This document shows positions 1-64,000 of a stretch of 64,000 bases of DNA, piece after piece. The notes below the pieces were generated by a model. That model ran no database searches. It saw only the letters and a program-made list of their open reading frames with translations, and was not told the origin of the DNA. Positions within the stretch are counted from its first letter, which is position 1; each line of letters opens with the position of its first letter. The stretch lies in NCBI GenBank assembly GCA_965644295.1, contig CBFFRP010000425.1, positions 62,001-126,000 of the forward strand, written 5' to 3'. The translations under genes were made by a program, and so were the position numbers. The stretch is from Paraphysomonas bandaiensis. Its lineage: Eukaryota; Protista; Chrysophyceae.

Positions 1-1992
1 GGCACACTCCTGGAAAGTGTCCAAACACACCAGAGTTCCACTTGAAGTACCAACAAGAAGTGCTTCATCCACATTCAAGGGCGAAGGATTGCCACGCATA
101 TCTTTACTTGTCAACGCAGAACGTAAGGCAGAAAGTGACATCCCATCAGTCAGTGCCAAACATAGCGGTAAATCACTCCCTATAGACCCCACGTATATCT
201 CACGAAGCAGCACGCACATTGGACTTTTCGTACAGAAAATACGTATGCCGCCACTCTCAAGAACACAGAAGAGAAGCTGCTGAAATACACTCATAGTGTA
301 TGTACGCACACCATCCACTAGTGCCTCCGGGTCGACACGAGATTTTACCGTTCCATCTAAAGCAAGTATCTGACACAAAACATTTAGAAAATATAGCATG
401 CATGTATTCTCTTAACCACCTGCATATCATGCCCAGCAAACGCGACAGTACATCGGTTCTCAAGATCTACCATTGGCTCATTCGTGGCTGCCTCGTCTTC
501 ATCCGCGCTACTTTCAGCAGGGTCATTCACGGGAGTATCTTCCCGTATTAGCGCTGTACCTCTACTACCTGTGCGAGCTGTGGTAGGTATACTGCTGGGC
601 ACTCCTAACAGAAGCGACCCATCTGTGCCTGCAGTATCTACTCGGGTAGTAGTAGTAGTAGCCGGGCGCGACTCTTTTCCCTTGTCGCCTGACTCACTTC
701 GGTCTTCTCCAATCTCGTCGAAGAAGTCATCCTCTGAATACCTAATTCGTCTATTGCGCAAGAAACCCACATCTAGCATGCTCTCGAACATATTTAGCGA
801 TACAATGTCAGACGCGCACACACCAAACTCTGTACAGCACGATTCAATGCGCCACATAGACATATCTCCATTGGGATGGGAAAATAGGCATACTGGACTG
901 TGTTGATAGCGACTCAGCTTGAACTGAGCCACTCCTTCATCTAAGTGAATCGACTGCAATTGTGTGAACGACTCCAAGTCGAACACCTTTATGTAACCAT
1001 CTAGTGCTGCGGTAATGAGCATCCCAGGAGAAGGATGAACACATAATCCCGTGACCGCTTTCGAATGGGCATTAAAAGAATGCAACATCGAGTGCTTAGC
1101 CTGATTAGAGGACTGCTCGTGGGCGTTGGCACGTGGAGCCCAACACCTAACAACTCCTCTGGAGCATGAAGTGATATAGAATTGATCCGCAGCATACCAA
1201 CATGCGCAGGTAATAGGAGACTCATGGATATCCTCCAATCGGACCTACGAGACATATAAAAATCTAGATAACCACTTTGTGTCATTGCTACCTTGACGGC
1301 CCGCCTTCGAAAGTCTAACACCGATAGGGACTGCTCGGATATTGCGTAGACCCTGTTGTTGGACGGCTCATACAGCATTTTGGTTACCCATTCAGTACAC
1401 CCCTCAAAGTTGAATAACTTTTCAAGAACAAACGACCCTACGGTTGAGTAATTACGCGACATACGCCACACAGACACCCCTAAGATTTTAATATTATAAC
1501 TTTCCCTAGATTATTCCAGTACACTCACCCCCTGCACCCGATAAAATCAATATATCCCGATCTTTATCATATTCACAATCCAAAATTACTCTTTCCTCAT
1601 GATGAATAGATTCGATCAAATTAAAACTGCTGTCGTATATCCTAAACGCCATATCCAGTGATGGTCCAAAGAACACTACGATAACAATTATATACGAAAC
1701 AGAAATATTCATCTAAGCTACCATTAAGTTTAGTAATATGTACAAAGCAACTAATAAACGATTGCTGACTCTTCGGGAACTTTATTACTTTACTAATAAA
1801 ATCGTTTTCCCAGAGGTATATTCCCTTCACGTCCCAACTCAGAAGCTGCTGCTTCCTTTTAGTGATACCCAGCCCGTCCTCAACCATATTCACTATATCA
1901 AACCCACGAACATGACGCCCGTGACCACTAAATGTTTTCAATACTTGAAAACCATCTTGAATGGTTTGTCCAACTCCACTGTTCAATGGCAT
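1..1992 (-). CDS. WD40-repeat protein (WDR87/WDR97-like), spliced, 3' part runs off the window
   Basis: ATG at 1992. Successive ORF pieces (1642-1992, 1506-1712, 1001-1477, 384-1238) are joinable at GT-AG introns. WD motifs TFSGHGRHVRG, IHESPITCACW, HSKAVTGLCVHPSPGMLITAALDGYIKVFD. Confidence 0.75.
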
Positions 1993-2830
1993 TTCTTAAT
2001 TATCTACTCGATAGTCCTGTTAGTGCGTACAGTGCATCATATCATGCAACTAAATTACTGCTTAGTGCACATGACTGCAGCTCATTAACTCATATGGTAA
2101 CTAGACAATATACACAGCTAGATTGAGGTATATAATCTCAAGGAATTAACACGAGACGTTGCTTCTAAATGTTATCGTTATGTATGATAGAAGTCGCTGT
2201 CACACTGCTGTATGATATGCATGTATGTACAGACAGACATACAGACATACACTGCAGTGCACTTGTGTGTATAGGCAGGTGCTCTATATGTACAGTGTCT
2301 CAATAGCTTATTAAAAAGCCCAGAAGAAACTGCATATTTTCTATTATTAGAGTAATATCCGGGATTTACATTTATGTAGTGAAAGTCTTAAAAAAACGTT
2401 GTGTCATTATTTTTGTCCGATACTGTATGTATGTACACTCGTTGTAACGGTGAAAAACATAATTATCTGAGAAAATTCGATGTATATATCTACTTTCTGT
2501 ATAAACATGGGATATTTCATCAAAATATACTATAGAATATATAAACATGGCATTCTTGCGAAATATCATAAGAAATTGACCTAAAAATATGTGAAAAGCC
2601 AGTCACACACCATAATATACACAGCAGTACATGTATATGTATGGTGTTTGTACACCGCTGTATGTATCTATATCTGTATGTATCTGCATGTCATGGTGAT
2701 GGTATCATACAGCCAGATACGACTGTATGATATCAACCTGTGAGCGATATCTATACAGACGTACCATACACAACACTCCAAACTCTCATCTCAAAGAAAC
2801 TTGTGATAGAAACAGAAAGTGATCAATCTA

Positions 2831-4658
2831 ATGACAACTCATGCATCTATTGGCATCCATGATATTGGTGGAAAACTTGAATACGAACCCATTGACACTC
2901 GAGACCATCCGTTGCATTACTGGGAGCAGAGTATACATGCATTACTTGTTCTATTATCTCAAAAATCTCCACCACTACTAACAACAGACGAATTACGCCG
3001 CGGTGTGGAGTGTTTAGAGAAACATGCATATGAGACATGGGGCTATTATGAGAGATGGTCAGCTGCAATGGCTAATATACTATTAGAGAGACGCGTACTG
3101 CAAGAAGACGAATTGAGTTATGAATTGGAAGGTCCATGTGAATCACATGATTCTCCACAGCGGAAGTTTTATCCTGGAGATGCTGTACAAGTGAGAGTGA
3201 CATAGTGAGTTTATTTCTACGTTAAGGTGTAACAGGTGCGCTCTGAAGATTCTCGAATTCGTTGGAGAAAGCCTCACTTGAGATGTCCCGGATATATATT
3301 TGGCTGCATTGGAAAAGTTGAGAAATATATAGGTGAATATTTTATGTCTCTCTATTTGAAGAACTGTAGTATAAGAATATGAATGACTAGTTTTGTATAG
3401 GTCTCTTTGACGACCCGTATCTTGCTGCTTATCGAGGAAGTGGGCCACAACAACACCTTTATAGTGTGAGTTTTGACAGACGTGATTTATGGCAAGAGGG
3501 AGGCGACGAGATTTCACAGGGGGATCGTATTACTGTGGAAGTTTATGAAGGATGGCTCATGCCCCCTGTTGTAGAGCCTGTGGAAAAGAGCAATACTTTT
3601 TTCTCCAGCAACAGAGGGGTCGGAGTTGTTGGTAGTGGAGGAAAAACAACAAGTGACGAGCACACTCACGCTGACGAGCACTCTCTAACTTCTAGTGACC
3701 CTGTTCAGAGCAATATACGCCACACTCTTGATCATGACCATGGACATGTTCATGAGTCGCGAGTGGTAGTAGAGTGCGAGGCGGTGGAAAAAGAATCACC
3801 GGACCCACCTGGAAAAATTGTCGGGGAGGCACTACTTCGAGCACTATATAAGAAAAACGTGGTCAATCCCGCGGATATAAGAGAAAAAGTGGGTAGAGTA
3901 ATACCATGCCTTCAGTCATACATTTGTTTTGTAATATAAATGTCTGATACAGGTACAGACTTTGGAGCAAATGTCTGAGCGTTTGCTTGGGGCTGACCTT
4001 GTGGTAAAGGCATGGATGGATAGCGAATTTCGTACTCGTTTGCTTAATGATGGTGATACTACAATTTTTTTTGTGTACTGACCTAATCTATTGATTTATT
4101 TTAGCACCACGTGCTGCCCTGGAAATCGGAATTCACACTTCCAATTCTAATGCCCCAACTGTTCTGCAGGTATACGATACACGAATCACCCAATGGTGTT
4201 AATTTCAGGGTATCTCACGAATTCTATTTATACAGGTTGTAGAATGTACGGAATCTGTTCATCACCTCGTAGTGTGCACTCTATGCAGCTGCTATCCGTC
4301 CTCTCTACTCGGCTTATCGCCTTCCTGGTATGTAATATCTGCGCCTTTTATTTTGTAGTACGAACTTTACAAAGTTTCCGTACTCACTCTCTATTATAGG
4401 TATAGAAGCAGAAGCTATCGATGCCGTGCTATCCGTGAGCCTCGTAAAGTTTTATCAGAATTTGGAACCAAGTTTGACTCTTCCGTTGCGATACATGTTC
4501 ACGACTCTACTGCAGATTGCAGATTTCTGGTACTTCCAATGAGACCTGGGGGTACAGAAGGCTGGACCGAGGATCAACTACGCGCGCTAGTCACTAGAGA
4601 TTCTATGATCGGTGTAGCACTAGCGAGAGATCCATTGACTGTCGATCATAAGTCATGA
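2831..4658 (+). CDS. Fused beta-(His-rich linker)-alpha nitrile hydratase, cobalt type; 7 exons, ~486 aa
   Basis: Exons 2831-3190, 3236-3332, 3401-3888, 3953-4052, 4105-4169, 4236-4327, 4400-4658 total 1461 nt in frame. Beta motifs [22 protein letters not shown]. Alpha motifs [19 protein letters not shown] (CTLCSCY at 4275-4295), [44 protein letters not shown]. Confidence 0.95.
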
Positions 4659-5780
4659 ATGTATCACAAACGTAATTATTGTGATTGATTGGAAATGCTT
4701 TTTGCACTTTGTAGAATATGTGATTCCAGTGACAAGTACTTGGAGAGTAATGAAGCTCCTGCACCATTGTGAATACATGGCTTGATAGTTTTGGTTATGT
4801 ACTGTAGATTAGTTAAATTTAACCTCGGGTAATAAGGAGGCTATATCATCGTTGCACGCTCGAAATTCTGAAGCGAGGGTGAGTTTTAAAGTTTGGACAC
4901 GCGACACGGGACGATACTCCTTATCCATATGTTAAATTGTAGCTTCCCCTGATGATGTTGACATTCTAATATCTAGGTTGTATAACTACTTGTAGCTTGC
5001 TTGATTTACGAGGAAATAGGTGTTATCTGATTAACGCTAAGAAAGCAAATGTAAAAATCGAAGTACTGTTTCAAATCAATGGTATCTACAGCAGCTTAGG
5101 GAATGGTAGCTGTACTAGACTAACAATATATCGAAAATTTCAATAACAAATGATGACCTCCAGTATAGAAGTTACTAAGGGAATAGCAACTGCGAGATAT
5201 TCAAATTCGTAAGTATAAGTGTGATGATGATTGTGAAAATGTGCATAAGTTGTATAGAGCACTTACTGTATTTGATGTAGCATATGAACTCTCCAGTAAT
5301 ATTCATGAAGCATTTCTTCGAAGTCCTAGTCATAAAGATAGTTCGCTTGCAGTGACATCATTATGATCTTCCATATCAGACGAAGGATGGAATCAAAATG
5401 AAGTGTTTAAAGATCCATGAAATCATAGCTACGCAAATTACAAATGTCTGTCAATATCATGGTAGAGATGTAGAGATAGATTCTGTTTGAAGCGAACATT
5501 AAAATAAGTGTCTACATTTACCTGTATTAGCGTTTTGTTGGGCCCGACTCAAGTAAAAAAGACACTTTTTAAGACGAAATGGGGATAAATATTTTACCTC
5601 TAATCACATTACAATGTTGTAGTATTAGACGAACAATCTGGAATGCTAAACGTGCTTTTCAACAAACAACGTAGTAAACACATTCACAGTCATTTCATAC
5701 TGATATTTCCTTGTTAGATAATAATATTACGACATTGAAATCGAATCCATACTCGATAATCTACTTTTCTTAGACAATAG

Positions 5781-6404
5781 TTACTTCTTAAATACTACAC
5801 ACAAATTATTTGCAGGCATTTCTGTAACAGAGTCCAAACTGAATCCACCTAGTTCACTAGCTGTCTCATGTACTAATTCCAAGTCGCGTACACCCCATTC
5901 TGAGTTGCGACTTTGTAGGCTTTTGTCAAAGGCGACGTTGCTCTCAACCATAGATCCTCGTACACGGTATGGACCGTATAGGAGGACCATGCCACCAGGT
6001 CGGAGCACTGCGCCAGCATTCCGAAACAGGGCTTTCGTGCAGCTAAAGGGTGATATATGAATCATATTAATACAAATCACAATGTCAACATTATTGTTTG
6101 CCATATCTGTCGGAAGAATATCACTACAGAGTGATTCAACATTAATATTTAACGGCCGGAAGACATGCGGCAAACTCTCATTCCAACTCGTTATGGATTC
6201 GATCATATCAGAGTCAGGCTCAGTGGGCTGATAACGACAGTTAGGTATATTAGATGCAAAGTGAGCCGCGTGTTCTCCAGTACCCGAAGCAACCTCCAGT
6301 ATATTGAGAGGCGTATCGGCTCTCTCTCGCAGTGAATCACAGCACTTACGGAGAACATCAAGGATAGGTGCTTTATTGCGAGATGCTGGACCACAGGCTT
6401 TCAT
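5781..6404 (-). CDS. DUF938 SAM-dependent methyltransferase (METTL26-like)
   Basis: Likely start MKACGPASRNKAPIL at 6404; the ORF extension upstream is simple sequence. Motifs LEVASGTGEHA, INMIHISP, LYGPY, SNVAFDKSL.SRN.EWGVRD, MPANN. Confidence 0.9.
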   Translation of the reverse strand: MKACGPASRNKAPILDVLRKCCDSLRERADTPLNILEVASGTGEHAAHFASNIPNCRYQPTEPDSDMIESITSWNESLPHVFRPLNINVESLCSDILPTDMANNNVDIVICINMIHISPFSCTKALFRNAGAVLRPGGMVLLYGPYRVRGSMVESNVAFDKSLQSRNSEWGVRDLELVHETASELGGFSLDSVTEMPANNLCVVFKK

Positions 6405-6812
6405 GTTGGATAGTGTGTGTGTAGATGTCAGAGGAGAGGATGGGATTGTGCTGTAGAGATATGGCTGTATGTATGTATGCTGTGCAGTATCCTGTCGAAC
6501 AGTATACAGGTACACGTCAGCAGGATGCATACGTACACAGTGTAGTGCGTGTACATGCTCATAGAACACTGTACCACACTGCACGGGTAATACAGAAGTA
6601 CGTGTTTGTCTATATAGAATGCTGCTGAAGACGTGTGTATGGTATACAGAACTCTGTATACGTATGTATACATGTAACAATATGTCGTGCAGAGTCATAC
6701 TCTGTATACAGAGGAATACATATAATATCATATCGCAACACTGGAGTGGATATTATGATTTGCATCATGGTTCAGCTATTCCATTTTGTGTCATGATAGA
6801 ATGGAATACGAC

Positions 6813-6853
6813 TAGGGATAGGGATAGGTATAGGGATAGGTATAGGGATAGGG
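6813..6853 (+). repeat. (TAGGGA/TAGGTA)n G-rich hexamer repeat
   Basis: tagggatagggataggtatagggataggtatagggataggg read directly; five GGG tracts. Confidence 0.9.
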
Positions 6854-7328
6854 TCGTCCTAATTGAAAATAGCCGAATTATGATAAATAGAGACATTGAG
6901 ACATGTACACGACGAGCTTTACAATACTACAGTTCGTATACATTGTATACAATGTATTCTGTTGAACGGTCTGTTGTTCTTTCTCAGTTTTCAAAAAAAT
7001 ATGACTGTTTTCTCGCATCACATATGAAAAACTATGTTTTCTTGTCACATCATAAAAACCTGTGATTTATAGAAGAAAATGAGGTATTTTGGGGGATTTC
7101 TGATGGCTTAAAATTGCAGTATTGACTGTTATGAGCAGCGAGCATTAACAGCAGGGTGTATATATGTATGTACATTACAATCCTATTGAGGTGTGAAGAA
7201 GCATTAAACTAAACAATCAAAGAGCTTATTACTGACATGTGTCCGCAAGATATGCATCGCTATAACTAACTGTCAGGCTGCTTATATACATAACGAATCG
7301 TTCCGCTGCTGTGTTTCGATAGAATTAA

Positions 7329-10300
7329 ATGGCAGTTGCTTGCAACGCTATTAAACATTCCATTCAATTGCATGTAATACCAGACATTGATTCATCTAAT
7401 GTGATCTGCAGTGTTCATGATGATGAATCCATTCTTGTCACTCAGAGGAAGGGATTGTGGTTAAAGTGTCACACACGCACTGTGTCTGGTTGGGCTCATT
7501 GTACGACACTCATTCCTGCGCATCTTCCTGCAACTTTTGTTGTAAATGATACTCTTCCGAAGGATGCAATGATTCGTCTGCGCACAGAACCAGTGGAAAT
7601 CGACAGTACTGTGGGAAATACTGTCTGCCCTGGCACGATTGTTACTGTGCTTGAAGTACAACCAGACTGGCTAAAGCTGCGAGTTAACGACGGTATTGCT
7701 TGGCTGAAAAGACAGGCGGGGAACATCCCCTTAGCTATTCCTGTTGTTCCTTCTTTGTATTATAAGAGTTCTGTGCTCCCTTCTGGCTGTGGCCTACGCC
7801 TTCGAAACGGCCCCTATGACGATGCTAGTGTGTCCCGAGTAAGTGAAAAAGATCACTACCTGGTTGTAGAGCGACGTGGCGGATGGGTTCGGGTCCTACA
7901 CTCTCCCAGAACTGATGACGAGGAATGGATGCTGACAAGCGCTGCGGACGGAACGGTTTTACTTTCACCAGCACCAGAGGGTGAAGAAGTGGGATTGATG
8001 TGCCTAGAGGCCTCACTTCCAGTTGAGGCCACAGTTCGAGTGCGCGAGCATCCAAGTGCAACTGCAGAGGAGGTGCGGCGAATAGGATATTATGATATTT
8101 TACCCGTCGTAAAAATAGAAGGGAATTGGGCATCTGTACTCTCTGACGCCTACACGGGCTATATAATGATGGCATCTGAAGAAACAATAATCCTCCAAAA
8201 ATTAGATCCGAACTCCGTGAAACATACAAAGACAGCAAACAGTGAGGACATAGTGTACTCCACTAAAAGTAGTGAACAAACCACTGCAATAACGGATAGC
8301 CTCGCACGACCCTCGCATCATCAGGAAACACAGCAAGATGAACCACCTAGAAGCAATGCATTTGATGATACACGTAAGTCACGTATGCTCCATGATATGT
8401 ATATGTTGTAATTGGTAGCTATTGTAGCTCTCCCTACGCAAGCATCGAATCATCAGGAAACACAGCACGATGAACCACCTAGAAGCAATGCATTTGATGA
8501 TACACGTAAGTCACGTATGCCCCGTGATATGTATATGTTGTAATTGGTAGCTATTGTAGCTCTCCCTACACAAGCATCGAATCATCAGGAAACACAGCAA
8601 GATGAACCACCTAGAAGCAATGCATTTGATGATACACGTAAGTCACATACGCTCCATGATATGTATATGTTGTAATTGGTGGCTATTGTAGCTCTGCCTA
8701 CACAAGCATCGAATCATCAGGAAACACAGCAAAATGAACCACCTAGAAGCAATGCATTTGATGATACACGTAAGTCACGTATGCTTCGTGATATGTATAT
8801 GTTGTAATTGGTGGCTATTGTAGCTCTCCCTACACAAGCATCGAATCATCAGGATACACAGCAAAATGAACCACCTAGAAGCAATGCATTCGATGATACA
8901 CGTAAGTCACATATGCTTCGTGATATGTATATGTTGTAATTGGTGGCTATTGTAGCTCTCCCTACGCAAGCATCGAATCATCAGGAAACACAGCAAGATG
9001 AACCACCTAGAAGCAATGCATTTGATGATACACGTAAGTCACATATGCCCCACGATATGTATATGTTGTAATTGGTAGCTATTGTAGCTCTCCCTACACA
9101 AGCATCGAATCATCAGGAAACACAGCAAGATGAACCACCTAGAAGCAATGCATTTGATGATACACGTAAGTCACGTATGCTTCGTGATATGTATATGTTG
9201 TAATTGGTGGCTATTGTAGCTCTCCCTACACAAGCATCGAATCATCAGGAAACACAGCAAGAAGAACCACCTAGAAGCAATGCATTTGATGATACACGTA
9301 AGTCACGTATGCTCCATGATATGTACATGTTGTAATTGGTAGCTATTGTAGCTCTCCCTACACAAGCATCGAATCATCAGGAAACACAGCAAGATGAACC
9401 ACCTAGAAGCAATGCATTTGATGATACACGTAAGTCACATATGCTCCATGATATGTATATGTTGTAATTGGTGGCTATTGTAGCTCTCCCTACACAAGCA
9501 TCGAATCATCAGGAAACACAGCAAGATGAACCACCTAGAAGCAATGCATTTGATGATACACGTAAGTCACATATGCTCCATGATATGTATATGTTGTAAT
9601 TGGTGGCTATTGTAGCTCTCCCTACACAAGCATCGAATCATCAGGAAACACAGCAAGATGAACCACCTAGAAGCAATGCATTTGATGATACACGTAAGTC
9701 ACGTATGCTTCGTGATATGTATATGTTGTAATTGGTGGCTATTGTAGCTCTCCCTACACAAGCATCGAATCATCAGGAAACACAGCAAGATGAACCACCT
9801 AGAAGCAATGCATTTGATGATACACGTAAGTCACATATGCTTCGTGATATGTACATGTTGTAATTGGTAGCTATTGTAGCTCTCCCTACACAAGCATCGA
9901 ATCATCAGGATACACAGCAAGATGAACCACCTAGAAGCAATGCAATTGATGATACACGTAAGTCACATATGCTTCGTGATATGTATATGTTGTAATTGGT
10001 AGCTATTGTAGCTCTCCCTACACAAGCATCGAATCATCAGGAAACACAGCAAGATGAACCACCTAGAAGCAATGTATTTGATGATACACGTAAGTCACAT
10101 ATGCCCCGTGATATGTATATGTTGTAATTGGTGGCTATTGTAGCTCTCCCTACACAAGCATCGAATCATCAGGATACACAGCAAGATGAACCACCTAGAA
10201 GCAATGCATTTGATGATACACGTAAGTCACGTATGCTTCGTGATATGTATATGTTGTAATTGGTGGCTATTGTAGCTCTCCCTACACAAGCATCGAATCA

Positions 10301-12950
10301 TCAGGATACACAGCAAGATGAACCACCTAGAAGCAATGCATTTGATGATACACGTAAGTCACATATGCTCCACGATATGTATATGTTGTAATTGGTAGCT
10401 ATTGTAGCTCTCCCTACACAAGCATCGAATCATCAGGAAACACAGCAAGATGAACCACCTAGAAGCAATGCATTTGATGATACACGTAAGTCACATATGC
10501 CCCGTGATATGTATATGTTGTAATTGGTAGCTATTGTAGCTCTCCCTACACAAGCATCGAATCATCAGGATACACAGCAAGATGAACCACCTAGAAGCAA
10601 TGTATTTGATGATACACGTAAGTCACGTATGCTCCATGATATGTATATGTTGTAATTGGTAGCTATTGTAGCTCTCCCTACACAAGCATCGAATCATCAG
10701 GAAACACAGCAAGATGAACCACCTAGAAGCAATGCATTTGATGATACACGTAAGTCACATATGCTTCGTGATATGTATATGTTGTAATTGGTGGCTATTG
10801 TAGCTCTCCCTACACAAGCATCGAATCATCAGGAAACACAGCAAGAAGATTTACACCGTGGGGTACCATTGGGAAGCAATGCATTCGATGATAAACGTAA
10901 TTTAATTTTTCGAACATGACCTGTGTTAAGTGTTGTTCTCCCAACAGCTCTTCCTAGCACCCATGTGGATGAAGAGGGTAACATATCCATGGGTAAGATA
11001 TGCATATGTATAGTGTGTTGTGACATAGTATCCAGAAGCCATCATTGCAGAAGAACTTCCATCAGAAGCTGGCCCTTATGGAAACATTTTGAATCTCCTT
11101 AACAGCTTTGTACGTGTCGTTATTAAGTTGTGAATTATTGTGACTGAAGTGTTGATACCATAGAGCTCACAAGAACAGATTGAAGGACTTAGACTGCTAC
11201 TTGGGTCGGTTACGTCTTACTGCAAAGGTGTCGGTGCTGATATTAAGAAGGCCCGAGAAGTATTTTCTGCTCTAGGTAGGTGTTGGTAAAATGTGCTACT
11301 CACGTTATGACTCTTGTATATTAGTTTCTGGCCTCTGTAGCTGTCTACAAGATGCAAACAGTCAAGTGATCGAGGAATCCGTGAAAACGCTGCTAGATAT
11401 ACAAGCCATAAACGATAAAGTTGAAGGTGCAATCATAGATACTACAGATGCCAGTACCATTTCGGGAATAATTGCTTCAAAACTCTTTGCGAATAAGACA
11501 TCAGATATTTTGCAAGACGTGTTCAAGAGTGCAAGTGAATTTCTCAGAGTATGCACCTTATCATGTCTCGTACGTCATTTGAGTGTTAACTTCGCATGTA
11601 TAGCGTTTTCCGATTGAGGTCCTTCCGCTTTTTTCTCATAGCTTACTCTCTAGAAATCCACACAGTGTGCTCCATGCCGTACAGTTACTACACAGCGCAG
11701 TAGGGGACGCATTGACTGCACAGAATATCAGTGACGATGAGCGCAATCCTCTTCTCTCAGAGTTTTTTCAAAGCCTTCTCTTCGTAATTTCTAATTCCAA
11801 GGTAGATTGTGTGTGTCAAGTGTGTTGCTGTGGTAACATGATTGTAGCCAAAAATGAGATCTTTGGCACTAAAGACATTGTCAAAGTCGTCGGCAGAGTG
11901 GCCCGAAGATATGAAGAGTATACTTCAAGGCGAGTTTGGGGATGTAGACGAAAAGCTCTTACAGCACCCTCAGGTGATGAATATTGTGATATTTGAAGTA
12001 GTATTAAGTTGTTGGTTGTTATCGTGCAGGTTGTTTGTTTATGTGCTACACTTGTCCGTGAAACCAAACGAACTGATGAATCTGTGGCCCTTGAAAGTAC
12101 ATCATCTGCACTTGGGAAAAGTGAAGATTCCCATTCTTCCCCGTCTGCTTCGGTGGCACGGTATCAGGTAGACGAAGCGCCTAAAAAGGGTGAAAATATT
12201 CATGAACCTCATTTGAGCCTAACAAAAGGAAGTGAATGTGCCGACGAGGAACCTCGGTTGCCTTCGGCTGCAGTTAATCGTACTCCTGTCAAAAGTTGTG
12301 AGGTAGTGGAGAGACCGGAGGTGCGATTCACACCGACGAATAGAAGTGAATGCGCCGAAGACGAGCCTCGATTTCCTGTCAAAAGCTGTGAGGAAGTGGA
12401 GACAACGGAGGTGCGGCACACACCATCTCCAACCCCCTTGGCAGAGGCGAATGTTGGTGCTTCGACAGTGGAACCCACATCACCACTCTTAGATGATATG
12501 TTCATTAGCTCATTTAAAGAATTGTTGGATAAGGAAGGGCAATCTGTGGATCTCACTCTCCCACTCTCGGATGATGAAGTTGCAAGGTTTGCATCTGGCT
12601 GCGCTGATGACTTTGCTGCTTTGGACACCTACATGCAGCAGATTGCTCGTGGTGATCCAGTACAACCAAGCCCTGTGTTCACTTATCCACGACGTGAATT
12701 ATCGAATGAAACTGAACTTGACCTGTGTAATTCTATGAAACCGTACTTGGAAGCTGCGAAAATGCAGAGCCGTATTAGCAAGATGCAAGATGTATTATTT
12801 GGGTAAGTAGCCGCACAATATATGTGATTGTGATTTATCTCGGTGTTGCTATACGTACGTAGGACGTCTACATTGAGTAGTGATAAACACAATTCTGTGT
12901 CATACCAGCCGGTTGATGAAGTGGATAGAGGATATTTCAACTTCAAGTGA
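7329..12950 (+). CDS. Multi-exon uncharacterised protein: four SH3b-like domains, a 26-aa repeat tract encoded by tandem exons, a HEAT-like helical region and an acidic/Pro-rich C-terminal part
   Basis: Exon 1 (7329-8373) has four LRxxP...V.....W..V....GW/Y units typical of SH3_3/SH3b. The frame continues through the 78-nt exons, then 10804-10896, 10948-10992, 11036 onward, and ORFs 11291-11617, 11667-11996, 11854-12171, 12009-12806. The last exon ends at TGA 12948-12950. Domain names are by motif recognition only. Confidence 0.7.
8316..10896 (+). repeat. Tandem array of 132-bp units, each a 54-nt intron plus a 78-nt exon (19 introns, 18 complete exons, one diverged 93-nt terminal exon)
   Basis: Period is 132: identical text at 8341, 9001, 9661 and 10321 (5 units apart). 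Introns GTAAGT...TTGTAG start at 8374+132n up to 10750. The exon encodes PLPTQASNHQETQQDEPPRSNAFDDT. Confidence 0.95.
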
Positions 12951-14084
12951 TATGCAGCGCAGATAGATAGATATATGTTACGGGTAGTAAAGTGTAATTT
13001 TGCCGAATTATTAATAAGTTGGATGTGTTATAACACGGATCTGATAATTAGTGATGCTTGACATTCTGCCCCATCCTTTATTAGTGTACTCAGTAGTACT
13101 TGATATAGGTCAACTACAGGTCCTAACTATATCGTCCCGCTGTCACAAGAGCTCAAGTTAACCATAGAAGGATACTAAAGCAATGGTAACTGTGAGGCAT
13201 TGAAGTTCATACATAAAGGTGATGATAGACGTCTAATATTGGAGCCACACGGCTCTTCTAGTTGTTATTAGTATCTTTACATTTATGTATGTTTCCAGTG
13301 CAACTGACTCGGAGGCTGTGTGCATGTGTGCACAGGGTCAGTCAGTCAACAATATACTATGGGATTGAAATTATATATATATGCTTCTTGCTACAATATA
13401 TTGATTACTATTTAGCAAAATTTGGCCTAGTTCTGTTGCGCAGTCCCACTCTCCTCAATCAGATGTTGCCTCTTTTGCACCATCACACTCCCTCTCGACT
13501 CCCTGTTGCTGGACACACCGGATGACCCTCATATCCCACCCCTGTCCAGCTATACCCTCTCTTGCATGTGCTCTCTACCGTTGGTTAAGACAGCAAAAGA
13601 GTCGATTTCGACGCTTCTTCACAGTAGGCCATAACCTTTTGCAAGACCTTCATCCACATACCTCCGAGCCACTTGGCACAATGCCTAAAGGAAGGCCACC
13701 AGATCGCCAATATAAGCAGGGTATAGTACTGTGTTCCCCTGGTTGCCGTGAGGTACATAAGGCAGTCCCCGATGCAAATTGCACACAATGTATGTGTAGT
13801 CTTAAGCGTTCCAGTGTTGAAGTAGTAGACTTAGATCACTGCTTTCACTTGTCATGCTGTACGTTGCACAACGTGTCCCCTACATACACATCTATCATAT
13901 AGCGCCGGTGAGTCCTAGGACACACGACAATGGCGAAACTCGCAATCAACATCAAGAACGGAAGTGGTCGCACCTTGGTGCTTGCGGCGACGCACAAGCA
14001 GCTTCTGTAGCGTTAAATAGTAGGATAAAGGAATTTGTGCTGATTAGTTATGGGTAGAGGTCTAACTAGTATGTCTAGCATTCA

Positions 14085-14973
14085 ACTAGCCACTATATTG
14101 GCACAGGTTTTTAACGCCTATTGCTAAATAAAAAGACTTTCAATATTGGCCACATAATATATTGATATATATTGCTCATCATACCAGTGTGTCTTAGAAA
14201 ATATACTTGGTTAATCATAAACTACTCTTCATAATCACATAACTCATCTACTATAATAACATTGAACAATTATGTTAACTATCTGCTACGAAGAACGCTA
14301 TTCATGTTCAATATTAGAATTCGTACTGTCTCTTAGATTACAGTGTGCATGATATAAAGCAGGGCTAGGGAACAATGTTTCTATTTCTAGAAATTCTATT
14401 TCTAGATTGCGTTCCGTCAATACTAATGATACCAACCAGACCAACAATACTATTGAAATATATTGTGAGCTACTTTAACAGAAACAGAATCAAAATTGAT
14501 GGAACGTTTTGGCCTGTCAACCAATATATTGCAATTCAATATTATATTGTATATTGCAGGGACTGGTAGCCGTTAATGGTAATGGAATTAATGGCCGTTA
14601 ATGGTAATGTCATTATAATTGCCGGGACATTATAATGCTACTATGTATAAGAAGATCCTGATGTGCCAGTAGAGAGCGAGAAGTAGATACGATTCTTTGT
14701 CTTTATTTAACAAAAATTAGTAATTAAGGGAGCACCACACTATCTAATTATGTACTAATATCTATTAATGAGCCATTAATGGTCATTGTAATTGCCCGGA
14801 CCTTTTGCTTAATGCTATTGTAATTGCCGGGAACTGAACAACCAGTAATATTGTTACTGAGGCCTGATATAAAATATAAAGCACACACAGTCCCGTTCTT
14901 CCACTAGCCACTAATGGGTGCCGGCTTTCAACGCCTACTGCTAAATAACAAGACTTTCAATATACCGTTCTTC
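14085..14973 (+). repeat. Pair of ~62-bp diverged direct repeats (14085-14146 and 14903-14963); the second is flanked by a 9-bp duplication
   Basis: actagccact...aacgccta[t/c]tgctaaataa[a/c]aagactttcaatat occurs twice; ccgttcttc at 14893-14901 and 14965-14973. Confidence 0.75.
14557..14866. mobile_element. Degenerate non-autonomous DNA transposon (CAGGG terminus, TAATGG subterminal repeats)
   Basis: Starts cagggactggtagccgttaatggtaatggaattaatggcc, matching the 47880 mini-element, and ends gttactgaggcctg. No clean TSD. Confidence 0.5.
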
Positions 14974-15443
14974 TACATCTGACGAAGTATAGGACAAAAC
15001 TTGGGGTATTTGGTGATCCTGGTTTAAACGTTGACTCACGTTTTTGGTTTGGTTTACCTTAATAATGAAGTCACTTTTTTATGATTATTACTATAATATC
15101 GTAATTAAGATAGAAGATAGTTTCTGTTCAAACCGAATATTGAAATCGAATATCTGTATTTATGGGCGCACTGTTGTATCTAAGTCATGTTAAAAAACAT
15201 TTTTTACACAAAGTGAGGATAAGGCAACACTTTCTTGGTTGTCAAATGAGTGCTATATTCTATATTGAATTAACAACATGTTGACGGATATAACTGGGGA
15301 CATAGTTATATTTTAACTGAAACGTTATATAATGGAGCCAAAGATATTCGATCGATTGAAAAATTTCACAGCATCATTAGGAGTAAACGAGGTATAATAT
15401 AAACTAATTATATATATTACATATATGGCAACAACTATTCTGG

Positions 15444-16055
15444 CTACTTCCTATCTGTCATTGCCTCAAAGTTACGTAGCTTAGAAAGCTTGCTGGCATC
15501 ACTAGGAGTATAATTCATTTGCTTTTCATCAGGGGCCTGTGATCCATCTTTGAAAAAGGCATCATAGACTTTCACTTTCTTCTGTAAAACTTCTAAACGG
15601 TCAGTTAAAATTTTGTTTCTTTCTTCTAGAATTTCGTTTCGCTCATCTGCTGCAGATAGTTTCCCGCGAAGCAAGGCGATGAGAATATCTTTCTCTTGTA
15701 ATTGCTTCCTCAGGTCAGCCCTCGGCTTCCATTCACACTCCTCCAAATGCCCATTAACGCGATCACAAGTTCCTTGCCACTTACATCCTTCTTCCTTGTT
15801 TGGGCAGTACCTCTCAAGTGCAGCGAGCATATTACTGACAATCCGTCCCGGCCGTCTTATAGTGTCCGGATCAAGCGGCTCATGTGTTACTGGACATATA
15901 TCAGATCGAATCATCCATTCAAGCAATTCATCTTCACAAAACAAGTGCTCTGAAGGTGTTTGTACGGGCTTCTCTACCACCCCGTGACATATCGGACATA
16001 TGAGCTCATTAGATATGCGATCAGGATATACAAACACCTCTAACTCGAACCCCAT
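15444..16055 (-). CDS. RING/U-box-like E3 ligase with a TRAF/SIAH-type Zn finger and coiled coil
   Basis: LICPICHGVVEKPVQTPSEHLFCEDELLEWM...ICPV, then CPNKEEGCKWQG....GHLEEC, then a heptad-rich tail; single exon. Confidence 0.8.
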   Translation of the reverse strand: MGFELEVFVYPDRISNELICPICHGVVEKPVQTPSEHLFCEDELLEWMIRSDICPVTHEPLDPDTIRRPGRIVSNMLAALERYCPNKEEGCKWQGTCDRVNGHLEECEWKPRADLRKQLQEKDILIALLRGKLSAADERNEILEERNKILTDRLEVLQKKVKVYDAFFKDGSQAPDEKQMNYTPSDASKLSKLRNFEAMTDRK

Positions 16056-16566
16056 TACAATATGAGTGGGGGGAAGAGATGTGGAGGGGTGGATATCTAC
16101 TTACTTAAGAGTTATGTGTGTGTATGTATGTGTATGTGTGTGTGTAGTAACTTAACACTCTCATATGACAGTTTACTGTAACAGTATATACAGTATACAG
16201 TACAGTACTACAGGATACAAATAGAAATCATCACCAGCAGCAGATATCTATTCCCTCAGGAGTATACCGCCGTATACCACCACACACACATATGATACGA
16301 ATATACACGGACACAGACAACTCCACATAGACTGCTGCTGCTGCAGTACTGCTGTACATCACACTGTACAGAGGAGCGGTATGTATGTATGCATGGCAGC
16401 ATATGTACGTATGTATGTTATTATCCACACAGTATCTCATGTATGGTATGTATATATAGGCATGTACAGCATGAGAGTAGAGAGAGCACATATATAACTC
16501 TACAGCACAGTAATCACCATTGCATACCCTCTCTACCAGTCCCTCTACACTCTATCAACAGTTACA

Positions 16567-18520
16567 ATGCTTTGTTGTTTGCAGCAAATCGGCTTGTTGT
16601 CTCTTGTTTTAGTTGCATTGAAAGGTGTGCAGCTGCTCGTTAAGTTCATAGGACCCTTTCTTCGACCTGCCCCAAAGAAACTTACCGTACATATGACAAA
16701 AGAAGAGAGTGAAGATGTACTGAAAGATTACCCCAAATTTGACCTGAAGCAGTTAGATAATGAATCTAAGGTGGTGCATATGTGGGACCCCTCCACATTC
16801 GATTATTTCGGTAGTAAGGATGCAATGAGCGCTGATGAGGTGATGTCTGTTGTGGGACGAGCCAGAGAAGCTCAAGCGAAATGGCGTAACTCTTCTTTTG
16901 CTACCAGAAAGCTTCTTATGCGTACAATGCTGAGATATATCACTGAGAATCAAGTGAACTGTGCGCGTGTGGCGGTGAGGGAATCTGGAAAGACTCTTCT
17001 TGATGCCATCATCGGTGAGGTGCTAGTTACCTGCGAAAAGCTTGCTTGGCTTGCCGATTCAGGGGAGCAGTATTTAGTGCCTGAGTACAGAGATACCGGC
17101 AGAATGATGATGATGAAAAAGGTGCATGTGGAGTATATTCCTCTTGGAGTGATCGGCGCAATTGTCCCTTGGAATTACCCATTCCACAACGTATTCAATC
17201 CTGTGTCTGCTGCTCTCTTTTCTGGAAATGCCATTGTGATTAAAGTGTCTGAATATGCGTCGTGGTCTATTGACTATTACAAGAGAGTTATAGATGCTTG
17301 TCTGGATGCTGTTGGGGCCCCGAGGGATCTCGTGCAGTTTGTAGTAGGCTATGGTACAACTGGCGATGCCCTTGTTAAGTCTGGAGTGGACAAGGTGCGT
17401 AAACCTTCTCTTTGAATGCCTACGAATTAATTGTTGACTTTGATTAGATTATATTCGTTGGTTCTCCTGGTGTTGGCGCCCTCGTTGCTCGAAGCGCTTC
17501 CTACAATCTTACCCCAGTTGTCTTGGAGCTGGGAGGAAAGGACCCCTTCGTAGTGTGTGACGATGCTGATGTGAAAGATATTGTGCAAACAGCTTGCAGG
17601 TATTAAGTGACTGTGTATTTCTACCCAGTGGGAGTGTTGTGTTCTTGCTTTAATTGATGGGAGAGTTGTTGACGCTTTAATATATTGGTAACAGGGGCGT
17701 GTGGCAAAACATGGGCCAGAACTGTGCAGGTCCTGAGCGCTTTTTTGTTTATGAAAAAGTTTATGACGAGTTTTGTGATGGTGTGGTGCGCATCGTAAGC
17801 AAGATGAAGACAGGCCCTTCTTTGGGTGATCCCTATGTGGACTGTGGGGCGATTAGTATGGGAGCTCGTCAGATGGCTAACTATCAAAAACTAGTGGATG
17901 ATGCTGTACAGAAGGGTGCTCGCGTGTTAGCTGGAGGGTTTATTCCCAGTGGCAAAGACCCTCTTACTAGCGGGTCGTTTTATCCCCCGACAGTTCTTGC
18001 TGATGTACCGGAGAATGCCCTCATTGCCCAGGAGGAAATTTTCGGTCCGATCATGTGCATATTCAAGGTTCGTGGAAACTCAGATGACGAAGCTGTGCGT
18101 ATGGCCAATAACTGCGAATTTGCTCTTTCTTCTTGCGCCTTTTCCGGATCTGCAGAGCGCGCCAAGCGTGTAGCTGACCGCCTGAATGCTGGTATGTCTG
18201 CTGTCAACGATCTGGAAGGATGCACGTACATGAGTCAAAGTCTTCCTTTCGGTGGTTACAAGAAGAGTGGGTATGATAGGTTTGCTGGTCCCGAGGGACT
18301 CAGAGGCCTTTGCCTGATTCGCTCTGTCTGTGAAGATCTGATTCCTGCAGTGCGGAACAGTATCCCTGGACCGATGCAGTACCCATCCTCTGGTGTGGGC
18401 CACATGTTTGCCCAGGGGCTAATCCACATGTTTTACTCGACTTCTCTAGCTGGGAACCTCAAGGGCCTTTTTATGGTTATTAAGTATTCGATGACTAAGG
18501 GGCCTAAGAAGACAGACTAA
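16567..18520 (+). CDS. Aldehyde dehydrogenase with N-terminal membrane anchor (ALDH22/Msc7-like), 3 exons
   Basis: Exons 16567-17394, 17448-17599, 17695-18520. Motifs IVPWNYPFHN, KVSE, FVGSPGVG, LELGGKD, GQNC, EEIFGP, LPFGG.KKSG..RFAGPEGL. Confidence 0.93.
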
Positions 18521-19136
18521 GCTACAAGCGTATATGAAAGTTTGTGGGGCTGATTTTAACTGTGCGTTATAGTGAATAGTTTCCTCTGTGTGAACTATTT
18601 AAATGAACAAGTAGAGTTCTTCACTGCTATGCTCTATACTATGCAATACGATACATGATACACTACCATAGAAGCAGAGAACTAGCAATATTATATGAGG
18701 AAGTATATATTTTGGCATTATAGTGCGATGTATAGAGTATAAAAGTAGGAGAATAAGTTCATACAGAGTCAAGAATATGTCATTTAACGTTGAGACCACC
18801 TCGGAAATCGGAAATGATGTAGCTGTACGATAGCGTCACAAATATGACGATTTAAACCAGATTTTCAATTGCAGTGGTTAGTATATATTGTAAGCTAACT
18901 TAACACTTAACAGTAACAATATTGCTGGACGTTTTGTACAGTATATATTATATATATTGTTATATACATATATACTCTATACATTATGTAGTATGTAGAA
19001 TATATTAATCTATGTGATGTTAACAGCCGTTTCAGTGAAATCTAGAATCTAGACGTATCTTTGTTGTTTAAAACTATGTAATAATTGTCTACTGCACCTA
19101 AATTTGACTCTCTGTATATTTAATAAGATAAAGAAT

Positions 19137-19197
19137 CAGGGCCAGTCAAGGATATATTGCAATATATTGCAATCCAATATATTTTTGACTGGCCCTG
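19137..19197. mobile_element. 61-bp hairpin mini-element (MITE-like, CAGGG termini)
   Basis: cagggccagtcaa / ttgactggccctg is a perfect 13-bp TIR, extendable to 23 bp with 2 mismatches; core aatatattgcaat. Confidence 0.65.
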
Positions 19198-19416
19198 GTA
19201 GAAATATGATGAACTTGAGGTAGATAATAGACGAATAATTTAATCACGAATAGTTCAATAACAGGGAGATATCACTGAAGACTTCCTCTCGACATATATA
19301 TAAAAAATACATAGGGCCTTCTTGATAAAAATTCAACAAACATTCGGGTAAAGAAAACATTTATTATGCGAAAACATAGTCGGGATACGGAAATATACAC
19401 AACGAGAATAGCCTGC

Positions 19417-21088
19417 TTAAAACAATTTTTTCATATTGTTTTTACTCAGTAGAAGCTTCTTCCTATTCATCTTCGTTTGAATATTATCGCGTGAACTCCT
19501 TTATAATACACACAATTTAGTTTAACTTCCGAGCAATGACTAGCTACTTACTTAATGGCGAGTAGCTCACGCTCGGTGCTACTAATTTTTTCCCTGAGCT
19601 GGTTTGACAACCCCTGTTTGAAGACATGTAAGAACCTCTGTGGAAAACTTAAACACGGGTACCTCGTTTGTGCCCTCATTCCTCCTCAGTCCTTCCTTGA
19701 GCCTCACTAATCTTTCTTTTAGCTTCTTCTCACCTTCTCCGAGAGAGAGAAGCCCAAGAGCCCCTCCCCCATCCTTGCTCCGGCTGTGAGAAGGTCCACT
19801 TCTCCCATTCCCCCCACCCTCATTAGTACGGACAGAAAATAATGGTGGATTCCCTTGACCAGCCGTCGTGATATCCCTATCCGCAAAGGCTCCAGCACCA
19901 ACCCTATTGTTCATGAAGTCGAACACATCTGTCGCTTGGGAACTATGTTCGGCGGTAGAATCCTCATTCCCTCTCTTACGTTTCTTCTTTTTGCTCGGGA
20001 CTGACAGGACACATTAGCTCTGGATGAAACGCGAGAAACAATCACTATGTACCTGCATTTCCATCGGCATCCAATGTTTGCGAGCGGGCTTTGCGCTCCT
20101 CGGCTGTCTCGTGGATAAAGTCCAAGGACACTCCCTGGGGTAGGACAGTGAGTGCCTCTATAGGCTGCAGTCGCCCCTGTGACTCCTTTCCAAGCCCACA
20201 ACCTCTGTACATCTCTTACCCATGTACGCTATGAACATTTCATTGCAGATGACGTACCTGACATATCCCATCTTACTCATAAGTCTGCTACCAATTCCTA
20301 CATAGTGATCGTAAACGAAAATGGACAGCTTCATGCAGGGTGTTGTCATCAGATGTACCTTTCGTGTGTCTCTCCCAATCGCCTAGTCCCACACCATGGG
20401 CTTGTAATTGTCGCAACCCTTCCACTGCCAAACTATCTACATCGATAGCGTCCGTACTTTCATCACTGTCACTACCCTCGTCACTACCATGCTCATCCCA
20501 CTTGAGATTCCCGTTATGAATAGGAGAGGACTTCGTGAAGGGCACTACCCATAGAAGGTCTTCTGGCACCTCCACGACACCACCTGATTCCAATCTCACA
20601 TCAAGAATCGTTTCGTCTGTCCGAGAGAGACCTCTGGTCATTCGTTTTCCGATCTCTCCCGGGACATATATCCCTGTACTCATTCGCACAAGAACCCCAC
20701 ATCCAGGTGACGAAGATCCCAACACCTTCACCCGCTCTGTGTGCTCCACTTCCGTATATCTCGACAACACAGTGACATCCATTCTCATCCCAGCAGACCG
20801 CATCTCATACATGTTACGCGGATATATCCATGATATGAGATATGTATCGTCATTGAGTTGCTGTGTAGCAATAGCAAGATCCGTAGTGCCATCAGATAGT
20901 CGAGGAGCATGACAGATACATCCAATGAATAGATCAGGGGGGTCAATGAGCCAGTTAAGGGACAGTATGGCGTGTAGTATATGGAAGTATGGTTCAGTGA
21001 GCTCCTCTCTATTAGAGGGCGATAAGAGAAGTTCTGATAGAGTGATGTAGCTCGAGACACACTCTTCGAGTTGCCGTAGGACGGACAT
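19417..21088 (-). CDS. G-patch domain protein, ZGPAT-like, spliced
   Basis: GDWERHTKG|IGSRLMSKMGYVR|..GLGKESQG...PI G-patch across introns, MFDFMN motif, coiled-coil end, and a spliced terminus ...NNMKKLF* at 19417. No clear CCCH finger seen. Confidence 0.75.
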
Positions 21089-21155
21089 GGCTAGGGAGTG
21101 TGTGTGTGCATGTTAAGGGGGGTTCGACGAACATCTGACATCATGCCATCTATAT

Positions 21156-21590
21156 GTACATGTACTGCTGCTGACTGTGTATATATGTATGTACTGCTGT
21201 ACATGTACTGCTGCTGACTGTGTATATATGTATGTACTGCTGTACATGTACTGCTGCTGACTGCTTGCTGTGTATTTTTGTACTGAACAGATGGATGTAC
21301 TGCTGTACATGTACTGCTGCTGACTGTGTATATATGTATGTACTGCTGTACATGTACTGCTGCTGACTGCTTGCTGTGTATTTTTGTACTGAACAGATGG
21401 ATGTACTGCTGTACATGTACTGCTGCTGACTGTGTATATATGTATGTACTGCTGTACATGTACTGCTGCTGACTGCTTGCTGTGTATTTATGTACTGAAC
21501 AGATGGATGTACTGCTGTACATGTACTGCTGCTGACTGTGTAATGTGGATGTACTGCTGTACATGTACAGCTGCTGTATACAGCAGTACA
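21156..21590. repeat. Minisatellite of alternating 43-bp and 63-bp related units in a divergent intergenic region
   Basis: Core gtacatgtactgctgctgactg recurs about 8 times; the A and B units give a 106-bp higher-order period. Confidence 0.9.
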
Positions 21591-21694
21591 TTGTATATCA
21601 CATACAAAGCTGCATATGTATGCACTCACCTGCCCTCACATACCATACATATCTACCTTAATACATCCCCATAACCACATCCCTGTACAGGGAC

Positions 21695-23032
21695 ATGAAA
21701 CCAATGACCGAGAACATCAAACACATCTCTAAACTGTTCTTATCTCAACGTAACGCCTATGCGAAAGAGAGTATTAGCCGTGTATTATCTTGCATTCCAG
21801 CTGTAGAGTCTCCAGGGGCGTATATCATCACTCTAGACGACTCTTGTCTATATCCAGAGGGAGGAGGACAACCATCTGATGCTGGAACAGTTGATGGACA
21901 TCAAGTGATGAGTGTAGAGGGTGGGGAGGAGATGCGAGTGGTGTTGGATAGTCCACTAGAGGTGGGGAAGCAGGTTACTTGTAAGGTCAATTGGGACAAA
22001 CGGTACGATTTCATGCAACAACATACTTGCCAGCATCTTCTTAGTGCTGTTGTGCATGATCTCCACAAGGCAGAGACAGTCAAGTGGGAGTTGGGACGCA
22101 CTTCAGTTGCAGTCGACTTTGATTTCTCTTGCGACTTTAGTGCAGAACAGGTGACTGAGATCGAGCGTACAATGAACGAGCACATACGAGCGGCACGAGG
22201 AGTGTCGTGGTCTGTCTTTGGTCGTGAGGAGCTTGCTACGTTGCCGCTGTTAAGGGGGGCACCAAAAGGCGTTGCAGCAGAGTTCGAGCATCTTCGTGTA
22301 ATTACTATTGAGGGGCTGGACTCTAACCCCTGTGGAGGAACACATCTGAACAGCACGGCAGAGATACAGCTCTTCAAGGTTATAGCCGTTGAACGGGACC
22401 GAGGGGCTGCTAGGCTGCGATTTATATGTGGGGACAGAGTGATGCGCACTTTGTCGTCTTCTCTCGCTCGTGAATCCGAACTCGGAGTGCTGCTCTCTGT
22501 CCCACCTTCTGAGCAGTGTAGTGCAGTTGACAATTTACTAAAAGACAAGCGTGATACTACGAAAAAAAACAAAGCGATGATGGATGAGCTGGCTGCTCTC
22601 TACGGCCAATCTTTACTCACTCAATGGACAGAAACATGTCCTCGCGCCCCTTATATAGCTCGACACCGTCCAGGTGCGGCTCTACCGTTTTTGCAGATGG
22701 CTGGAGAGTCAATTTTACAGACAGCAGAATCTAAGGGCCTGAGCTTACACGCTGTTTACCTCAGTGGGTCCGAGGAAGATATTCCCCCGCCAGTTACAGG
22801 AAAGAAAAAGAAAGGAAAGGAAACTGTATACACGATGCCCCCCGTATTGTCTGGACCTTTTATTTTGTACGGTTCTCCACCATTGGTTACGAAAATGAAG
22901 GATCAGGTGTATGATGCGTTGCAGGCCCGGGGAGGAGGGAGGCCTGGTCGCTTGCAAGGTCAAGGGAATGCTTTGCAAAATATAGACGCTGTAGAGAGGT
23001 TATTTCAAAATGAATGCTCGAATTCGAGTTAG
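21695..23032 (+). CDS. AlaX-type alanyl-tRNA editing protein (AARSD1-like)
   Basis: LYPEGGGQPSDAG, MQQHTCQHLLSA (HxxxH), PCGGTHL (CxxxH), C-terminal GGGRPGRLQG; single exon. Confidence 0.92.
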   Translation: MKPMTENIKHISKLFLSQRNAYAKESISRVLSCIPAVESPGAYIITLDDSCLYPEGGGQPSDAGTVDGHQVMSVEGGEEMRVVLDSPLEVGKQVTCKVNWDKRYDFMQQHTCQHLLSAVVHDLHKAETVKWELGRTSVAVDFDFSCDFSAEQVTEIERTMNEHIRAARGVSWSVFGREELATLPLLRGAPKGVAAEFEHLRVITIEGLDSNPCGGTHLNSTAEIQLFKVIAVERDRGAARLRFICGDRVMRTLSSSLARESELGVLLSVPPSEQCSAVDNLLKDKRDTTKKNKAMMDELAALYGQSLLTQWTETCPRAPYIARHRPGAALPFLQMAGESILQTAESKGLSLHAVYLSGSEEDIPPPVTGKKKKGKETVYTMPPVLSGPFILYGSPPLVTKMKDQVYDALQARGGGRPGRLQGQGNALQNIDAVERLFQNECSNSS

Positions 23033-23666
23033 AGATTTCATTTTAAGAGTAATATGTTTAGTCGGTGTCATTTTTAATTCTACTAATTTTCCATCAGTTC
23101 CTACTAAACTAAAAATGACTGTTGAGCCGTATCTAAATTTAGTAGAATCGAAGAAATGTTTTAACCCAGTAGGAGTGTTTGAAAAATTTAGTAAGAAAAA
23201 AATGGCACTTTTTAGCCTGTTAGGTAAGTCGATTAATTTTAGCAGGGACCAGTATATTAGCGTATGCTTAGTCATCATGTAAATATGCTTATTCACGGAT
23301 GTATATATAATTTATACTGAATGGTTGAAACTATTCCTTATGAAGAAGGTATTTATCTATACGCTTTTAGAATACACAATATTAAATATTACATGATGTA
23401 GTCAATAGGGTCTGGTCTCCACAGTAAACAGTAACTGTTGAGCGTTTATTGCCTACCACAAAATTATATAAAATTCTTTTTCTATATTTAGGAAATCGAA
23501 CTGTTGCTTTCCTTATGTAGCTATACGAATTAAATCGTCAAATGAATTTTCACTTTTAAATTGTGCTGTATGAGACACAAAGGTGACATAGTTATTCATA
23601 ATTTCTATAACTACAACACAAAACTGCCCTAATTTACAGTCATGCCTACACTACTACCAATATTAT

Positions 23667-25688
23667 TTATTCAGCTGATTTCACTAACTGTACGGGAACA
23701 ATATGAATCTTTGTGTTCCCTCTCCACACACTCACAACTCCTCGATAGGCTGTCCTAGGTACGTTTGCCTTGATATTAGACATAGCACCAATCCAATTAG
23801 CGATGGAGACAAAGCTCTTGGAACGTCCCTCCAGTGATGAATATGCCACTCGAACCTGATGACACAATCGCCATTAGCCAGACATATTAATATGGTGCCT
23901 TTCTACCTCATTCACACCAGACTCCATCGCTTTCGTTAAAGCAGCCTGCGTGGGCTCAATCAAAGGTGCCTCTAAGACTCTAGAGATGTATTCCCTGTCC
24001 CATGTAGTACTAAATACCATGATATAAGTCGCACAAAATACTAAAAAACTTTACCTCTGCAGATATGTCAAGTCCATAGAGGTGAATGGCACGAACTCGG
24101 TATTCAACTGGATTTCGTCGATGAACTACAAAATATTTACATATCTCCATAATCCATACGATACGTAGACGAGGTCATACCTTACTATATTGTCCATTGC
24201 TAACACCAGATTTCCCAAAGTGGAAGGTTCTACATATCTCCGGTCTGATAGTATGCCTGCCCTTTCTATGCTCTGGCTCTCTCAACCAGTCATCCCAGTA
24301 GGCCTTGGGCCACTTCTGCTCCAGCTCGTTCCACACGCGGCTAAAAGAATATTAACATATAATACACAAAACAGGATCGTACATACCGGGACATCATCCA
24401 CCCTAGTCCTGGAAAGAAATCAGACCGGTAAAGAGCCTTCGGATCTCTCACCATTCCCTTCACGCCATTGTCATTCCATGCCGATGCAGCTATATCAACA
24501 AGATTGTAATGTTGCAAAATCATCAAGTACTGCAGTACCTAGCAAAGTTTCATCAGAGTCTATCATTGGAGCAACAGCAGCAAAAAACTCAAAGAAATCG
24601 GGTGCAATCTGTAGATCCTCCTCAAGAATGATAACACGCTTGGCAACTGGTGCACCGGCAGCAACAGGAGTCGAGAACACCTGATGCAGCGCCCACTTAA
24701 AGTGACGAGAAAGTTTGAAGTAACCATTCTGTGCTGGAGCAGCATGAGCAGGATGGTGAATATGCATCATTGGAACTGTTACTCCTCGCTCCCGCATAGA
24801 CCGAAACGCTTCCCGTACAACCTGACAATGCCATTAGCACCACAGCGATCCGGCAATTAGTGAATAAAAAATAGACAGTACCTCGTCAACAGCAGTTGAT
24901 TGACCGTCTTCCGAAACAAGCACAGATACAGATGTCCTACATGAGTAAAATTGTTAGGATTATCAACGGTGGAAAGATAGAGCCAAGCTACGGACTTAGG
25001 ATGGTGCTCTGCTACATGTTGCAATGTCCGCCTTAAATAGTCCGGTCTCTTACTAGACGCCACAATTAACAGCACTGTTGAAAGTCTTTCATCTTTCTCT
25101 TTCGCCGTTATAGCTGCTGCCTCCTCTTTTTCTTTTTGTATCTGCTGTTGAGCGGCCTGTTCTCTCTCTTCAGCTTCTTCTTTGGCATGCTCGGCCTCGT
25201 GCTGCTCATGATGAGAATAGAGGTCACTAATAACACCCTCCAGAGCTCCTATCTTATTCTGTAGACTTTCATAAGTGTCTCTAAGTTGATTCATATACTC
25301 CCCCACACCCTTCTTCTCTGAACTGTCCACCGAATCGATCTCACTTAGTTTACCTGATAGTGATTATAGCTGAATGAGACACATACACGGACAGTATCTC
25401 TCACTCACCCTCTAATTCAGGTACTTTAGCAGATATTTCATTCGTTCTTTCATTTAATTTCGATATAAAATCACTGATTCGTTTAACCATATCACTCGTT
25501 TCTCTATGAGAGTCTGTTACTTTATCTAACTGAGCCTTTGATTCAGATCGTAAGCTGTTTTCTAATATTTCAATCTCATGCCGTAGCTGCTGCACCTCAT
25601 TGTTAGGTGTGATGCGGTATAAGGCCACTAGAGACACCGCTATAATGAAGAGTATAACGAGATATTCTTTTGGTAAACGAGTTCTCAT
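23667..25688 (-). CDS. MGAT1: Alpha-1,3-mannosyl-glycoprotein beta-1,2-N-acetylglucosaminyltransferase I (GT13), multi-exon
   Basis: N-terminal TM and coiled-coil stem; motifs GYFKLSRHFKWAL, IILEEDLQIAPDFFEFF, SAWNDNG, LYRSDFFPGLGWM, VPRTAYRGVV. Confidence 0.92.
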
Positions 25689-25914
25689 TGCAACACTCTG
25701 CAGTATGCTCTCTATACTATGCTCTAGATCCTGAGCTTGAGATCATCACTGGATGTATGCTGGGTACTCCTGTAGTGTACCGTACCTAGCTATGGCTTGG
25801 ACCTGGTATGATATACTGCTGTTGAGTCTACCGTACTTCGAGAGAGTGCAGTGGTACAAACACTGTACAGCTGTACAACCTCCCATACCTCCATAAAATA
25901 TTCTGCTCTATGTA

Positions 25915-27710
25915 CAGTCAGTTCTCGATATCGTCAATGGATTGTACCATAGGGTTACAATTTCCAATAACGGACATTTTTACCATAAAAAAACCGGGTT
26001 TTATTTTTAAAAAAACCAGGTTTATTTATAAAAAGCCAGTTTTTGTTTAAAAATTCAGATATTTTGCATAAAACTCAGTTTTTGGATATTAAAACCACGG
26101 TTTTATACTAAAAAACCCTAAGTCTATGGTAAAAATTCTATATATCACAATTGAATTTAGCAGGATACTGTGTTTAAGGCTGAAAAACTTTCTATTACGG
26201 CACTACAGATTAATTATGTGGAAAGCCTTGTTATTACATGATAAAAATGCGTTGTCTTAACGACACAGGACAGCTGTATAACATAGTTACTACATAACGC
26301 TGCTATGTAGAATTAGATCTCTGCACCGAGTAAAAGTGCTGTATTGTTCGTTGTGACGAAGACCTTTTGCGCTTCTCTAAGTAACGTTTAGTAACTTCAG
26401 AAGCGGCCTTAACAAACGTGTGGTGCAAAGCATCAGCATCCTCATCACTACTTCCCATAGTAAAGTCATATACAACACGCATGGCATCATTGAATTGATT
26501 CAAAGTTACCTTAGATGAAGTTGCAGGGTCAATATTTGTATCAGTTTGACAATGATCATCCACCATCGGTATTTGCGGAGAAATAGAAAAAGATTCGAAT
26601 CGCTCCATGGCTTCCTCAATTTCAGTTTCGACAACCAATGGATCATTTTCCACATTACACCATAATTCCACTGCGCTTGCTCGCTGTTCGGAAGTAAATG
26701 AACTCATCTCAGTAATTCCTGAAACTATATCAGGCACAGCGGAAAGCTCCCTAACTTTGATACACAGAGTTGACATTAGGTTGCACATTGAAGCGAGATC
26801 GTCGTCAGATATCTTATATATATTTCTATCCGCTGAGCCATATTCAGTAATCAGTTGCTGCTGCATTGGTAGTGGCAAACAATTCGCTTTACGCCAGCAT
26901 CTTCCAATTGCTAAGTTACTGCAATACCGTTCACCTTTCCATACATCATCCAGTATATTCATACAGTCAAGGATATGTGGAATTAAACCATACATGATTC
27001 CTTTGCAACCTCTCCGCGCTGTTGGTATGGCCAATTTAACACTTTCATATTGCTCGACATCATCAAAAACAGAAAGCAGTTTGTGCAAGAGACTGTATTT
27101 ATATCCTACTTTTATGGAAGCGATTATTCCCATGTCCATTGGCTGATGACGCGAAGTCAGCCTTGGCGGGAAACACACTAATTTATTGTACGAAGGGTAC
27201 AACTGTTCGTCAATGCCGACATGTGACGAGCAGTTGTCAAGCAATATAATACACTTAAGTGATCCAAATCGTCGTCTGTACCAAGGATCAAATACCGAAT
27301 TGATCCACCATATAGTAATATTTCTATTCTTTCCATATAGTATAGTATAGTTTATATTCTTTCACGAAGTTACATTTCTGCACATCCGAGAAAGTACTCA
27401 AAGATTTCTTGCGCTTGGTACCGATGCTGCATTCAACTGACATCGTTACGTACAACAATGTGAGTATATATTACGAATGTGTTCATGATACTCTCTCTGT
27501 TGCATACTCTCTGCACATACAGGCAGCAGTATATTGCTAACTTCTATAATCACTTTTACAAAAGTCACGCAAAATAGGGGATTTTTATTAAAAAACTGTA
27601 GTTTTATATAAAATCGGGGGTTTTATCTTAAAAACCCTGTACCAAGCCTATTTCATTTCCCATAACGGACATTTTTACCATACCTCATTGACGATATCGA
27701 GAACTGACTG
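25915..27710 (-). mobile_element. pogo/Tigger-type DNA transposon, internally deleted (1796 bp)
   Basis: Perfect 25-bp TIRs cagtcagttctcgatatcgtcaatg (25915-25939 and 27686-27710), TA on both flanks, and an internal transposase remnant. Confidence 0.93.
26303..27443 (-). pseudogene. Truncated DDE_1 (pogo-like, D-33-D) transposase
   Basis: LLDNCSSH...FPPRLTSRHQPMDMGIIASIKVGYK. A short N-terminal piece (ATG 27443, MSVECSIGTKRKK) is joined out of frame near 27320-27350. HTH region and first catalytic Asp are missing. Confidence 0.85.
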
Positions 27711-27897
27711 TACACATACGACGACTTGATCAGCTGCTGCTGGTGAGTATCACATGGGGTCATGTGAGTATGATACGTATATATATGAGGGAGGGGGCAG
27801 ATACTCTTACTGTACTGGTATATTCACAGGGTTGCCTCACTAACAAGCCATCACCAACACATACCTCTACCTATAATTTGTTAACTATTATCCACCT

Positions 27898-28435
27898 ATG
27901 ATCCGTACACTTCTTTACTCTATTATCGTAGGGTCTGCCTTGTCCGTCAAGTGCCCTGCATCTGACTCGATGGTTCATGCGGGATGTGAGATGGAAGTAC
28001 AGTTTGATAACACTTGCAGTGATGTTCAAAACGAAATACTGGCAAGGTATTATGTGTATTCTGTATTGTTATCCGCACCATGAGTTTATTTCTTTTAGAA
28101 TTAATGGTCAATACTCGTCATGGCATGACCCTCATAATAACGGCACCTATACACTGCAGTCACAAACTGATCAGCAGTTCGAAATGAGTCGCCTTACTGG
28201 AGACGAGAAATATACTGACAAAATTATATTTACATTTGAAGATTCTGGAAGTGGATGTTCTGTTGGTGCTTGTTCTGAGAGCCAAGTGTTTTCCATTGGG
28301 GATTTTTCCACGAACTACTGCAACATGCACGACCTCTATTGCTCTGATGAGGGTTGCCACCCATTTAACAAACTCGCTTACTCGGAATCGGTTGGTAAGT
28401 GCACATCCCACGACGACGTATGCTTGACTGTCTAA
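27898..28435 (+). CDS. Small secreted cysteine-rich protein, unknown function, 2 exons
   Basis: Signal-like MIRTLLYSIIVGSALS. An intron at ~28047-28098 joins ORF 27898 to the frame of ORF 27977-28435 (INGQYSSWHDPHNNG...NYCNMHDLYC). Confidence 0.7.
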
Positions 28436-28960
28436 GCATACTACTGTTCGTTGCCGACGGATGCATTTCTCAAAGAAATTTCATTGATATATTATTCATA
28501 TCATTGCTACTAAGCTTACGGTCCAATTAATAATAACTGATTCACCGGAGTTTATACGCAATATTCTTCTATATATAGTCAAATGGATTGTATGTGTATT
28601 ACCAATGACGTTAGCCAGCAAGGTAGTAGTTGTAAGTAGAAATGAGTAATGGTGAATGTCTTATTATAAGCATTGCTTAGGCGTTGACGAGTACACATAT
28701 CCTACCTATTCACGTTCTCCGCTGATAGACAGCTCCACAGTTAATCCATACATTCTTAATTGTGTTAATATACAAGAAATACAAATAGATTGTTATAAAA
28801 AAAACTGTACACAAAACATGCTAATTACTTCATACTTCATATAGCACAGAAAAGTAAAAATACTAGGAAAGTAAAACAAGAATCAGCGCAACCATGTGAG
28901 CAACACGGAATTTTCACTCCAAACTTGAGATAAACTCTACACGCAAAGACAGCGTTAATG

Positions 28961-30245
28961 TCACGATGCCACACTATAAGTAGTATACTTACGCTGTAAA
29001 CGCGTTGTTAGCCACGGTGAGAGCTCCTCCATATTATTTAGGTCCCTCTTGTTGCGGGTATAATGTCTCGACCAATGTGCCTCAGAACACACAGTTGGAG
29101 AAGGTATACCGTTCCCATTCTCGCTGCACCCATTCTTTATTAGCGCGGAGTCATACACCAGCAATAAGCCAGTATTATGCACTAGTCGACATTGTGCGGT
29201 CGCTTCACGAGGGTTACCCAGTGGCCATTGGAGATAGCGAATCCCATCTAGAGTCAACTCAATGGGTATATGAGTATGACCAAACTAGAAATATTTCAGG
29301 TTAAAAGAGTATATATGACAGAATAAATATGCTTACAATATGCAAGTCTGGTTGAAGTTGACGGATCTGCTTCTCCAACGGATCGCTGCCGATAACTTTG
29401 GCGAGCAAAGGTTCAAGCAAGTATTTCTTTTCAGGCATCAATTCTTGTCTTGGAACAAAGTGGCTGAAAGAGATTATCGTGCCCTGAGAACGCATTTTAT
29501 GCGGAGGTAAGAATCTTCTATTTAGTGCACCAAACTGCGAAGCAAGCGATAAGTCTTCGACCTTAGTAGATGGGTTTACAGAAGCAACTCCGGGCCATGA
29601 GCACTGCCGGAAATCCATCCAAGACGCGTCAAAAGTAGCCCCTGATCGACGACGTAACTCTTCGGCCCTTACATACAAAGGATGGGAAATCTCAGGTTCA
29701 GTGTCCCACCCGGAGTGATACCAAGATTGTAATGGAAACACACATACAGGGTCCCCTTTATCTGGTGATATAGTTAGAGGGCCCGTGGTCACCCCACAAT
29801 CGAGTGCACATTCCAGGACCTCGCGTAGCTTCGCAACGCTATCCGGCGCTTTAGTCATTGGGTTACTACGGTATCTTTCCGACCCTCGCATCCATAAATC
29901 GTGGTTACCAGGAACATAGCACACCTCATCGAAACTAGACTTCAGGAGTAATAATGTGTCTCTGATTTTAGAGATATCATGAGAAATATCTCCTGCGCAA
30001 ACGAACACACGAAAAGTTTCAGGATCGCCACATTCCTGTGTACAATTCCGCTTTAGCCACTCAAAGCATGGTTTGTGATCAGCATGAAGGTCACTGAGGG
30101 AATATATTTGAACCCTTCAGCAAATAATATTAGGGTTATGTCTGATTACTACACACAGCGGTCACCTCTTATCTCCACAGCTCACTTCACGATCATGCAG
30201 TAAATCATCTACATCAAACACGCTTGAATGTATGTAATCATTCAT
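28961..30245 (-). CDS. Calcineurin-like metallophosphoesterase, spliced
   Basis: Motifs SDLHAD, AGDISH, PGNHDLW, FSHFVP, FGHTH in order across exons. Confidence 0.85.
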
Positions 30246-30527
30246 TGTCCTCAATTAACTTTTTCTGGTGTCAATTGAATAACAATACTGACTATGTATA
30301 GTAATCACCACCACTGACAGTGTATGGGTGATGTATACGTACAGATGCCCATGGTGTTATATATGTTAACCACACCTCACTCTAGAGCCCGCTACACACT
30401 ACCTTATTAACAACACAAGATGCTATTATTAAGTTAACTCCAATGGGGTTATATGGAGGGGGAATGAACCCAGGATGGAATGGTTTTAAAATGAAAGTGC
30501 TGAAGTACGCACACTGCTGTACGAACT

Positions 30528-30804
30528 ATGTATGTATGTGTGTATGTATGTATGTATGTATGTAGGTAGGTAGGTAGGTAGGTAGGTATGTATGTATGTA
30601 TGTATGTATGTATGTATGTATGTATGTATGTATGTATGTATGTATGTATGTATGTATGTACGTATGTACAGTGTATAGGTAGGTAGGTAGGTAGGTAGGT
30701 ATGTATGTATGTATGTAGGTAGGTATGTATGTATGTATGTATGTATGTATGTATGTATGTATGTATGTAGGTAGGTAGGTAGGTAGGTAGGTAGGTAGGT
30801 ATGC

Positions 30805-30837
<33 letters not shown>

Positions 30838-30960
30838 TGTATGTATGTATGTATGTATGTATGTATGTATGTATGTATGTATGTATGTATGTATGTATGT
30901 ATGTATGTATGTATGTAGGTAGGTAGGTAGGTAGGTAGGTAGGTAGGTAGGTAGGTATGC

Positions 30961-30993
<33 letters not shown>

Positions 30994-31055
30994 TGTATGT
31001 ATGTATGTATGTATGTATGTATGTACGTATGTACAGTGTATAGGTAGGTAGGTAC
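30528..31055. repeat. Compound (TATG)n/(TAGG)n microsatellite
   Basis: Direct reading. Interruptions tacgtatgtacagtgtatagg and ggtatgcatatatg each occur twice, indicating block duplication. Confidence 0.97.
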
Positions 31056-31178
31056 TTTGTATCATATGCTGTCGGATCTGTCCACTCAAAACATGTGAAT
31101 CTTTCACTCAGATAAGACACAGTTACCAGTTCATGTCACTCATTATACATACAGTGTAACTATCATCAATAGAACATA

Positions 31179-32500
31179 ATGCCGTATATACGACACACTG
31201 CTATTCGCTCTCGCGTCTATTCGCAGATTAGAAGGCACATTCAGACCGCTCAGTCAGACAGTCCAGTGGGAGGAGGATACATGCAAACAGGATGGCGTAA
31301 ACGAGCATCTCAGCCTAAAGTTTTAGTCACTGGTGCAGCCGGACAAGTTGGATTAGAGATAGTTCCTTAGTATGTATTATACGGTGTGGTTTTGATGATG
31401 TTTATGGGGTTTTATGATAGTCTGCGTCGGCATTACGGAGACGAAAACGTCATTGCTTCAGATGTAAGAAGCCCTCCTGCTGTAGTACTGGATAACGGTC
31501 CATTTCAATATATTGATGTTTTGGAGAGTACTCAGCTTTCTCGACTAATAGTTGAAGAAAATGTTGGCACAGTTGTACATCTTGCAGCGATTCTGAGTGC
31601 CACCGGCGAAAAGTATCCAGAGCTAGCCCTCAAAATCAATAATATGGGCACGCAAAATGTGTTGGAAATAGCTAGACATAACAAAATGAAAGTATTTTGT
31701 CCCTCTACAATCGCAGTCTTTGGCCCATCCACCCCTCGCGATAATACACCAGTAGACTGTATCATGCGCCCGACCACTATGTATGGCGTAACCAAAGTAT
31801 ACGCAGAGCTCCTTGGCGAGTATTATCACAACAAATACGGTGTAGATTACCGTGCGCTTCGATATCCAGGAGTTATTGGATGTGGCGCTCCAGGAGGAGG
31901 TAATATAAATCCTTTGTTATAACTATTCTAGTTACGTGTTGTGCAAAGGAACCACTGATTATGCAGTGGAGATCTACTATGAAGCCCTTAGAAATGGCGC
32001 ATACACATGCTTTTTATCTGAAGATACTGCTCTTCCTATGATGTATATGCCGGATCTTTTAAAGGGTACGCTTGGTAAGTTTCATTTCTTGGTAAACTCT
32101 ATAGAAGTTAACGTTGTGACCGCTACATATAGGAATGATCACCGCAGATAACTCTCGCCTCAAACGGCGAGTATACAATCTGAGCTCGATGAGCTTTACT
32201 CCTGCGCAGTTAGCAACTTCAATAAGACGTCGTCTTCCTCATTTCCAGATGGTGTGTAAACCGGATTTTAGACAATCTATTGCCGACACATGGCCCAGGT
32301 AAAGGAACTATGCAAAATGTCCCTATCGATTCATAACACAGTTGTCTACTGTATATTTGTTTAGGTCGCTCGACTCTTCGGAATCTGAAAGAGATTGGGA
32401 CTGGAAACCGGATTATGGCTTAGACAAGATGACAGATGAAATACTGGAACATTTGATTGAAACCAACAAAGAGTTTCAAGGAGTGAAGCTATTAAATTAG
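31179..32500 (+). CDS. TDH: L-threonine 3-dehydrogenase (extended SDR, mitochondrial type), multi-exon
   Basis: Arg-rich presequence; [67 protein letters not shown]. Confidence 0.92.
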
Positions 32501-33822
32501 ACACGGAGATTATTACAATGCGCACTACCTCTCTCCATTTTCAAGTGATGCCGTTGCTTTTAATGAATTGTTACCAAAATGTATAAATATTTAATACAAT
32601 ATATTATATTACTGACATGACTGCTTTTAAATAGTTTTTAAAACTGAAGTCAATTTGCACAAGGTATATTAAAGTCATTTTGCATTCTGTGAATACTTTC
32701 GCAATACACTCTAGTAGGTATTAACTCCATTAATGACTATATTAACTGGTTAATAAATAGTGTGGTTTCATCTTAATTACTAACTAGTAGTGAATGTCTT
32801 AGTATAAACTTGTCTTATTAATATTTTAAAGACCAATAATAATTATATTTTAAAGACCAATATAATTATTAAATAATATGTTGCAATATATTGCAATGGA
32901 ACTCAGGTTGGGACCTGAGAGCCAAACTCTAAAGTAAACAAAAACTTGTTCTAAGAGAGAAAACGTTTCTTATTGTCCGAACTGTATAGAAGCCGTAGAC
33001 ACATCCATCTGACTTCTGCAAAAGCACGCATACACTGTGTACGTACTATAGGTGGTTGAATATAGGCCACTGGTTGAATATAGAACCATGTGCCATATAT
33101 ACCATATACTAGGGTAAAAATATAATATATATTATGTAGTAAGGTCACGACCTATTATTATGTAGTTTGATTATTATTCTGGACACTTCACTACATATTC
33201 GTGTAACATATGTTGAAACATCTGTTCTTATAGCAACATCTGTTTATCATATGTTCTTCAGTCAGTTCTATATCTTGTATAGTCACACATCAGTAACTGA
33301 ATTTAATTCCTTTGTAACTATAATCACCCGTTACACCTATGAGTTGACATTACCTATTGCACACTGTTAACTCACTTCAATTGCACAATATATATCACAT
33401 CATATTGCAGAACTCAACACTGCTTGTGCTTCACCGCTGGCACGGTTGTGCTTGTAATGCAAAGTACAAAGTATGCACATTAAAAGCCATTAATGGGTGC
33501 CCAGTCCCCGGTTTTTGTAATGGAATTACCATTATTAATTTCCAGGCCGTCTTTGAGAAACATACGTATTCCAACACTATGCTGTTGTAAGATATTTACA
33601 ACATCAGCTCCATAGGATGACACAAAAATACATAGGGAATTGGGTAGATATTTCATTAAGTCATTAACCTACAGCAGACACATTTTTATTGCGCGAATGT
33701 GTAGAGGTAGAGCAAGGAATAGATTCAAGTATTAAGCGTATTACACTACTTACTTAAGAGGTAAAAATCAACAACTTAAATAATTAGAAGCTATGATTAC
33801 TCAGGAGAATAAACTTGTCATA

Positions 33823-35278
33823 CTATGCACCACTTCCATTCGACGATCCGCCCTCAGCAGCAGAAATCAAAGACGACAACACATCCTTTTCCGCAAGAAC
33901 TTGAATAAGTTTAGATATGAAAGGGAGGTAGTTGTGTTTGCGTCGAACATTTTCTTTGTGCTGTCGTTCTCTTTTGCTCTCTTCGTCGGCCAGGTCCTCA
34001 CGAGTATTACATATACTGTCATTGGTCTATCCAAGCAGAAAAAAACAGAGTCAAATAAAAAATGACTGAAACGATAAATACGCACGATCCATATGTAAGG
34101 ACAAACAATTGAAAGGGTATACGCAATATACTCACTACACTACCGTATTATCCTCACCTCATCGATCTGCCTAGATACCGCTTCCCGATCAGAACCCACC
34201 ATGTAGCCCTCTTCCAAAACGGCACCAAAGCCCTCGTTGTTGTGCAAAACCTGCTGAAGCATTTCAATTCGTCGCTGCAGGGTAGCCAAAGTCGCCTGAA
34301 AATGTAAACATACTGTTACATAAGAAACGGCCAGCCTATGTCTGCAACTCATGCTTCAGATTTTTACTTATCTACCTCTAGAATAGTGCTTCTCTTAGGA
34401 TTTAGAGATAATAGAGCAAAGTGAGTTTCTGTTTGAGAGTAGCGAGCCATACGGGATTCGATTGCTGGCCGAGCGACATCCAGCCAAGATACACCATCAA
34501 TTTCGCCTGAACGAAAGGTATATTATATTTTCGAAAAGGACGTACACAACCATATCAGAGAAGGTAAAATCATATAAATATCACTGACCTAATTTAATTG
34601 GACCAGCTTTCAGCCCATCAATTTCATAAACACTCCCTTGGAAAGGAACAAACGCAATGAAATGGTATGCGTCCCCTTTTCCCGAATGACTCTTTGAGTC
34701 CTCCATTTCAAACGGTTCTGATCGAGCGAACGAATTATGCGATTCCCGAATCATATCACTGTTACTGATTGCTAATCCCTTGCATTCAGAATCAAGTGAC
34801 AATGCGAATTGTTTGAATTCCTGCAATTTAGTCCCAATGGACACTTCTTCTGCATTCAATAGCACAGACAATATGGCCTGCGTAGCGCATGCATTCGAAA
34901 TCACCTGCAACAGAAATCAATAACGACTATGAATTATAACTACACCAACGCATTGTAATATCAACAGTCCTCTAATGACTGTAACCCCACTAACATGAAT
35001 AAGTCACCTGATTAGCAAAAAACAGTTGAGGGATGTATTCAGGAGGAATCACTGGCCTGTCATCCGTTTCTTTCCTCCACTTGAATAGAAATATTAATCC
35101 ATAGGACTTCTCAATCGACTGATCTAAGGAGTATATCTCATCCACTTGAACATCTTGTACTCCAAAATTCGATATGAGTTCAGTGAATACCTGCGATGCA
35201 AGTGATGTGTGTACTGCACGAGATGTACGCACACGTTACCCCGGGATCAGACTCTATCGTGCACCAATTATCAGACAT
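33823..35278 (-). CDS. UCHL5: Ubiquitin C-terminal hydrolase UCH37/UCHL5 (peptidase C12), multi-exon
   Basis: MSDNWCTIESDPG|VFTELI, YGLIFLFKW, QVISNACATQAILS, AYHFIAFVP, YEIDGLK, C-terminal ENVRRKHNYLPF. Confidence 0.92.
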
Positions 35279-35723
35279 TTCAAATGGAGATTCAAGTAGA
35301 TTAACTGTGAAGGGGTGGCAGATAGTGGTGTGCTATGGTGTTATGGGAGGAAGTTGAGTTCTATGCAGCACTCCATACACTCTGCTCGTACCTCTATACA
35401 CAGTGCAGTATACACGACACAGCAGTACATGGAGACAGTGAGGAATACATTCATAGAACTTTTCCTCGTCTCTTCTCTACGATGTACATACAGTACATGT
35501 GGATATATATATACAGTATATATACAGATATCGGAAAATCCGGTATATCCAGGAGAGAAAACTTAAAAGTATGTCAAAATACAGTTTTTTTGTAAAAATA
35601 TATACAGAGGCAGCTGTGGAGTATGTGCATGTACATGTATATGGTATACAGCATAGAGCTGCTCTGGGTGTGTATGTATACACAGCGACTCGCTTCTCAT
35701 TATTTTCAATTGAATTAAACACC

Positions 35724-37095
35724 ATGAAATTAAGTTCTCTTTCCTCTGTGCTGTTAGCTATCTCTCATGTATGGGGACAAGAGTGGTCGATAGTTCCTGA
35801 CAGCACAGCCACTACTCTAGTGGGTGTCGGCGTATCCAGCAATACTCTCGCTGTAGGAGCTGCAGGTCCCTGTATACATACACACACCGTTAGCATGTTA
35901 GTAACTCGTGTTTTATTACAGCTCAGAATGGAGTGGGTGCGTATTTCGATAGATACGATAGCGGTGTATGGTATAAGGATCAGGTGCCCGGGGGACTCTT
36001 AATGGACTCGGCTATATCGGAGTCAGTCATTGTCGGTGCATCCATGATGCCCATTATCATATCTACAGATGGAGGAAAGACTTATACTACTGCTGAGAAT
36101 ATTGGTGGGGTTTGCCAGTCTACGACAGTGTTTGGTCCAGATGGCAAAGACATTGGTCTCGTTGGCTATTTCCACCAAACTCCGGGTTCACCCTACGTCT
36201 ATGGTGTAGCACATTCACCTGACGCTGGACAGTCATGGGAAGTATTTGAAGTTCCGGTTGGCATGACTCGTTATGGGTCCTTTCCCAGTCAGGTGCGACA
36301 TTTTTATGTGCGACTTACTCCCTGTAGCCATGACCATATATTAAAACTTTTAATACTAATTCGGCCTATATAATATTACATTATACAGAATACTTGGTAT
36401 GTTACAAGTGGAACATGGGGTGACAGTTTAACCTCGCAATTGAAAAACACTACATCGCACTCCCTCAACAGCAATCTTCGTGTTTCCAGTAATGGAATAA
36501 ACATTGAATTGTTCAATGGACAGGCATCGGGATACTGGGGAGCGATCTCAAAAACAACTGACGGGGGGGAAACCTGGGAAACAGTATTTACCAGCGAAGC
36601 ATCTGATGCCTACTACTTCAATGCAATCGATTGCTCCTCTGAGTTGCACTGCGTTGCTGTCACTGAGGGACAAACTGTTGATGACTTCCATGCATTCGTC
36701 ACCTTCGATGGTGGAGCAACTTGGACAGGTTGGGATCGATGCATATGTAATTTATTGTATAAACCTTTCGCACAGATTCTCTTGTGGAATCTCCTATTCC
36801 GTCTAATACGGTTAGCTTTACATCTGCTGCATGGAAAGACGACATGGAGGGCTGGGTAGCTGGGGCAGTGCAGAATGGGCGCTCTTTGTCAGGACTTTTC
36901 ATGAAAACTTCTGACGGAGGAAAAACTTTTTCTGTCGAGCAGGTGAGTGACAGAGAATTGTGTAATCTTTGTCTGATTCATTTATAGAATCTTGAAAACT
37001 GTCTTGTAATGGACATGGATTTTGGTGATGATCTCGGCGTAGCAGCATGTGTATCGTCGACAGGGTCATCATGTTCAATGGCATGGTACAAGTAG
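35724..37095 (+). CDS. Secreted BNR/Asp-box repeat beta-propeller protein, multi-exon
   Basis: Signal peptide MKLSSLSSVLLAISHVWG; Asp-boxes STDGGKTY, SPDAGQSW, TTDGGETW, TFDGGATW, TSDGGKTF. Confidence 0.8.
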
Positions 37096-38774
37096 TTGCC
37101 AATCAGACTGAAGACTTTAGATATAATGCGTATTGAGTTTGTTCTGATTTGTGGTATACTAATATTTCGTGTGTTGGATATTGTCAGCTAGCGTCAGAGT
37201 ATCTGTACAATTACAATATAAAATATTTCGGTCGTAGTATGAACGCCATTTGAAATTCATTGCACCTTGTAAAGCTATTTACTATAGCAATATTCGTATA
37301 GATTATAGATGCGCTAGACAGAGAGCTATGCACCAACAAAACTTGTGAGGATGAATTTTAAGCACCACAACAGTCGATACATTTGAAAGTGAGAATACAG
37401 AAACTTTGTGAATTTATATGCAGTGTTGTGAGCATACCAGGCTTACGTAACAATTAATAGCAACTTGATAAATATATCCCGAACTATCGTAATAAGGTAT
37501 TTGGAGAAGATGGACGAATACATCGCAAATATCATTAAGGAAATGCTACCTAGCATATTAGGTTGAGTAGCCGATGTATAGAGTTGTGCTGTTGTACTAT
37601 TTTATTGAGTTTGCTCGGTTTGGACGGATACAAATGTTATATAGTATATAGTCCAAACGTCTTACATTGATCTTACACACTTACACTTAATGGAACTTGG
37701 CCCCAATTATGTTTAATTTATTACAAGTGACAACACTAATTGATCAGTTAAAGCATCAAATTAAATGGAGTTCATAACTAAACTAAGAGGTGTTTGGGTA
37801 GGACTTTGGTCTAAGTTAGAAAGGTTTAACATTGTCTGCAACTTTTGCAATAAGTTAGAGAATAATAGCCAAATAGATTTTTTTACGTGAAAATAGATGA
37901 AGTTGTAGTTCAGAAAATTAAAGTTGTAGTTCTCCTCCATTAACGTGAGTGGCTGTTCCCCGAAGTCGCTTTCCTTCGGTGGCGGCTCTACCGCTACCTC
38001 ACTTTGTTCTTTTACTCCTCTATCCTCCTCGCTCGCTACCATGTTGGAAATTGCTCATTTTAAGCTAGATCACAGAGAGAATTTGTCGTATGATTAGATA
38101 GATTTATTAATAACGTTTACACGAAGTTGTGATGAACAACACTAACTCATTTTGATCCATGCATACTATCCTACATGTGCGAACCTCTCGTTACTGAACA
38201 TATCTTGAAAGATCGAACTATTTCAGTTTCTCAATATCATCACAGCATTTGTACATCACTATATTTCACTGTATTATTGTACATTGTCTTCAAGCGACAT
38301 ACTGAATATACTAGAATCAGATCCCTATTCTAATATAATTGGATACTTGGTTAATAGTAATTAGCCCTTATTACGGTTGGATGCCTCGCACCAATTAATT
38401 ACTAATTACTACGCAATCCTGGTGCTTGTTGCCTACTTACACTGCTTTTTAACGGTGCTGATTTACTACAGATACAGATTATTAATATATAATATATACC
38501 AGTATAATCATTGAGCACGTATAAAGCAATGTATTACGCCGATTCAACTATCACTGATATCTATGGTAGTAGAGTGTAGTCGATTATTGCTTAGACACTA
38601 CGTAACTAAAGTGTAGCAGCCCAATCAAATTTCAGTTAAGTAATAACTGCATGGTTAATAAATTCACCTCGTTCAGTACAATGATGCACCGATAACGACG
38701 TACTTACAACCAAATATCTCATATTCAAAATCAGAATTCATCCGTTTTCCTTTCTACTATGACTACAACTATCA

Positions 38775-46026
<7,252 letters not shown>

Positions 46027-46504
46027 TTAATCACTGCTGGTCATTGCAATGTGCGTGTAATGTGCATATAATAACAACACCATCAAAATGCAGCAGTGTA
46101 TTTCTATATGATGTACAGCAGCTATTATATATGTATATCTACGTAGACACTCAGACTACCTACCTACTACAAGAAGAGTACTGAGAGGTGGTGATGGTAT
46201 GGTGGGTGTGTAGGTGTATATATGGTGATGTTTAAATGAAAAAGAATCAGCAGCTATCGCACAATCAGCAGTATCCTGAAGGGACACCTCGTATTCATTG
46301 CAGTAATTTTTAGGACACAATATAGAATACTGTTTATACGGCACATTATACCGTATATGGAGATGGAGATGGTAGGATTCCTACGTAGAATTCCTATGGG
46401 TTCTGATACACCCAGAGTAGAAGAACATGTCCCTAGATACACTTCACACTTCATACTTCATACTTCATTTGGCTGTACTCGCGTGCATGTTTTGAGTAGT
46501 CTAC

Positions 46505-47098
46505 TTGAAAGATTCGATTGGAGTCATCACATCTCACGACGCCCTCATGCCTGCTATTCAAGATTTGTACGAGGAATACTCCAAAGATGAGAATAAGTTC
46601 TACCAGAACACTGGATGGACACTGAGTCAGTTCAACTCATCGAAGGACAGATTTGTGATAAAAAGACTGAGAGTAGTAGATCAGCGTTATCAGCCATTTG
46701 CAGTCCTGTGCTTCCGGAATAAATACGCCTCTCAAGGTAAAAGCCTATGACTACATCGCTATATCAAGAGCTGTAGGATATGCTACAGCGAAGAAATCAC
46801 ATGGACAGACGTTTATGGACGGTGGACTATTAGCTCTGAAGGATGTCGAGGAGGGTAAGACAGCGAACCCTACCACTCCAAAAACAGTCACGATGCCGGT
46901 GTGTGGAAAATGATGGCAGAGGTAAAAGCGGAAACTCCTGTGACTGAAGTGACGAGATATAAAGGTGGAAATCATGAAGAAGGACGTGGTACAAGTCCCT
47001 ATGATCGCTACGACGCACCCAAACGTACAGTGGCTCCTGTAACAACTGCTGCGAGAGAAAATGGCAGCCATAATACTATTCCCTATAACGACAGGTGA
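46505..47098 (+). pseudogene. Possible degraded coding sequence, unknown family
   Basis: Three short protein-like ORFs (46505-46750, 46698-46913, 46901-47098) with frame changes. No recognised motif; unrecognised splicing is possible. Confidence 0.3.
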
Positions 47099-47879
47099 GA
47101 ATGACTTTTCTCATGTTGTCTCACGGGGTATAATCGTAGCAAAACTGTGCTATGTGTTGCATCAGATTACAGCAATACTATTAATAATGTCTCGAGTTCT
47201 GTAATGCAAACTTTCGATATTAGTACGTCTGGTGGTTCACTTAAGTTGTCCAGTAATTCGTATTGCCGGTCGACTACTGTATTTCCTGTGGAATCAAGTA
47301 TTGATATGCAATATGTGGCCAGAATTCGTTCTGAAAGAGGAGAATTTGAACATGTTGAAATTCAGTGTAGTTTTCTTGCTGAGCATCAATTCAATGCCCG
47401 AAGAGATCGTCAAAGATAACACAAATTGTTGTAATCGACGAGAACCGAATAGTTTGGGTAGAGGCCAATGGGAGGTTACACTCGATTGACAGTTGAAATA
47501 ACAAGAGGATAGCTAAGAATACAGATATTGAACGTACGTTGAAAGCCAATAGCAAAGGTGTTTCGCGAAAGCCAGTGCTATATACACATAAGGGGAAGAG
47601 TTTGTTGACTTATACTCCTCTATCTGGTACCAGAATTAGTGATGTCCTTTTGTCAATTTCTTTAGAATGTTGCTCAGGAATTCTTCAATTCAACCAGGAT
47701 CCCTTGGTTCAAATGCGGGGCGGCAAAGCTATTCTTATGGAGCCCTATTATTCAAGGGCGAAAAAAAGTACTGTAGTTCGATTTAGATATATCTATCACA
47801 GCTATAGATAAAGTACTATCCAGCTGTACAGGAGCCTTTGTAACTCCGGGCTTGAACTCGAACACCGTATGTTTCAGCC

Positions 47880-47940
47880 CAGGACCTGGTAACTGTTAAT
47901 GGTAATGGTATTAATGGCCATTGATGGTTACCAGGCCCTG
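47880..47940. mobile_element. 61-bp hAT-like mini-element (copy in first duplicate)
   Basis: caggacctggtaac...gttaccaggccctg TIRs; the right flank is cut by the duplication junction after cttc. Confidence 0.7.
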
Positions 47941-48661
47941 CTTCTGTAATACAGCAATACTATTAATAATGTCTCGAGTTCTGTAATGCAAACTTTCGAT
48001 ATTAGTACGTCTGGTGGTTCACTTAAGTTGTCCAGTAATTCGTATTGCCGGTCGACTACTGTATTTCCTGTGGAATCAAGTATTGATATGCAATATGTGG
48101 CCAGAATTCGTTCTGAAAGAGGAGAATTTGAACATGTTGAAATTCAGTGTAGTTTTCTTGCTGAGCATCAATTCAATGCCCGAAGAGATCGTCAAAGATA
48201 ACACAAATTGTTGTAATCGACGAGAACCGAATAGTTTGGGTAGAGGCCAATGGGAGGTTACACTCGATTGACAGTTGAAATAACAAGAGGATAGCTAAGA
48301 ATACAGATATTGAACGTACGTTGAAAGCCAATAGCAAAGGTGTTTCGCGAAAGCCAGTGCTATATACACATAAGGGGAAGAGTTTGTTGACTTATACTCC
48401 TCTATCTGGTACCAGAATTAGTGATGTCCTTTTGTCAATTTCTTTAGAATGTTGCTCAGGAATTCTTCAATTCAACCAGGATCCCTTGGTTCAAATGCGG
48501 GGCGGCAAAGCTATTCTTATGGAGCCCTATTATTCAAGGGCGAAAAAAAGTACTGTAGTTCGATTTAGATATATCTATCACAGCTATAGATAAAGTACTA
48601 TCCAGCTGTACAGGAGCCTTTGTAACTCCGGGCTTGAACTCGAACACCGTATGTTTCAGCC

Positions 48662-48722
48662 CAGGACCTGGTAACTGTTAATGGTAATGGTATTAATGGC
48701 CATTGATGGTTACCAGGCCCTG
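48662..48722. mobile_element. 61-bp hAT-like mini-element with 8-bp TSD
   Basis: TIR 13/14 match; flanks tttcagcc (48654-48661) and cttcagcc (48723-48730). Confidence 0.8.
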
Positions 48723-49301
48723 CTTCAGCCTATAATACGCCCACAAGTATCGACAAGAATTAGTCATGAACAAGAATGCATGTAACTATACAATGGAGAA
48801 TGGAGAAATATGGTATGCAATATGTCACCAAATACCTTCTGTGGGATGAAAATTAAAGTAGTATTCATAAAATCCTTATTCTGCATAAACATTAACTACT
48901 CAACCAGCGAATTTGGTGATTCACTATTACTCTGTTGCCGAATTGAAATGAAGGCGTTAATTTGATACTTTAGAAGCTTACTTAAAGGGTAGAATGCATT
49001 GTAGTATAGTCTGAAATGTACTAGCAACCGTAAGACATATGCATATTACGGTCTGTTGTAAATTACTTACGATGCCCCAGCGTATTGATCCATATAGATT
49101 ACGATGTAACTGTAATAGGTAAACTAATTAGCTTAGACGCATACTTCCGATTATCCGGAATATACGTGCGACATGACTACCACATACATTGTTTGTATTA
49201 CATAGACATATATTTTCTAACTCTCAAATAAACACCACCACAAAAAACAAATTGGAAATACAATGGATACGGCGGTATGAAATGCCATAACGCTCCCTTG
49301 T

Positions 49302-50942
49302 CTATGCAACGTTTCCGTATTTTTCCTTCGCCAGACGAGGATATATTTTGGTCATTTTCGTTTTTGTCCACTGAGCTATGTGCGACAGCTTCACGTCGTC
49401 TGCATTAATTGTTTTTCCCCCGCCTCCGGCGACGTGTGCATCCTTATTCACTTTCCGTTTCTGTCTCCCCCTACCGAATGTCGACGTTCTCACACTAGGT
49501 AGCGGTTTCTCGGCACTGGTTGCGTTAAGAGATATCGTATGGTCATTAACTGTCTGTCGCGACCTCGGTCGAAATCTCGGGCGCAGCGTATCATATCTGT
49601 TTAAAGTTATCAGCATAGAATGGGTGAATCAATACAGCGCTCACTTCTCTCCCATCAATGGGATATCCTTCTCCGCTGTTGTCAGGAAACTGGACGATTT
49701 ATGATTTGGCATTTTAATCTATATAACAGCATCAGATGTACATACTATATAAGGTAGGCCTTGACCACCTCTATGCAACTCTTATCACAGGCTCCCCTAT
49801 ACTCTCCCGGACCTGCCCTTCCTGTCTCCGGGCGGGGCTCGGGAAGTCCAACCTGAGACTTAGACTTGAAGGAGGGTGCGAATCGCATCGGGTGCTGCTC
49901 AACTTCCGTCTTGAAAGTTATCTTAGTTCCAACGTCGGGGTTAATGAAATCCACACCGTAATTGTAACCCTCATCCCCTTTAGTGCGGGGGTCTACTTGT
50001 CTCTTGAGGTCCAGGTTAGCCCGGCTTGTTTCCCATGAAGATGCGCGGTCGAAATCATGGCTGAGTAAAAGACCCGTAGTCTTTAGATATCGTGGACTGC
50101 GGTCTTCAAACCGCTTAGCTCCACCAAATTTAACAGTACCAGAGGTAGAGGGCCGTAAGGGGGAAGTTTCCCTGAAGTAATACGAGGGCGACGGACACGG
50201 TGTCCCCTCAGGTACAACCTCTAGGCTCAACCGGCCGATTTCAATACTGTTAAACTTCAAAGCAGGCTGACTTATTCCATGTCTACCTCTGCATTACAAA
50301 AAACACCGATTATTATAAAACAGGTCAGAGTAGAATGCATACTTCTCCCACGCAGTGATATCATAGTCTCCAGGACCCATCTCAGTAGTTATTTGATTCA
50401 GAGGTTTTCTCTGGCTTCTAGAGGCAGACCATTTCCCTCCGGGTACCCTCCCCTCCTTCACCTGTTTCCACAATAATCCCTCCTCCTTGTCTACTCTACC
50501 CACACCTATTCGACCAGATGATGTGCTTTTCAATTTATCAGCGCGCTTGTAGATAGCAGCAGCGTCGTTGAAAATATATTCATATGTATTATCGGGACGC
50601 TCCTTTATATATGTTTTCATTGGACTCATAACATTCGTATCACTACATGTAACATATTCGCCTGAAGATATACACCAACACACCACATTCAGTATACACA
50701 TCAACCGCTCTGTGTGAGTTACCTGTTTTATTCTTTTTAGGAGGATCGACGATCTCATTAGTGTGATATATTTCACGTGAACGGAATCGATCTCTTCCGA
50801 ATTGAGAACTAAAGTCATAATGGTGACGAGATGGTGCATCTCCAGTGTATGCAATGGGCTTATCTTCTAATGAATCGTGCACTCGTTCAGATGTGTTCTT
50901 GTAGAAGAAACGGCCATTCATAAGGTCGAGCTTCTTAGGCAT
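49302..50942 (-). CDS. Spliced uncharacterised basic protein with PG-rich (PGxY, SHIPPO/STPG-like) motifs, possibly ciliary
   Basis: ORF pieces 50643-50942, 50294-50854, 49745-50260 and 49302-49616 are separated by GT-AG introns; motifs MGPGDYD, PSPSYY, AGPGEY. Confidence 0.55.
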
Positions 50943-51274
50943 TGTATACGTGTCTTACAGGTGCAATATCATAACAGGCTTATGTATGTATGTATATAGT
51001 AAATAGGAGTGATGGTGCCCTGCTTCTTAAGGGCGCTGTGTATGTGTATGTATCATATGAACTGTACGTGTACCTGTGTACGTGTATAGATACAGAGGGG
51101 CATGAAGGGTACACGTCCACCCCTATATGCTGTACGTTACAATATACCCCTCTATACACTACTGTATACCCTCTGTATAAGGGTATAACTGCTGATATAA
51201 GATGTGTAGTACACCTATCGGCAGTCAGCAAAACTCCTCTCTATTACTGAGATACAACTACGGCTGGAATACTG

Positions 51275-51333
51275 ATAGTTATTGCCTCAATAATAGAGGC
51301 ATCTTTGAACAAAAATATACAAGGATGCCGATA
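51275..51333 (+). repeat. ~60-bp dispersed upstream element, copy 1
   Basis: atagttattgcctcaataatagaggcatctttgaacaaaaatatacaaggatgcc, about 85% identical to 60135-60194. Confidence 0.75.
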
Positions 51334-51592
51334 GATGTACAGCTAGCTCTATGTGTGTATGTGTGTGTATGTATGTGTATGTATGTATAGGGATGCGTGT
51401 ATATAACTGTTAATATAACATCAGAGTGAAGTTGGTTTAGTTATACTCTCAGACACACCATCGGCACTTAATTGACAATTCCACCATAAGAGAGAGATGG
51501 ACATGATCATGCGTCATGTTATGAGCGTGTTTTACATGCGTTATATTGGCATATGTATATCTGTGTGCGAGTAGTGGCATCCTGATCGTATT

Positions 51593-54500
51593 ATGCCCAC
51601 TAGAAAACAAAAGAAGAAGAATAAGAAGAAGAATTTATCCACGGACACATCTAAACAAGATATCTATGACATAGACGTGATAGATGAAGACGAAGAGCTC
51701 ACCAACAATAGAATTTCTAATGGAAATGATGTAAATCGTGAAGAGTCTGCTCCATCTATGGAGGAGGCAGATGATGTTCCAGTTCATGTTGAAAGTAGAT
51801 CGTCTAAATCTGGTCGTGAAGAGTCTGCTCCATCTGTGGAAGAGGCAGACGATGTTCCAGTTCATGTTGAAAGTAGATCGTCTAAATCTGGTCGTGAAGA
51901 GTCTGCTCCATCTGTGGAGGAGGCAGATGATGTTCCAGTTCATGTTGAAAGTAAATCGTCTAAAGCATCTCGTGGTCAGAAATCTGGTCGTGAAGAGTCT
52001 GCTCCATCTGTGGAGGAGGCAGATGATGTTCCAGTTCATGTTGAAAGTAAATCGTCTAAAGCATCTCGTGGTCAGAGATCTGGTCGTGAAGAGTCTGCTC
52101 CATCTGTGGAGGAGGCAGATGATGTTCCAGTTCATGTTGAAAGTAAATCGTCTAAAGCATCTCGTGGTCAGAGATCTGGTCGTGAAGAGTCTGCTCCATC
52201 TGTGGAGGAGGCAGATGATGTTCCAGTTCATGTTGAAAGTAAATCGTCTAAAGCATCTCGTGGTCAGAGATCTGGTCGTGAAGAGTCTGCTCCATCTGTG
52301 GAGGAGGCAGATGATGTTCCAGCTCATGGAGGCGGTGGATTGACCGAATCTGGTGTTCAGCAAAGTGCTATGGGTGATGAATCTATGCCGTCTGAAGATA
52401 CTAAAGACGGTGGCTTGTCTAATGGCTATACTGGTACTGACGATGGCGGTGGTGCTATCGAAGAGAAATATTCGGACATTGTCGGAAATAAGTCTACTCG
52501 TAGTAGTAGTGACACTGTAGATGGTACGAAGGAAACAGCTGTGGATAATAGAGTGTTTGTGGACTGGATAGGTGACATGGTTGGACGGCCAGTGCTGAAA
52601 GCAGCCGAAGTGGTGATATGTGAGATGATGCTTCTACATTCACGTAGTGAGGGCGGTTTGTGGCGGTGGGTGATGTCTCAGATAGACCGTTTCGATGAGA
52701 TCAGTAGCTCACATTCGGAAGATAAATCGGATGCATCCAAAGCGGTCATGGTGGACATCAACACTGTATTAGATATTTGGGAAATGGAGACAGGTGTGCC
52801 CCTTTCCTCAAGCGCAATATGTGCTCTGCATGTGCGTTGTGGTTCCCTTATGGTGAGTGCTCTGCGAGAGGTATCTGCCTTAAGTCATCCCCCACCTCCG
52901 GGGGAGATGACTCCTGCCGCTCTTCCCAGCGAACGTCCTGCCCTTCTCAAAAAGATTCTTGGCAGGTTCTGTGCAAAGAAAATTCAAGAACATTTGACTA
53001 GCTCTGGACAGGATGCGGTTCTTGATAAGCGCCTCTTATGGGGCCTTGTTGAAGAACAGGAATCTTTACTATCTCTCTGGTTGGTACAAATGTCTCGTAT
53101 CAGTCCCTACATTGCTGATTTGGGCGCTGATGCCAGCCTCCCGATTGACCAAGAGCTATTGAAAGGACTTGCTATGCGATTGGGTATGCCAGCTCTGAGC
53201 AAGGAGCTCTTACTGGCATTCTCAAATTGGGCTCTTCGTGGTGTAGGAACAGAGATTCGGTTTAACTCTGATGGCACTGAGAGACCTCCCTTAGTACAAC
53301 TACAGTTGGCTTGCGCGGCGAGATGCAAAGAAGGTGAAGTGAAGACAGTACAAGAACAAATGAATATGCTGGTGTGTCCATACTCAGGACATAATGCCGA
53401 TGGAATTCCATCACGGTCTCTGCTCTCACTTTTTTCGAGTGATTCTACTGGTGCTATGGCGGATGTGCCACTCCATATCTTGTGCAAACATTTGAGACAG
53501 GAGAAAAGCGACCTCACAGACAGATTTATAGGCACTTGCATTATGATGTGGACGGGACTGCAGTGGGATGTGGAGGATGGTGAAGGTGAGCTGAAAAAGG
53601 GGATAAACCTCTTGCGGTGTGGAATGGCGTCTACTAATGCGTCGGACTCGTCTATTCTCGTACAACGGAACACAGTAATGCAATTCTTATTTCCCTTCGG
53701 CGTCTCAATACGCGGTGTATCCGTACTTGGCAAAGGGTACTACAGTAGAAAACTCCAGCCTATCGATTCGACGGAGAAGCTGCACTCATTTCTTGCGAAT
53801 AAATTCTTCATGAAATTTCGCAAGACGTATTGCAGTGGCGAGGATGGTCGTAAACGAAAGATACCATCAGATGTGCGTATATACGCGTCTGACAGTGCGG
53901 GGGGGAGGGGGGAGGAGATTTTACCTTCCAAGAAGACTATTGTTGCAGACGTATGCGGCGAGGACGACATAATTTTTATAGAGTCTGCATATGTGTCCGA
54001 TTTTCATGGAAAACACTTGTCTACTATGGAGCCTGAAACAGAACATCCACCTAGTACAGGTGTTAAGAAAATTGCTGACACGCTTACCAAACCATCAGTG
54101 GTGACGATCAAACCTGCCAAACGCTTTGACAGAGAGTATGACACTGCCCACATGTGGAGTGTACCAATTGTTTGTCGATATCTCCGTGAAGTTGTTGAGT
54201 TATCGCAGTATGAAGAGAATTTCCTGCGGTATGAGATCAACGGATACGCTTTCTTGTGTTTGGATGAGCCGTCAGTGGTTAAATGCTGCGGAACTAAGAA
54301 CACGATCCATGCTGCAAAGATAGCACTACATGCCGGGAACCTCAGAACTTGCGTGTTGAGGACAGCTCTGGACTTCCTTCCGTCATCACTGGAGGAATGG
54401 CATCCAGTCCATGTCGCCGCCGTTGTGGACAGTGACTTTCATGCACCTGAGGCTGCCATTCAGATACTTCGCCATCAAATGGGTGGGGAGAAGATTGTGT

Positions 54501-57500
54501 CTCTAGGCCTCGAAAACATTCCTGGGGCTGTTCAAAAGTTTAAGTGTCGGTCAAGTGAAATTAAGCGATGTACTGATGGGTTACTTGAACTTCTTTCGAC
54601 ATACCATAAGATGATTAAGGTTAAATCAAAAGAGCAAATTACTGAGCATGTTGTACCTCCAGGGAAAAAGAGTTCCAATGCCAAAAAAGAAACCGCGATG
54701 GCGAGGAGAAAGAAAAAGATTGAAAATGAGATGAAGCAACGGCGAATTGAGGCGAAGGATACCCCACCTTACGGGATTATTGAGGCCAAAGCAGGACAAT
54801 CTATGGAAAGCAAAGATGTAATGCAGCCGACTGTACGCGGAACAGATGAAGAATCGATAGAACATAACAGTAGTGAATGCACGGAAGAAAACGGCGGGGA
54901 CGAAGGCGAATCACACGTGAGTTCTGAGGCGAGTACTGCGTTGACCTCTCCTATGCTGGCAAGAGATACGAGTGACAATTTTGTCGATGAGAAAGACCCT
55001 GAAAATGAATGTTTTGGTCATTGTCTTGCCACTCCAGAGAGTGTATTAGCGGCAAACACTGAAGGTGTCAAGAAATCCTTTGAGAATACTATTCATAAAC
55101 AACCGATAGAAAAGACACAACAACCCTCTGAAACCCGAGAAATGGATCGTCAATCTCGTCCTAGAGGGAAGAAGGTTAATAAATCACGTCCAACTGCACG
55201 AAATGAATCGACGACGACAAATTCTGAACAGCATGATCTTATTCTTGAGCAGATCAAGGCACTTCAGAATGTTGTCGAAACGCATTCATCTGTGGTTAAT
55301 ACGTTGAGGAAAGAGAATGAGAAGCTTCGCAAGGAAAAGCGCCGTGCTGAACTAAAGGCGAGACATCAGCAGGAAAATAAAACTAACGAGAATAATATTA
55401 GAGAATTGATAGAACAGAGAGATACCGCCGTGAGAACACTCGCAACAGTAGCTCAACATTATGTGGAAAATGTCAATGGTGACAGCGCTATTGTAGATGA
55501 TACTGTTGAAGGGAGTCCCAATGGAGAGAGTGTAATAGTATCACAACCAGACTATGCTGTTCCTGTTCCTATGCGCAATAACCATGAAGAGCCTTCGGTT
55601 ACTCGGACTTCTGGTTTACATGACTCCCTTTCGGAAAAATCAGTTACAGGAAGGAACACAAGGCGTAATATTGCGGAAGAAATAAATGTCCCACACGCAG
55701 ACCATTCTGCACCTGAGACTAGGCGCAATGACCACGAGAAGTTATCTATCAGTCATACATATAAAACACAGCACTCGCCCGTGGCTAATTCAGTTTCTGA
55801 AGGAACTATGCGCCGCACAGAAGGCAACGAGGCGGTATCGCAACTAGACTATGCTGTTCCTGAGTCTAAGCATCGTGATGTCGCACAGTTTATTAGTGGT
55901 ACTTCTTCTCGAACTTCTAACATGCATCGTTCTCCTATGTTAAAGTTAGTGGATTCCACCAAGGATCAGAGCATCACTGAGTTGATATTGGATGATTGTA
56001 CTGCTGAGTGTAGCTTATGGCAGAAAATTTTAGAGGTGTATCGATACGAGAAAGAGCCGCTGGATATTGGAAAATTCGAAGATGGCGGCGCCGTGTTTAG
56101 ACGTATTGCCATAGCATGGATGAGGCTTGGGAAAATAATGTTCGATGATGCCACTGGGCTCAGTGCAGGTGGTTATGGGCATAGTATAGCTTATGTACAA
56201 TATTTACTGATACTATGTACAGATTTGTCCTCAGCTGTTGAACCTGAAGTTATGGCAGGGGTGCTTCGCACCATTCACTCGAGTGTTGATAAGATAAGGG
56301 GAAATGCATCGCGTACAGTTCACAGCAGTCTTCCTGTATTTGCCCTTTATGCTGGACTTGTCTTCACACTGGTATTGGCGCATAAAATTCTTAGAAAGTT
56401 TTCATCGAGAAACGATCACGTCAACTTGACGGTACGCTATGCGTGCACTATATTACTTATGAATAAACTTGAAATCTCTACAGCAACTTCTGCGCAGCCT
56501 CCGCAGTGGTGATGCTTTTCCCATGTCAGAAGTATCTCGAGAAGATTTAAAGCTTTTTCTTGAGGAATGTTTTCTTATGGACTGTGAGAAGTGGCACCTA
56601 GTAAGTATACACGTGATATTTTATTTACACTCTAAATATATTGTGTAAGGTTAATTCCATTTGCTTGAAGTTTGAAGCCGACAGAAATGGCTATCTCAGC
56701 TTGTCCAGGGTTATCAGTTCCTTTGAGAATCTTAATTGTCTTCATATCCCACTGAAAAGTCATAGAGATGGTCAATTGGGAGTCGTGTTTGTTGTTTGTG
56801 TTGCAACAGCACAGATATTGTCATTCAAAATGCGCTTCAGTGATATCGTAAAGAAAATTATTGTTGATTATAGAAAAGTATGCCCGTCGTTTTCCGCTTA
56901 CCTAGTCGACAGTCGAAATGAAGAATACTTCAAATCTTGTACTTGCGATGCCAAGTACGCCTCAGAGTCCGCTATTATCGCCGATTTTCTGTACGTGATG
57001 TTGTGCAATTATTTCGGTTATGATGCAGACAGTTTTTCTGGAATTGGTCTGGGAACTTCCACATTTTCAAAGAAACCGGTTGCGAAGAATAATTACTTTG
57101 ACGAGGAGATCTCTGTGAATAAAACAACTGTTAGCACTCCACTCACGTCCAACCCACCATATGTATCATTCATTGTATCTAACATTAGGCCTGTATGCAG
57201 TGCAGTGGCTAGAGCATTTTTTCTATACGACTACACTTCTGAGAGACGGCGGCAATGTGTATTTGATAGTCTTCTCACTCTTATTGTTACGTTTGTCGAC
57301 TTTTGGTCGAAAAGCCTGCTTGATTGTACAGATTCATCTCGCGAGATGTCAAGAAAGTTTAACCGAATTCTCTCTGATCTAGACGAAAGACTATGTACTC
57401 TGATAGGGACAGAGAATGCATCCAGTATTAGAGAAAGGTCTCACGACTTAAACGCAAAAGGAATGGAAAATTTGGTGTCCGAACTAATTGGAATTCCTCT

Positions 57501-58302
57501 TCCTGAAGGTCATTGTGGAGGCTCCTTGCTATCTTCTGTTGTGGAAGTATCATCTTTGTTTCCGAGCCGTGGCCTTATACAGACTACCATGTCTGATCGA
57601 GGTGCCACCATAGGCAGTGGTAATCATGCGCAGTGGTTGAGTGGTGACCAATCGTTCCCGCAGCCTCAAAGGCTTGACACTCGGTCTTCGCAACGAATGG
57701 CGAGAACTAGCTCCGTAGCTCCGACCGCACCTTCTTCGCCCTCTAAAAACGCCCGTCCTCATCCAGGAGCATTGGTGGACAGGACTTCTCAGCTGCTACA
57801 TTCCCATAGGTTGGAGCAAGTGTCTCTCTATCTTCATGCACTGAACGAAAAGTCCCGCATCCGCAAGACCATTCTCAAAGCATTGCTGGCGCTAATGCGA
57901 GAGTGCAAATCTTACGTACGTCGCAGAGACAAAGGTGGCGATGGAGAATCTTTGAGGGGCAGAACCTTTATGAATTTTCATTCTCGCCGTGAGGAGATTC
58001 TCGCAGATGTGCGTGTTCAGCAGAGAGTACTTTTGGACGACATGCAGAGGCAGTCGGGAACGCAAATGGAATTGGTAATCTAGTATCTTGTTTTGCTTCA
58101 ATTGATTTCATCATGAATTACATCGTAGGTCGTCAATCACGTCAAAAAGTTGTCAGCTGCGTTAAAGGCCAGCGAAGTAAGCGACCCCGATGGGTCTCTA
58201 TCAAAAGCAATTCATGAGACTGAAGAAATGGAGAACAGTATTTTACAATCAAACGATGATGCTCTTCTGCTTATTGATAGCATCAAACGATTGATGCAGT
58301 AG
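51593..58302 (+). CDS. Large protein with acidic N-terminal repeats, SAM domain(s) and coiled coil; spliced 3' part
   Basis: 1639-aa ORF plus 480-aa ORF plus a last exon ending TAG 58300-58302. SAM signature WSVPIVCRYLREVVELSQYEENFLRYEINGYAFLCL. The internal intron positions are not fully resolved. Confidence 0.7.
51737..52330 (+). repeat. Coding minisatellite of 57-bp and 75-bp units (REESAPSVEEADDVPVHVES...)
   Basis: Eight copies of EESAPS(M/V)EEADDVP in the translated ORF. Confidence 0.93.
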
Positions 58303-59572
58303 CACCAAGTTATTTTTGTTTTCTGTAAATACATACTTGTTTCAGACTAAGTGCAATACTAATTGCTCGTAGAAATAATAAACTATTGGTAGTATGAATG
58401 CTTAAATATTTGTGGTACCTCTTCCTAAGTTATATTGTCACCGGCTAACAGTAATATAGTTGAACGTATTGCGTATTGCAGATACTGTACAAGATAGTAC
58501 TATAGATACATAGGTATACGTCAGGGTTAGGGAACAATATATTGCAATTTTATTGTTAGTTTTGGTTGTGTCAATGCCATTACAGCTTAATAGTACAATG
58601 CTTACTTGAACTGTGGATCTGTAGCGGATTACTATATCTTTCCAGCAGCAAGTATGATATCCTTAGGATTGTACGCTACAGAATACAGAACATCACGAAA
58701 CTGCACTCCTTCAACGCTATCAATCAGATGATGTGAATTATTAATATATCAATTCTTATTTAAGAGTAGATATGTACTGCGCATGACTCAAACTGAAACT
58801 GGAATATTAAATTGTTTTACTGTCCGGAAAATATACACAGGTAGTTCTTCTTTCTTCTTTTATATTCTTGTGACTGTGATTATAAGTGGACATCGCTTTT
58901 CTGTTGAAGAAAAGAAGAAGATCACAGAAGATGTTCCTACATTTGAAATATGCAGTGACCTTTTTCCGTGATAAATATAAGAACTGCTATGTTTAGACAT
59001 GAAAACGCAAGCAAGTAAGGGGTGAATACTTCAAGAAGGCAAGAGGCAGGCCATAATCATAGGACAACTTAGGATTTTTCAAGTTTGAAGCTCACAATTA
59101 CTCCAAGACTCCCCCTGAATTGAAAGCCACTTTTAAATCATGCTGCCAAGAGACGAAGACCCTCAGAAAGCAGACACACAGAAATGGGAAGGGTATGGGG
59201 GACGCTTATGCTTAAGCTCTCCGTAATGTGTTTTTATGAATCTACCATTTCTTGCCTTTCTGACAACACACTCCGCTCTCCAGAAACGGTGGATCATTTG
59301 GCGTTTGTATCCTGTGATTGTCATCCCAGTCAGGTTGCAGTTCTGATGCAGCCACACTTCATTCAACTGTATTGGGTAGAACTCCATCACTTGCTTGTCT
59401 TACCATGTCTGAACATCGCAGTTATTCTTTTCATCTTCTGCAATCTTCTTCTTTTCTTCAGCAGGAAAGCAATGTCCACTATAATCTCTTTACCTTCCCA
59501 GAGATCTCCTTGCAACACCGCGGTGTCCACTCCTGTCCACGCATCATACATACATACAGCAGTGTAGTGTGT

Positions 59573-59968
59573 TAAGATTCTAGTGCTGTTTGATGCACCC
59601 ACCAATCGTGCAGGATATACCACTAATTTCAACTGCATGGATGTGTTTTCGTTTCCCGGTATTCAGAAGGATACGAGATGTCTATGGGTCGATGATTCCA
59701 GAGTGTCGATATTTCCTGGGGCGAGTGGAGTAGTTGGTGTGTCTGATGTAATTACACTGCGAGCGAATAAGATTCGAGCTAAATGTAAAGTCCTGAACAA
59801 TGGTCCTGCTTGCAGTACTTGGCAATTTAGTTCATTGGCCTCTATCAGAGTACATGCTCCGCAAACGCCTATTGTTCCCGCTCTATCGATTATATCACCT
59901 TCTCAGATTGGACCATGTGACTCACTACCTATAGATATTTCTGGATCCAAGGGATCAGGGGGGCGCCC
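59573..59968 (+). pseudogene. Isolated fragment resembling protist REJ/PKD-type large surface proteins
   Basis: VLFDAPTNRAG..FNC..VFSF.G....CLWVD...ITL..NKIRA.C...P..P.LSIISPSQIGPCDSL.IDISGSKGSGGRP. No start or continuation; embedded in simple sequence. Family assignment is from memory of the pattern. Confidence 0.5.
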
Positions 59969-60134
59969 CTGTGTATGCTCTGATCAGTGTACAGAGTATA
60001 CCTGCAGCAGCTGTATACATGTATGGTATATCAGTGCTGTATGCAGTGCTGTATGTATGCATCTTATTTTTTCGGAAATACATTGAAGCAAATATACTCT
60101 ACAGTACGTACATATAACTACGTATGTAATACAC

Positions 60135-60194
60135 ATAATTGTTGTCTCAATATTAGAGGCATCTCTGAACAAAAATACACAAAGAATGCCTATA
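60135..60194 (+). repeat. ~60-bp dispersed upstream element, copy 2
   Basis: ataattgttgtctcaatattagaggcatctctgaacaaaaatacacaaagaatgcc; matches 51275-51333. Confidence 0.75.
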
Positions 60195-60521
60195 CGGTAG
60201 GTATCATATATGCGCGCAGATGTGAGCCTTGAGGACATGCATGAGTGCAGTCCCAAGTCCTCCTCTGCTCTTATGGTTCTACTCGATCTCATGATATGAG
60301 CGAGGTATATTGCATGATATCACTGTTACAGTGCATATATATCCACATATGACCCCGTATGCACCAACACTCCTCCTCTACTCTATCATATGATATCATA
60401 GGGGGGTGCTACACTGCAGACGGCGTGTCGTGCGGGTCACTGCATGTGCAGTCCTCTGACCTCCACACACGCCATTATCATATAAGTGCACATAGCGGCA
60501 TATACATATACGTGCATCAGT

Positions 60522-62232
60522 ATGTCAGGGACGTCATTGGCATACGATGCGGTTGCAGTCATCATATTCATTGTCGTGTCGTATTGTTTCTTTCTGCCGT
60601 GCAATCGACTGATCCCACTAGACAGGAGATCTGCTGCTCTCATTGGAGCCACACTCTGCTATGCAACTAGATCATTTGGTTTTCCTAGCAACAAGATGGA
60701 TATTGTTGACGCGATTGATTTCGATGTACTGGCTCTTCTTGCAGGGATAATGGCAATTAACTTTATCATGGTTCATCAAAAAGAATCTAAAAGTGTCATT
60801 CGATATGTTCAGACTCAAGTACAGAATAATCCTCGTAGTGGCTTCTGGCTAGTTTCAGTGGCAGCGTTGTCGTTATCTCCCTTTCTGACCAATGATGGCA
60901 TTTGTCTTTTATTTGTCGAGCCTATATTAAATGCATTTGAAAGTTTGAGTGACGGCAAACGGATAACGAATGGATCAAAGTTTGACCTACAGAAAGGAGA
61001 TGCATTTTATTTTTTGCTTGCACTAGCATGCTCGGCTAATATTGGAAGTTCGCTGACGTACACTGGTAATCCTCAGGTCAGTATTTTGTTCTATGGTTAT
61101 CCTTTGTCTGATGCAGTTGTAGAATATGATTGTCGGAGAGGACGCCGTGGAGGTGCTCTCCCCTGCCCGCTTTTTGCTTTACATGTGCCTTCCAACATTG
61201 ACAGCCTTTGTGGTGACGATACTTTGGATTGAGCGTTGTTGGATACGTCATCGATGCACTGTCTCTCTGCTCCAACTGGAGGCAATAGCAGGGCCAACGG
61301 AGTGTAAGAATGAATCCAATATGTTGACAGTGGTCACATCGGGTGAGCAGGACGGAAAAAAGCGCAGTAAAACACTTCTTTTATCGCCCTATCGCCGGGA
61401 GGTACATGATTCACAGAGACGGAGGAAAGCCGAAATGCCGAGACAACAGCAGAGTATGGTCAAAAGAGTAGTAAAGGTCATTGTTACGCCATTTCCTTAC
61501 GCCATGCTGCTGATAATGTCGTTGATGATTGCCATGCTTTTTGTGGATATTATGTCCATATCAGGCCTGGTGTGCCTCACCGCGGTTGTTATGGTGGTCA
61601 CTCTGGTTTTGGGCAATCATCTACAAGGCCTGCCTCTCTGGGGTGAAAGTAATGAGAGTGATCACGGGACAACAGCTGGTGTATGTTTGCGACCAATGAC
61701 AGTGAAAGAGAAAGCTGATAATGCGAATCAGTTTTTCGAAGAATTATTTGACTCTATTGACTACAACCTTCTCATGATATTTCTTGGCCTGTTCGTTGTG
61801 GTGGAAAACATTGACTCTACAGGACTTCCTCGACGGATCTGGAACAAAATCGTGGGTCGATCACCATTTGATTCTGTGTCGTCTGTTGTGGGAATATCAA
61901 TATTCATACTTGTCACATCACAGTTTTTGGGAAATGTGGCAGTTGTGCAGCTTGCTAAACCAAATGTGGAGGTGCTAGACGACGCAGAGAGAAAGTATGC
62001 CTGGGCAATGATATCTTTTGTGGCGACTGTTGGTGGAAACTTGACGATAACAGGATCTGCAGCGAATATCATTGTTGCAGAGAAGGCTAACCGTATCGAT
62101 CCTGAGAACTCCCTCGACTTCTTCAGACATTACGCGGTGTGCTTCTGGGTTACGCTACTCTCGTGCGCTTTAGGAGCCCTCATGATCACTGGCATTGTTG
62201 TTTGTGACAATGGCATGATTGATGCCTGGTAG
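60522..62232 (+). CDS. Lsi2-like (ArsB/CitMHS family) metalloid/silicon efflux transporter, 2 exons
   Basis: Exons 60522-61076 and 61123-62232. Motifs PLDRRSAALIGA, AIDFDVLALL.GIM, FLTNDGICL, LALACSANIGSSLTYTGNPQNMI, IDYNLL.IF.GLFVVV, TVGGNLTITGSAANIIVAE. Confidence 0.88.
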
Positions 62233-62856
62233 TATAAAACGAATTAATATGTTCATTAAGGTTCAAGTCTTTTGGCGGGTACAACTTTGATATTATCGAT
62301 TAAATACTATCTGTTTTGAATTACACGAATCCTTGCTTTGTCATATCGAGTTTAAGCCTCTTTTCGATACTCATATTATAACGGGTGGTATTAAATCCGA
62401 GTTTTACCACGTCACTTCGGAGTATCTAATCTAATACATGTATATTGTTGCCTTTATCTGCAGTTATTTTTTTTGTAATAACCATCTGACGTCTAATTAT
62501 TGAATAGAAAATAAAATTGTCAACAGACAAGTTGTTTTACTACTTGATGGCGTTTTGCTAGTCACCCTTGGTTGATCAGATGCTGATACTTGTATTGAGC
62601 AAATGAAGCAGAGGACTAAAAGCTTATAATACGAATCAGATACTGATGCTAATGTGCAATTATTTAGCACCAACCAAGTACATTAATCTAGTAGAAGTTA
62701 ATATTGATATATGACTCCAATATAACATCACTTTGAAAGTAAACTGTTCCACACACACTATAATATTTGCATCATCAATAACATCTAACCGAAAATAGGA
62801 AGTGCTTCATTGTGAAGGCACTGAATCCACCACTCAGCTCGAATCTAAGAACTCTA

Positions 62857-64000
62857 CTAACCCCATATTCTAAACGTAGCATCTGATGATCCGCTAACCA
62901 TAAATGCATCATTCGGAGAGAGGCCTACACATTGGACTGCATCGTCATGTCCAGTCAACTGATTTAGCACACCGAAGTTCTGTAGGTCTAAAACCTTCAC
63001 TGATCCATCGTCAGATGCACAGACAGCCCTCATTCCACTGCGATCTAGAGAAAGTTTATTTATTGGGTAAGAACCTGTTTCCACAGAACCTAGTTCAGAT
63101 ACCATTCGGATGTCCCATACCTTGACCACGCCGTCTGCATCACATGAAGCAATGGTATCTCCTCGATTGGACACGGCGAGGTCATTGCAAGAGTTGGAAT
63201 GTCCATAGAGAGTCTGCACACACAGACCAGAGCGTGCGTCCCACACAGACACAGTTTTGTCACCTGAGGCGGTACAGGCGTTATTTGAGAACGGTTGCCA
63301 CTTCACCGCATTCACACTGTCTACATGTCCTCTGAGACTCTGTCTGCAGCGACCGGATATGACGTCCCATATACGCACCGTATGATCCATAGAGCAGCTT
63401 GCAATAAAGTCTCCGCCATGATGAAACTCACATCCCCATACAGCTTGTGTGTGCTCGGTAAATGTGTGTGTGCATCGTGCTTGTGCGAACTCCCATATCT
63501 TAACAGTGCTATCGCCGGAAGAGGTGGCAAGATGTGACCCGTGTGGGTGAAAGTGCAGCCCCGAGACCCAACTTGTGTGTCCTTCCCCAGACATAACAAG
63601 ATCGCTGTCGGGAGCAGTCCACAGGCGCCAGGTTTCATCATCACTGGCAGTCGCAAAGATGGGCTTCTTTGGGTGAAAAGCAACTGCAGCTATAGAGTTC
63701 AAATGGCCTTTGTAGGTCTTCCGTGTTTTGAACTTGTTAGCTACGCATGGATCGAACTCTACCGTAGAAAAGGGATTAATAACGGAATCAGGAGGGAACA
63801 CAGCCTCCTTCCGTACAGTCCGAGTAGCACTTCGTGCTTTCGGAGTCGGTGACGTATCCTCCTCTGGTCGACTCAAGTTAGCCACCTGTTCCTCTAATAC
63901 CTTCACTTTCGCTTTCAGTCGATCGCGCTCCAATTTGATAAGCATTTTTTCTTTCAGGGCAGCCTGGTGTTTTCCTTTCAGTTCATCTATCATCGGCTCA
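62857..64000 (-). CDS. SPAG16: Flagellar central-pair WD40 protein PF20/SPAG16, 5' part outside the window
   Basis: Coiled coil (KEKMLIKLERDRLK) followed by seven WD repeats (HPKKPIFATASDDETWRLW, MSGEGHTSWVSG, LRGHVDSVN, SGDKTVSVWDARSGLCVQTLYGH). Confidence 0.88.
   Translation of the reverse strand, partial: EPMIDELKGKHQAALKEKMLIKLERDRLKAKVKVLEEQVANLSRPEEDTSPTPKARSATRTVRKEAVFPPDSVINPFSTVEFDPCVANKFKTRKTYKGHLNSIAAVAFHPKKPIFATASDDETWRLWTAPDSDLVMSGEGHTSWVSGLHFHPHGSHLATSSGDSTVKIWEFAQARCTHTFTEHTQAVWGCEFHHGGDFIASCSMDHTVRIWDVISGRCRQSLRGHVDSVNAVKWQPFSNNACTASGDKTVSVWDARSGLCVQTLYGHSNSCNDLAVSNRGDTIASCDADGVVKVWDIRMVSELGSVETGSYPINKLSLDRSGMRAVCASDDGSVKVLDLQNFGVLNQLTGHDDAVQCVGLSPNDAFMVSGSSDATFRIWG

Follow-up and report, generated by a model that had tools for sequence, protein, structure and literature searches.

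A gene on the forward strand of the window (the whole stretch of 64,000 nt from Paraphysomonas bandaiensis that was analysed) carries 19 copies of a unit composed of a complete intron and a coding exon, and we conclude that this array is very probably a young internal tandem duplication, that is, a minisatellite expansion within an orphan protein-coding gene present once in the genome, and that the duplicated segment contained an intron beforehand.

Anatomy of the array and its gene

The features on which the analysis is based are the following.

7329 to 12950, forward strand: whole gene, 28 exons and 27 introns, 1393 amino acids, TGA stop at 12948-12950
7329 to 8373, forward strand: exon 1 (1045 nt), open from the ATG at 7329, N-terminal head with bacterial-type SH3 domains (PF08239)
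8313 to 10846, forward strand: tandem array (Tandem Repeats Finder: period 132, 19.2 copies, 96% matches)
8374 to 8427, forward strand: array intron 1 of 19 (54 nt), identical in sequence to intron 18 (10618-10671)
8428 to 10749, forward strand: exons 2-19 (18 full 78-nt phase-1/phase-1 exons) and the 17 introns between them, placed by script, with the junction seen in RNA contigs
10750 to 10803, forward strand: array intron 19, the last copy (joint from 10749 to 10804 in RNA run X13, GT..AG, 54 nt skipped)
10804 to 10896, forward strand: exon 20 (93 nt), a repeat copy that is older and has diverged, from alignment and translation
10897 to 10947, forward strand: intron 20 (51 nt), with the weak donor GTAATT (joint from 10896 to 10948 in X13)
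10948 to 10992, forward strand: exon 21, the old right-hand flank, starting with CTCTTCCTA (PLPS..), with homology to the beginning of the repeat exon
10993 to 11035, 11110 to 11163, 11276 to 11324 and 11549 to 11603, forward strand: tail introns (RNA contig joints)
11802 to 11847, 11974 to 12029 and 12803 to 12862, forward strand: tail introns, continued (RNA contig joints)
11036 to 12950, forward strand: exons 22-28, a predicted folded region (about amino acids 860-1100), then a predicted-disordered acidic region and the C-terminus (RNA joints, charge-hydropathy classes)

The unit of 132 nt consists of a 54-nt intron and a 78-nt exon, repeated head to tail with 0% indels (Tandem Repeats Finder score 4655). 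By script, the donor context CGTAAGTCAC was found 19 times, at a spacing of exactly 132 nt every time, and the 19 introns lie at 8374+132k (k=0..18), each starting with GTAAGTCAC and ending with GCTATTGTAG (GTAAGT..TTGTAG type). The 18 exons, at 8428+132k, are all in phase 1/1 and translate in phase 1 as PLPTQASNHQ(E/D)TQ(Q/H)(D/N/E)EPPRSN(A/V)(F/I)DDT, with neither a stop nor an indel in any of them. Since each unit is a whole intron of normal size plus 78 nt (26 codons, phase 1/1), every copy can be spliced independently and the mRNA stays in frame. If the array is instead read unspliced, a TAA is reached 12 codons into the intron frame, and none of the six frames has an open stretch longer than 43 codons across the array, so that the array can code only if it is spliced. 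The first-pass annotation, which had placed 19 introns and 18 symmetric exons at 8316-10896, was correct in both coordinates and counts by Tandem Repeats Finder, script and translation; the symmetry that it assigned to the exons also holds, all being 78 nt long and phase 1/1 in a full model that is in frame.

This model, of 1393 amino acids, remains in frame through all 27 introns, namely the 19 of the array and 8 downstream introns supported by RNA. The 8 introns outside the array measure 43-60 nt, which makes an intron of 54 nt ordinary in size for this gene, and each of the seven tail introns is seen as a GT..AG joint in the RNA contigs of 2-3 runs. A search of the 62.6-Mb assembly gave the gene as a single copy without paralogues, and the array locus without a second haplotype.

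Splicing in RNA

Four runs were used, all in the form of k-mer contigs: the RNA of two cultures (X13 and X9), a polyA metatranscriptome (X16) and a DNA run (X1). The proposal that the unit is a complete splicing module is supported by the removal of the 54-nt segments in RNA contigs of X13, X9 and X16, and by the lack of any such joint in the contigs of X1. In X13 the evidence is the joint listed above for the last array intron. A contig of X9 has the exon end at 10749 joined straight to the exon start at 10672, and record 11 of X16 places its letters 1-73 on 10677-10749 and its other 35 from 10672 onward. In none of the three RNA runs is there any depth over intron 18, which shares its sequence with intron 1, and RNA contigs connect the array with the exons downstream of it. 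The junction between exon 1 and exon 2 is identical in sequence to the generic array junction, and the RNA joint is common to both.

The depth of the junction contig relative to the adjacent single-copy contig was 20.6 in X13 (169.7/8.24) and 20.1 in X9 (1734.6/86.3), where full inclusion is expected to give 19, these ratios being rough, as they are contig means from 3'-biased libraries. Values of about 20 in two cultures would fit the inclusion of essentially all repeats. One could alternatively imagine a length-tunable spacer, in which the number of symmetric exons skipped would differ and the resulting proteins would carry 2 to 20 repeats. The layout of the array would allow this, as phase-1/1 exons with identical splice sites let any donor join any acceptor without a frameshift, and stochastic variable-number splicing of a tandem-repeat gene has been described for human UBC (PMC10809524). 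In X16, moreover, the junction contig had only 1.3-2.6 times the depth of the tail contigs, but depth in this run is very low and falls 2.8-fold from 3' to 5' along the tail, whereas the ratio of about 20 in the X13 and X9 cultures fits near-complete inclusion. Introns of 54 nt are recognised across the intron, in the manner of intron definition, which also speaks against skipping. In eukaryotes other than animals, intron retention is believed to predominate, and exon skipping is less frequent in unicellular holozoans than in bilaterians (PMC6142364). No skipping was seen, although it would be invisible in the contigs, because skipped and unskipped junctions share one sequence. Weighing these points, we regard tuning by splicing as quite improbable, and near-complete inclusion as the more probable state of the transcripts.

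Origin of the array

Both edges of the array lie inside exons and enclose a complete intron. On the left, the last 61 nt of exon 1 form a first, partial repeat copy, corresponding to positions 18-78 of the exon consensus with 1 mismatch. On the right, exon 20 follows the consensus for its first 43 nt, continues with 15 additional nt and divergent sequence, and ends in SNAFDDK. Intron 20 shares the position and phase of the array introns and is unrelated to them in sequence (no more similar than shuffled sequences, p 0.59); X13 shows it spliced out, and a contig of X9 retains it (record 16, which runs through 10879-10991 ungapped).

As the edges and the older diverged copy are preserved, the steps of the process can be reconstructed, with the ancestral state read from the array edges alone, because no orthologue was found. 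The ancestral gene would have contained two older diverged copies of a segment of about 26-31 amino acids ending in NAFDD(T/K), each followed by a short phase-1 intron and then by an exon starting with PLP(T/S). The two similar exon stretches lie 132 nt apart, and misaligned recombination or replication slippage between them would then have duplicated a 132-nt segment made up of the last 61 nt of an exon, the 54-nt intron and the first 17 nt of the exon after it. Unequal exchange together with conversion may have expanded and mixed the unit to 19 copies. The mass intron gain by tandem duplication that had been suggested from the sequence is well founded in that the gene has obtained 18 extra introns; 18 of its 27 introns come from one amplification series.

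The presence of many identical introns within one gene might also bring to mind a mobile intron (introner), a class of element common in aquatic protists (PMC9860276), or the creation of introns de novo from duplicated exonic AGGT, since introns can arise through tandem duplication of an AGGT-bearing exon segment (PMC3443670). Introner or transposon-driven gain was rejected because the 132-nt unit, intron included, has no match outside the locus, all 20 of its 20 BLAST matches in the whole 62.6-Mb genome falling at the array. The Rogers model of AGGT intron creation was rejected because the intron sequence is unrelated to the exon and the unit encloses a complete pre-existing intron. Furthermore, the duplication begins and ends within exons, and an intron of matching site and phase is already present in the older copy, from which it follows that the array introns descend from an intron that was there before. 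We therefore consider either form of new intron creation extremely unlikely, and retain the duplication of an intron-bearing segment as the explanation.

Variation among copies and copy number

Variants are distributed over the units as a mosaic, without decay over distance (r 0.06, p 0.30), and two neighbouring units are identical. Nucleotide diversity (pi) is 0.055 in introns and 0.021 in exons, with exon variants rarer than intron variants (Mann-Whitney p 0.011), a difference that derives from 17 variable sites, of which several are linked or located at CpG; introns and exons do not differ in their proportion of variable columns (Fisher p 0.61). The splice and branch regions are invariant across the copies.

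The copy number of 19 is taken from the assembly alone, the k-mer contigs of the runs being of a kind that collapses repeats. An array that is real but was collapsed or inflated in assembly is one way to account for this number, as repeats of 132 nt that are nearly identical pose difficulties for assembly, only 0.81 of the sampled words occur in the best DNA run, and the contig depths of X1, when summed over the array, amount to between 18 and 74 times the depth of single-copy sequence. We discarded this summed depth as an estimate of copy number, since it is uneven and summed depths are not copy numbers. The units, on the other hand, are each marked by a particular set of variants in a fixed order, without Ns or breaks; the X1 bins with a single contig layer give 19.8 (625/31.5) and 18.1 (571/31.5) times the single-copy depth, and the RNA depth ratios are likewise about 20. 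An assembly artefact appears unlikely.

A separate matter is whether the length varies at the DNA level, with unequal crossover causing the copy number to differ between alleles or strains, and with selection perhaps acting on linker length or motif number. Continuing exchange is indicated by the combination of 96% identity among 19 units, mosaic variants and two identical neighbours, and in SmPoMuc, which has comparable exon-intron arrays, the number of units differs from one individual to another (PMC2576457). The lower depth ratio in X16 would also agree with such variation, but X13 (organism code A) and X9 (code B) both give about 20 and thus show no difference where the data are best, the assembly lacks a second haplotype of the locus, and no related contigs were found among the metagenome contigs. 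On this evidence, we would give variation in copy number about an even chance.

Genome context and searches for relatives

In-frame coding minisatellites are common in this genome, accounting for 4 of the 5 arrays in a 243-kb sample. It is conceivable, though on balance doubtful, that the array is the showpiece of a genome-wide habit in which minisatellite expansion is frequent and often seeded at exon-intron junctions, multiplying introns or inflating them with copies of their own splice sites, and in which repeat number may vary between strains. If true, tandem duplication would be a major and ongoing force on intron number and length in this lineage.

A word-based protein search with exon 1 gave no match at E <= 1e-3 among proteins of 191-609 amino acids, and an exact look-up of 8 open reading frames of the window in the protein collection found none of the 8. 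The metagenome contigs, from which records of this genome may have been excluded, contained neither relatives by the exon 1 protein nor a match to an IUPAC pattern of the intron and its flanks. Rfam returned nothing at E <= 1 for 6800-13400, so that the introns carry no known small RNA.

The encoded protein

The protein is predicted to consist of an SH3b head, about 520 amino acids of acidic disordered repeats, a folded region and an acidic C-terminal part. An SH3b-like head had been proposed earlier, and this assignment is upheld by PF08239 (SH3_3), which covers two stretches of exon 1 with 60 bits against a gathering cut-off of 27 (E 2.6e-16), and by the neighbours of exon 1 in the ESM Atlas, all of which are SH3b clusters. 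An AlphaFold model of exon 1 made without an alignment had a mean pLDDT of 33.6 and was unusable. The start of the protein does not resemble a signal peptide.

The repeat region, of about 520 amino acids, has a net charge of about -77, is rich in P/Q/D/T and is predicted to be disordered. Its product may be a flexible acidic linker with about 20 NAFDD..PLP motifs, connecting the SH3b head with the C-terminal part. Pfam gave nothing above threshold for the tail exons or for one repeat, and the C-terminal exon had no usable match in the ESM Atlas. Hints of a HEAT/ARM-type helical repeat protein (TIP120/CAND1, GCN1 N-terminal) in the tail fell below the gathering cut-offs (TIP120, E 0.06-0.08, 13.3-13.6 bits against 25.9; GCN1_N, E 0.12, 12.6 bits against 26.3), and this candidate is a lead only.

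Comparison with known systems

The array had been put forward as an undescribed system, a claim that does not stand, since exon-intron cassette arrays coding for protein repeats of variable number are already on record in SmPoMuc (PMC2576457) and in the Argiope MaSp2 and flagelliform spidroins (PMC9779670). In exon 2 of the Schistosoma mansoni SmPoMuc genes, a small exon and its flanking intron are arranged head to tail in up to about 20 units per gene, with intronic parts more than 94% identical, and the protein carries a tandem repeat of variable number; for these genes, unequal crossover or gene conversion has been discussed as a source of concerted evolution (PMC2576457). The SmPoMuc unit is nevertheless about 1 kb long (a 27-nt exon with long introns and a microsatellite) compared to 132 nt here, and SmPoMuc is a multigene family encoding secreted glycoproteins, whereas the present gene is single-copy and lacks a signal-peptide-like start. 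Repeat-number variation and aberrant splicing are documented and trans-splicing is proposed for SmPoMuc (PMC2576457).

Spider silk genes (Argiope MaSp2 and the flagelliform spidroins) share the iterated introns and the correspondence of one exon to one protein repeat, and the authors note that alternative splicing would alter protein length only (PMC9779670). Their units are larger and encode structural fibre motifs, unlike the array here, and their introns are homogenised as much as the exons or more, whereas the introns here are 2.7 times more diverse than the exons (PMC9779670). Human UBC is similar in being a tandem-repeat coding gene whose number of units can vary through splicing from one repeat boundary to another, but there the repeats themselves are removed via AGGT sites at the monomer borders (PMC10809524), whereas here dedicated 54-nt introns separate the repeats and variable isoforms were not seen.

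That introns can multiply when a gene undergoes internal duplication is already recognised, and the review PMC3443670 includes this route, citing Gao & Lynch 2009. As that work is cited there, intragenic tandem duplication spanning an existing intron adds introns without a new splice signal, as in the present gene, although the cases appear to be mostly single duplications, compared to one unit amplified to 19 here. The array is therefore a compact further case of a known process and involves no new mechanism. It offers a clean snapshot of one gene gaining many introns at once without new splice signals evolving, and illustrates how a long disordered multivalent linker can arise quickly in an orphan protein. 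Next to the schistosome, spider and human examples, its value is that of a documented case in a little-studied marine heterotrophic protist and of a pointer to a possible genome-wide tendency.

Anatomy and splicing of the array

Tandem Repeats Finder reports a single array (period 132, 19.2 copies, 96% matches, no indels, score 4655), and the donor context CGTAAGTCAC, located by script, occurs 19 times at a constant spacing of 132 nt. Both match exactly the layout of 19 introns and 18 exons in an intact frame that the first-pass annotation had read from the sequence:

7329-12950, + strand: repeat gene, 28 exons
8313-10846, + strand: tandem array
8374-8427 to 10750-10803, + strand: 19 array introns of 54 nt each, starting GTAAGTCAC and ending GCTATTGTAG, separating 18 array exons of 78 nt, phase 1, without stops or indels, encoding PLPTQASNHQ(E/D)TQ(Q/H)(D/N/E)EPPRSN(A/V)(F/I)DDT
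10804-10896, + strand: exon 20
10897-10947, + strand: intron 20, 51 nt

The unspliced array carries at least one stop per unit in each of the six frames, the longest open stretch being 43 codons, and the coding frame run into an array intron meets a TAA after 12 codons in every case, so that the array can be coding only if it is spliced. We placed contigs from four runs, three of RNA type and one of DNA (X1), on positions 10540-12900. A contig of X13 has a GT..AG joint from 10749 to 10804, which is precisely array intron 19, and in contigs of X9 and of X16, a polyA metatranscriptome, the exon end at 10749 abuts the exon start at 10672; in X16 record 11, the first 73 letters match 10677-10749 and the other 35 continue on the exon start, with zero gap. 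None of these joints is present in the X1 contigs over the same positions, which supports the earlier claim that the 54-nt segments are spliced. Intron 18 (10618-10671) has no RNA coverage, the whole RNA depth of its bin being explained by exon letters, and since array introns 18 and 1 are identical in sequence, contigs retaining intron 1 are absent as well.

The same RNA contigs run on into the tail exons, which places array and tail in one transcript, and reveal eight more GT..AG introns of 43-60 nt downstream of the array, making 54 nt an ordinary intron size in this genome. Chaining all 27 introns gives an open frame of 1393 codons from the ATG at 7329 to the TGA at 12948-12950, a strong internal check on the gene model. 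The X1 contigs lack one base at each of 11629, 10676, 10808 and 12224; at 11629, in exon 25, the entire X1 depth is without the base, which is present in all three RNA runs as it is in the window. These gaps look like homopolymer errors of noisy reads and not real frameshifts.

Intron 20, which has a weak donor, GTAATT, is removed in X13. In X9 it is kept in the sole covering contig (record 16, 10879-10991, gapless), at a depth like that of its flanks. When the intron is retained, the frame meets a TGA 7 codons on, which would yield a tail-less protein of head and repeats; splicing of this intron is possibly inefficient or regulated.

Number of repeats in mRNA and DNA

Skipping within identical repeats is invisible in contigs, and we therefore used k-mer depth as a rough count, full inclusion of all exons corresponding to 19 generic exon-exon junctions per transcript. 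In X13 the depth is 169.7 for the junction contig and 8.24 for the single-copy contig next to it (ratio 20.6), and in X9 the two values are 1734.6 and 86.3 (ratio 20.1). The two cultures have different organism codes, and both are consistent with inclusion of nearly all exons and with similar copy numbers. The low ratio in X16, a low-depth metatranscriptome (1.3-2.6), is unexplained, and is not counted as support for shorter forms because depth already falls 2.8-fold along the tail toward the 5' end. In the DNA run, two single-layer array bins have 19.8x and 18.1x single-copy depth and other bins up to 74x, summed contig depths not being equal to copy numbers, so that the genomic count of units is that of the assembly.

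Introns of 54 nt are expected to be recognised across the intron. Outside animals, the prevalent form of alternative splicing is believed to be the retention of introns, and skipping of exons is less frequent in unicellular holozoans than in bilaterians (PMC6142364). Regulated exon skipping is thus a priori unlikely, and the proposed tuning of spacer length by splicing is unsupported and improbable; tuning by copy-number change would be plausible.

Domains of the encoded protein

Exon 1, 348 aa: bacterial-type SH3 domains (PF08239, 60 bits, two stretches; Atlas neighbours all SH3b)
Repeat region, 521 aa, following exon 1: nearly all P, Q, D, T, N, S, A and E
Post-repeat region, about aa 860-1100: predicted folded; HEAT-type Pfam hints, all sub-threshold
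C-terminal part: acidic region, predicted disordered, then a short C-terminus

With a net charge of -77 and a GRAVY of -1.75, the repeat region falls beyond the charge-hydropathy boundary, on its disordered side. By eye, the N-terminus has no hydrophobic signal-like stretch. The 62.6-Mb assembly has one copy of the gene and no paralogues, and no relatives outside this genome were found by comparing exon 1 with 191-609 aa proteins, by ORF look-up or in metagenome contigs. Immediately upstream lies a divergently oriented neighbour, a DUF938-type methyltransferase (PF06080, E 1.3e-59; 5781-6731, - strand).

Variation among units

Of the 132 columns 17 are variable: 8 among the 54 of the intron and 9 among the 78 of the exon. 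Three of the exon changes are synonymous and 6 are conservative replacements. Intron and exon do not differ in the fraction of columns that vary (Fisher p 0.61); the variants themselves are less frequent in the exon than in the intron (Mann-Whitney p 0.011), and pi is 0.021 for the exon and 0.055 for the intron. Invariant intron blocks are donor positions 1-9, ATGTTGTAATTGGT, which likely contains the branch site, and the final ten bases. The units are mosaics of these variants, and at intron sites 10 and 44 (1-based, within the intron) all four combinations are found. Similarity between units shows no decay as their separation grows (r 0.06, p 0.30); units 9 and 10 have the same sequence. Such a pattern would be expected of a young array whose units still exchange, with weak purifying selection acting on the peptide; at so few sites, the selection signal is only suggestive. 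Changes of CpG to or from TpG/CpA occur in 6 of the 17 variable columns (8374-10803; e.g. CACGTA/CACATA, TCGTG/CCATG), which hints at CpG hypermutability in the gene body and possibly at cytosine methylation.

Origin of the array

Both array edges fall within exons. Exon 1 ends in 61 nt that match repeat-exon positions 18-78 with 1 mismatch. Exon 20 follows the consensus over its first 43 nt, then departs from it, has 15 extra nt and retains SNAFDDK at its end. Intron 20 shares codon position and phase with the array introns, its sequence similarity to them being no higher than that of shuffles (p 0.59), and the start of exon 21, CTCTTCCTA (PLPS), resembles that of the repeat exon. An older duplication thus seems to have already left two similar stretches of exon, 132 nt from each other and separated by an intron, and it is from this pre-existing intron that the array introns descend. 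The two stretches may have misaligned to give the first additional unit, and further units could have followed through unequal exchange. Creation of introns out of exon sequence with a duplicated AGGT (see the review PMC3443670) was considered and rejected, as the copies trace to a pre-existing intron, and so was introner spread (PMC9860276), as the 132-nt unit has no match beyond its own locus in the 62.6-Mb assembly. The array is a case of intron multiplication through internal gene duplication; the exonic edges, the older copy and the locus-restricted unit support the earlier view that many introns were gained by tandem duplication.

Genome context

A sample of 243 kb, consisting of the window and a further 179 kb, holds five arrays with a period of 30 or more and three or more copies. 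Of these, four are in-frame coding minisatellites (periods 63, 78/96, 120 and 132 nt), so that such arrays seem common in this genome, and only the 132-nt array has an intron inside its unit. With introns of about 50 nt every few hundred bases, some minisatellite units will contain one. The other three are:

51736-52328, + strand: periods 78 and 96 nt, 96-99% identity, in-frame, intron-less unit, within an ORF of 1639 aa (51593-56512)
8300-8916 of L027, another stretch of this genome: 120 nt x 5.1, 98%
739-1005 of L022, likewise another stretch: 63 nt x 4.2

The window also holds a (TATG)x126 microsatellite (30527-31033) and, between two genes, a complex non-coding minisatellite (21155-21576, periods 43/63/106/149). 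A nitrile hydratase gene of beta-alpha order (2819-4650, + strand) has a beta-subunit N-terminal domain (PF21006, E 2.7e-15) and, by eye, alpha-subunit-like sequence further along the same strand, interrupted by short introns. The whole assembly contains about eight full-length silicon-transporter (PF03842) ORFs and giant cadherin-repeat ORFs of 3000-4600 aa; a chlorophyll a/b-binding protein was not found in it. Together with the nitrile hydratase, these features point to a silica-forming heterotroph among the protists, perhaps a loricate choanoflagellate.

Comparison with known systems

Arrays in which whole exon and intron units are repeated in tandem, and which encode variable numbers of protein repeats, are already established (PMC2576457, PMC9779670). 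In SmPoMuc, a 27-nt exon and its flanking introns form genomic repeats of about 1 kb, of which a gene has up to about 20, with more than 94% identity and in variable number (PMC2576457). In Argiope MaSp2, and earlier in flagelliform spidroins, near-identical small introns separate similar-sized exons, and the authors noted for MaSp2 that only length would change through alternative splicing (PMC9779670); in human UBC, splicing includes repeat units stochastically (PMC10809524). Since the SmPoMuc and spidroin cassette arrays precede it, the suggestion of an undescribed system does not hold. The present array differs from SmPoMuc, the spidroins and UBC in the extreme compactness of its 132-nt unit, in its host, a single-copy orphan protist gene, and in having introns that are more diverse than its exons.
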